From: Octopus vulgaris
Taxonomy: Eukaryota
Assembly (NCBI GenBank): GCA_951406725.2
Contig: OX597818.1
Span: forward strand, 105,772,001-105,836,000
DNA: 64,000 nucleotides
Reading direction: 5' to 3'
The notes under the pieces were generated by a model that saw only the letters and a program-made list of their open reading frames with translations, ran no database searches and had not been told where the DNA came from. Positions 1 through 64,000 of the stretch are shown here, piece after piece (positions within the stretch are counted from its first letter, which is position 1; every line of letters starts with the position of its first letter). The position numbers and the translations under genes were made by a program.

Positions 1-340
1 AAGAAGAAAGGTATTCGTAGGTTTAGTAGAAGGTGATTTAATAATATGAAGAGAAGTAACTTAGAAGAGTAAATTTCTCAGATTTCATAGATAGTGAGTT
101 GTTATTAATGAATTAAAATATAGAATCTGTTGGAAATAATATTTACTACCCGCGGAGAAAGGTTAATTAGTTAGGTAAAAAGATCCTAGGTTAATTATAT
201 ATTAAGAAATGGAATTGAGATAATCAAGGTGAACCGAATAGTTTCCTTAGGAACATAGAATTTATACTATTTAGTATAGGAGAATATCAAAAAAGGAGAA
301 TTTAATTCTAAGTTTGCAATGAAGTTTTTTAGTAATCTCT

Positions 341-760
341 TTTTTACTCTTTACTCTTTTACTTGTTTCAGTCATTTGACTGTGGCCATGCTGGAGCACC
401 ACCTTTAGTCGAGCAAATCGACCCCAGGACTTATTCTTTGTAAACCCAGTACTTATCCTATCGGTCTCTTTTGCTGAACCGCTAAGTGACGGGGACGTAA
501 ACACACCAGCATCGGTTGTCAAACAATGCTAGGGGGACAAACACAGAAACACAAGCACACACACACATAGATATATATATATATATATACATATATACGA
601 CAGGCTTCTTTCAGTTTCCGTCTACCAAATCCACTCACAAGGCATTGGTCGGCCCAGGACTATAGCAGAAGACACTTGCCCAAGATGCCATGCAGTGGGA
701 CTAAACCCAGAACCATGTAGTTGGTTAGCAAGCTACTTACCACACAGCCACTCCTGCGCC
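341..760 (-). mobile_element. tRNA-derived CORE-type SINE (octopus OR1/OR2-like), full length
   Basis: The minus strand begins GGCGCAGGAGTGGCTGTGTGGTAAG (A-box-like), then GGTTTAGTCCC (B-box-like) and TTGGGCAAGTGTCTT (CORE-like). It has an internal (TA/TG)n tract and an (AAGAGTA)-like tail. Partial copies lie at ~9527-9640, ~25890-26040, ~28330-28510 and 34378-34501. Confidence 0.8.
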
Positions 761-855
761 TATGTATGTTGAATTAAAAACCAGTATGGTATATTCGTTC
801 TTAATTGGTTATAAAGAATTAAAATTTGAAAAATCTAGGAATATTCACAATATTA

Positions 856-2657
856 TTATTTAAAATGTTTAAACGTACGGGTTGTGCGATGTATGCAAGA
901 TACTCCTGGCTCCGAACAGTTATTTAACAGATTTGTATTACTCCAATGTTTTAAAATTTCATGTGTTTCCATAGAACAAAGTTCACAACCATCCCTACTA
1001 TTTTTATAAGGCCATGCTTTTCTTAGTATATCCCATTTCAGGTTGAATTCTATATTATTCGTTTTTAGTTCCCAAATCTTACTAGACAATGTTGTGCAAC
1101 CTGCTTTGTGTTTGAGCCTAAAGGAGGAAAAATGATTGTTTAAAGGTTTTTTTAAATCTACCGAACAACCAAAATAAAGATAGTTGTTATTTGAAGTTAT
1201 TATTGTACATTTATAAATCACATTTTGGACCGAACAACGGCCAGATACTGGACATTTCGACCTAATCCTACAATCACAACTAGGGGGATAATTTCTAGTA
1301 CTAGTATTATTTATGGACAATTCATTTTCATTTCTGTTATTTGAGTTGTTATTAGTATTAGTGTTATTTTCTCTAATAGTAGTTACATTGTTATGCAAAC
1401 TGGAGTTACTAGTTATTAAGCTATCCTCATTATCATCACCTACTACACTTTTATCTATACTACCTATATTATTGATGTTGCTATTATCATTATTTATATT
1501 AATGTTGATATTATTGTTATTATTATCATCATCATTATTAATATTATTATTACTATTACCATTATTATTATTATTATCATTATTATTATTGCTATTTTTA
1601 TTATTATTATTACTATTATTGTTATTGTTACTATTTATTCTATCCCTAGCTAACTTAATATTTTTACTATTAAGTCTAGCTATTATGGTAGCCATATTTG
1701 GGAGAGTAGAATATGATATTCTTACTGATTTCTTAAAAATTATTTTATAATATTTATGGGAAGCTGGGAAGTTTCTTTCCAGTATAGACATAAATCTACT
1801 GTATATATTCCTCGAGATCGCACAGTTGAAGGGGATATTTAGCCAAATAACATTTTTTCTTTTATATTTTTTGTTTGAGTAAGAGTGGGAAAGATTAGTG
1901 TTATCCATATTCTTACAAGATTCATTATTCATTTTAGTCTTATTTTTATGTTTATTAGGTTTTTTCTTTGTGGGAGAAATTTTTGTATACTTATTTATGT
2001 TTATTATATCTGGATTAGCATTTTCATATTTATTTCTGATCTGTTTACTATTTCCATTCTTATTATTGGGTTTATACACTAGGTTCTCTTCTTCTATTGA
2101 TTTATGTTTATTTTGAGTATGAGATTCTATATTACTTGAGCCATTTACATTCACTCCATCGTTTAGGAGATTTATGTTATCAAGATCTAGGAAGGTGATT
2201 TCCTGGTCATACCCAGCCTTGGATAATACAGCATTATAATGATTAGAGTGAGAGTCAAAGATTTCAATATTTGATGATAATTTTGAAATTCTCTGATAAA
2301 TATTTTTCACTATTGATTTAAGTATATTCGGTGGGTGATTGGATGATTTATTTACATATCTGGTAACTTCACCTTCCTTTCTAAATGGGTGATGTAACTT
2401 TGAATTTAAATCTAAGGTAACGTCTAGAAAATTCACTATCTTGGTGTTAGGTTCATACGTAATGCCTAGGTTGAAATCTTTGAAAAATTTACTAATTTTC
2501 TTTTTTATTCTCTCAATTTTTGATTTATTGTTACTAGGTACAATAAACAAAGCATCATCTCTATATAAAAACCACCTTGTAATTCCGGGATATCCCTACT
2601 TATGCATTTTAATAAATACACTCCTACTAGATTAGTTATCTCCGCCGAATCACTTGA
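856..2657 (-). mobile_element. Penelope-like retroelement (Naiad-type), 5'-truncated: RT C-terminal half plus GIY-YIG endonuclease
   Basis: Reads SSDSAEITNLVGVYLL..GG, then a 1-nt frameshift in the T-run near 2567-2571, then LYRDDALF..NFLDVTLDL..YVNKSSNHPP..RISKLSS. It continues CDCR....CPVSGRC, VIYKC..YFG (GIY-YIG), R/H-type NNHFSSF, LSSKIWELK and CELC. ORF 856-2550 is open for 564 codons. Confidence 0.9.
1475..1640. repeat. Imperfect (ATT/AAT)n microsatellite inside the Penelope ORF, encoding poly-Asn
   Basis: Long run of ttattattg/attattatc triplets; translates in frame as NNNNNSNNNNK... Confidence 0.9.
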
Positions 2658-2658
2658 G

Positions 2659-2694
<36 letters not shown>

Positions 2695-2754
2695 CATATA
2701 TATATAAATACACATACACGCACACACACATATATATACATACATATTTATATA

Positions 2755-3011
2755 TCATCATCATCATCATCATTTAATGTCTGTTTTCCATGCTGGCAAG
2801 GTTTGAATAGTCTGACTGAAAACTGGCAAGCTGGGGAGCTACACCAAGTTCCAATCTGATTTGGCATGGTTTTTACAGCTGGATACCCTTCCTAATTCCA
2901 ACCACTCCAAGAGTGTTGTGGGTGCTTTTTCTGTTCCACTGGCACAGATGCCATTTACAAAACACTGGCATCAGCCATGACTACGATCTAACTTGGCTTG
3001 ACAGGTCTTCC
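2755..3011 (-). mobile_element. RTE LINE 3' end with (GAT)n tail
   Basis: (CAT)n followed by tttaatgtctgttttccatgctggc..ctggatacccttcctaa. Same family as 4855-5187, 10218-10890, 26715-26866, 29815-30090, 42324-42630, 42935-43258, 51470-51640 and 52258-52440. Confidence 0.75.
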
Positions 3012-3012
3012 C

Positions 3013-3041
<29 letters not shown>

Positions 3042-3043
<2 letters not shown>

Positions 3044-3295
3044 GAAGTATATTTGCCACTTAAATGTGGCTAACCCTTAAGGGTGGATGCTACTGTAGCT
3101 TGTAGCCCCTGGAGGACATCTCCTCCAGCTGGCTATTGACACACTTTCTGTGCCCTATGAGTATTTGCAAAGGGAAGCCATCCTTCCCATTTTCAACCTG
3201 ACATGATATAGCCGGACTCTCGAGTTTCTGGGTATCTGCTACAGTAGCATCCACCCTTAAGGTTTAACCACATTTAAGTGGCAAATATACTTCAC
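3042..3295. mobile_element. Small inverted-repeat element with ~58-bp arms; MITE or Penelope pLTR-derived
   Basis: gtgaagtatatttgccacttaaatgtggctaacccttaagggtggatgctactgtagc (3042-3099) is the near-perfect reverse complement of 3238-3295. Confidence 0.8.
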
Positions 3296-3409
3296 GATGT
3301 TGTGCAGTTACTGTTTATACCTCGCTCAGAGATTTATTATATATACATACATATACACACATATATATGTATATATTGCTTTTAATGTTGGCTTGCTTTT
3401 AATGTTGGT

Positions 3410-5187
3410 GAAAAGAAAGAGGCTTGGAGAAGCCATTATGGAAGACTGCTGAATGTGGAGAATGAATGGGAGGAGGAGAGCCTGCCAAATGTTGACCCAG
3501 TAGAGGGACCAGCTATCCAAATAGACAGCTCCCTTGTAGTTAAGGCAATTAAGGGTATGAAACCAGGTAAAGCCCCTGGCCCATCAGGAATCCCTGCTGA
3601 GATGCTTAAAACAGCTGGTTATGTGGGCTATGGCCTAGTCACCCGCATTGTAAACCAGGTAGTTCATAATGGAGTCATACCCAATGACTGGCGTAGCAGC
3701 ACCATAGTCAACTGCTACAAGGGTAAGGGTGATGCTCTAGATAGAAATAACTTACAGGGGTATTAAACTGTTGGATCAGGTGATGAAGGTCACAGAGAGG
3801 GTCATAACCCATCTCATTAGGGAGAGAATTTGCTTAGATGAGATGCAGTTTGGTTTTGTGCCGGATAGAAGCACCACTGATGCTATATTCCTGGTCTGAC
3901 AACTGCAGGAGAAGTACCTAGCTAAAGATAAACCCCTCTACATAGCTTTTGTGGACTTGGAGAAAGCCTTTGACAGGGTCCCCCGATCCCTTATCTGGTG
4001 GTCGATGCGGAAACTGGAGATTGACAAATGGCTAATAAGGGCTGTACAGGCCCTATACAGAGAGGCTGTCAGCAAGGTTAGGATTGGCAACGAATATAGT
4101 GAAGAATTCTGGGTAGAAGTAGGTGTACACCAAGGCTCAGCCCTCAGCCCCCTTTTATTCATCATAGTCCTCCAGGCAATAACAGAGGAATTCAAAACAG
4201 GTTGCCCCTGGGAGCTCCTCTATGCTGATGACCTGGCCCTCATAGCAGAATTACTACCGGAACTAGAAAAGGAATTTCGGGTGTGGAAGCAAGGGTTAGA
4301 ATCAAAGGGCCTTAGAGTAAATGTAGCAAAGACCAAAGTTATAGTAAGCAGAAAGGCAAACTCAGCACACACCCCATCGGGCAGGTGGCCCTGCTCGATC
4401 TGTAGGAAAGGCATAGGTAGAAACTCCATAAGATGCACCCAGTGTAAGCTATGGATGCATAAGAGGTGCAGCAACATCAAAGGGAAATTAACTGATAAGA
4501 TAGCTTTCATGTGCGGCAGATGCACAGCGACAATAGACACCACAAATACTCAGAAAACAGATTCCATCACACTCCAGGGGGAGAAACTAGAAGTAGTCGA
4601 TAGTTTCCGCTACCTGGGTGACCAAGTTAGTAGTGGAGGTGGATGCTCAGAGAGTGTCACCACTAGAATACGAGTAGCCTGGGCAAAATTTAGAAAGTTC
4701 CTACCCCTACTGGCGACAAAGGGTCTCTCACTCAGAGTGAAAGGTAGATTGTATGATGCTTGTGTCTGAACTGCCATGCTTCACGGCAGTGAAACATGGG
4801 CCATGACTGCAGAGGACATGCATAGACTTGAAAGAAATGAAGCTAGCGTTGCCTCGACTGGCTTCTGTGCTGGTGGCACATAAAAAGCACCATCCAAACG
4901 TAGCCGATGCCAGCGCCGCCTTGGCTGGCTTCCGTGCTGGGGACACGTTAAAAGCACCAACCGATCGTGGACGATGCCAGACTCCCCTGGCACCTGTGCC
5001 GGTGGCACGTAAAAAGCACCCACTACACTCGCGGAGTGGTTGGCGTTAGGAAGGGCATCAAGCTGTAGAAACACTGCCAGATCAGACTGGAGCCTGGTGC
5101 AGCCCCTGGCTTCCCAGAACCCGGTCGAACCGTCCAACCCATGCTAGCACGGAAAACAGACGTTAAACGATGATGATGATGATGATG
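3410..5187 (+). mobile_element. RTE-clade LINE, 5'-truncated and decayed; RT with an embedded PHD-like Cys/His finger, joined to the 3' UTR and (GAT)n tail
   Basis: Motifs GKAPGPSGI, IPNDWRSSTIVNCYKGKGD, QFGF, FVDLEKAFDRVPR, GVHQGSALSPLLF, LLYADDL, FRYLG and LHGSETW. Frameshift near 3750 and stops near 3896 and 4767. Jumps to the 3' UTR at ~4850. Confidence 0.93.
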
Positions 5188-5496
5188 AACATACATATAT
5201 ATGTGTATGTGTATATATATATATATATATAGAAGATAAGAAAATGGAGAAATACATCTAAATCAAATATCAATTACCAGATAATACTCAATCACATACT
5301 TTATTAAACCACCACATAAGAGACTGTAGGGTTAAACATAAAAAAGCAGAACAGATCAGTGTACATAAAGGAATGTACATAAAAAAGTGTACATAAAAGA
5401 GTAATGTTGTATAATAAGTAGAATATATATAAAAAAGAGAATATAAATATAAGTAAATATAAATATAAGTATAGATTACATCTTACAGCTGTTTCG

Positions 5497-5532
<36 letters not shown>

Positions 5533-5658
5533 TATGTTTTTCGTCTCTCTATGTGTTCGACGTCCTTTTGGTGTCCTGTACACATATATGCGTGTATATG
5601 TACATGTAGAGGTAGGTACGTACATATATGTTTATATATATGCATATATTTTATTAAC

Positions 5659-5689
<31 letters not shown>

Positions 5690-5711
5690 CATACACATAT
5701 ATATATATATA

Positions 5712-6195
5712 CTAGCAGCTAAGCCTGGTTTTATCCGGTCAGTTTGGATAATGTGGCTGTAAAACCTGCTCTGTGTAAGCAGTCAACTTGTTTGGGCATG
5801 CTTACATTAGAAAACAATTTTAGAATGACTTTTTTCTGTCAAAATGCTAAAAATAACTGACCAATAAAAAAAAAAAACCAAAATTTATTCAAATCAAAAA
5901 ATAAACCCAAATACTAAGCAAACAAAGATGAACCATCCCACTTCCATTGCATGTGCACACACAAACACACACACATACACACACTCACGCACATACACAC
6001 ACACACATTCACATACCCCCCTTTTACATACACATACATATATTCACACAGAGTTGAAATGCTGTTTGGTTTATTTTTTTTCAGCATACAATTTTCATCA
6101 TCCCACTACCAAGTATGACAACACCGCTTCCTTCCTTATTCATCTATCACCCCTTCCTTTCTCATTCATAAACACAAGAGTATTATTATAGTAGA
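5712..6195 (-). mobile_element. Non-autonomous Helitron
   Basis: Minus strand reads A|TCTACTATAATAAT ... CCGGATAAAACCAGG (degenerate hairpin) CTTAGCTGCTAG|T, i.e. 5'-TC and 3'-CTAG inserted at an AT with no TSD. Confidence 0.6.
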
Positions 6196-6362
6196 TTATC
6201 TTGGTAACCATGGGAGCTATGAAAAAATACAAAGCCCAGCATCACTACCGGATCATTCTACACATTTGTGTAATTTTTCGTGCTATTCCACCCAGCCATT
6301 TGACTGTGAATCACAAGACAAGAAAGAATCGCCCCTGTCAAATTTATATGGATAGATATACA

Positions 6363-6821
6363 CGAGAGGGTGCTGAAAAGTTCCTGGCTTTAAGGGTATC
6401 ATGAAGGCAGCGAGCTGGCAGAAGTGTTAGCACGCCGGGCGAAATGCTTTGTGGTATTTCGTCTGCCGTTACGTTGTGAGTTCAAATTACGCCGAGGTCG
6501 ACTTTGCCTTTCATCCTTTCGGGGTCGATAAATTAAGCACCAGTTACGCACTGGGGTCGATGTAATCAACTTAATACCTATGTCTGTCCTTGTTTGTCCC
6601 CTCTATGTTTAGCCCCTTGTGGGTAATAAAGAAATAGGTATCATGAAAAGCCTGGTTGGAGGCCCAGCTTTCCAGGTTCTTTTTTACATGACTTAAAAAA
6701 AATGGAAGGACTACTGCAATAAGTGTTTGAATCTGAGAGGAGAATACGTTGAATAAAACCTTAATTAACTGATCTTCCTGTATTTTCTTTTACCCAAAGC
6801 CAGAAACTTTTCAGCACTCCC

Positions 6822-6823
<2 letters not shown>
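6363..6823 (+). mobile_element. Internally deleted mariner element (MITE-like), interrupted by a SINE
   Basis: TIRs cgagagggtgctgaaaagttcctggcttt and aaagccagaaacttttcagcactccctg, followed by TA. Retains the transposase C-terminus YCNKCLNLRGEYVE* at ~6712-6755. Confidence 0.8.
6406..6636 (+). mobile_element. tRNA-derived SINE with a Meta-domain-like core (OK-like), with target-site duplication
   Basis: GGCAGCGAGCTGGCAGAAG head, GAGTTCAAATT B-box and GCCTTTCATCCTTTCGGGGTCGATAAATTAAG core. 11-bp TSD ggtatcatgaa at 6395-6405 and 6637-6647. Confidence 0.85.
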
Positions 6824-6883
<60 letters not shown>

Positions 6884-7929
6884 TCTGTATGCATGTAAGT
6901 GCAGATTTGTGTGTATGTGTGTGCGTGCATGTGCGTGTGTGTGTATGTGTGTGCATATTCACATGTGTGTTACTGTCTTCAAAATCTTGGCATCACATGA
7001 TAGTTGCAAATGAGTGTTGCAATCATGCTAATGGTGTCCTTTGTTTCTAATCTTCCAAGGCATGTCTGGTCATGAGGCAATATTACTTTACTTGGAAACA
7101 GGTCAGAGTTAGCAGCAGGAAGAGCATCTACCTGTAAAAAAATGCATCGCAACAAATTCCATCCCAGCCATGCAAGCATGGAGAAGTGGATGTTAAACTG
7201 CGATCCTGATAATGACGACGATGACAATGATGATGATGATGGTGGTGGTGGTGGTGGTGGTAATGGTGATGATGATGCTCTTTAAACATGGACTAAATGT
7301 GTGATGGATTTTTCTTAATCCTTAAATTATATTTTCAAAATAAAATATCTGTAGCACTCCAATATATCCCTCGATACATACTAGTGTGTTGTGAGGTACT
7401 CCTTGAAAAGCACTGACATAGTGTTCCCCTAGTACACTCTTTTCATGTTGATTGTATTATCATTGTTAACTATTAATTAACTATTAATTCCACTTGAACA
7501 GAGCTATAGAATGTAGGTAGCTAATCAAATAATACTTTGGTACTAACCACATATCCAACACTGCAAAAAATATAGACATGTGTATTAGTTGAGTCTAATA
7601 TCAATATTAGTCATTTCCTCTTTATTTAGGTGTAAATCAGGTGGTTGACCCCATTTTAAAGACAATAAAGAAGTTTTTTGAGGGAATATTATCTGCCTAC
7701 ATAAAATAGTGGTCTAAGTACTTAAATAGTAAGAAGTTCTACTGTCGTAATGTTTATTTCTTTATTTGCCAGAAGGACAATAAGACAATATTAGAATATG
7801 GTGCAGTACAATATATATTAAACAAATAAGCATAGAAGTGGTGAGTTGCATAAACATATACATGCATACATATCTGTATGCACACACACATACTCATACA
7901 TACACACATACATACATAAAATATATGAA

Positions 7930-8070
7930 AAGAGTGGCCTAGTGGTTAAGGTGTTAGGGTTGTGGAATTGAGCTCATATAAGGTTGTAAGTTCAATTCCA
8001 GGACCTGGTGATGCATTGTGTTTTTGAGCAAGGTACTTCATTTCACATTGTTCTGCTGCAATGAGTATTA
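7930..8070 (+). mobile_element. Decayed tRNA/CORE SINE head
   Basis: GTGGCCTAGTGGTTAAGG A-box, AGTTCAATTCC B-box and TTGAGCAAGGTACTT CORE-like motif. Confidence 0.55.
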
Positions 8071-8299
8071 ACTAAGTATTGGTGCAGGCCTCTCTCTCTC
8101 TCCCCAGCAGATCACAGAACAGCCACGGCAGATCTTTGATCTGTTCAACCTAGCCATAGCTATTTAGAACTAGATTATCCATTATATAACTTTTTCATAA
8201 CGATTTCTCCCTATTGCAAAAGTTTTACTAATTAATTACATTTTTCTGCCATACAACATTAACTGACTTAGTTTTCAGGGGATAGTCTCATCGTATAAT

Positions 8300-9300
8300 T
8301 TCTCCCATTTATAATGCTTCTGCTCCAGTCTGTCCAGGTTGTGAGCAAAAAGTATGTGAAGTTCTCATTGTGGACCTGTTGACTGCAGATGACACTGTAC
8401 TTGCAACACATTCTGAATAGCAACTGCAATGCCTTATGGACAGCTTCTGAAGAGCCTGCCAAGACTTCAGCTTAGCCATAAGCTTGAAGAATTTTGAAGT
8501 GTAGGACAAATGCATTGAGTACCTTGTTATTGTTATTGCTGACAATTAGGAGCTGGAGGTAGTCTACAAATCCACACATGTTGGATCCACCAACATACCA
8601 GTCCATCCTTAGAGTCTGAGATCAGCATATTGGAAGAGTATCCTCAACTCTTGCTAGGTTGACAAAGAGGATCTGGGAGAACAGTAAGCTAATGACGCAC
8701 ACCTAGATTGCACTCTATAGAGCCTGTGTTCTTCATGCAATACCTTATAGCAGCAAAATATTGAGCCTCTACTCCACACAAGAGCATTGTCTTGATGCCT
8801 TCCACCATTGTACCCTAAGATGTATCCTGGCTATCAAGTGACAGACCAGGTCATAAAAAGTGAGATTCTAGTCTGTTGTCTGATACCCAGTGTTTTCATC
8901 CAGTTCCAACGACAATTTCTTAACTGGCTGGGCCTCATGTTTCAGATGAAAGGATCCAGGGAGACCTACTATATGAGGAATTGGACTCCAGCAAGAGATC
9001 ATAAGGAGGACTTCATCTTTGTTTCAAACGTGTCTGCAAGAAAGACATGAAATCACTGTACATGAATGTTGACAGGTGAGGAGACATTGAAATTAATCAC
9101 ACATGGTGGAGGATGGAACTAGGGGTTCAAAAAGAGTAGAGAATAAGCTAAGACTTGCTGCTGAAGAAAAAGCATACTAAATGAAAAAGTGTCATCAAAA
9201 TGACATTGGCAGGCAGTGCATTGAAATGCATCCACTGCAGTTGGGACCTCATTCCTATGTAGGTCTCTACAACCACAGCAGATAATTGCTCTGTCAGCAA
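8300..9300 (+). mobile_element. Decayed RTE/BovB-type LINE, RT C-terminal half
   Basis: Translation with stops and frameshifts: DLLTADDTVLATHSE*QLQCLMDSF*RACQDFSLAISLKN, IGRVSSTLARLTKRIWEN, ALYRACVL, DAFHHCTLRCIL, and a C-terminal CxxC..GLYNHSR finger. Confidence 0.8.
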
Positions 9301-9491
9301 AACCAAAACCAAACTTTCCAGGTGCTGATTATTAATTAGCACCCAGCATTAGCCAGGTGTTGATTACAAAACACTGGCATTGGCCACAACTGCAATCTCA
9401 CTTGGCTTGATAGGTCTTCTCAAGCATGGTATATTACCAAAGGTCTTGGTCACTTGTCACTGCCTGTATGAGGCCTAAAGTTCGAAGGGTG

Positions 9492-9529
<38 letters not shown>

Positions 9530-9676
9530 ACAGGCTTCTTTCTGTTTTGGTCTAGCAAATTCACTCACAAGGCTTTGGTGTCCGAAGCTATAGCAGAAGA
9601 CACCTGCACAAGGTGTCACACAGTGGGACTGAACCTGGATATATATATATATATATATATAAAATTATTATTATAA

Positions 9677-10074
9677 TTATTGAGTTTGAAAACACAATTT
9701 ATTAATTAATTAACATATTCACCAACAATTGTTTCATTTCTAAACCAAAATTAAAACTACAAAATATATATAAATATAGAATTTTGCATTTTTAAAATAC
9801 CTTGGATGGAAAATCATCAGAGTACACAAAGGACAGTACAAGGATTACATTATGATCCATTGGGATATTCAGAATATATATATATAGTCCTGTTTATTAT
9901 ATGTATTTGTGCACCCTGATGATTTTCTATCCAAGGTATTTTAAAATGCAAAATTATATATGTTTTATAGTTTTAATTTTGGTTGAAAAATGAAACAATT
10001 GTAAGTGAATATGTTAATTAATTAATAAATTAATTTGCATTCATTAAATCTCTTTGTTTTCAAACTCGATAATA
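9677..10074. mobile_element. Inverted-repeat element (~150-bp arms), each arm carrying a type I hammerhead-like motif; likely Penelope pLTR-derived
   Basis: 9677-9830 is the reverse complement of 9906-10074. The plus arm has CACC-CTGATGA (9916-9922)...GAAAC-AATT-GTA. The minus arm has CTGATGA...GAAAC-AATT-GTT-GGTG. Confidence 0.65.
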
Positions 10075-10217
10075 ATATTTCATATTCTACGATATTTTAT
10101 AAAATATATTCACTGAAGAAATATCTCTTCAAAATTCAATATATTAAATCAGTGTATCTTGGATAAAAATATCCCTATAAGAGGTTTAAATATCCTCATT
10201 GTGACTATATATATATA

Positions 10218-10890
10218 TCATCATCATTTAATGTCTGTTGTCCATGCTGGCATGGGTTGGACGGTTTGACTGGGCTAGCATGCTGGAAAGTTGTAGCAGA
10301 CTCCAGTCTGATTTGGCATGGTTTTCTACAGCTGGATGCCCTTCCTAATGCCAACCACTCCGAGAGTGTAACGGGTGCTTTTACATGCCATTTGCATGAC
10401 ACCAGCATATGGGTGCCAATTGCATACGTGCCACCGGTATGGGTGCCAATTTGCATGAAGCCAGTATCTGTCACGATTATGATTTTGCTTGGCTTGATGG
10501 GTCTTCTCAAGCACAACATAGTGACAAAGGTCTTGGTCAGTGCCTCCATGGGGCCCAACACTTGAAAGGAACTCAGCCACTTTGCCTCTATGAGGCCCAA
10601 AGCTTGAAAGGTACTCAGCCACCTTGCCTCTGTCAGGCCCAACACGAGAGGAACTCAGCCACTTAACCTCCGTGAGGTCCAACATTCAAAAGATGTTCTT
10701 TACAGGCCACCTGCATGGGTGCACTTGGCTTGATAGGTCCTCTCAAGCACAGCATATTGCCAAAGGTCTGTCGCCAGTTATTGCCTCTGTGAAGCTCAAA
10801 GATCGAAGATCATGCTTCACCACCTTGTCCCATTTCTTCCTGGGTCTACCTCTACCATAGGCTCCCTCCGCAGAGATCAGCACTTCTTTT
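10218..10890 (-). mobile_element. RTE LINE 3' end (ORF C-terminus, 3' UTR, (GAT)n) with internal tandem duplications
   Basis: GRGRPRKKWDKVVKHDLR at ~10800-10858, then three to four ~40-bp copies of ggaactcagccactttgcctc..aggccca (10545-10685), then the standard 3' UTR. Confidence 0.8.
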
Positions 10891-10908
10891 ATACAGCTAT
10901 ATATTTAT

Positions 10909-11130
10909 ATTCTTTTCTACTCTAGGCACAAGGCCTGAAATTTTTGCGGGTGGGGAGGGAGCCAGTCGATTAGATCGACCCCAGTACGCAACTGCTACTT
11001 AATTTATCGACTTCCAAAGGATGATAGGCAAAGTCGACCTCAGAGGAATTTGAACTCAGAATATAAAGACAGACGAAATACTGTGAAGCATTTCGTCAGG
11101 CAAGTTAACGTTTCTGCCAGCTGGCCGCCT
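10909..11130 (-). mobile_element. Meta-domain-like SINE (same family as 6406-6636)
   Basis: Reverse complement begins GGCGGCCAGCTGGCAGAAACG and contains GAGTTCAAATTCC and the TTTGCCTATCATCCTTTGG..GTCGATAAATTAAGTA core. Confidence 0.8.
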
Positions 11131-11527
11131 TTAGATAGATAGATATTGATAATTATATGTACGTATGCGTGTGAGCGTGTGTACAAATATGTATACACAC
11201 TTATTCCTATTATTTTGTAATTCAAATCTCTACTGAACTTTAAAAAATATCTTTTGGCACACTTTTGACGCCTACACATAATTCTTTGAAGCGGGAACAA
11301 TGACGATAAGGGAAAAAATGTATTGATGTGCTAAAAACAGAACCCATAATTTCTATGTAACAAATATTACTATTATTTCAAATGAATTTTAGAAACACCG
11401 CAGAAACCTCTGTTTAAAGAGACAACTATATAGAATACTTCATTTTTGTTTCTGGTTTGCAAAATTCTTGATGTGAAATCGGCGTCAAGCTTTCCATCTA
11501 CCATTGTATGATACAGTAAATGTTGAC

Positions 11528-12872
11528 TTACGTAATCCATTCAAATCTCCCACAGAGAAAAGCCTCTCTGACAGTTGCATGATGCTAGCTTTATGACGTC
11601 ACTGGTTTCCACCTTAGATTCAACAGTTCATTACCCCCATACAAACGAAGTTAAAATGAAAGATTGCATATATATATATATATTGTCAGTTTTAACGAAC
11701 AGAAGAAATGTTCTCAATACAATAGTATAGTTATAAGGACGCGCACACGTGCACTCATTATTGGATAGAAAGAAGAAAGAAAGAAAGAATTAGGGGGGAC
11801 ACGCTTCTGATAATTTCAAATACATACAAGCTTGCTTGTTCTCTCTCTCTCTTACATAGACGTGTGTGTAAAATATATACACAGCCACACATAGACGTAG
11901 GCAAATTATTCTCCACCGATTTCGACGATGAGTATTCCAGTTGTTTGCTCAGCTGAACTGATTGCTCATAGTATGTGGCTGAATACGCCACTGACACTTC
12001 TACCTATAATTCTCGTGCAGTATGAAGCATGACAAAGGCTGGTCGTCTGAATTACATGTATAGTCCATCTGACACCGCGACGAGTGTAAAAGGGTGGGGA
12101 CGAAGATGTTGACACTCTTAGGTGCAAGTGTGAAGAAGCGTAACATTTCTTCTTGTAAATCAATTACATTTTAGTCTTAGGTTTCTGAGAACCCTTGTTA
12201 CGTCACTGTTACTCAGTTTCCGTCCACGCAACTTCACTAGCTGGAGTCAGTCCATGGCTATATATATATAATATATCGCCCTTAATATCATCAAGATCGC
12301 GTATCGAACTTCTTAACCACCCAGTCATATCAGTGTCCGTCACGCTCACACACTAATTATAGTAAACACTATATTCCACTTTATTATAACTTGTATTTTC
12401 TACCGCCTTTTCTCGCCCGGCGTGGTCAGCCACCTTCCTCTGATAGATTTCCTCCATTTCCCCTTCTATATCTATCTCAGTTTTTTTAATAATTTCGTTT
12501 TCAGCGCCTCGCTTTCTATTTTCTCCCTCCCTATCTTCCTCTACTTTTTCTGTCTTTCATTGACTGTCTGTCTCCCTCCGCTTTTTCTTTTTTTTTTCAT
12601 CTTCTTTTTTCCTTGCCACCTTCCTGCTCTATTTTTATAGTTTCTTTTTCTTTTCTTTCAACCCTGTGTCTCTTTTCCTCCCTCTATTTTTCCCTATTAC
12701 TCTTTCTTCTCTCTCCCTTCCTCTCCTTCGCCGTTGTCCCCCCCCTCCGTCTCCTTATTCTGTCAATATCTTCCTCCTTCGCTTTTGTTTTCTTTTTTTC
12801 TCTGACACCGTGTTTTTCTTTCTCTCTCTCTTCTAACTCTACGTGACGTCATCGCACAACAGCCGGATCAGT
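11528..12872 (+). promoter_or_regulatory. Candidate Pol II promoter with clustered CRE/bZIP sites and an initiator
   Basis: TTACGTAA 11528-11535, TGACGTCA 11594-11601, TTACGTCA 12198-12205 and TGACGTCA 12844-12851. TCAGT Inr-like motif at 12868-12872. Locally CpG-richer and poor in recognisable repeats. Confidence 0.45.
12410..12840 (+). repeat. ~430-bp polypyrimidine (CT-rich) low-complexity tract
   Basis: Very strongly C/T-biased on the plus strand; ends immediately before the proximal CRE. Confidence 0.85.
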
Positions 12873-13570
12873 AAACGCTCTGCAATATTCGTTTACCGCT
12901 TGTCTTCTCCCTTCCAAGTTATTTCCGTGTCTATCGTTCTTCCAGCCGTACAAATATATTTTAAATACATAGTATCTAACGATACCATTATTTTTAGTTC
13001 GTTAATTCAATATATATATATAAATATGGATTAGAGTGCATAATATTCCTTCTTTCTATTTTTACCTTGCTGATTCTGTTATTGTTAATTTAACTTTATC
13101 CATTATTAACAACTAATTTTCCTCCCCATCTTTCTCTGTCTATCTGTCTTTATTAACTGAAATAAAGAAGGAAAAATAGAGAAATATACATACATATATC
13201 TACTGGACATACACCAAACATCAGTCCTAATTTTCTCCACCTGTTTTATTGTTTTTACGGTTTGAAAACAATAACTCAGAACGAGAGAGGAGCGAAAGAA
13301 TAAGAAAAATAATAATAATAATATTGATAATAAACAGGACAAGAAAAGAAAGGAAAACTTTTAACAGAAACTGCCACTTTTATTATTTATACAGCGACGC
13401 GACTCGAACGTTTTTTTTAAAGATTTATATACATTTACTGGTTTAAACTCGAGTTTTAAAAGATTTTTTCTAAATTTATATCAGTTTTTTTTCTGTGAAC
13501 GAGAGGAAAGTTTGACAAAAGCCAACAACTATTTGTCATTATTGCACAATTAAGTCTTCATATGCCAGAG
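12870..13570 (+). other. Candidate first exon (long 5' UTR plus ATG CCA GAG = Met-Pro-Glu) of an unidentified host gene
   Basis: Consensus donor AG|GTAAGT at 13570/13571 with ATG at 13562 (phase 0), downstream of the CRE/Inr. No downstream coding exon was identified in the window. Confidence 0.4.
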
Positions 13571-13974
13571 GTAAGTGTTTAAAAAATATCCACTGTTTTT
13601 TTTTGTTTATTAAATATGTATTTCCTTTACTATTGACTTTCAAGGCTTTGTTGGATGTTACTATGCTCAAAAATCAACCCTTATTTTTCTTATTATCCAT
13701 AATTATAAATTCCATTCATATTTATAAAAAATACCATTTCAGAGCTGGTATTTTATTTTATCGACTTCCTACGCTTGAGAAAAAAAGTTGGCTTCGGCGG
13801 GATTTGAACTCAGCGTGTTCAAAAGGCCGTAACAAGTAACGGTCGCATGGCATTTTCTTTGATGCTCTAACCAATTTGCTAGCAAACACGTTCAGAGGTA
13901 TTCTAGCTGTGACCATCCCATTTTTTAATGTTCGTTCTTTCTATGCACAGTGTACCCATACTTATATTATCCAT

Positions 13975-14066
13975 GCAGAGGTAAAGAATATTCACGCTAC
14001 CCCCGTTTTCGGCGTAACCCTAACCCTAAACACCGAAAACGAGTGGTGTGCGTATTCTTTACCTTC
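13975..14066. mobile_element. Short inverted-repeat element with a telomere-like AACCCTAACCCTAA core
   Basis: aggtaaagaata ... tattctttacct arms; a second copy in the opposite orientation lies at 21829-21909. Confidence 0.65.
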
Positions 14067-14715
14067 GTCGATAATCCAATTAGTCTCTCCCCTTTTAAAT
14101 AGACGGGTAGGTTATGTATGATTTAAGTGGGATTTAGCTTCTCTCTTGAACAGGCAAAGTAACCAGGTGTATGGGTTCTCCTTTTGTTGTTTAGCCGTAG
14201 CTTTAGCTCCAATTGTGTAGATTCATGATCAAACCTCTTAAGGTATTCCCTTCTTTTTCACTGTACATCAAGGACTATATTGTCCATTGTATTCTTCGTT
14301 TAGTAAGATGATTAGGTGTGATTTGAAGGAGATTCGGCTGCTATTTCTAAAATCTCAAGCAACCACATAGAGGTCTCGTTTCCAAATAGTATTTTGTCGT
14401 CTGGTTTCATTCTGCTTTCACTTTTTTCTTTCTTTTAGATATCGGTTACAAAACTAATTTCATTCCATTTATGCTGCTACTCCTCTCCTGCAGTCTCTCC
14501 TTCAGAAAGGCATGAATGTCACAGCATACATTTTTTTGTATGATATAAATTCGAGTCCTTATACCTTCTTTGTGAGAAATCAACGATTTGTCATTTGATT
14601 TCCCTTGTAAATTAATCTCATTTCGGTTGTAGTTGAATTTAATTTTGAGTACTACGAAAAGGCACAAATGTCATGTCATTACGTTCCAATTATATGTATG
14701 TATATATAATGTCCC

Positions 14716-14752
<37 letters not shown>

Positions 14753-15140
14753 GTAGGCATATGTATAAAAACAAGGAACACAAGTATTCAGTACAAAAGT
14801 AGTGTGTATTTCATTAAATAATGTCAGTTGATCAAAGTTTTTTCAGTTGATTATATCACATGTATGAGAGCGTATTTATATTTTCTCCCTCAACTATATC
14901 GTTACATATACATGTATATATATGACGTGAAGTATTGTGCCTGTGTAAGAAGTCATTAATACATTTCTCGTGTCAGAGCAATTTGATACAATGGAAGTAG
15001 GTTTCCAGCGAACACAATTTTGGCAACACGCCCACCACCATCTCCTCAGCTAAAACTTCAGCATCAACTTCACTGTTGTTGCTAATACTTTTTGAAAAGG
15101 CAAGAATGTCACCACATCCTTCTCCTACCCTAAAATATTA

Positions 15141-15201
<61 letters not shown>

Positions 15202-16354
15202 AAATTTCCCCATGTGGTTGGTGCCGTTTTAAGTACTAACAGGCGCTAATTTTTTACCGAACCGTGACGCACCAACCGTTTGCACTATCACCAGAATCGC
15301 TACATTTCTATTTCAAATGCACACGGCAAATGCATTACCATCACGACTTCCCGTTTCAGATATAAAAATCTGGAAACCTTATGCCATGCCTCCAAGTATA
15401 TGAAACGGTTTTCATTTTCATTCTCACCCTCACGTCCCACCATTTTTAATGAATCTATTAGTCTCAGACACACTAATAAAATATCTCCAACGTCCCAACC
15501 TGGTCACTCGATCTGCTTGAAAATAGCAGCGAAATCTCCCTTAAATCACCACCTTTTCATCTTGAATATGTAGTGGATAGGCGAAAAGACGGGATTGTCA
15601 CGAACGACTAAGACGTCTTTGACAAAAAGATGTTGTCAGTGACCTCGGGTTAAGCAACAACTAGATCATCCGAATTGTTTACTATAACTTTCTTATATTG
15701 AAAAGCTCTTCGATTTAAAAGAAAAAGAAATTTTGGGGCTGCTTTCCTGCCAATATGTGTACTTTTGTGTGAGGTCTTACGATGTATTGTCTCAAAATCG
15801 CTATCGAATTATTGATCAGAAAGAGGGCAAAGTTGGCTTTGATTATAATTGAATACAGACCGTAGAAAGACTAAACCAAATACTCAAAATTATTTAACGA
15901 GTAGATTTTTTTAGCCCACTCTGTCCGAAACTCTGTTCATAATATTACCAGATATTATGTCTTTGAAACGGTTTCTTTTTTAAATCTACCGTTCGTTACC
16001 TTATCTGTATAACCTGCGTTGAGATCTTGGTCAGCCCTTGATTTTGCTGAGTATTTGTGATCATCCCATCTTTTTTTTTTTTTTTTTTGTACATATTTTA
16101 TCCAGAACTATAGTATTCAATCTGTCCTACCTCCTCTTTAGCAGTAAGATATAATTTCTAGCCCATTGAGTGACCACGCAGAGGTTCATCCAATAAGCTA
16201 TACTTGCTCAACCTATCAACATTTTATTTATGTAATGTCATGGTTGAATTTTATGGTGTATCCGTCAATTAAACTTTAGCGCTATAGAGATAAAGAAGTA
16301 ACAAAAGATTGAAAACTTTTAAAAGTTTATTATTAGTCATCTCTTACTGCGCGC

Positions 16355-16397
<43 letters not shown>

Positions 16398-17129
16398 TAT
16401 ATAACATGCATACATTGTTCTTGTAAATGAAATTATATATGTATAGTTTCATTTACCGGAACATACATATATATATATATATATATATATCTTACATAAG
16501 TCTCTTTGTGCATATGTGACTAATAAATGTCAACAAATGGTCCTGATGTATGTGACTATCGTTATCACTGTTACTATCACGTATTTACGTATAAAACAGA
16601 AAGTCCTGTTTGAACTGATAAGAGCATATAACAACTCAGTTGCTGCATCCAGGATCAAGTGCGACCGACTATATTCGGAATATTGTAAACAAGTAAATGT
16701 AACAGTTTCCCTTTCAAATCATTATCATTATTAACTATGTTCACTGTCACCAGAAGTTTTGACGTTCGACATCGTATGAAATTTCATCACTGTTTTACAT
16801 CTAATTTTACTCTAGTTCTATTGTTATAAAAATAACCAATGTTGCAAACATTCGTTGCATAAGTGCTTCGTGCTCTGCTCGATTCCGTAAGCAAATCAAG
16901 CATTTCGTAAACAATAGCTATTAAAATGTTTGTGTTGTACTTATCCATTTAAATATATTAGGGAGAACAATATTACTACTTGACATTAGAAGAAATGTCT
17001 GTATGGTCTACGGTTGTAAATATTAAGGTATACGGACACGCTTGTAGTCAAGTGTGTTAGTCTTTATGCGATTATAGGTAACACATATACACACACATCT
17101 GTCTGTCTAGGCATATCTACAGTTTGGTG

Positions 17130-17590
17130 CCCCTCCTTCGAATTTGTTTCCTCATAACTTTCTGAAAAGTATATATTTAATGAAATTTTGCAAAAATACG
17201 TTTTCGTAGATGTAGATTACAATAATTTGGATAAAATTCAAGGGAATGGGAAAATTTTTTGTAAATGAATCGTGATATTATTTCCCCCACCACACACACA
17301 CTGACTTTGTTACTAAAAATTTCCGTAACTTGAACATTTTCCGCTTTCTTCAGACGTATATAGTTCAAACATCACCATTGCGTTATGTACACTCCCGAAA
17401 ATTTGTTTCTGAAAGATATAGTTTTAATTGTGCATTTTAAAGAGAGTTATGAGGAAATAAATTCGGGATGGGGAAGAGAATGATTCTAAACTCTTCCCTT
17501 GAAACATTTAAAACTTTTATGTTATCGGAATTGTACCTTTGTAAAATTTCATATCGAATTTTGTAAGTTATGAGGGAACAAAGTTGGGTT
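17130..17590. repeat. Decayed foldback/MITE family built on CCTCATAACTTT / AAAGTTATGAGG motifs
   Basis: The motif occurs in both orientations at ~17150, ~17445 and ~17565; related copies at ~38535-38790 and 61270-61500. Confidence 0.5.
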
Positions 17591-18215
17591 GGGGCCCTGT
17601 GGATCTCGAAGCTTACATAAAGCTGTAAATAATAGCATGTGAATATTGGATTGAAAATGTCGAAGACTGTTCACGGGACTAAAACAATAATTTGTGTGTA
17701 TAATCATTTTATTACAATAGTTTCGAAACAAGACCTGTTGTTGATGCGATCGTAACGTCAAAACTGTGTGTGACAGACACTTATCTAAGTCAATTTTGCT
17801 GTCATCTTTTATTCTTCATATAAATTTACTCATCATAATTTTACTTTTTTTCAGTAACACCCCTCATTCACAAATCATATATCTTCATCTGTATCACTTC
17901 CAGTGAATTTTCTTCTCGCTTTATTTGTGTTATGATGAGTTTTAGGATTTTCAAAACCTGTTGTTTAACTCTTGTTTAGAAGTCAACCCTGAACATGTTG
18001 GCCTATGATCAAAAGCATTTCAGTCGGGATCACCCCCTCAATTTTAGGAGTATCTAGGGCTACATTATATAGTGGGCAATCTTTTATTTTTAATACAATT
18101 TACGTCACTTATAGAGCACGTTAGTGATTGCCTAAACAGTGTGCCGTATTTTTAAAGTCTAGACTGATTTGGAGATTTTGCTTCTATTTCTAGCAAGTCG
18201 AACACTCATGTGAAG

Positions 18216-18361
18216 CAGGCATGAGGTAACCTTTTTCGAGAAGCGGGCCACATGAGACATGACTCATCACCAGGCAGGCTGCACTACTAAAAGACCCAAG
18301 GAATTTTTCGTTTGGCGTGCCATGAATAAAGACCTATGGGCCGCAGTTATTGCCTATACTG
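18216..18361. mobile_element. hAT (Charlie-like) MITE
   Basis: CAGGCATG..aac and ttgcctatactg ends with internal GGGCC(G/A)C motifs. 8-bp TSD atgtgaag / gtgtgaag (7 of 8 match). Confidence 0.65.
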
Positions 18362-18896
18362 GTGTGAAGGTTTCATTGTTGTCCTGCATAAGTGATTAAA
18401 TTTTAAATTGTCAGGTTTCCATTCACTTTCGTGAGTGTTAAAAGCTGGAAAAAATCACTGATCTTGCATTTAAGTGGCATGCGTTTATTATTTTTAAACT
18501 TGCATTGTTTTTAAAAAATACTATATCTGATTAAGAAATTGGAAAAAGTTTTTAAAATTAATTCTAAAAACAAAAAAAAATGTACTCCAAATGGGAAATG
18601 CGCTGGCTTCTCTGTGTCATTTCTTAGGATGCTTGCATTTTACATAATTTCTCTCTTGGTTAAAGGCTATTTTTAGAACCTTTTCTCTTTCAGCGATGTT
18701 CCTAAAGAAAAGAAAAAATCTAACCTTGATAACAGAATTTGCCGCCAATAGCGAATGACTCAGTACCAGAAAATGTTTTTAATTACTTATATTCACCTCT
18801 ATAAACTTTATACGATTAATGTTCTTTATTTTTCCTTTGTTATTTATACCGAATTAGTACAGATCAAGCAGATCTATGCATCAAAAATGTATTTTT

Positions 18897-19109
18897 TATA
18901 GAAATATTTGGGATAACATTATCTTAGTTATATTTATAGTTTTCAACAACACATCACTTAAAACCTCAAAGATACTCTAAATGTTAGGCTTTATATATCT
19001 CTGATAATCTTTCTTGGTCATCTTGTTACACACAATATTGCTAAATCTACTCACCAAAGACTATCCTCCCTCTATATAGAAATATTTGGGATAACATTAT
19101 CTTAGTTAT
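18897..19109 (+). repeat. ~137-bp near-identical copy of 27499-27636 flanked by a 35-bp direct duplication
   Basis: tatagaaatatttgggataacattatcttagttat occurs at 18897-18931 and 19075-19109. The insert 18937-19073 matches 27499-27636. Confidence 0.9.
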
Positions 19110-21049
19110 GCCCTATCTTATTTTAAGACGGTTAATGAGGGTGGAGTGATTTGTGCAGGTTAGACTGCTATTTCTAGCAGGTGGAGTAATCTCATAGAGA
19201 ATCTCTTTAGTTTTGTTTCATTGTATAATTACTCCTATTTAATGATTTACAAGTTGGTTTTATTGATCGTTAATTGATTGTTAAATAAAGAGGTGTGAAA
19301 GTTGCGCAAAGTTAAAAAAAGAATGATTCGAAGTAAAAAGACTATCAATGTGTCTGAGAATGGCGCGGAAATTGATTTTCAGAAGTTTGCTTTCTTAATG
19401 TTGTTGACATGTGAGAATAATTTACCAGGTACATATATGCTATATGTGTATATACATGAATGTATATTTGTGATATTATATATGTACATATCTATGCGCA
19501 TGCATACACGTATGTGTATATACTTTTCAGTCATTAGACTGTGGCCATGCTGGGGCACTGCATGCAAGTGTTTTAATCGATCATATTGATCCCACTACTT
19601 ACAGAGGCACACTCCTACCTACCCAAACACCCACCCACCCACCTACCTTCCTTCCTATCACAGCGCAATGACTAAAGAAAATAGTCTAATGATGGGGCAT
19701 ATAAGCCTTCCACAGTGAAAGCACATATCTATAAAAGAGAGTTTGTGTGCATGTGCATATGTTCCTTATGCATTCCAAAACCGAGTTGCCAATTTTAACA
19801 TATGGGGTATCAAAAGATTCAATAGGCTTTTGGCTACCAACTAAACTATATTTTCATTCACATATTTGTATTGCAAAAATTTAACATTGTCATTTTTCTT
19901 TTAGTCACCTATTGTAAATGACATTTTATATCACCACATTAATGACGATGTCACATTTTCTATATGAGTGTGTTTGTGTATTCGTTACCTACATTAGGCC
20001 AATGACAGACAAATATATGTGTGTGACGGTGTATGTGTCTGTCAGTATACACACATTTTTGTGATGACTGATACACATAGGGACAGATAGGCTTCAGGTG
20101 TATATTAATGTGTGTGTTAGTTTATGTATGCAACTTTCTCCTGCCCAACAGTGAAACAACGCCGATATTGATAGTTTAATTGCAGCCTGGACTTTAAATG
20201 AACAACAACGTTCACTTTAAAGTGCTACCAACATGAAGATTTGGCTGATTTAACACCACTCACAATATTCGCAAATATATCCGAAAAAAAAATATTCTGG
20301 TTATTATAACAAATTCAGAAACTTTTTGCAGTAGAAAGCCTCAGTGGCTCTTTCAATATAATTACAAAAATGTTATTCCACTCCTTCTAACCAGTTTCAA
20401 GATTATTTTTAACAGTCCTCTTAAGCGTCTTCCTCACTGTATCAACATCACACAACGTTTCTACTGCCTTATTCTGCAGCCTATAACATTACAAAGTTAA
20501 AAAATATGTAGTAATGTCAAATTAATTTATATCTTGCTACATACATCCTTCAGCAAATATTTTAAATTAACGTTCACAACAGCATCTTCCTTTCTATACA
20601 CTTGGTTCAGTGTTCGTTTCAAAATTGTAAAATAAATTATTTTTGTATGAAAAATTGAATTATGCCTTCTGAATTTTCTTGGACTTTCACTTTCTCCACC
20701 GTGATATTCAGTTGTGAATTTTATAACATTTAGTACATGTTCCAAATATATGTTGACTTTCTGTACTTTCTTACATTGGTGACGCATAGTAGTTTTTGCT
20801 AAATTGGTGACTTTCCATTTTTTTATTGCTAACTATGTTACAGAAAGTATGTTTTGCACCTACATTGACTACATTTCGTTTTGCTTGAACTTCATATGTG
20901 TACATTTAGCTGTTTTCAATATTATCGATTCTATGAGTGTGTGTGTGTGTGTGTGTTTTTCTGTGTTCGTTACTTCTATTATAAACTATAGTAAAGAACA
21001 TTTTACGCTGGTTGGTGATCTCCATGAAAATCATGTTCTCTTTCATATT

Positions 21050-21260
21050 CGACACAGACTCATCCCTCTTATCATGCACTCCAGTATACTCTTATGGAGT
21101 GGACAAGATGGGTATCATTTAAATATTCCACAGATTGAACCTGCAACAGAATAGCCAATTACAAACAAAAAGGTATTATCAAATGACTTCTATTCTTACC
21201 AACTGATGTTAAGATCAGAATAATGAAATCAATTACACTTGTCAAATAAACTTTATTTTC
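21050..21260 (+). mobile_element. Helitron Rep/helicase gene fragment (decayed)
   Basis: THPSYHALQY..GQDGYHLNIPQIEP...KKVLSNDFYSYQLMLR resembles the Helitron motif HRSYDALQYPL..GEDGYH..KKVS..FY.YRLM.R. Contains a frameshift and stops. Confidence 0.7.
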
Positions 21261-22509
21261 ATTTACCTATTTTCTATGTTGTCTTAACTAGCTATAGTTA
21301 TTTCAAATACACTTCTCTACAATGACCAGGTTTCATTAGAAAATGAAAATATTTTCACACCTTCAATTTGAACCAAAATTACAGTGTTACATTATGAGAG
21401 TGACGATGTGTGAATAATGAAAGTAATGTTTCTCCAAATTAGTCACATCTTTATTATAATAAAGAAAGATGCTTATTATCTATCTACCAAATAAACTATA
21501 TTTTTGACTCAACAACTCTTTTTTACCACTAAAATAACCTCAGCAACTAGGTTGGGTTGCACAATTTTTAGGTCATATTCGGACAATATTTCGATTTGCT
21601 TCCAATGTTTTACTTTTATCCGAAGTTTCATGCATGCATAGAATTCTGCTCAGACAAACATTTATAAAAATGTACACATAAATATTGTATTAAAATAAGC
21701 CACAACCAAAAGAATTGCTCTAAAAGACATCCATTTTTCTATATGTTATGAAGAAGTACAGTCACACAGACACTCTTTCTCTCTATCTCTCACGCACAAA
21801 AAAGATGTATGCATATGTATTTATGGGTGAAGGTAAAGAATATGCACTTTCGGTGTTTAGGGTTAAGGTTACGCCGAAAACGGGTGCTGTGCATATTCTT
21901 TACCTCTGCTATGTACGTGTGTATGAAAGATAATGTGTGTGTGAGAGAGAGCAAGTGGGTGAGTGCCATTTACACATCGCAACACACACCTTCACTCACT
22001 CTCTCTTTCTCTCTCCCACACGTGTCCATTTCATATACATGTACATTTCTTTTCTCACTTCAAAGCAAATGTTGCCTTTTTACTTTATCCTGTCTTTCAA
22101 TTTCTGCTCTCTTCAAAGCATACAGTAATTAAAACAATTCTACGGAAATTAACGTATATGATCCTGTATGTGTTGAGTTGACAACTTTACTTCTTCGAAT
22201 GAAAGAATGCCATAAAATAACTTCCTTTGATACATATACACATACTCTAGGTAAAACTTCTGTATGAATTATGTTATTTCTTGCAGTGTGCATGTGCAAA
22301 TTTACAGCTCAAATCCAATTGAAATGATCTTTTTCTATTGTGTAATTTGAGTTTGTGATGAACATATTTAAAAACCTGATCTTCAATATAAACTTAAAAG
22401 GAAGTTTTCCCGGAAATCCTGTCCTTTATCTCTAGCATGTCTGAGGTGACATTTCTGTCCCCCACATTTTTTTTTTTTTTCTAAATTTCTTCTGATTCCT
22501 ATGTTTGCA

Positions 22510-22969
22510 TGTCCAGGAGATTAGGATTTCACCCACAAAATACGTTCTAAATATTTTAATATTCTCCCTCCCCACACCAAATTCATTTTTTACTTTTTTC
22601 AAATTTTTATTTTTGGTAATACATGGAGAAAAAACAAGAGTATGAAGCTTTAAGAATTTTACCCATCACCTCACCACTTTCAAAAAGCTACACACTTCCA
22701 ATGTTTCACTTTTAGCTTTTTGGAAAACAGGGAAGTTTCTTCAGAAATGATGTTGTTTACCTGTTGTTTCTAGCATGTCGGGTTTTCGGTGGTGGTCTGG
22801 TATTTTTTGTCTACTATTTCAGTAGAATTCTATGCATTTGGGGAAACATCAGCCAAAAGTGAAAGATTGGGAGATTTTAGCTTTTTGAAAGCTGGTAGGT
22901 GATGGGTGGGCAAGGTGGAGGAAGGGGCATTTAGTGTTTCTTTAAGAAAAATTAAACTATAAAAAACGT

Positions 22970-23037
<68 letters not shown>

Positions 23038-23160
23038 AGATTTGTAATCTCAGTATTTTTCATCATAGATAACAAAGAAATTCCAAAAAGTTACTAATTA
23101 AAAAATTGTGGTGGGGATAGGGGGAAATTAAAATATTGAAAACATGATCTCTGGACAAAA
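22510..23160. repeat. Diverged ~650-bp foldback element
   Basis: acccatcacct..tttcaaaaagcta..ttcactttt (22660-22715) is inverted against aaaagtgaaa..tagctttttgaaag..aggtgatgggt (22855-22907). The outer arms at ~22510-22590 and ~23100-23160 are also complementary. Confidence 0.55.
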
Positions 23161-23559
23161 TCGTATTGATCCACTTTTATACAATGAAGCAGTACATAGT
23201 TGCTGATCCTTCTTGAGAACAGAAAGCATTTTCATGTAAATTGTACTCGCACTCTTCACTATTAAACAAACAATAACTTCCATTATTCCATTAACTATAT
23301 ATCAACTGTGCCAGTCCTGCCCATAAGAAAGGAGCAATTAATACAATGTGCTTGTAGGTTAGGTCATAACACCTGGGCAATGCCAAGGTGCATTGCTTGT
23401 GTGTGTGTGAGTGACTATATATATATATATTTTAAACACCTGGCTTCTCAGATTTTTGTTTTTTACCAAATTCCCCACTTGGCATTGTTCAGTAGGCTAC
23501 AGTGGGAGACACGTGACCAGGGTCCCACACAGTGAGATCAAACTTGGGGACAATGGTGT

Positions 23560-23930
23560 GGCAAAGTGAGCTTGGGAACTTTTTAACCCTGCAACATATA
23601 TACATACTGGTGACATGTAACTCAGTGCAATCTGTTGCAGTGATGTGTCATCAGTGACTAAACTGACAATTCCACCAGGATTTCTTGATTCAAAGGGTAA
23701 TTTTTGACATTCTACAGGATGAAAAACAAAACCTGTGAATGGGCAGATGAATTCAAGAGTCATTGACCATCCAATTATGTATATATGTGTATGTTGGTGG
23801 CATGTCCACAGCTTTCAAGGTGACTTCATTAGGCCAATAAAGCAACTGATTCAGGGCAAACATCTGGAAAAATATTTTATGGCCAACACTCAGTACTTCA
23901 ATTGAGGAGTGGAACATAGAATTTCCATGG
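23560..23930 (+). mobile_element. Mariner transposase remnants
   Basis: RFLDSKG..CEWADEFK resembles the mariner N-terminal HTH; a TIR-like ggaactttttaaccc lies at ~23575. Highly decayed. Confidence 0.35.
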
Positions 23931-25494
23931 TTCCAGCAGACAAAATAAGATGTTGCCCCAGAGATTGGCGAAGAGAGATGCACTAGAATAGCCACTCAGA
24001 CTCATGGGGCTTGCACTTGGACACACACGAAATTGTCTTAACTTTATCTAACCAGATGAGTTAACCATGTCTCACTCCTACATTCTATTTTTCTGGCATG
24101 GTTTCTGAAACTTGAAGCCTTTTCTACCATCAACACCTTTACACGGTATACATGATGCATTTTATTATGATTGTCTTGTCCTCAGGAAGACTAAAGAGTT
24201 ATCTGTCCTACGTTATCTCTGTTCATTCAGTGGTATCAAAGTGGTCTTGTTCTCTCTTCTCTGTGTTGTCTCCATTCATCCTTCTTTCCCATCTCACACT
24301 ATTATCTGTGTTGAAAAGGGCATTCTCATCTCACATTGGTACCATGGGGTTAATAGTCTGTTACTGAGCTAAAGAGAACCTTGCATCAGTCTGAGCTAAA
24401 GAGTCCCTTTCGACATATTGATCTTTAATCTTACTGCTCAAAGATCATGTCAGGCTCATGTTTGTTATCTAGAGGTTCATGACACCAGTATAGACAGCTG
24501 AGTACTTGCATTGTCTCTGTTCTAGTCTATAAGAGTAGCCTGGTATGACTATTTTATGCAGAAATAGCCTATTTCCCTATTATTGTACCTAAGTTATTGT
24601 GAAGCTTGAGAAAGTGATGTCACTGACACTCTTGTTGGGGTGTAATAGCAAATGAGAAGCTGGTTGTTTGAAGTGTCTTCTAGGGTTAAGGGCTTCCCCT
24701 CTGCACTGCATCACTTCTTATTGTAGTTGTTGTGCCAAATGAATATAATGGTATCAGTGGCAGGCTGAATCTATATCCATGACACCAAGTTACACATTTA
24801 GGTTAAGAGAGGGGAGAGTTATCATGGTAGTGTCCAGATTAATTGGCCAGTATCTGCTGGGTTCACATAGTTAAAATGGGCTGTGAAGGAGAATAAAGGA
24901 ATCCAAGTGAAAGGAGTAAAAGGATATTAGAATTGAGAGATGTGACATGATGCAGCATCTCTCTATAGGTGAAAAAAAAAAAACTGAATAGTAGACATGA
25001 TTCATAGAGATTTAAATGTAAATATCAAAAATCTTAACTTTGTTGGCGTGTCCAGCAATTGTGTATTTGACTCAGAATTTACAAAAGCAGCATCATGGGG
25101 GAAAAGAGCTGGTGCTGGAGAAGCAAGTAATAGGAGAGGGAAAGTGGGTGATGAATGTCAGTGAGTGATAGAATGGGTATTGGGGGTAAAGGATATGTTA
25201 TGGTAAGAGAGGTGAATGAGAACAGACCCAATGCATTATCATTCCTTCTTGCATAGGTGCATGATGGGAGGAAGATAGTGATAGAAGGGTGGCATAGTGG
25301 TATGTGAGTGAGTGACATGAGAGAGTAACAAACAGAAAGAGAACAACCATCTTTGTTGGGTACCAACAAAAATAGTTGTTAGCAAAGAGGGTCTCTTTCT
25401 TTCTTATCCATTATGTTCATAGTCAGGAGACATACCTTGAACATAATGGGTGAGAGAGAGCCCCAAATGTTGGTATACGTTTCCAAGCTCCATC

Positions 25495-25730
25495 ACCATT
25501 TTGTTTTTTTGCACATGTTCTTTTTTTTTCCATACTTGCATGGGTTGGACAGGTTTTCTCTACTACAGCATTTGCCACTTGTGCAGTCCATCATCTTTTT
25601 TACAAGGTTCAGCTTCTTGAGATCAGCTTTCATTATTTCTTTCCACGTCTTTTTCAGTTTACCTCTTTCACAGTATCCATCTTTGTACAATTGATATCCT
25701 CTACAAGTATCAAATGACCTTACCAGTGAA
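25495..25730 (-). mobile_element. Decayed RTE LINE C-terminus and 3' end
   Basis: GYCERGKLKKTWKEIMKADLKKLNL, followed by a tccaacccatgcaag-type 3' end. Confidence 0.6.
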
Positions 25731-27199
25731 ATTTTGTTCATATCCACTAATATTACTCATTCAGCACAGTATGTTTGCCTTACTTTCTTCCAGCATTCTC
25801 AAATCCTTTGCATTCAAGATTTACATTTTTCTACCATATAACATTGCCCTTCATACAGAAGCATCATAAAATTTGCTCTTAACATATATGATGGGCTTCT
25901 ATACAGTTACCATCTGCCAAAATCCATTTGCGAGATGTTGCTTAACTTGAGGCTATAGCAGAAGACACTTGCTTAAGGTGCTACACAGTGGAGTTGAACC
26001 TGGAACCACATGGTTGTAAACAAACTTCTTCACCACACATAAATGTGAGAATGAAATTTTCTGAGTGGGTGCTAGCTCAGGTCCAACCCAGGATGTTCAA
26101 AACAATTTCAGTGCCCCTACAAAATTTTAGTGGGTGTGCTTGAACCCTCTGTTCTCAAGCTTATGTAACCACACAGTTGTGCTTGAACTCAACTTGTGAC
26201 CCATGAACAGGTAGTCTGATATGTTTTAGTGCGGTCGTTATGTATTCTTTGTAAGTAGTTCACAATATTAAGTAGCTTATATGTGAGTACAAGAATGTCC
26301 ACACCAATGTTTGAGTTTTTCAAATATTGTATTAACCTGCATGGTTTATATTTACATGAGTACATGCAAATAAATTAATGGAACAACTAATATAAGTTGG
26401 GAATCTTCTATAATGCAACATGCTAGATAATACTATAAAAGTAGTGCGTAGTCATTGAAGATGAAATAAGTGAAAAGAATTTAAATTATTACTTATAATC
26501 AATGTGCGTTATTCAACTGTAATATATGTCGAATACGACATAAGCATGTTAGATAAGAGAATTGAAAGAGGATAGGAGATCTGCTTGCTGAACCAAGTGC
26601 CATAAATTCACCTAGATGGCAGAGTAGTTCTGGTCTGAGATTGAATTTGCCAGCTTTTTTGCGACTGTTGGTTATCTTCCCTGAACCATTGGTAAAACTG
26701 TTTGGCAGGAACTCTCACTAACTCAAGTGGTTGGTGTGAGAAAGGGCATCTAGCTGTAGAAACCATACCAAAACATAATTGGAACCTGGGCCGCTCCCCA
26801 GCTTATATAAAACCGTCCAACTCATGCCAACATGGAAAGTGGGTGTTAAATAATAATGATGATGATTGTGTGTGAATGTATGTGTAGTTTTTGCTTATTT
26901 TCTGGTATAAAAGTACTCAATACACTCCTGTGTGAGATGTGTCTACAGTTTGATAAATTTGTCATCATTCATTCACTATTACATGTTTTTCCATATTAGC
27001 ATAGATTAGATGAATATATTATTGAAGCAGATTTACAGCCAGATACCCTTTCTGTCACTAACCTTTACTTGTTTTTAAGTAAAGTATCTCTTAATTTCAC
27101 ACATCTTTGATAGCACAAAACCAGTGCGTGCTTTGTCAGCACATATATACATATATGCATGACATTATATGTAAACTGGATTTCATATCTGGACCTAAG

Positions 27200-28070
27200 G
27201 TTTTGTTCATTCAGCTTTTTGAGTGACTGTAGTCATCAGTGCATTGGTAATCAACCAAGAGGACAACTGAATGAAACTTTAAGACTGGATATGTAATCCT
27301 GTTTACATATATTAATGACTTGCTTGCTGGTACCTCTAACAACATTCAGCTGTTTGCAGATGATACCACTATTCACTTCTACTGAATCTTTTTGCACACA
27401 TGCTTCATTTACTGCTTATATGAACCATATTCAATGGGACCACAATAATTAATTTCTTTCAATCATATCAAGGAATCAATTTTATACATCATTTACTTTA
27501 GTTTTCAACAACACATCACTTAAATCCTCAAAGATAAACTAAATGTTAGGCTTTATATAATCTCTGATAATCTTTCTTGGTCATCTTGTTACACACAATA
27601 TTGCTAAATCTACTCACCAAAGACTATCCTCCCTCTTCAGGTCTAAAAATATTCTGCTCTGACCGATTGCAGATCTTCTACAAAGCTCAAAAATATCTTA
27701 TAACAGAGTACTGTTCCCACATTTCGTACATCACTGATGCACATACAAACATTTTGGACCAAAGGGAAGTGATCTGGGTAATTGGCAAAACCTCATACAC
27801 CACAACACTACAACCTCTAGCTTGCAGACATGCTGTTTCTTCACTCTGCCTATTTTATCACTATGACAGCAGCCTATGCTCCTCTGATCACTTCTTCCCA
27901 GGCTCACCTGTCACTTCTACTCAGATCATCCTTACTAAATCACATCTCTTGAGCATTGCACTAACTATTTTGCACCATCAATCCTTCCCAGAAGTTCAGC
28001 TGTTTTGTTCCCTCCTCACCCACACTTTTTCTGTACTAACTGAACATCAACTCTGTTTATCTGATTAGTC
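27200..28070 (+). mobile_element. Decayed CR1/Jockey-group LINE, RT 3' half
   Basis: YINDLLAGTSNNIQLFADDTT and LQPLACRHAVSSLCLFYHYDSSLCSSD. Confidence 0.7.
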
Positions 28071-31000
28071 TCAAAGGGGTTCTGTCACTCCACCAAACTA
28101 AGACATACAAAAGAAGAAAAAAATAACAACATATAACAAACATATGTATAGATGTACATTAATTTTTGTATTGGTTTTGATGATGAATAGTATTCCAGTT
28201 GTGTGTAGACAGCAAAACTACCTAGTCATGGACATGTATATATAGCTGAATATTTCAGAGTACCTTTAATGTAATCCTCAGGCAGAATCAGTGTAATGTT
28301 GTACACAAGTCTGGCTGTTTAAATGACTGGGTAGCCTGGTCAGTAGGCTTTCACATGGTTTTACTGACAAAGCTTGAGCAGACATTTACTTTCCACTCAC
28401 AAAGAATTAGCTGTTCAGAGTTATTGTAGAAGACTCTTGCCCAATGTACTGCACTGAACTTGGAACTATATTGTAGCAAAGTAGACTTTTTTAACCGCAG
28501 AGCCACCTTTTGTGTCTGGTGTTGTAATACAATCTCTGGGGTTGCTGAAAAATTGTATTTCATGTATGAATTGGGCATAAATTAACCTTATTCATGCAAC
28601 TATTTATGTTATGTGTACTGATTGTTATTTATAAGCATATTTATATATTTTTTGTATTAGATCTCTATGTGCTCATATAATATTTACTTTTTGTTTTCAT
28701 ATAAATACTTAATACTTATTTCCTGTATTTACCTTTCCTTAATGAATACAACATGTATACATACACATTCAACACAACAGTAATTGGTTGAAGGAAATTA
28801 TTAGTCATTAGCCAGAACTAAAACTGGTTCGACTTCCTTAATATTGTGTCATAATTACACTATTCCTCATTAATCCATATTTTTTATTGATCTGAAAACC
28901 ATGCTATGTACTGTATAAAGAGTTATTGATATCTTGTTCACATTGTCACTAAGCTCTAGGCAAACTTTGTAAGAATAAATACCAAAGAGATCGTACTTAT
29001 TTTACTGACCCAAATGAAATGCCAGGCAAAGTCCATATTGATGCAAATTAAATAACTGGGTGAAATGATTTGTATCAATAGTTACATTTTCTGACCCAAA
29101 ATAACAAAACTCTTGCCTGTGTTCTAAAGAGTTTGTCATTTTTTTGTCTATAAGATAGAATAACACCAATTCCTGCAAAAGATTCCATAGTGGATAAGTC
29201 TGTTGAAATTTAAAAAGTAGTCTGGTTCAGGATCATTAACTCTTTTGTTATCGTATTTCTATTGAAACGAACTGACTTTGTTTCAATTAATTTTGAAATT
29301 AATAAAGAATTTAATAAAATAATTTCAGCATTATTTAACTGGAACCTGGAATGCAAATTAGCTTGAAATTTGTATGGCTTTAATTTAGATAATTTTAAAG
29401 CTGGATGTTTGTATCATATAACCAGGAGTGGTCTCAAGCAGGCTGAGTAACATTTATTTGAGTATTCATTCTCTAAAAGAATATTAATCCGTTTGAGCAT
29501 GCATGTATTTGAACTGATACAGTTTAAAATTATAACATTATTTATGGTTTTGTTGGTATAAAAAGAATAAAATGTTGGCAGTTATTTTGATAGATCTCAA
29601 CTAAAAATATCAAATTAAATCTGATATTCTATCTATTGATTAAGACAAAGCTAGGAGATAGTGCATTCTTTTTGCTAAACACAAGTTCAGTTTTTATAGA
29701 GTACGGACATTAATTGACTGGATTAGTCATAGTATGTATATAGTACTTTATTGTTCACATAAAGGATTTGAACTCAGAACCTAAAGGAACATATTAAATA
29801 TTTACTTTATTGAAATTGGTGCCAGTGCTGCTTGATTAGCTCCCATGCCAGTGGCACACAAAAAAGCACCATTTGAGCATGGTCAATGCCAGTGCTGTCT
29901 GACTGGCCCCCATGCTGGTGGCATGTAAAATGCACCTACTACACTCTTGGAGTGGTTGGCGTTAGGAAGGGCATCCAGCTGTAGAAACCTTGCCAGATCA
30001 GATTGAGGCCTGGTGCAGCCTCCTTGCTTGCCAGTCCATCTGTCCTACCCATACCAGCATGGAAAGCGGACGTTGATGATGATGATGATTCAAAGCAAAT
30101 TTTAGCTGGGAGTACTAGTTAATTTAATCCTATATATATCATCGGTATTTTATCTATTCTGGAAGAGTAAAAGATAAAATTATATTCAGGTTTTAATTCA
30201 GTATTGTAAAATTAATTCTCTTGTGGCTCCAATTCCAATGGTCATCATCATTATAATTTACATTTTTTTTCATACTTGCATAGTTTGATTAGGTCTTCTC
30301 CAACATAGAATCTTGCCTCATGTTGCACTCCTTTCTCATCTCGCTTGTGAGATTCAGCTGCCTTTAATAAGGCTTAGATTCGATTTTATATTCAATATTA
30401 TTGGTACACATATTAATTCTACTGTAAAGGAACCAGTCTAATGTTCTTTGTCTTAGTTGGTTCCTTTACTGTAACTCTCCACCACTTATAAAAAAAAATC
30501 CATTGTTATATTATTTTATGTTGGTGGGGGCATTGTAGAATGGTAGTAAACTCTTCATGGACTGTACTTGTGATATCAGTTTGGTTCCCAAACAAGCATT
30601 TCACTGCATATTCACATTTTGTTGACAGTCAGCCTGGAGAAAGATAACACCACTAGGTTAACTTACAATCTATACACTGTGTGAAGATAGTCTTTGAGAC
30701 TGACAGAAACAATCATTAACTCTTACATTATATTTCATTTAATTTTATAAATAATAAAAACTTTAGGAGGATTTAGAAAACAACTGACTTTTTCATTAGT
30801 AAGATATTCGCAACATATTAATTAATATAAGTTAGCTAATTGTATGTTGTAACAAATTGAAAATGGTTTTTTCCCCCAAATTTCTTAAGGTGAATTGAGA
30901 ATTCCTGTTATTTTTGTTCTATGCATATATCCTGACTGTACTTTTTGTATGGAATTGTGTCAAAATTGAATTAATTATAATGATTAATATTAAAAGGTTC

Positions 31001-32469
31001 TAACAAAATAATGATAGAAGGTTCTAATTTAAATGTTAACTATTAAATGAGAGGATTTGTATCATAAGACAAAGAATGTCCTCCAACTAGTTTGTATCAG
31101 AAGGGTTAAAGTTTTGGAAAATTTTTATTTTCCACTTCTGCATTTGATGTAAATCAAAACTGTTTTTGATGTTTACCTTATTACATTTTACAATTTCATA
31201 TAGTTTTTGTTTAAGAAAAATGTCTTTTGTGCTTTGATGAGGTTACTTAAGAAACGGTGCTTAGCTTCAATATTCTTAGTGTGGTGCAAATAATACAAAT
31301 AATGTCCACCTGGATAGTGTGTCTGTCTGATTCAAGTAACATTCCCAGATGATCTGATATTTAGCCCTGATTACTAAGTGAATTTAATGTATGGAATATA
31401 GTATAGACCAGTATTAAGTTTGAATTCCTAGCTACTTTGCTTCTACATATCTTGCATGATGTAACATTTAACCTAGAATTGTAACCTTTGTCTGTGCAGG
31501 ATATGTACAAATACTGTTAATGTATATGTCCTTTTGTATTGAAATTAATACATAGGAAGTGAAGTAAAGCAATATTGGAACTACTGGAAGAATAGAAAAC
31601 TATTCAAGGAAACAAAACGATCCACATCACTTCTGGTATTATTCTGTCAGTTTATGTATTTCCTAAGTGTCAACATAACATTCTTCAAAACGGCTATTAT
31701 ATACAAAGCTATTTATATAGCATATAATTCTTCTCTATTTATATAACAAAGATAAAATTTCCTTTTTCTCTCTTGCTTCCTTCAAGCCTTTCAGATTCAA
31801 GTACATTGTATCCAAATAAAGTAAAATAGAATTTTGAATTCTTTTTAATCAATCCTTTGGTAAAGAAAAATTTCTGTATCATTGGCTACAAGAGATTTTG
31901 AAGGATGAAAAAAAAAACTATAGAATTATCATTAAACCTTTATACCAATGAAAATGGTATAAATACCACTCATTTGCAGATGAGGTAGGTATACTGTCTG
32001 TATGTAAAGAGTTAGAACAAATACGATAATGCAATTTATCCAATGCCAGTCCACAGCTCTAATGATAATGTTGATTTATAGATCTAAATTTTTTTAGCAC
32101 AAAAGACAGGAAAAACTCTGACATGCTGCATGATCAACAACTTAAACCTGCCCAGGTTTAGATCCTATTTAAAACCCTAAACTGGAGATAGAAAAAAACA
32201 CAGCCCCAAAAGCACTGAAATGACCAACAAGTACAGCTTGTGTGACAGAGACTACTATTCACACATTGAACTATTTAACTATAGACAATGCTGTTCCAGT
32301 AGGGCACTCAACTAATATCTCAGCCATGGTCATTAATGATAGGTGGAGGCCTAAGATATAGGGTTGTTATAGTTTCCAGCTGCTTAGTCATGAGTTCACA
32401 GCATTTCCAATGGCCAGAGAGTCTGTGCAACAAGGGTGGAATAAGCACTACAAAACATCTTCTTATTCT

Positions 32470-33085
32470 GCACAAATTACAGACTTGGCTTATATCTATT
32501 ACATAAGACTAGACAGTATTTCCCTTCTCTCAAAGGAGGATTATATAGAGATGATGCCCTCCTGGTATATAATGGCCGATCCAAAAGAAAAATGAGGGAA
32601 GAACTCCATAAATTTTATTAAAATTTTGGTTTATCTATTACCTTTGAAGAAAGCTATTGTAGAACAAATTTCTTAGATGTAACCCTGGACCTCAATACCT
32701 CAAATATATAAACATTCATTCTAACCACCATATATCATTACTTAATGGCATTGTAAACAGTATATCTATTAGAATCTCAGGTCTATCCAATAATGAAGAA
32801 ATATTCAATAAACACGCAAACTATTATAATCAAACTTTAGCTGCAAGTGGATTTAAACAAAATATTAAGTATGTAAAAGAAACAATACTTATGATTTATA
32901 TAGCACAAATGGAACTAAACCAAACCACACATAATACGAAACTAAGAAATACAACTAACCTTACCTCTAATAATATTCAATCAATACAAAAAGATGAAAC
33001 CTCTGTAAAACATGACAAAAAAAAACCTAGATTATTAATTCTAGATTCCATTTCAAAGGGTAATACATCCATGAAACGATTGTAA
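32470..33085 (+). mobile_element. Penelope-like (Naiad-type) RT fragment, same family as 856-2657
   Basis: GGLYRDDALL, NFLDVTLDLNT, YINIHSNH and RISGLSNNEEIFNKHANYYNQTLAASGF, with frameshifts. Confidence 0.85.
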
Positions 33086-33263
33086 GATATTCTAAACTTT
33101 TACGATAATCATACTTTATATATCTGTTTATTAATACAATATTACTTTGGACGAATATCTTCTGTGAGGATTTTTTGATGTAATTTTCCTGCTCTTATTT
33201 TATAATGTAATATATATGTGTATATATATGTATGTATATATGGTGTATATATATTTATATATA

Positions 33264-33306
<43 letters not shown>

Positions 33307-33324
33307 GTGTGTGTATGTGTGTGC

Positions 33325-33384
<60 letters not shown>

Positions 33385-33405
33385 ATATCTATGTGTATGT
33401 ATCTA

Positions 33406-34054
33406 CTAGTTGATGTGCCCGGTAATTCCATGGGGTAAAGATGTTCTATTGAAATGCCTTATTACTCTGATATAAGAAAGGAATTTCGTTATAACTGCCA
33501 CAAAAGGTGTATTTTCTGTCACGAAAAAATACAAAAAACTGTCAGCTGGGAGATTGTTGGAGGTTTGTGAGTGAGGTTTTCGGGAGTTGGTGAGAGGCAA
33601 AGACATTATTCTGCTTAGCGAAGGCATCTGGGAAATGTATAACTGCTGTCATTCACAGAAAAAGCTTTTTTTTTTTACTGTGAGAAAAGTGCTGTTGAAG
33701 TGTTAAATGAAATTTGGCAATCGAGGATCAAATCCACACTATGCCTGCAAATATGTTGTGGAATAAAAAAAATTATCTACTGTCATAGAAAAAGTGTAAC
33801 TGTAAAAATGCAGAATTATCGGAGTAATGGGCATTCAAAAAAGTATGTATAGAAATGTATGAATCAAATCTTTAATGTTTAAGATTCAAATTAAGGAAGT
33901 GCAATAATGTTTAGCAGTTTAAAACTGAGGGTAGTGAAATGAAGAATTAGGTCGGCTGATCGTGAGAATCAAATATTGATCGCTTTGCTGAAATCTGTAA
34001 GTGGTATGGGTTATTTCCCTTGGGTTGTTTAAATAAAATGTTATATGTAGTAGA
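33406..34054 (-). mobile_element. Non-autonomous Helitron
   Basis: Minus strand reads A|TCTACTACATATAA ... CCCCATGGAATTACCGGG (hairpin-like) CACATCAACTAG|T. Confidence 0.55.
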
Positions 34055-34317
34055 TAGAAGGATCCATTGGATGGGTCCTACTATTAATTTTTTTTCAACA
34101 ATCCAAGTATATCACGAGATTTCCAGACATGGCGCTACTCATGTGTCAAAGTATGAAAGTGATATTGTCTGCAAAAATTAGAAATAGGACATACAAAAAA
34201 CCAATATTCAAAGTAATCAAACATAAACAATGAAATGGCTTGTTTCCCTTGAGTGTTTAAAAAGACTATTGTACAGGTGCTATGAGTTATATATATATGT
34301 GTGTGTGTAGATACTTG

Positions 34318-34364
<47 letters not shown>

Positions 34365-34806
34365 ATTTATGTGTATACTCTTTTACTTGTTTCAGTCATT
34401 TGACTGCGGCCATGCTGGAGCACCGCCTTTAGTCGAGCAAATCGACCCCGGGACTTATTCTTTGTAAGCCCAGTACTTATTCTATCGGTTTCTTTTGCCG
34501 ATAGAATATATGTTTATATATTTGAGGTATTGAGGTCCAGAGTTACATCTAAGAAATTTGCTTTACAATAGCTTTCTTCAAAGGTAATAGATAAACCAAC
34601 ATATATATATATATATGTATATAAATCCTTAAAAATGTTCCAGCCTGAAAGCTGCGACTATGCTGGGGTACCACCGTTGAATGTGCTCCACTAGTATGTA
34701 AAACCACCTCTGATATGTGGCACTTGGTCAACAAATCTGCGCGCATCTGTTTCCTGTCGAGAGGTAGGTTCATCTGGAACCCCTGACAAGAAAAGTTTCA
34801 GTTTAA

Positions 34807-35260
34807 TTATAAAGAAACCCACATCCCCACCATGCAGGCCTCTCGAGCATTTAGGATTTTCCAGATGTATATCACTGCATATCTCTCCCGCCTTTGCTCA
34901 AGGGAGAACAGTTTTAATACTTTCAGTCTTTCCCAGTAGCTGATATGTTGCATTGAGACAGTCTTCTTAGTGTAGCTTCGTTGGATTGCTTTGAGTTCTG
35001 CTGTTAACTTTATATTGTATGGTGACCATAGTTGGGAACAGTAGTCTAAGCTGCTGAGGACGAATGTCTTCCAAAGGACCATTAGTGTCTCCTCTCTTGT
35101 TCTGAAAGTTCAGAGGATCCATCCAGCTAGCCGTCTGCATTTTATTACCAAATTGGCGATATGCACTTGGAAAGATGCATCATTGCTCATGTCAATGCTC
35201 AGGACATGCACTGATTTTGACTCAGGAATTGCAATTCTTCCCGGGTCAGTGTATCCGGTC
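34807..35260 (-). mobile_element. CR1-group LINE 3' fragment
   Basis: LWKTFVLSSLDYCSQLWSPY..IQRSYTK..SYWERLKVLKLFSLEQRRERYAVIYIWKIL. Confidence 0.85.
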
Positions 35261-35300
35261 TGCATGTCGTTCAGCTTTATGTGTATATATATATGTATTT

Positions 35301-35560
35301 TATTCAAAGAAATTCCAACACTGTCTGTTTTTTATGTTTTATTTATATTCTTTATAACAGTTTCAACTGCTGAAACATTCCTGGGACCTTGAAGACTGCT
35401 TAAATGCAAGAAAGTATACTAGTCCCTTAATATTCAATATTTCCTCTATTCAATGATAATCAACACTTCATTTCATTTTACTATATATTCTATATTCTAC
35501 ATTAATATTATAAAGACTATAAATAAAACATAAAAAACAGAGTTGGAATTCCTTTGAATA
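35301..35560 (+). mobile_element. Small inverted-repeat element enclosing a compact hammerhead-like motif
   Basis: Arms at 35301-35357 and 35508-35560. Motif GGGAC-CTTGAAGA-CTGCTTAAATGCAA-GAAA-GTATAC-TA-GTCCC at 35383-35426. Confidence 0.65.
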
Positions 35561-35603
35561 ATATGTATCTCTCTATACACAATCATACAAACCCCTCTTT
35601 ATT

Positions 35604-35641
<38 letters not shown>

Positions 35642-35647
35642 CATACT

Positions 35648-36055
35648 CGACAGTGTTAGCACCTTGAGAGAAAAGTTGGACCTAAGAAGTATCAGATGTA
35701 GTGTGCAAGAGAGATGACTGCGCTGGTATGGCCATGTGGCGAGAATGGATGTGGATAGTTGTGTGAAAAAGTGCCACACCCTAGCGGTTGAGGGAACCTG
35801 TGGAAGAGGTAGACCCAGGAAGACTTGGGATGAGGTGGTGAAGCATGACCTTCGAACATTGGGCCTCACTGAGGAAATGACTAGTGACCGGGACTTTTGG
35901 AAATATGCAGTGCTTGAGAAGACTCGGCAAGCTCAAGTGAGACCATAACCTTATGGCCTATGCCAGGGATGTAACCAGCCCACTTTATGTGTACCTTTCC
36001 CTTATTGGACGCTAAACTCTGCTTGCAAAGACCTGTTGAGGCAAGTGAAATCGAA
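35648..36055 (+). mobile_element. RTE LINE ORF C-terminus
   Basis: LRWYGHVARMDVDSCVKKC..GRGRPRKTWDEVVKHDLRTLGLTEEMTSDRDFWKYAVLEKTR. Confidence 0.88.
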
Positions 36056-36179
36056 ATGAGTTTTAAGACATTGATAGATATACCAGTTCTACATTTCGGC
36101 TTGTTATGGCTGTAATCATCGATGGCCTTCCTACTGTACATATTGATCAGTTGTCAAGTGGATGCTGAAGAATAAGAAT

Positions 36180-36400
36180 TGCATCCTAGAAATTAAAATA
36201 GACGAACATCAGAAAGCCTTAATGAGAGGAGATTCAGCTAAATCATGGCATGAAAAAGAAAATACTCTGCTTTAAAATGAAGTTCTCACAGTGAAAACTT
36301 AGAAAAGTCTAAATAGCAGTACATATAACGCTTACTGATAAACTAATAATCAGTGTGTCTAGTACTGACTTCTAAACATCTGTTTGATATGGCTACCATT
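36180..36400 (+). mobile_element. Penelope-type GIY-YIG fragment
   Basis: LEIKIDEHQKALMRGDSAKS resembles the R..EH.K....G...KS segment of Penelope endonucleases. Short and decayed. Confidence 0.4.
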
Positions 36401-37318
36401 ACTGAAAAGTGAATTTAAGCTAAAACTACTATAGTTGTACATGTGCTATGGGATAAAGATTAAATTACCTTGTAGTTTAGGAATAAGCTTTTCCAGTTGG
36501 AATCTCATGGGGTTCTGATTTACATATCCAGCAACAAAGCCTTTGATGTTGATTGGAAATTGGACTGATTACATGTAGTGTAGATGCGATCTTATTTTAA
36601 AATTGTCTTGATATATTTGACAAAAAAGAAAATGCCATTCAACTGCAGTGGAATAATAAAAGGTATCTTTTCATGTCTACTACCAACAGAAATTAAGTTA
36701 ACTGAAAGTGTAATGTAACATGGCCTAAGGGAGACCATTCCATGATAATAAAAAAAAGACAATAGATTAGAAGAATGAATGATTTTAATGTTAAAAATTA
36801 ACTTTACTGGTAGGAAATTTTTTCATTTAAAAGTAAAATACAAAATATATAATAGATGGATGGATTTTATGAACTTATGAACAAATGACTTGCCTAAACT
36901 CGAATTCATTTTACAAGAAGTAGCACTAGAGAAGGACTCTTTGAAAGGTATGATACTGAATCAAATGTCATTCTACATCCCTTGGTTGCATTATATCATT
37001 TAGCTTGCACAAAAGATTTAGGTGTAGGAACCAAAATTATGATTAATAATAAAATTTTATCCTATGTGAATAACAGTACGGGTGAATCTTTAAAAAATAT
37101 TGGAATAAATTTAAACCCAAAATGTATTTTAATAAAATTTAAAAACAAGATGTTGGTGTATATGAATAGTCAGCTCTGCTTGTGCAAGCCCCTGACATGG
37201 GGTAGTTGATTGAGCAATTTTAGCAGTTGTGCTGTTACTGACTTCAAATATTGCAATTATGATATGGGCTCTTCTTTAGAGATAGTTGTTTCTGGTGGAG
37301 ACTTTTGTGTTACTTTAA

Positions 37319-37523
37319 CCCTTTAACATTCATATTACTGTCAAATTTAATGCCTATTAAATGATATTATTTTGAATTAATCATACCTTTGAGATTTTGA
37401 TGATGTGGTGTTTATTTTTAGAATGACATTGTAAGGTAGATGTGAGAGGCTGGATCTGGTCAGCTTGATCACAAAACGAGTAGAATATTTTGGCTGGGTA
37501 TGACTGGTTTAAATGCTTAAGGG
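37319..37523. mobile_element. piggyBac-type MITE
   Basis: TTAA|CCCTTTAACATT ... AATGCTTAAGGG|TTAA. A related, weaker candidate lies at ~30717-31108. Confidence 0.7.
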
Positions 37524-39522
37524 TTAAGCAATCAAACATTTGCCTAGAGCCTCCCTACCTAAAAATAAGAGTCATTTACAAATGCAAATAACTTTATCAG
37601 TAAAGTCGTATTAAGTCTCCAAAATTAAGTTTATGTCAGGCATTTCTTAAAATGCTGATTTTTTTTCCTTCTTTCCCTCAGAATCTTATTTTTCCTTGTA
37701 AAATGAATTTTTGTTTTAAAAAGTTATTCTTTGCAATTGTCTTGCATTCATTTTTTTGTTTGTTTTTAAATGAACCAATTCCATGATCTCTCCCTGAAAA
37801 ATATAAAAAGAGTTGAAATAGGATGCATGTGAACTAAAAGCTGCATACTACAAAGCATTACAGACGTTTCACCAATACCAGTGCCTCTATAATATCTAAT
37901 ATCACAAAGCCATTAATTTGGGGAGGATTGTAGTTTATTAAATGGACATGTCATTGATTGGCACTTTATTTTATCCCGATTTGGAAAGTATGAAAGTCAA
38001 AAGTCGATCAGAGTGAACTCAGAATGTGTTCTTCTGACCCTGTTCCAATAATAATGATGAATAAGTATACAAGTATATACAATATTTTGGTAAATTTAAT
38101 CAACCTCACTAGTAGCTAACAAGTACTTATATTTATTAAGCGATCCTACTCCATGCTGTGAGATATTTCCTCGCTGCCTTTCCAGCTTTGTTGCTAAAAC
38201 GTCTCCCCTTCCTTTTTGTTTAGTGCGTGGTTGGGGCAGTCGAATCGCTTATTATAACAGTCTTGCAAACTAACGGGTATTTCAACACTACAACACACAA
38301 TGAGCTAGTATTAGTCTTTTTGAAAAAAGGTGTCATTGCCAAGTATTTTCTGTTAAGCGGAAAACATTTCATATCATTAAAAGTACTAAAAAAAAAGTTT
38401 AAAATTTCATTTACAGACAGTATTCTTTCAAAACTCCGTATTTATTTTGTAAAATGTCTTTCGAGACAATTTTTTATATTGATCTCGTTACATTTTATAC
38501 AAAGCTCTTTGCCCCCCTCTTGCCACGGACTTAGTATCCTCATAACTTTCTGAAAACAAATATTTTAAAAGTTATGTTGATGTAATGTTAAAAGAAACAT
38601 TTGTAAAAAGTTTCGGATCATTCCCCTTTCCTTCCGACTTTACTCTAAACGCGTTTTAAACTGCATATTTTAAAATGGAATTGTAGGTACAGACATATGT
38701 TTTCGAGAATGTGGGATAAGGATTATGTTGGGGGTAAAAAAAAATCAGGAAAAAAATACGGTTTGAGGAAAAGTCGTGGTGGGGAACAGCAAACTAGTTA
38801 CACCGATTCGCTTCACAAAATTGTTTGGATGCTTTCATGTTAAACAAAACAAATGAAAAAAAAAACAGAATAAGTAAATAATTTATTAATGCATAAAGAT
38901 TGAATTTATCATGAATAGTCTTGGAAAAGCTATTTGGAATGAGAATTTGAATATGAGTGATCTGTTTCCGTTGACTGCGAACATTCAGATGGATAGAGTG
39001 GTGTGATTGTTTTTGTTAGCGATATACGAGAGGTCAAATGGCTACAACTGGGAATCGAAACTGCATCGTAGGCTCGCTGGGCAGGAATTTATTTTGGTAT
39101 CCTACAGAATTTCATTTTATGATGTACTTTCTACTACCAGCATATCTCAAGTGACCTGTGACCTGCTTGCTTTACTACCAAAACAAACAAGCACACGCAT
39201 AAAAATTGTTTTTCGTGTTGCTGTATTGAATATTATTTTTCTATGCAAAAGATAATGAAAGGAACCCAATGGTTATATATATAATGTGTGTTTTAAATTT
39301 TAACAGGAGCCATTTTGCTTAATGATTGTTTTTCAAAGCATAGTTTTTGCATTTTTTGTGTGTGGAAGTTATGAAAAAATAAATTTAAATAAATGAAGGG
39401 AAGTGGAAAAAGTTTTATATGTATAATAATAATAATAATAAACTAGGAAAATATGTCTGAATTGTTAAAATGCATAATGTGTAATTTCCATGTGTGGATA
39501 GAGAGAAGGAGACTCACCATGT

Positions 39523-40038
39523 TTACGTATTTAAAGCCCCATTTTGCCGAGTTGACCGTCGCCCATACCTTCTACTACTAGTTTCTGATTGTGAATTAGA
39601 GTTAACATTGTTACGTTTCAGTGCCATTCTGGCTTCTGCCTGTTCGAATTTTCTGTTAGCTCTTGCCTGGGCCATGGCCCTGGCGTTTCTTACTCTCTCC
39701 TTCCTCCTATACTCGTCATTTTGTCGAAGGATAGCCATTGAGATAGCATTCTCTTCTCGCTCTTTCCGCCTGTACTCGTCGTCCATTCTGGCCTGAGCTC
39801 TCGATAGAGCATTTTTTGCCCGTTCTCTTGCCCTATACTCCTCGCTCAAGCGGTTTCGTCTTTGAGCAGCTGCATTTCGTTCTCTCTCTTTCGCCCGGTA
39901 CTCTGGATCTTCTCTCATCCTCCTCATATTTTCAGCCGCGCGCGCTCTTGATAGTTCTTTGTTTGCAGTCCTATGTCTAACCAACAGCTCGCTCGATCTA
40001 GGTTGATCTTTGCGTACTGTTGTTTTAATCCTCGGCAT
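39523..40038 (-). CDS. Hypothetical 171-aa Arg/Glu/Ala-rich helical-repeat protein with an H3-tail-like N-terminus
   Basis: ATG in AAAAACATG context; open for 171 codons and clearly GC-richer than its flanks. EYR motifs at residues 46, 67, 88 and 109 give a period of 21. Donor ATG|GTGAGT lies 5 nt after the stop (39518/39517), with a candidate acceptor TTTGTTTTGGTAG at 39175 and AATAAA at 38887-38882. Confidence 0.65.
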   Translation of the reverse strand: MPRIKTTVRKDQPRSSELLVRHRTANKELSRARAAENMRRMREDPEYRAKERERNAAAQRRNRLSEEYRARERAKNALSRAQARMDDEYRRKEREENAISMAILRQNDEYRRKERVRNARAMAQARANRKFEQAEARMALKRNNVNSNSQSETSSRRYGRRSTRQNGALNT

Positions 40039-40384
40039 GTTTTTGTTCCGTTTGCTGTGCGATCTTGCCTTTTAAATTCTGCCTGAATCCCCAGACAAGG
40101 GTCTGTTTAAAACAGCCAACACTTTGAAGTTTTTGTATATGAAATGCAGTTTAAAAAAAAATTTCGAGAACGTATTGAATTAGAAAACAGTAGCTCACTC
40201 CCTTGCTTGTTGGTCTGGCCTTCTCCTGTGATTGCCATGTAGTGTCGAATAAGAGAGAGAGAGAATGCGCAGACAGTTACGAAATTGCTTTCTCTCTGCG
40301 CATACCCTCTTGTCTCCCTACATCACACACTCTCATGTTAAGGCGGCGGTGTTGACGTAGAAGCCAGCACAATAAAACGTGCTA

Positions 40385-40830
40385 TCATTCGTCAACGGGG
40401 TAGTGTTCTAAACGGGCGTCATAAAATCGGCCTTTCTGCCCATCGCGTAGCCCTGGTTGAAGGGCATAGGCTGAGATAATGATTGCTAACCCATGATTTA
40501 GCACTAATCTAATCTTACGTATTCTGTCGCATACTCTGACTACCTCGATTACCTTAACACATTTCTCCGCAAGAAGTATACCCACGCCCTCGACCCCGTC
40601 AGTGTTCCCTGACCAGAAAATCTTGTACCTGTGTTCTTTGCCTGTGAGGAACCTCCTCTTCACCTTACTTTCTTGGAAGCAGCACAAATCGACACATCTC
40701 CGTTCAAGCATCTCGACAATCACACCAGACCTACCTTTCAGTGTGCCAGCTCTGAGGGTATGAGAGATGTGGGACCTTGGGATGAGGGACAGCAGTGTCA
40801 TGAACCTGAAAAGAAAGCTCGCATTTGGCA
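40385..40830 (-). mobile_element. RTE LINE 5' fragment (APE endonuclease N-terminus)
   Basis: GTLKGRSGVIVEMLERRCVDLCCFQE..YKIFWSGN..GVGILL..CDRI..IISAYALQPG..FYD. Confidence 0.88.
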
Positions 40831-41060
40831 GAATTCATAAACAAACAATAGCCTTCAACCTGCATACACTACACCATCATTTTTATGCACTATATGATCG
40901 ATAAACCCTAGGTAGGGGTAGGCATTAGCGTTAAGCCTTTAGAAGTGTTTGTGGGAAACAACCAAGGATGACAGAGGATAGAAACTTCCGGTACAGGTGG
41001 AGGGGTACCGCGAGCCAGCAAATTTAGACGAGAGCATCTTCTGGATTTGTATACTTTCGG

Positions 41061-41324
41061 GGTACTACTAGCGAACAGTGGTCCCGGTGCGCGCACACGC
41101 ACAGTCGCGCGTCCGCGCTATATGTTCGTAAGTAGTTGATCCTATAACGACTATCTAGAAAAGTAAATAAAACACAAAATAAATAATTCTTTTACACAAA
41201 GTAAATAATTTTTGTTAAAGTAAATAAAACACAAAGTAAATAATTTTTTAAAAAGTAAGGATCGACTACTTACGACTAGCCTGCGCGTGTGCGCGCACCG
41301 GGACCACTGTTCGCCAGTAGTACC
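41061..41324. mobile_element. Mutator (MULE)-type MITE, young
   Basis: ~40-bp GC-rich TIRs (ggtactactagcgaacagtggtcccggtgcgcgcacacgc), an inner IR (tcgtaagtagttgatcct) and an AT-rich tandem core. Perfect 9-bp TSD tactttcgg at 41052-41060 and 41325-41333. Confidence 0.85.
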
Positions 41325-41617
41325 TACTTTCGGGGGAGTTATTAAAAATCGAGTAGGGAAATCCGACTGCGTGCGCTAGTTTATGTAGGGTGGGGAAGGT
41401 GTATAAGGTATTTGAGGATATACCTTTCTTGGGTCATTGCTGCATTTTCTGCTGACTGTATAATCTTTGTTTCAGAAAATAATAATGGCAGACCTTCAGC
41501 TTACTCAAGAAATGAAGAGGCATGCTGTTATTGTACTTATAAAGGCTGTACTTATATAGGTAGCGGAAACTATCTATATATATATATATACACACACACA
41601 CATATGTATGCATATAC

Positions 41618-41648
<31 letters not shown>

Positions 41649-41659
41649 ATAATAATTGT

Positions 41660-42022
41660 GTACAGTGCTCAGGTGCACTACAACTCATATAAAGTGTATA
41701 TATAATCAGGTGTAGTTTCGGCGGATTTCGGAAAGCATGAGGGCCTTAAAGGATGCAGTGTCATGGCAGTCAACAACTGACGCAGGCAGTTTATTCCATG
41801 CTTCAGCAACTCTGAGCGTGAAAAAATGTTTCCGAAAGTCATGGGAGCTGTGTTGTTTTCTGACTTTGTAGGCATGTCCACGTGTGTTAGACACATGGAG
41901 ATCAAAAAGGTGTTCAGTGTTGTTGTTGGTGAGGTGGTTGATAACTTTGTGGGTGTTTACCAAGTCCGTCGCCAGACGCCGGAGCTTCAGTGAATCCATG
42001 CCCAGGGAAACAAGGCTTTCAT
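41660..42022 (-). mobile_element. CR1 LINE 3' end
   Basis: [54 protein letters not shown]. Confidence 0.88.
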
Positions 42023-42323
42023 GTATGTATATATATATACACATATATATATATACACACATGTATGTATATATATAAATATGTATATATGTATATATAT
42101 ACATATGTATATATATATATATACACACATATGTATGTATATACATACATGTGTATGTATTTGCATATATATATGTATATATACATATACGTATATATAC
42201 ACACATATATATACATATATACACATACATATGTACGTATATATATACATATATACACATACATATATATACGTATATATATATATATATATATATACAT
42301 ATACACACACACACATATATATA
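42023..42323. repeat. Compound (TA/CA/TG)n microsatellite; source of several spurious ORFs
   Basis: Direct inspection. Similar tracts occur at ~2660-2755, 6826-6970, 22972-23035, 33210-33400, 44920-45050 and many other positions. Confidence 0.95.
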
Positions 42324-42635
42324 TCATCATCATCATCGTTTAACGTCAGTTCTCCATGCTAGCATGGGTTGGACGATTCGACCGGGGATCTGGGAAGCCA
42401 GAAGGCTGCACCAGGCTCCAGTCTGATCTGGCAGTGTTTCTACAGCTGGATGCCCTTCCTAACGCCAACCACACTGTGAGTGTAGTGGGTGCTTTTTATG
42501 TGCCACCGGCACAGGTGCCAGGCGAGACTGGCAAGGGCCACAATTGGATTGGTGCATTTTATGTACCACCAGCACGGAAATCAGTCGAGGCGGTGCTGGC
42601 ATTGGCCACGTTCAGATGGGCCTTTTTACGTACAC

Positions 42636-42685
<50 letters not shown>

Positions 42686-43258
42686 GTCTGTACAAACATT
42701 CCTCATCTATTACTAATGAGTAATTTGCTTTTTATTCTTTGCATCAATCTCTTGTCAAAACTGCTGAAATCTTTCATGTTTTACTTAAATTACAAGGCTT
42801 TTGGTTTTATATATCAGTGTAATAAAAATTAAAGAAAATCAGTATTTTCATTTGGACATATGACCTTGTAAGATCAGCTGAAGTTACTGACTATTGAACC
42901 ACCTTTAGATTGATTTTCGTAATTTGTCATTCCCCCTGTGCTGGTGGCACGGGAAAAGTACCATCCGGACGTGGCCGATGCCAGTACCCCCTGACTGGCC
43001 CCTGTGCCTGTGACATGTAAAAAGCACTATCCAAACGTGAATGATGCCAGGCCCGCCTGATTGGCTTCTGTGTCGGTCGTACGTAAAAAGCACCCTCTAC
43101 ATTCACGGAGTGGTTGACGTTAGGAAGGGCATCCAGCTGTAGAAACACTGCCAGATCAGATTGGAGCCTTGTGCAGCTGCTGGCTCCCCAGAATTCAGTC
43201 AAACCGTCCAACCTATGTTAGCATGGAAATCGGACATTAAACGATGCTGATGATGATG
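42324..43258. mobile_element. Two RTE 3'-end copies in inverted orientation (42324-42630 minus; 42935-43258 plus)
   Basis: Both carry ggagtggttggcgttaggaagggcatccagctgtagaaacactgccagatcaga-type sequence and (GAT)n tails. Confidence 0.8.
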
Positions 43259-43259
43259 T

Positions 43260-44900
43260 ATATTCTGCTGTAGGCCCTGATAGATTCCCTACTAGTCTCC
43301 TGAAGAAATGTAGAGACCAACTTGCAGTCTCTCTGCCCAACCTCTGGAGAAATACTGTCGATTCAGGTTGCATACAATAAGAGCTCTTATCCCAATCTGT
43401 CATCCCAGTTTTCTAACAGGGAAACAGATCCCTCGCAGTCGGCTATCACTCAATCTCTCTCACCTCACATATTATTAAAATATTTGAAAGGATAGTAAGA
43501 TCAAGGATAGCTGGCATCATGCAGAGCCACAAAACCTAAATTGAAACCAGCATCACTTTCGCTGCAGCAGGGACTGTCTAACCCAGCTCTTACACCACAT
43601 CAATGATATTCTTAAAGCCTTGGGAACAGATTTGAAGTCAGATGTTGTATATCTTGACTTCTGTAAAACATTCAACAGAGTTGACCATAATATCCTAATG
43701 TCAAAATTATCAAATGTTGGAATCCGTGGAAAACTTCTACACTGGATTGAGTATTTCCTGAAAAACAACAGAACATGTGATCGGTGGAATCCACTCAATC
43801 CCAGCAAAAGTCACCTCTTTTCTTTATAATCTATATAAATGATTTTTCCAGCATTATAAAACACAGCAAAATGAAAATATCTGCTCCAGAAAATTATCAA
43901 TGAAGAAGAAGACCAAACTCAACTCCAGTTTGATCAACATGCTAAAACAGCCATACTCTCTTCCCAGAAATCATTCACCAAAATAATTAAGGGCTTGACT
44001 GATCGCTATTATTGGGACAGTCTTAAAGCATTGAAACTCTATTCTCTTCAGTGCCCCCATGAACGATACATCATTTGCTCAAACGACCCCAACATTAGCT
44101 TCAAAATCCATCCAAGGCTAGGACCTGTAAAGCTTTTTGCAAATACACACTCCTGCTACAATCATCTCCACTTCAAGTCTCAACTCTGTACGTGGTCACT
44201 TGATATGCTAGAAATAACAGCCAAATTTCTTCAAATCACATTACTGTCTTACAAAAATACGCGTTGGCTAACCTCGTCTGGGAACCCCACCACTTAGGAA
44301 AAAGTCTACAGTCTACGTCAGGGGTGGGCAACTTTTCGTCAACTGGGGCCCCGCATTGTGCCATTTCCAAGTGGGAGAGGGCCATATGATAAAACACATA
44401 TGCATGAAATATCATTTGCCCATTTTACACTGAATTTTTTGCAGTTCTTAATTTTATTTGTCTTACTAATGTAAATAAATTATAGTTTGAAATATTGATG
44501 TCAAAAAATAAAAGGAATATTCATTGATATTTTATTGAAGAACAAATTTCATTATCTGTATCAATGAGATATTTGCACATTCACATTCACATACGTTCCC
44601 TACCCAATTCAGGATCACAATACATAAATACACTGCAACTCAATTTCTTATCCTCAACAAGCCCTGCCCTATTTAACATTGTTCTGAAACAGATCAGTGA
44701 GGAAAAGGATCCCATTACCTTTAAACGGAATCTGGACAAATTTCTTCAAGGAATACCAGATAAGTTACCTATACCTGGATACAACTTAACAAGAACTCCC
44801 TACTTGAATCGACCATTGTGCCACAAAACTTGACTTAAAAAGCATTTAGATTATCCTATCAGGTGGTGCTATTAAGTTAGACATGGCCTGGATCAATCTT
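43260..44900 (+). mobile_element. Decayed CR1-group LINE RT region, split by an insertion at 44125-44588
   Basis: GPDRFPTSLLKKC, SLTSHIIKIFERIV, DVVYLDFCKTFNRVDH, YWDSLKALKLYSLQ, HPRLG|insert|RSLPNSGSQY..FKRNLDKFLQGIPD. Confidence 0.85.
44125..44588 (+). repeat. ~464-bp near-identical direct copy of 45520-45981
   Basis: The two sequences align end to end with only a few substitutions or indels; the copy contains only the left part of the hAT MITE. Confidence 0.92.
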
Positions 44901-44954
44901 TAGTCAAAACCTATCAAAGTTTGCATGCATGCGTGCATGCATACATACATACAT

Positions 44955-45043
<89 letters not shown>

Positions 45044-45713
45044 TACATACTGTGTTTATGAGATATGCATACATACACATTGGTTGTGCTCCAGCATAGT
45101 GCAGTAAATAACAAATCTTATTTCATAATTTTTTTCAGCTTCTTGAGAAAGGTTATTTACATGCAATATCTATCCAACTTCAATTGTACGGCTTCGATAT
45201 TTAAAATAGCATATTCTGTGTCAAACACTGTGTGTGTGTGTGTGATCGCCCCCACCCCCACCCATCATTCTCTTGTAATATTTCAGTTATGGAACGAGTT
45301 AAATATTTTTTGTTTCCATACTTACATCAGTTATGAAAATGAGTTATCTCCCCTCGTACGCCGGTTTATCTTCTCGGTTATTTGGGGTTCCTACAATCAA
45401 ATATTGTTTTTTTTATTATAATTTCATGCATTATAAGTATCGATCTCAGTACTTGACTAGTGCTTTATTATATGAACCCCCAAATAAATGAAAAGCAAAG
45501 TGGCATTTTTTTCCCGATGCTGTAAAGCTTTTTGCAAATACACACTCCTGCTACAATCATCTCCACTTCAAGTCTCAACTCTGTACGTGGTCACTTGATA
45601 TGCTAGAAATAACAGCCAAATTTCTTCAAATCACATTACTGTCTTACAAAAATACGCGTTGGCTAACCTCGTCTGGGATCCCCACCACTTAGGAAAAAGT
45701 CTACAGTCTACGT

Positions 45714-46090
45714 CAGGGGTGGGCAACTTTTCGTCAACTGGGGCCCCGCATTGTGCCATTTCCAAGTGGGAGAGGGCCATATGATAAAACACATGCATGA
45801 AATATTATTTGCCCATTTTACACTGAATTTTTTGCAGTTCTTAATTTTATTTGTCTTACTAATGTAAATAAATTATAGTTTGAAATATTGATGTCAAAAA
45901 AAAAAAGGAATATTCATTGATATTTTATTGAAGAACAAATTTCATTATCTGTATCAATGAGATATTTGCACATTCACATTCTTTACCATATTTTCAATAT
46001 TAGGTAACATTTGAGATGTCGCTACACTTAGGTTATGCTGCAAATTAGTAACCTAGAAACTCGTCGGGGGCCGCAGGTTGCCCATGCATG
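45714..46090. mobile_element. hAT (Charlie-like) MITE, complete
   Basis: CAGGGGTGGGCAAC ... GTTGCCCATGCATG ends; 8-bp TSD gtctacgt / gtctttgt (6 of 8 match). Confidence 0.75.
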
Positions 46091-46789
46091 GTCTTTGTCG
46101 TCAATCGACATGCTAGAAATAACAGCCGAATTCCCTCAAATTACACCTTACTGTGTTAGCTAGAAATCGCTTTGTTTTCATGGTCCTATGTTCAGTTAGA
46201 ATAGTAATGGCTTGAATGCCTTTGATCATAGCACTGCTAACTCAGAGATGACTTAGGTTTTATTAAATAATAATCTTCATATTGTGTGTGTGTGTTATGG
46301 TTGGTTGCTTGTGTGCTGTATCTCAAAGCAAAATTCTTGTTATGAATCAAAAGTTGAATGGGACAATCTAAGTTCATAACTCAAAGAAATTTACATCTTT
46401 GAATTCTTTAGAAAGACTCAGATTAGGAATTTATTTCTTTCCACTTTGTGTCTTTTAGGTGGCACATAAGGCTTCCATTCTCTTTGTCTGTCTATCTCAC
46501 TCACTCTCTCTCTCTCTCTCTTGCCATATTGCTCCATCTATGAGGTTTGAACCAAGTTTCCCTTTTTCCAAGTGAGGAACCACTGATTCCACAAGGTGTT
46601 GGTGATTCTTCTGACTGTTTGAAGTTTCTATAATCAGAAGTTCCTTTCTTTGTAGCTTTCTATTCAGCCTCAGGTGACTGGCTTAGTGCCTAACTTTCAT
46701 GGACTGAAATAGGGCCTTAGTTATCTTAGTTTCTCTTAGACCAGTGGTTCCACAAAGGTAGTGCTGGAGGTCTGTGAAATAAATTCAAA

Positions 46790-46820
<31 letters not shown>

Positions 46821-46829
46821 GCATACATA

Positions 46830-48670
46830 TATTGTTGATTTCTATGCCTCTATCTCTAAGGAACTGCTAGCTAAAGCCTTCACCTTTGCAAGCAAATTTA
46901 TAGAAATTAGTACACAAGATAAGGACATAATTTTCCATATTAGAAAGACTTTACTCTTCAGTGAGAACGCAGTGTGGGTCAAGACTACCGATACAATGGG
47001 TACTTTTGATGTGAGCATGGAGTCATATGATGGAGAAGGCATATGCGATCTCATTGGACTATTCCTACTCGATACATTGGGCAAGACTTTTCCTGGTGTA
47101 TATTTCGCCATTTACAAAGCTGATGCCCTAGCTTTAACCACAGATACCAATGGACCAGCACAAGATCGTTTTAGAAAGGACATTATCCAAATGATGAAAA
47201 TTTTGTCTCAGCATAACTACAGATACCAACCTGACGGTTGTCAATTTCCTAGTTGTTTCCTTAGATTTAAATAAAAGTATTTACAAACCTTACAGGAAGC
47301 CCAACGATAGACTTAGCTATATTAATATAGGTTCCTGCCATCCTCCCATAGTGTTTAAAAATTTAGTTAAAAACATTAGCAAGAGAATTTCTAGCCTCTC
47401 CACTAATAGGAACATTTTTAATAGTGTTGCCACAATATATAATAAAGCTCTAAAAGATTGTGGATTTAGCAAGGAAATAACCTATATACCTGTTACGAGT
47501 CCAGTAATAAAGAAAAGGAAACATAGGCATAGGAAAACTATCTGGTTCACACCCACTTACTCCCCCAACGTGACCTTTAATATAGTTAAATTTTTCTTAT
47601 CACTTATAGATAAGCATTTTCCAATCAATCATAATTACAGAAAGCTCTTCAATAGGCATAACCTAAAAATTAGTTTTAATTCAACTACTAATTTTAAAAA
47701 TATGATTGCACACAATACACAAAAACAACAATGAAACCAGCTGTTCATGCAGTGATAAAAATTTGTGCCTGCTAAATGGAGCTTGCATGACCAAAACCAT
47801 AATTTATGAAGCCACCGTAGACTCTACAACCACTAAGGACATAGTTTCGTCAAAGAAATATGTGGGTCTCACAGAGGGGAATTTCAAAGCCAGGATCAAC
47901 AATCACACCTTGAGCTTCAGACACTGGGAAAAAAGAAAAACAACCAAATTATCCAGTTATATATGGCTCTTAAAAGAAAAAGGTGTCAACTATAACATCC
48001 ATTGGAACATCTTAGCCAAGTGTAAGTCTTACACCAACGGCAGTGGAAAGTTTGGTTTTTGTGATATGGAAAGATGGCTCCTCTGGAATAGCAGCTTAGA
48101 CCTCACTACATGCCTAAATTCAAGAACTGAACTTTTTGGATTGTGCCCATATATGGCTAAATATTTGTTTAGTTTTTGGTCCTCCCAAGATCACAGATAG
48201 AACTTGCTTTTTAGATTTTTTCTGTACATTACTTTTCACCCTGCATATTTGTGCATGTGCGTGTATGGGTATATATGTGTGTGCGCGGGTATGTATATGT
48301 GTACATGTGTGTGGGTGTGAATGTATGTTTCACGTGAGTGTGAGTGAGCATATGCATATATGCATGTTAGTGTATGTGCGTGCATGTGTATGTATGAACA
48401 TGTGCGCATACGCAGATTCTATGAGCGTGTGTTTACCTTTGAGTATTTTTACTTTCTCACTATTCAGGTAATTTCCCTTTACGTAATGGTCATTCTCATA
48501 GCTCTTTTATTTGTCTTAATAACGGTCATATTCATAGTAATTCCCCTTTATTTAATGGTCATTTTCATAGCATTTTCATTTGTCTTAATAAGTGACAAGA
48601 TGCTGGAACAAACTTCCTCCCTGACATCTGAAACTCCAAGTTTTGTTATGGCAACCGACTAATTATCACA
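46830..48670 (+). mobile_element. Penelope-like retroelement (Naiad-type), 5'-truncated and frameshifted, with 3' UTR
   Basis: IVDFYASISKELL, FDVSMESYDGEGICDLIGLFLL, KRISSLS, IWFTPTYS, CSC....CLLNGAC, IIYEATV..YVGLTEGNFKARINNH and LNSRTELFGLC. A ~69-bp tandem pair at 48467-48590 and a degenerate hammerhead-like motif at 48592-48645. Confidence 0.9.
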
Positions 48671-48724
48671 TATTATATATATATATATACAAATATCTTA
48701 AATATCATCATCATCGTTTAATAT

Positions 48725-49930
48725 CCTGGGCAAGATAAGGGTTCTAGACCGGTGATGCAAATTCCAGGTGAGGCCGCACCATAGCTATATAAAGCCTCAG
48801 ATAGATAGCCGGGGAGCGGCTCACAAAGGACTTGGTAAGTGATGCCAAGACACCTTCAGCCTTCTTGGCAATTTTAGCAATGTGTTTTGTCCAATGCAAA
48901 TCACTGTCGGCAATAATGCCCAAGTCATATTCACAAGAAAACTTTTTGAGATTAGTGTTGTGGAGTGGGTAAGTAGATGCTGGGTTTTACCTCCAAAAAT
49001 GCATGGTGGTACATTTGTCCACAGCCAGCTTGAGTTGCTAGTCCATGAAACATTGCTGCATTGTGGCCAGGTCTGATTGCAATAAAGATCTATAGTGTAC
49101 AGGATCTGTCCTCTTTATTTCGAGGTACAGCTTGATGTCATCTGCATATTTCAGCACTGTGGCATTCTTTAAGTTGGAATCTATGTCATTAGTATATGCA
49201 ACAAATAAAAGGGGGCCAAGAACAGATCTTTGTGGTACACCAGATGTCATCTCATAGGGTGGAGAGTGCTGTCATAGAACTGTGACAATTTCTTTTCGGC
49301 TGATAATGAAGGACTTCAACTAGTTATAGAGATCATCTCTTACACCCATTACAGAGTTTTACCATAAGTCTTTTGTGCAGCACAGAATTAAAAGCCTTAG
49401 CAAAGTCCAGGTAAACAACATCCACCCAGGAGCCGCTATCAGTGATTCAGGTAATGTCATCAAGAAACTCGATGAGTTGGTTACAGCAGCTGGAGTTAGG
49501 AATAAATCCAAATTGTGACGGCTGGATGAGGCTGTGAGACTTCCAGAAGTTTCAGAGTGTTTTTCTGACACAGGATTCCATCAGTTTGGCGATGCAGCTA
49601 GTAAGACCGATGGGGCAATAGTTGACAGGCAATGTGCAGTCACCTTTTTTGAACAGAGGGATAACACTGGCAGTTTTCCACTGCTCTGGAGTAACACCAT
49701 TGTCAAGACAGAATTGAAAGAATAGTGAAAGTTGGTTCAGAAGAAAGTACCCACTGCGTTTGAGAAGTAGGTATGTAACACCATCAAGACCAGGAGAGGC
49801 ATAGTTATGTTTATTCTTAAGGTGACATTGTAGCATTGCTGGTGTAAATTTCATAGTAATAGAGTCCGGTGTCAGAGGTGATGGAGATGGAACATTTTGA
49901 TCTGTTCTGATAATCAGCAGTGACTTTGTC
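48725..49930 (-). mobile_element. CR1 LINE RT region, decayed
   Basis: SPGLDGV, PEQWKTASVIPLFKKGD..NYCPIGLTSCIAKLME, SGVPQRSVLGPLLFVAYTNDI..KYADDIKL and VRPHLEFASPV. Confidence 0.9.
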
Positions 49931-51964
49931 AGCAAATCCCCTGCAATGGTCAATAATCAATGGCAAGATGAGCTGCTATGGATCACACTACCCCAAAGTG
50001 TGTATGCATGTGACCAGGGACCACATGTAAACTTAGATTCCCACTGAAACTTTGAACTCTACACCTCAACAATGAATGACGACTATGGTGTCTGCACTAT
50101 CCAGCATGCTTGCTCTCCCAGTGGGGCATTTGTCCATCAGATATGGTCAGCATTGACTTTAAGAGCAAAACTATGACAAGTATATATATATATATTTTGT
50201 TTGCACTCAGTCTATGCTTATTAACTTGTTACAGCAGCTTAGACAAATGCTCTGGTTGTTACTTTACTGATACTTTATATCTAGTCACAATACTTGACAA
50301 TACACTGTGGGATGTCCCAGATCAGATTGAACTTTGATATATTTGGGTTGCTGTCAAATATTGATCAGCCTATGCCTGTTCTATAAATAGAAAAGAGGTA
50401 AGCTGACTGACAAGAACTACTTAATAACAAGAAGAAGAAGCAATATTTAAATACCTAAAACCAGTTACACAATTATACAATGCTGAGTAATCATTAACAT
50501 AAGCAGAAGCTTATCTCTTTAATTTAAAATTTATGACCAGCTATATTATTACTCCTCCTCTTTAATCTGACTGTGGTGAGCACTATAATTTAGTAACATC
50601 TTGGTAAAGAAACAGGTTTTCAGGACATGTTTGATTTCTGATTGAAGCAATATTTCAATTACTGTCAATACATTTGTTTGTTAATCTTTTAATCAGGAGG
50701 GTAAACAATACCCATGCTTCTTTCAAGGCCTTCAAGACTGTTGTGAAAAAGTAAAATATGCTCAAATTGAAGACATATCCCAAATGCTTACAACAGAGTG
50801 GATTCTACAAAGCCACCCAAGGTGCCAGGTGTTTATGTTAAACTAGGTGATAGGTTAAGTCTGTTACCTAAATACCTGCAGCAGGATTTTAACATAGAGC
50901 AGAAAGAGCTGAAGCAAATAATACATAGATGTTCTTACAGTTCTGCTTATTCATTGCTTTGTATGGGTACTTTTTATTGATCCTAAAAGGATGACAAGCA
51001 AAATTAACCTTGATGGAATTTGAATGCAAAGAGCAAAAAGTTGGAAACAAATACCATGAGATAGTCTATCCTACACTATAAAAACATTGTAGAAATCAAT
51101 ATTGGTGATCACCAATTGATGGCTATCTGATTGCAATAAGCAAAGAATTAATTCTATTTTGCAAGTGTGTTGGGATAAATATCGTTTTTTGTAAATAGAT
51201 CAGAAAATTACTATTCATGCTCTTAGTGACTTAATATTGCTTTTTTTATGGTCATTGCCACCTCTATTGATAACTATATTGATCTTTCCTCCATCTATTT
51301 AATGTTGATACATAGTTGTATGGATACAGGGTTTACTTTGTTACCAGGTGGTCTTAAGTTCTGTCTCATCAAGTGGCTCATGTCTCTCTTACTATTATCT
51401 TATAAGTAATCTGATAGACAAAACTGCTTGGAGCCCATTGTATGTATGTATGTATGTATGTATACATATTAACATTTAACATCTACATTCCATGCTGGCA
51501 TGGGTTGGATGGCTCCAAGGACTGCATGTTCCAATGTCTGATTTGTCATGCTTTCTATGGATGGATGCTCTTCCTAACACCAACCACTTTATACTGTGTA
51601 CCGGGAGCTTTTCTCATGCCACCAACAATTGTGAGGTCGCTATGCAGCTTGCATCCCTACAGATCCCAAGGGGAGGAACTTTGTGCTAGTAGATGAGGGT
51701 TAAGGTATGAAAGAAGTGGGTGAGACAGAGCAAGTTCTTGTAGGGGATCTACATAGCTATTCACATTTAGGAAAGAGAAATGAATCAGTAGTAGCTGTAA
51801 AGAGATAATGATGTTTCCAGGTGGAACCTCAATGTATGAAGTGAGAGGTTGTGTGTGTGTGTGTATGTTTACATTCCTACTTCCTGGGGTCGTTGTAATC
51901 GACTAGCCCCCTCCTCCAAAATTTCAGACCTTATGCCTATAGTAGAATGGATAATTTTTATTAA

Positions 51965-52200
51965 GATGGCAAGCTATCAGAATCATTAGGTGCCTGACAA
52001 AATGCTGCTAAGCATTTTGGCTATCTTTATGTTCTGAGTTCAAATTCTGCCATGGTCAGCTTTGCCTTCCATCCTTTCAAAGTCGATGAAATAAGTACTA
52101 GTTGAGCACTGGAGTCAATGTAATCAACTAACTAGGTTCAATATTATTGACTATTTCCCTCTTGCAAATTTCAGACCTTCTGCCTATTTTAGAAACAATT
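51965..52200 (+). mobile_element. Meta-domain-like SINE, diverged
   Basis: gttctgagttcaaattctgcc..tttgccttccatcctttc..gtcgatgaaataagtac. Confidence 0.65.
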
Positions 52201-53777
52201 ATTTTTTTTTTTTTACTTCAGCAAACCAAAACTAAGCCATCCTATAGTACTTGTCACATCATTATCATTTGATACCCATATTCCATACTGACATGGATTG
52301 GATGGTTTGACAGGATTTGATGTGCCAAGGGTTGTATCATATTCTAGTGTCAGCTTTGGCATGGTTTCTACAGCTGGATGCCCTTCCTAACACCAACCAC
52401 TTTACAACATGTACCATGTGCTTTTTCATACCACCAGCACTATTGAAGTTACCATGCAACTTCCAAGACTACAGAACCAGGGGGAGGGGTATTTATGTGA
52501 GACAAGGAGTTAAAGTATGAAGGAAGGAGAGGAGGGAGGAGCAAGCAAAGTCTTGTAGAGGAGCTACATGGTTACTTACCTTTAGGAGAGAATGAAAGTG
52601 ATCAATAGAAACTGCAAGTCCAGATGGCACAGTGAAATTAGGGGAGTGGGTACTTGCAAGAGTGTATGGAGGGACCAAGACATGAGAGGATGGAAGGTAG
52701 GCAACAACTTAGGACTGAGAAGGACTGAAGGCTGGATACAGGGAGTGATGGATGATCTATGATGCAGGAGTTGGGGAAAGCAAAATGTAGAAAATAGTAA
52801 GGGAGATAGAGGGGCGAAATGCTATAGAAGGTGATATACACTTCCATCAATTTGAATCTGTCACTCAATTCCTAATTGAAGCCATTTATATAAAATTTTC
52901 AGTCTTTCAGTATGTAATGCTCACCAACCCATAGAAGAGACAATATGACCCTCTTCTCAAAAACAGCAACCTCTCAGGCCTTTCCAATTACTGCCCTACT
53001 GCTTTGCATTCAGCAGACCAAAGGTAATGTAAACAAGTATAAAGAAGTACCTCTTTTATTAGCTTGAATCTCTTCCTCTTTTGAATGACCAGTACAGTTT
53101 CTAGAAATTCATATCTACAAAGTTGCTATGTCACTATTTGAAACATGTCTTTTTCAAGATCTCTTCTTATGAAAGTAATATATGTTCAGCATGAGACATC
53201 TAGGAAGTATATGGATGAGACACCTGCAGCAGAAATAAGAATGATGGTTATGAGTTTTTGTGTTAAGCACATCTGCAAAGTCCATTAATCTTCAGGAGGA
53301 AGAGTGGGATACACAGCTCAACTTTGAGGTACATTAGAATTTATGAAGTGTAGATCGAATAGAGGCCCATGAAACCAATGAGTAATGGAGCAGTCCAAAA
53401 TTCTGATCCAAGAAATGAGACAGATGAAGACTATACATGAGCAATGTAGCTGAAGCCAGACATGAATCTAAGGGTTTGCTTATGCTGAAGGTACAAGAAC
53501 AGAGATCAGTATATATGATTTACAGAAACTGTACTGGTCATCCAAATGAGAAGTACACAGGTGCTTGTTTCCATTACCTTTGGACTGCTAGAGTGAAGCA
53601 GTAGGTTAGTAATTGTCAGGGCCAGAGGGATTTCTGTTTTTGTTATGTATTTCTATGAGTTGGTGAACATATATTCAGAAAGATTGAAATAAAACAATTT
53701 CAATTAGAAATTGAAACTAGCACAAACTCAATTCGATGGAAGCAGCCAAATCTATTCTATTTTAAGAAATAAAAGTA

Positions 53778-54105
53778 GAAGCATATTCTGTTGTGTCTGG
53801 AGAGAGCCATTTTCTTTTTGTACCTTATAATGTAACACACTCACCGGTAAAATTTCCACTTTTTTCTTTTTTTTTCCCTAAAATTATCGTTGTGTCTTGC
53901 AACCTTTTCAATAGTCTTGACTGTTGAAAAGGTTGCAAGACGCAACGAAAATCTTAAGGAGAAAAAAAAAAGAAAAAAGTGGAAATTTTACTGGTGAGTG
54001 TGTTACATTATAAGGCACAAAAAGAAAATGACTCCCCAGACACAACAGAATATGCTTCAACACACGAACTCATATAAAGAATCTTGCAAACCAAATCCAA
54101 AAACG
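53778..54105. mobile_element. ~280-bp near-perfect palindrome plus a ~47-bp asymmetric tail, flanked by a 14-bp duplication
   Basis: Arms at 53778-53916 and 53919-54058 with a 2-nt loop (TT). aaaagtagaagcat occurs at 53771-53784 and 54106-54119. Confidence 0.9.
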
Positions 54106-54714
54106 AAAAGTAGAAGCATCTTGCATAATTTAGTCAGAGATAAACTGCCTGAAAAAACAAGATGGTGATGGTGATGACAATGTTCTTGATCATAGGGTTT
54201 GTTGACCAGTAACATAATTTAATGTGCACTTGGCTGCACATTTGTGAAGGAGTAGTATAGTAGACTGAATTGACCCTAGTATTTATTTTATTGATCTAAA
54301 AGAGATGAAGTTAATGCCAGTGAAATTTAAACTTGGAACCAAATTAGTTCTATCTTCCATCTCTCTGATTTTGCTATTTGAAACTTCATTTTCTCTGTCA
54401 GTCTGGTCTGGAAAAAGTTGTTCCCCTATAACAGGTCCTCTAAGACCTTCAAAATCAAGTGGTCAAGTGGTTAATGTTCCACTTGAACAGAAAAGTCTGA
54501 ACCTTAATTTACAATTCTTTTGCCTATAGCATTTAGTACATCACCCCTTAGCATTTTTATCCAGTTGCATGCAAATGGGTTATTTCCCTTAACTCGCTTT
54601 AAAAAAAAATTAAATTTACCATCTCCATTTTACAACAGAAAGTGAAGGTTCATGATTTTCCTTTCGAAAGATGGAGCAATTGTTTCCTGTTGCCGTCTGC
54701 TGTTTTATTTACAA

Positions 54715-54856
54715 CTGTCATGAGCAAACTGCAGCCTGTGGGATTTTCTAAATGGCACACCATCGAAAAATTACCTTACATTTTTTAAAGTAGTGCAACC
54801 TGACGATGAACCATGTTTCATGCAGCTTACTATCCAAGAAAGATTGCCCATGCCCG
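54715..54856. mobile_element. Decayed hAT MITE
   Basis: ctgtcatgagcaaactgcagcc ... ttgcccatgcccg ends; 8-bp flanks atttacaa / atttaaag. Confidence 0.5.
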
Positions 54857-57759
54857 ATTTAAAGTTTACTAAATTCCTGCTCTGCTAAGCTTACTCTTGA
54901 GTCACAGAGCCTATTTGACCTTAATGCAAGGTTACTAGTTCACGTGACCTCAAAGAATATCCATATATCAGTGGATCTGGGTAATACATGTCAAAGGGCC
55001 AGCTTTCTTCAGAGTCCTATGCCTTAACCACTGAACCATTTGCTACTTGCATAACTGGAGGCTCTTACAAGAGTGGACCAAAGAGTAATAATTTACGCTT
55101 AATTTCATACTTCTCAAAATTCCTGAAACCTCACCATAGCACTGTCATAGTAAATCAACGCCCTAGGCCCTGTAGTATGTTTTTATTGACTGCAAGCCAC
55201 AATTGGGTTGCTAGACCCGTGAAGCCCTGGGCAATTACCCAGTGTGCCCATGCTTTAAGATGGCCCTGCTCGCCACCAGATGCAGTTGATCAATCAAGTT
55301 TAAACAGACTGCTCTCTGTTTAATGAGGTCTAATAAATTGAACTGTATTCATAGTTGTCTGTTGCTTCCAGACAATGATCAGATTTTCTTCTAAACGTGT
55401 AAATTAATTTTGGAAGATTGAATTTCAATCTGTTGAAATATCTTTCTTTTTTCCTTTGAGTGTCGCTAAAATTTCCGCTAGATTTGTTTTCTTTCCCCGG
55501 CTAAGAGGGAAATTTCAGTGAAGAAATTCTTTTGCGTACGTCATGCAGTATTTTGGTTAGTGTTGTCATATGGTTGTGACAACACTAAAAATTCTTTTCA
55601 AAAATGCTTAACACACAGATGGTACGTCAAACGTTTGTATTCTGCTTGGTTCTACGAAGCCAGCTATATTCACTTGTGTATGTATGTCTATTCGATTAAC
55701 GAGAGGAAGAAATGCAATCTTAAGAGCGTCCATAAATTTCCATTGACATCAAAACGATGCATTCGAAAAGAGTTGAGACTATAATCAGTCGAAAACTGAA
55801 TCGAGTACTTCCCTTTCATTTACTCAACGGTCTTAGTACCACTACTACTGTAACTGACTGCTTGATAAAACCGTTACTGCTAAATGTTAATGAATGCTGT
55901 TTGTCCAGGCTGCAACAGCCAGCATTACGTTTCGTTACTGCATTTAGCAAACAGGAATTCTATTATTATTGCAGCTATATGAGCAATAAACTCCTGCTGC
56001 TGCTGCTGTTTTCTGCACTCTATCACATCTGGTAACTAAAATATGGGAGCTATCAAGGGAGCCTCTAGCCGGTCGTTTGACCTGTTAGATATAGCGACAA
56101 AATTTCCTTTCACTTATGCTCTACTGACTTAAAAATTATATGTAGCATTAGATTGGAAATTGTGGTATTAGATACATGATAAAATTTTTTTTTTTTTTAA
56201 TGACGAGGTTATTGCTGGAAAGCTTATGGTCATTAGGTCTGCTCGATTGGTATCTACCTGGGCTAAATAATAGCAAAAGCTAACGGTGCTTCACAAAAGT
56301 TCTTCAGCATATTTCACTGCGGCGTTATTGACATTTTACCTACCTGTAGAAACGAATGCTTCTAACCAGTCCCCTTCCTTCCTCCACCCCGCTCCTGCCG
56401 CTTTCCCTCCCTCTCTCAGTTTCTTTGTCTGTTTTCGTGTGGAGACGCACTATCTGACACTTGACAGACATGGATAAACACTTTGATACCTAAAATAATT
56501 TAAAATTAGAATTGTGTTCATGCACGCATTGGTGCGACTGAGAAATTCTTCCGCTTTTGTAGTCAGTGTTATCAACCAGTGAGTGCTTAGCCCTGATAAT
56601 TGTTCCTGACAGCTAAATGAGCTCAGGTAAACAAACGGGATTTGAACTCCTGGGCATACCTTATACACTTGATTGTTCATTTCGCTCTCCATCTATATAC
56701 ACATGTACACCTGACACAAAACAAAATAAAAATGAAGTGCATGCTAATTATATACGCGCATACATGCATGTGTACGTATTTCTTCGAGTCGATGAGGGAG
56801 TCTCTAAGTAATTCGTCCATCTGCTTGCTTGAGCCCAAACTTCCCTCAAATCATACACCTTGTTTTAAAAAGGGAAAGACATACTAACATGCCTAGAAAA
56901 AAAAAAAAAAATTATAACCCGGGTGGCTCTCAATTTAATCAGGGCCGACTTAGGTTTTTTTTCAAGAACAACATATTTACCGTTAATGTTTGGTATGTTT
57001 CGACCCAGAGTAGAATACTCAGGCATAGTGACCTAGTTCTTATTATCAGTAAGAATCACTACGGTTTATGCTTATGGTTTTTATGAAAAGCATGCATGTC
57101 TCAAGGTTAAGTTAACAAGGATATAAAATATCTTTTGCACATTTATTTGCTACACACACATACACAAGATCTTAATTGCTTGAAATAGTTTAGCGTAGAA
57201 TCACTTAGCGCTTCGATTCTTAGATGAAGTTATTTCTATTTGTTTTTCTTGTTTATTTTCTTCAAGAGGGCATGAACACTACACAACCCCATTTCTTCCC
57301 AATTTTAATAATGAAGTTTGTTTCTGGGCGAATATTATGACAATTGTTATTTAAATGTATTGAATCGCACAGCTAGAATTTTTTTTTTTTTTTTTTTACT
57401 TCTACTGCTTAATTACTCGGTAATGTTTGTCATATAAGAGACACGGGTCTTTCTTTTGTGTAAATGTAGGTTTGATATTCTTTATAAACTCACGGACCCC
57501 CACATTATTGAGTGATGAAGTTGCAGAAGCAAAGAGAAATTCGTTTCAGAAGCTAAGTGTGACAAAATTCAACTGGTTAAGTAAAAGCGTACATGTGCCC
57601 TTGATATTCCTCCAAATAAACATAACCGTTTTCCACTTCGTATTATTGCCACTGCTGCTGTTACTTTAATGTTACAGGTATCCCCCGAACTGTATCTGCG
57701 TATGTGTGTAATCTAGTAGTAGTAGTATGAGGTTTCTAATAATTACAAACTATTTTTAG

Positions 57760-58213
57760 TGCGCCAGCTCACCTACTACACACAAATTCAAACCGTTTGT
57801 ACGCGGCGATGGAGGGAGGGGAGGGGAAAAACAACTCAAATCCAGATATTTCGGGTTTACTCACTGGTTGCAGTTATCTACTGCTAACCAATAGGAAGTA
57901 TCGTTAGGTTTTTGTTTGTTTTTAATTTTTTTTTTCCAGTTAATTTTATATACATGCCCATATATCAGTGTCTGTGTGTTGTCAGACGCATCGACTTCAT
58001 TCGGCGACGGCTTAGTCCATATTTTTCATCTCAACGTTGTAGCATATGGCTCCTCTCTCTACTAAGACCGTCCCGGTGTCTTATTTGAAATATCAATCAG
58101 CGACTGTTTTACATCATCATCTATCATATATTAGAGATTTCCGTTAGAAATATGCAGACGCCAATTCTTAAGAATCGAGGTTATATTAAGTCACAGAGCT
58201 CTCCGAGGAAAAG
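57760..58213 (+). other. Second candidate promoter/first exon, possibly encoding MQTPILKNRGYIKSQSSPRK
   Basis: CpG-richer, repeat-free stretch with a G-rich box, CCAAT and TCAGT. Strong donor AAG|GTAAGC at 58213/58214; ATG at 58152 (phase 2). Confidence 0.3.
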
Positions 58214-58246
58214 GTAAGCTGGAAAACCCGCGCGTGTGTATGTGTG

Positions 58247-58298
<52 letters not shown>

Positions 58299-61200
58299 CT
58301 TGCTGTAACCGAAATGTGATTGATTACTGTTTTTCTTATGACGAAAATTTTTTAGATTTAAGCTTGATTGTACAAGTTATTAGTGTTCTTTGTACGTATA
58401 TTTTGTGTTTGTGTTTGCATGCACGTTCTTTTTAACTTCTCGTTTAATTTGCTAGAATCTAGGTAAATGCCGTAGTATTTGTTGCTTTTTAGATACGCTT
58501 GATAACAAGGATCATTTATCCTTCCTCCTCACTCAATTTTATAGTTCTGTGGTTTCATTTTAAAATTGTATTTTGGTATAAACCTCATTCACCAATAAAT
58601 AAGAAAAAAAAATAATAATGGTTTCAATCGATTTCTATTTAGTGTTTGATTGCATGTGTCTGTATGTATACATGTATGTCTGTTTTGTCTTATGCAAGCT
58701 AGATTTGATCCATAGCCATCACTTTTGCAGTGTACGACCTTGCCAATGTCCCGTGCACGCATCAGATGTGTGCATTTTTTATGCATGCATCTGTGTACAT
58801 TTTGGTGCTCACATTAGGAATCTCTTCATACTGTGGTCGTTCGACTTGCTTTAAATAGCAGCCACATTTCCCTCAGGTTACATACGACCATCTTTAAAAA
58901 AAAAAAAAAAAAAAAAAAGATACCTATCTGCTCCAATATACTCTATGAACACGATCGGAATGCCTTTGATCCTTGGACTGTTCTATCAAGGTTGACGGGA
59001 TGCTAAACAATTGCTGCTATTTGCAAACGCATGAAAGTCAAAAATTCGGCAATCTCTGCCAAAATTCCCTTTAAAATACTTAAAATAGATCTAGTGCTTC
59101 GAAATTTTAGTCTTTTATCGTTTTTAAAATATTACTCATGGCTACATTTTGATATTCACCTTTCGGTTTTCCTTATTTATTTTGCTTTCACTGTGTTATT
59201 ATTTTTAATTTAGTAAATTAAATCTCCAATTTTCTCTCTTTGCCGATTTCCAAAGTTTCTATATTATAAATTTATTAATCCTTTATAACGATTGTTATAC
59301 ATAGGCAATCACTAGGAATATAATCTGTCTTTTATATACATACACTGAGTGTGGAACTATCAATGTGTATGGGAGATATTTTCTTGTGGATCTTTAATCG
59401 GAAAATTCTAGGTTAAGTCAAAGTGATCATTTACATACTCTCCCCCCCCCCCTTCCACTCTGCCTCATTCATACACACACACACATATATACTCTCACAC
59501 ACGTACGTTTGGAATCACTTGTTCATCCAGGCATTGATTCCAAAATCAGTAAATTATTTTGCTTCTAATCAGAAACTCCCTTCTACCATGTATGCGATTG
59601 CAAATATATATTTATATAAAGTACCTTTTATTTTGTATATAGATATATTTCGTTTGCATTTGAAAGGTAAAAATGAAGATGTTTGCATTTGAAATTTTAC
59701 TCTCATCCTCACTTAGAAAATTTAAAAGGCTGTTTATTTAAAAAAAATTTTATTAGTTGATGCAGTACTTGCTTTCATTATTGAATACATTCTTATTTTT
59801 GTATATAATTTTTATATTGTTTTTAAAAAATCTTAAAAAATTTTTCCTCTTTTTTTTTTTTCTATTATTTATTTTGCATATTCTGATCTTGGATGTATTC
59901 AAAACCATAATCATAATAGCGTCTTTTTCTTGCAGAAAAAAGGGGGTGGGGGCTAAAAAATAAAAGAGGGACATATTAACAAAATCCAAGCTTAAAAAAA
60001 AGACATTAAGTAGAATATATATATTTTAGTATTTTTTTGTCAGGTATGGGTTAATGATGTACTGAATGACAGGCAAAAATCTCAGTTAATTGAAACTTCT
60101 CAGTGTCAGCAAACAAAACTCTAGCAGTAATTCTTACTACCTGTCAAACAGGAGAATATGTCGAAATTAAGAATCAGTTGCACATAATTTACATGCTTAT
60201 GGGGGAAATTTAGTTATTATATACAGACAAGGGACATATTTCGGTTAGATAAGACTTCGTCAGTTTAATCTACTCAATACTGCTGTGATCAACTAACAGT
60301 AGTTTTAATGTATAGTAAGTTAAGATAAGGAAGAATTTTGACCAGTATAATTCGCACAATTAATGAAAGCCAATATAAATGAATTGTACAATTGCTGATA
60401 AGGTTCATCAGTCTGAAAACTTTATAGCTGTTCCTTTCTTTGCGAAGATCATTATCTCTTTACTTTTAGTTTCTCTAATAATTCTCTCTCTCTCTCTCTG
60501 AGGAAATTTCATTCAGTACATTTCTCATCTTATCTGATGAATCCATGCCACTGGTTGACGCGAGTTATTTCCCTTCGTTCATTCATATGCAAATTATCCG
60601 GGCCAAATATCCAAGCAAAAGGAATAAAATTTTTAATTTATTAAAGCAGGCTTGAGTATACTACATAGTTGATACTCAGTAAGATCGAAACGCCTACAGC
60701 TGTCCCTTTTACGGTAAACAAAGATTTGATTTCCCTGCTAAACGTGGAAATAAATTTTGTGGAATTCTTAATTTCTTCAAATTCTACCGTTTACTTTGAG
60801 AGTCGCTTACAATTATCACCAGATATATAAATATATCACTGTAATATACACGTTTTTTTTTTTTTATAATTGACCTAATAGTATTGTAACTTTCCAAGAC
60901 CCTTGGCCACTGGGCATCTTCCAACCGTACAAGTTTTATTTGTCCGTTGTTAGGAAAAATGGAATCGATCTGGCTAGTTTCTGGTCGTGTTAGATTTTCA
61001 TCAGAGAAAAATAAACATCAGTCTTCTGTCCACTGATAGATTAGTACCTTATAGTTATATATAATAAATAACACTCTCAACCACAGCTTAATTGGTTCGT
61101 CGTCTAAGTTGCTTATCAAGATATGTACTGACGTATTATCTCCTATTTTATATTCAACAACCACTTAGTTTAGAAAACGCTGATGTTGTTTGCAACTCCA

Positions 61201-61811
61201 ATAGAATCGTTCTAAAATCTTAAACTAGCACCAAGCGACATAACTCCAGATATGTACGTCTTCCCCAACTTTATTTCCTCATAACTTTATGAAAAATGGT
61301 TATTTTTTAACGAAAATTTTCAGCAAATTCGTTTCAGATAATGTAGATTGCTATTATATCAAAATTCTCCGGTCCCATCTGCCAATATTTATTCACATCA
61401 AATTCCGACATAATTGTAATCTACACCGTTTGAAACGTAACTGTAGAATATTTTATTTTAAAATATCCAGTATTTAGAAAGTTATGAGGAAATAAATCGA
61501 GATGTAAATATCGGGATTTCCTGCGAAAACTTTTTCCGGGCATATGAGGGGAATTTCGAAACTCTTCTTTTCGTCTTCCAGAAAGAAAGTCGTGGTCGGG
61601 ATACACATTTGTAGTTATACCCATTTAGCTCGGTGAAAAACTTTCACTAGACATGTCTGTGGTGGTATAAAGTAGATGTATGAATCGTATCGACATCATA
61701 CATAGCTTTTTTTTTTTTTTTTTGATATTTCGAACCGTGTTATGTAATATTGTCGGTCTAATTAAAAAGTGAAACTGTTCGCTGTCGAAGTCTTTAAAGC
61801 CATATTGATAT

Positions 61812-62818
61812 AAAATATCGGTCAATATAAAGATCTTCACCCGGGAACAAAATAGCCTGCTGGGTGTTAACAAGTGTGTAGAAAAAGAATATGAAAAAAA
61901 AAATTGCGCTAACGAAAAAATTTTGAAAAATTCACAAGATCCGATTTTTTCGTCATAACTTAGGGTAAAATGGATATATATTGGTTCTTTTTAGGGATTC
62001 TCAGTTTTTTTGTTGTTTTTTTCCAGTTATGGAGGATCCTATGCTGAAAAAAAAATTTCAAAATTTCAATTCCCTTCACTTTCCACTTTTCCGGGTTTTT
62101 TTTTGTTTTTTTGTTTTTCTTTTGCTAAATTCGTAGAAAAATGCGAAGATTACGATTCTGAAAAGAAATCTTATTTGGAAAATTTCAATTTTTCAACGAA
62201 TATATATATATACCCACAGCCTTCAAGTAGGCTAGCCACATGCTAGAAATAACAGCCAAATCTCACAAAACTGCGATAACATAATGCAATCAATCTACTC
62301 ACTTTCCTACAAAGATTTCTTTCAGAGTAATTTCCCACAGTAATATGACAAAGTAATTCATGTGAAATTAAAGTGTTTTTTTTTTTTTAACTTTTTAAAA
62401 ACTTTTTGGATTTTTTTCAATCAATCTACATGGGAATCTACGGAGATTAAGAATATAGAAAAAATAAACAGAAATTCAAATTTTAAATGAAGGGGGAGGG
62501 GGAATTGAAATTTTGAAAATGCGATTTTTGAGGGGGGGGGGGTTCCCCCACAATCGGATCCTCCATAACCGAAAATGTGGGATTCCGTAAAAAAAAAAAA
62601 TATGTATACATATATATATCCATTTTACCGAAAGTTATGACAGAAAAATCGGATCTTGTGAATTTACCGAAAATCTTCTTCCCGGGTCGTTAGCGCAATT
62701 TTTTTTTTTTTTTTTCATACTCGTTTTCTACATACTTGTTAACACCTAGCACACTGGTTTATTTATTTGTTTTTTTTTTTGTTCACAGGTGAAGATCTTT
62801 ATATTGACCAAAATATCT
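61812..62818. mobile_element. ~1-kb foldback element with long diverged arms (~260 bp)
   Basis: ggtcaatataaagatcttcacc, ggtgttaacaagt, aaattgcgctaacga, aaattcacaagatccgatttt, taaaatggatatata and ttatggaggatcc all recur as reverse complements at 62500-62818. Confidence 0.8.
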
Positions 62819-64000
62819 TACTGGTTTAGTCCTTGAGACTGAAATAGTGTTTTAAATATAGGTTTCGGACCTAAAATATATGATTTTTTTTTCTTGAATA
62901 TAAATGCAATCGTACCGGTTCTTGTGTACTTGTCATTCATCCTGGTGCTAAAAAGATTTTCCATATCCAAGTTACTACAACAGGCTCTTGTCGATGGCTC
63001 GTTATTATAGTTAGTCACTCTCGTGGTGGTTGGTAAGTGATGTATCATTATGGTTACAAAATTACTGTACTGATTTATAGATGGATTCGATGTCATCACG
63101 TTTTTCACTTTTTAACGACTAATAAATATATTCATTGGCTTCGTATGTATCTAGGCAAGAAACCGGTTGAAAGTGTAAACTCGTATTTGTCGTTCGACCA
63201 TAGAATAAAAAATCAGATATAAAATTGCCAATCGTTATTTCGTTGTCACTTTCGCGTTTAAAAAGATATACTGTATTTACAAAATTTTTCGCGATATAAC
63301 TTGAGGAACGTTTATTTTGCTAAAACTTCGTAACTCCATTTTCTAACTCCAACTTAATAAACCAAGTAACTTATATACAGTTGTAGAAAATAACAGAAGT
63401 AGCTGCGTAGTATTCTAATAATGATTTGTTAACATCAGCATAATACTATAATACTATACTCGTATAATACTATACTATACTCGTTCGATAAAATTAACTT
63501 CTGTAGGCCCTGGTATTTATTGTTATAGATCACCAAATATTGAAAGTTAAAACTGATCCCGCAATACTTGACATTTTAAAAACTGTCCCATACCTCGTGG
63601 GCAGAAAAAAATGTGAGTGGAGCACTTACACACACACACACGCACGCATATAGAAAATTTGAATTATTTTTAAAATCTGCTGGTCAAAGTGAAAAGATCC
63701 AAAAGATGTTTTATGTGACACATTCTACCAGTATACGAAGTTTAAAAGTGTTTAGGTGCCAAAAAAATTATTTTTTAAATCTGCCGGTCAAAGTGAAAAG
63801 ATCCTGATATTTTTCTGAATTTGACGACAAAAATCGCATTCATTTTTTTTCTAGAAATTAATAAAGTTACAAATTTCGTTAGCGCCATACAAAACTACAT
63901 TTAAAAAAATAAAATTATTATAATCTGACGAAAATTTGAAGTACTTTAAGTGGTTAGAAGAAATTTCACCAGATCCAAAAAGAGTAATTCCTCCACCACT

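Follow-up and report, generated by a model that had tools for sequence, protein, structure and literature searches.

A single-copy Octopus vulgaris gene with a 21-residue repeat array of the Helitron transposase kind and a histone H3-like start: a likely case of domestication

The reading frame, its transcripts and its variation

The window, that is the whole 64,000-nucleotide stretch of Octopus vulgaris DNA that was analysed, carries on its minus strand an intronless open reading frame for a basic protein, P0001 (Table 1). This frame had been proposed in the initial annotation and was recovered at 40038-39523, with no stop codon within its 171 codons. The start is the first in-frame ATG downstream of a stop at 40071, in the context AAAACATG with A at position -3, and lies within RNA-type contig cover; in this Met1 region, codons 5-37 are identical in the 95-97% relative described below. 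Databases contain a single close protein, predicted for Octopus vulgaris from the same locus; it begins at Met41 and has a different C-terminus, the public model of the locus being spliced otherwise and including an extra exon at 15131-15036, outside the stretch covered by the contig analysis. The basic C-terminal motif announced for the protein was found at residues 154-164.

Table 1. Features of the P0001 locus, in window positions.
Feature	Position	Strand	Basis or remark
Intronless ORF, 171 aa (P0001)	39523..40038	-	Net charge about +24; single copy in own genome
N-terminal MPRIKTTVRK	40009..40038	-	Sequence; fits H3TM rule, resembles Helitron2 leaders MP[RK]x[RK]
Degenerate repeat 0 (residues 21-41)	39916..39978	-	Sequence, predicted model
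Four core 21-aa repeats, R-x-D-x-E-Y-R-x-x-E-R-x-x-N-A (residues 42-125)	39664..39915	-	Self-similarity, relatives' profile
Degenerate repeat 5 (residues 126-146)	39601..39663	-	Sequence, predicted model
Basic Ser/Arg tail SSRRYGRRSTR (residues 154-164)	39547..39579	-	Translation
Putative 5' UTR	40039..40318	-	RNA-type contig ends at 40216, 40250, 40318
Upstream ORF, 43 codons, in longer 5' UTR	40107..40238	-	Sequence
Unspliced 3' UTR	38871..39522	-	Contigs; AATAAA at 38887-38882, then U-rich run
GT-AG intron, alternative 3' UTR	37794..39517	-	One X8 contig
Downstream 3' UTR exon of spliced form	37421..37793	-	Contig record 26 of spliced form

No match to P0001 was obtained among Pfam families or PDB sequences, and therefore no histone fold is present, in agreement with the earlier statement; the fold that would make the protein a histone H3 variant is absent from the predicted model as well. 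The proposal that the gene is nested antisense in a host intron was not upheld. Among 78 frames chosen from the 461 window frames of at least 48 aa, a test that short exons would escape, the single match over cut-off was a reverse transcriptase, and no host-protein family was matched.

One P0001 match was returned from the octopus genome by protein search and one, for the ORF with its 5' flank, by DNA search. The 3' flank gave one 65-nt match elsewhere, all of these counts being lower bounds. Interspersed copies with shared ends, as in an autonomous Helitron-like element, were not found by the DNA search, within the same lower bounds.

Expression, which had been named as a check, is indicated by RNA-type contigs from three studies that cover the ORF. 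The stretch or part of it is contained in 20 of 24 listed runs, and the contigs of eight were examined; X8 (38899-40318), X12 (38871-40250) and X15 (38923-40216) cover about 38900-40250 as a block, with a depth of 12-164 against 0-4 directly below. The RNA status of these three is a guess by the tool, and contigs do not prove strand, start or level. The splice signals and the poly(A) signal are both on the strand of the ORF. The AATAAA at 38887 lies just before the lower contig ends, and the contigs seem to be cut at a repeat at 38840-38870, according to a tool warning. The donor of the 3' UTR intron is situated 5 nt past the stop codon and its acceptor carries a polypyrimidine tract; a single X8 contig supports it, with a depth of 24 and a short side of 30 letters. 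The upstream ORF could damp translation. Run X6 was left uncounted as expression, as its flat depth of 3.6 over 37768-40243 resembles DNA or unspliced RNA. Run X21 gave no contig on the stretch, which does not demonstrate absence. Two further elements were seen nearby. Directly upstream of the transcript 5' end, at 40385-40834 on the minus strand, lies a fragment with no Pfam match, which we take to resemble a LINE endonuclease, and at 41061-41324 a MITE-like element has 44-nt inverted ends that are 95% complementary, with many further copies among the contigs.

A version of the locus that is about 95-97% alike, UTRs included, was available from two runs of one study, which are on record as RNA and labelled insect metagenome; we read it as a related octopus species. 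Against this relative, seven synonymous and four nonsynonymous changes were listed over 483 of 513 coding nucleotides, giving a pN/pS of 0.16-0.22 (p 0.004-0.014), so that the dN/dS comparison that had been suggested returned a synonymous excess with a ratio of about 0.2. One fully listed contig, with six synonymous and three nonsynonymous changes, gave 0.14-0.19 (p 0.005-0.017). Four differences near contig ends are unlisted; counting every one of them as nonsynonymous would raise the ratio to 0.33-0.44 (p 0.03-0.09). Run X13 showed no ORF differences against 15 in 1964 flanking nucleotides (p 0.02-0.03). One of the four protein changes in the relative strikes Glu46 of the first repeat. Based on these 11 changes, the ORF appears to be under purifying selection. 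A further contig of the relative (run X19, record 10, depth 12) matches the last 133 coding bases only (39526-39658) and has about 400 unrelated AT-rich bases ahead of the match; it may be a partial duplicate or another isoform.

The 21-residue repeats and their predicted structure

The four repeats with an exact period of 21 residues were confirmed. EYR recurs at residues 46, 67, 88 and 109, and the lag-21 self-similarity score of 140 was reached by none of 2000 shuffles. Compared with one another, the core repeats show 43-60% likeness in DNA and share 9-13 of 21 residues, and they are free of stops as had been reported; a degenerate repeat flanks them on either side. A profile built from the relatives without P0001 gave P0001 a score of 78 bits, with 45.6 for the best stretch; none of 200 shuffles exceeded 6.7, and STPR proteins scored about zero. 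The Glu column of this profile is fixed by the chosen anchor, and an independent alignment likewise shows the Glu to be invariant: over 21 sequences, E51, E72 and E93 are invariant and R63, R84 and R105 nearly so.

The gene had been called an orphan, which does not hold, since scanning 1.84 billion representatives in full with HMMER returned 32 matches, namely this locus and 31 others. The best stretches of these matches lie on the repeats and none begin before residue 7. The period is 21 in 30 of the 31 relatives, the named ones coming from flies, a lacewing and a mosquito, and in none of the 31 did the repeat itself match Pfam over cut-off. Longer homologues sought with the whole of P0001 were not found among 4616 candidates, and of 202 pattern matches in a JGI metagenome scan none was confirmed. 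These searches recovered no orthologue of P0001 more distant than the 95-97% relative.

The AlphaFold model with 21 aligned sequences breaks the helix at 44, 65, 84-86, 107 and 128, whereas the model without alignment is one long continuous helix; the pTM values are 0.44-0.53, and the N-terminus is predicted to be unstructured. The alignment-based prediction is thus one helix per 21-residue repeat, interrupted at the D-x-E cap. The single-sequence model, together with the E/R-rich composition and the fact that 21 residues make three heptads, would suit a charged single alpha-helix or coiled-coil spacer, or a binder of RNA or protein rather than a reader of DNA. We regard this as very unlikely, as the D-x-E cap, the Tyr and the Asn keep fixed places across the relatives, the alignment-based model is kinked at each repeat, the sequence has no regular large hydrophobic stripe, and the repeat is found fused to C2H2 fingers and to transposases.

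STPR proteins, to which the repeats had been likened, have repeats of 'strictly' 23 residues with Glu1, Thr/Ser2 and Arg9, each repeat forming a helix that spans 4 bp in the major groove, and favour AT-rich units such as ATAC, according to the available text of PMC4856987. The octopus genome holds at least 133 true STPR (PF21107) matches among 150 scored of 1002 candidates; among the 20 + 36 loci read, these are mostly Helitron N-termini, with several standalone ORFs. The P0001 locus is absent from the 133, does not reach the STPR cut-off, fails the 23-residue spacing with its period of 21, and has Glu at the STPR Arg9 position in the register that we infer. Its likeness to octopus STPR proteins stays within shuffled and reversed controls. 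By eye, its N- and C-terminal tails had seemed to resemble those of the three standalone STPR genes of C3; this likeness failed shuffle and reversal controls and was rejected, the Ser/Arg tail taken separately not being significantly alike to theirs. The part of the comparison that stood concerns build. As in FMBP-1 and ZNF821, about four tandem basic repeats are present, each a predicted capped helix, in P0001 with breaks every 21 residues, and both repeat types are known from the N-termini of Helitron proteins, from standalone proteins and from fusions with C2H2 fingers. P0001 is accordingly not a member of the STPR family, yet is predicted to be built alike. Fold searches for this build returned nothing specific: Foldseek gave no match for either P0001 model, VIA-align gave generic helices only (best Z 5.8, poor rmsd), and all Atlas feature searches stayed below 0.9. 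Residues 38-130 of the Atlas model superpose on ZNF821 models with a TM of 0.70-0.72, below the bar of the tool.

Relation to Helitron transposases

The domains listed in Helitron-like elements were taken from PMC11417382, according to the available text of which DUF6570 is a marker of HLE2 (Helentron/Helitron2), while STPRs are found almost only in HLE1. DUF6570 was present in 11 of the 31 relatives, Helitron_like_N in 3, PIF1 in 3 (one below cut-off), OTU in 3 and UCH in 1, and a Helitron-listed domain of any kind in 15. Helitron RepHel proteins have the 21-residue repeat as their N-terminal array, and the transposon link first suggested for the gene was thereby supported. In these proteins, chiefly of HLE2 with DUF6570, the repeat follows an MP[RK]x[RK] leader, as it does in P0001. 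P0001 differs from them in having no zinc-finger, DUF6570, Rep or helicase part, in being single copy and in having its own UTRs.

With the 31 relatives as queries, no remains of Rep, PIF1 helicase or DUF6570 were found near the ORF in the window; three weak matches (E 0.017-0.15) lie outside the ORF and none is transposase-like. An element whose DNA would mark it as the parent of P0001 was not found in the DNA search of the same genome, and 21-residue repeats were not seen in any of five octopus DUF6570 regions. A decayed Helitron family with 21-residue repeats followed by RepHel remains is common in the genome (50 matches among 65 scored) and matches P0001 weakly (E 0.5). Such decayed N-termini would agree with P0001 being a neutral, recently stranded Helitron fragment, transcribed and without protein function. 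However, most decayed copies carry stops, whereas P0001 is intact, single-copy and unlike them in DNA, and its repeats have diverged by 40-57% yet stay in frame with a synonymous excess. Because of the single copy, the RNA-type cover and the selection, P0001 is not considered a neutral fragment, an explanation that had been named as a possible refutation and is extremely improbable.

Domesticated DNA-binding domains of transposases are known from CENP-B, THAP and BED proteins. In such cases the DNA-binding part is retained and the catalytic core is lost, as proposed for P0001; they derive from cut-and-paste elements, whereas the P0001 array is of the Helitron type. The features expected of a domesticated transposon gene that were found here are homology to a transposase part, one intact copy, transcription (with RNA status guessed for the same-species runs) and apparent purifying selection. 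In open-access literature listings, no case of a protein-coding host gene from a Helitron N-terminal array was found, nor a description of the 21-residue repeat or of the P0001 gene. Helitron expansion in Octopus vulgaris is described in PMC13282606, the available text of which does not report domestication.

Carriers of the 21-residue repeat that have no transposase also exist, namely C2H2 finger fusions, small standalone proteins and one exon on C3. Per repeat, P0001 is closest to a fusion with C2H2 zinc fingers (27 of 42 residues identical), to a dragonfly protein and to a standalone protein of 122 aa that starts MPKL, and of the five closest relatives per 42 residues, four have no transposase part (P0003, P0011, P0023 and P0014). 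Direct domestication is for this reason no more than likely. The same matches, and the spliced host-like exon on C3, would also fit P0001 having the same function but stemming from an older host family, of which it would be an intronless copy specific to the lineage, with Helitrons carrying the same 21-residue module without being the direct parent. We hold this to be possible, if rather doubtful, as the C3 exon scores low against P0001 (72 versus 132), the MP[RK]x[RK] leader is mostly seen in transposase-type relatives, and R/E-rich repeats near the consensus score high regardless of descent. Two observations belong to these carriers. P0003 combines 21-residue repeats with C2H2 zinc fingers on the plan that ZNF821 shows with 23-residue repeats, and at C3:81.519 Mb (L127:3981-4520, minus strand) a 179-aa open frame after a splice acceptor opens with 21-residue repeats and is a candidate second host-like carrier of the repeat.

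The H3-like N-terminus and the proposed role

With the Met removed, PRIKTTVRK is identical to the H3 motif of the initial annotation at positions 2, 4, 6, 8 and 9, as claimed there. The chance of at least five of nine identities per N-terminus is 7e-5 with approximate average frequencies, 7e-4 with P0001's own composition and 1e-3 with a position-specific null from the leaders of 13 relatives. Under the first two nulls, a set of 25,000 proteins would contain 2-17 such matches by expectation; chance may therefore account for the H3 likeness, and the caution voiced on this point was justified.

The H3TM rule, iM-[GASTCPV]-R-x-K, fits 48 human proteins, which are 5-fold enriched for chromatin function, and PRVK, PRRK and PRTK peptides are among those tested that bind K4me3 readers; direct in vivo K4me3 on H3TM proteins was not found in that study, as far as its available text goes (PMC8166343). 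The P0001 start, MPRIK, agrees with this rule. It had been feared that Pro1 would block K4 readers, and this is contradicted by VRK1 (PRVK), the K4me3 form of which binds the PHF2 PHD at 90 nM against 230 nM for H3, about 3-fold better (PMC8166343, available text). P0001 thus shares a rule with H3TM proteins such as VRK1, TSHZ1, HIVEP1 and BCL11B, with Pro1 as in VRK1; it differs from them in that the match extends to T6, R8 and K9 and the carrier is a transposon-type repeat array. Of the features of H3K9 mimics (SUV39H/G9a substrates), Arg at -1 is present (R8-K9), and the S, T, K or R at +1 is absent, Asp following K9. According to the available text of PMC8303541, SUV39H1 reads positions K4, T6 and R8 and prefers R, K, S or T after K9, and S10 phosphorylation blocks SUV39H2.

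An MP[RK]x[RK] leader precedes the repeats in 10 of the 31 relatives, at residue 1 in seven and at an internal Met in three (examples of relatives' leaders being MPKIKKQSR and MPRLRKTS), and R2 and K4 are therefore probably inherited; by their sequence, P1, the basic residues 2 and 4 and the hydrophobic residue 3 look inherited from a Helitron leader. The P0001 start has a BLOSUM score of 22 against H3; the leaders of the 13 relatives score at most 17, never combine R2 with K4 and share no more than two of the nine residues with H3. Under the relatives' null, 6-8% of leaders would have R2 together with K4. In the 95-97% relative no change is listed in 39927-40028 (p 0.03 at the UTR rate), codons 1-4 falling in the unlisted end zone, and this unchanged motif says little because pN is near 1%. 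The H3-like start may thus be largely a transposon-inherited basic leader rather than a selected mimic.

If it were a selected mimic, the free PRIKTTVRK would be K4-methylated, or bound unmethylated, and the array would carry PHD/Tudor readers or NuRD to its DNA sites, the protein acting as a pseudo-histone tail targeted by sequence. This would be in line with the H3TM rule and the reader binding and chromatin enrichment reported for it, with the additional match at the T6, R8 and K9 positions, part of them read by SUV39H1, with the relatives' leaders lacking such identities, with the unchanged motif in the relative, and with the same rule recurring at the starts of two standalone STPR ORFs among the three on C3 (below). 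However, a likeness of this degree is expected several times per proteome and the finding was chosen for that match, the R2 and K4 pair also arises under the relatives' null, Asp at the S10 position lies outside the SUV39H1/2 preference, and neither the in vivo data on H3TMs nor the low pN lend it weight; we consider a selected mimic unlikely.

The account that we favour, with somewhat more than even confidence, is that the locus is a single-copy octopus gene made up of a basic leader and a 21-residue array of the Helitron transposase kind, likely domesticated as a predicted DNA-wrapping nuclear factor, the start being mainly the inherited leader. The N-terminal leader and repeat array of a Helitron would have become a host gene in which the transposase core is absent. 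By analogy with STPR, the kinked helices would wrap along the major groove of DNA, each beginning at a D-x-E cap, with the conserved Arg residues placed on DNA phosphates and the N-A-x-x-(M/A) face in the groove. At about 4 bp per helix, four to six helices would wrap 16-24 bp, the targets presumably being AT-rich or short-repeat DNA, and nuclear import would proceed via the basic ends. The start is, by its residues, compatible with K4 writers and readers. A more far-reaching version, in which octopods domesticated a Helitron leader together with an uncatalogued 21-residue DNA-wrapping array and this leader was tuned to a nine-residue H3 mimic at repeat-rich DNA, recruiting or diverting K4/K9 writers and readers, is judged distinctly unlikely.

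The locus combines known kinds of parts, namely an STPR-like module, a domesticated transposase part and an H3TM start. The 21-residue repeat is a sister type of the STPR repeat that is without a Pfam model and occurs in Helitron transposases and in standalone and zinc-finger proteins of several animals, and P0001 is a small candidate for a Helitron-derived host protein. In the repeat-rich genome of the octopus, a protein of this type could have Helitron ends or AT-rich repeats as its binding sites, and if the H3-like start were functional, transposon domestication would be joined to histone mimicry.

Further STPR-type loci were seen in the same genome. At C3:151.34-151.37 Mb there are three standalone ORFs, all intact and 165-173 aa long, with 23-residue STPR repeats (L025:6878-7399, L027:413-1066 and L028:4070-4609); they share a C-terminal motif and form a candidate cluster of domesticated STPR genes. 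Two of the three start in accordance with the H3TM rule (MGRFK, MPRLK), and under the more far-reaching version above Helitron leaders may therefore be a recurring source of histone mimics. At C20:4.016 and 4.029 Mb (L033, L060), two long STPR-repeat ORFs show no RepHel in the part examined and are host-like. Very long tandem 69-bp units coding STPR repeats are present at C30:18.776-18.784 Mb (L035) and C4:48.27 Mb (L046), and both arrays are open for hundreds of codons.
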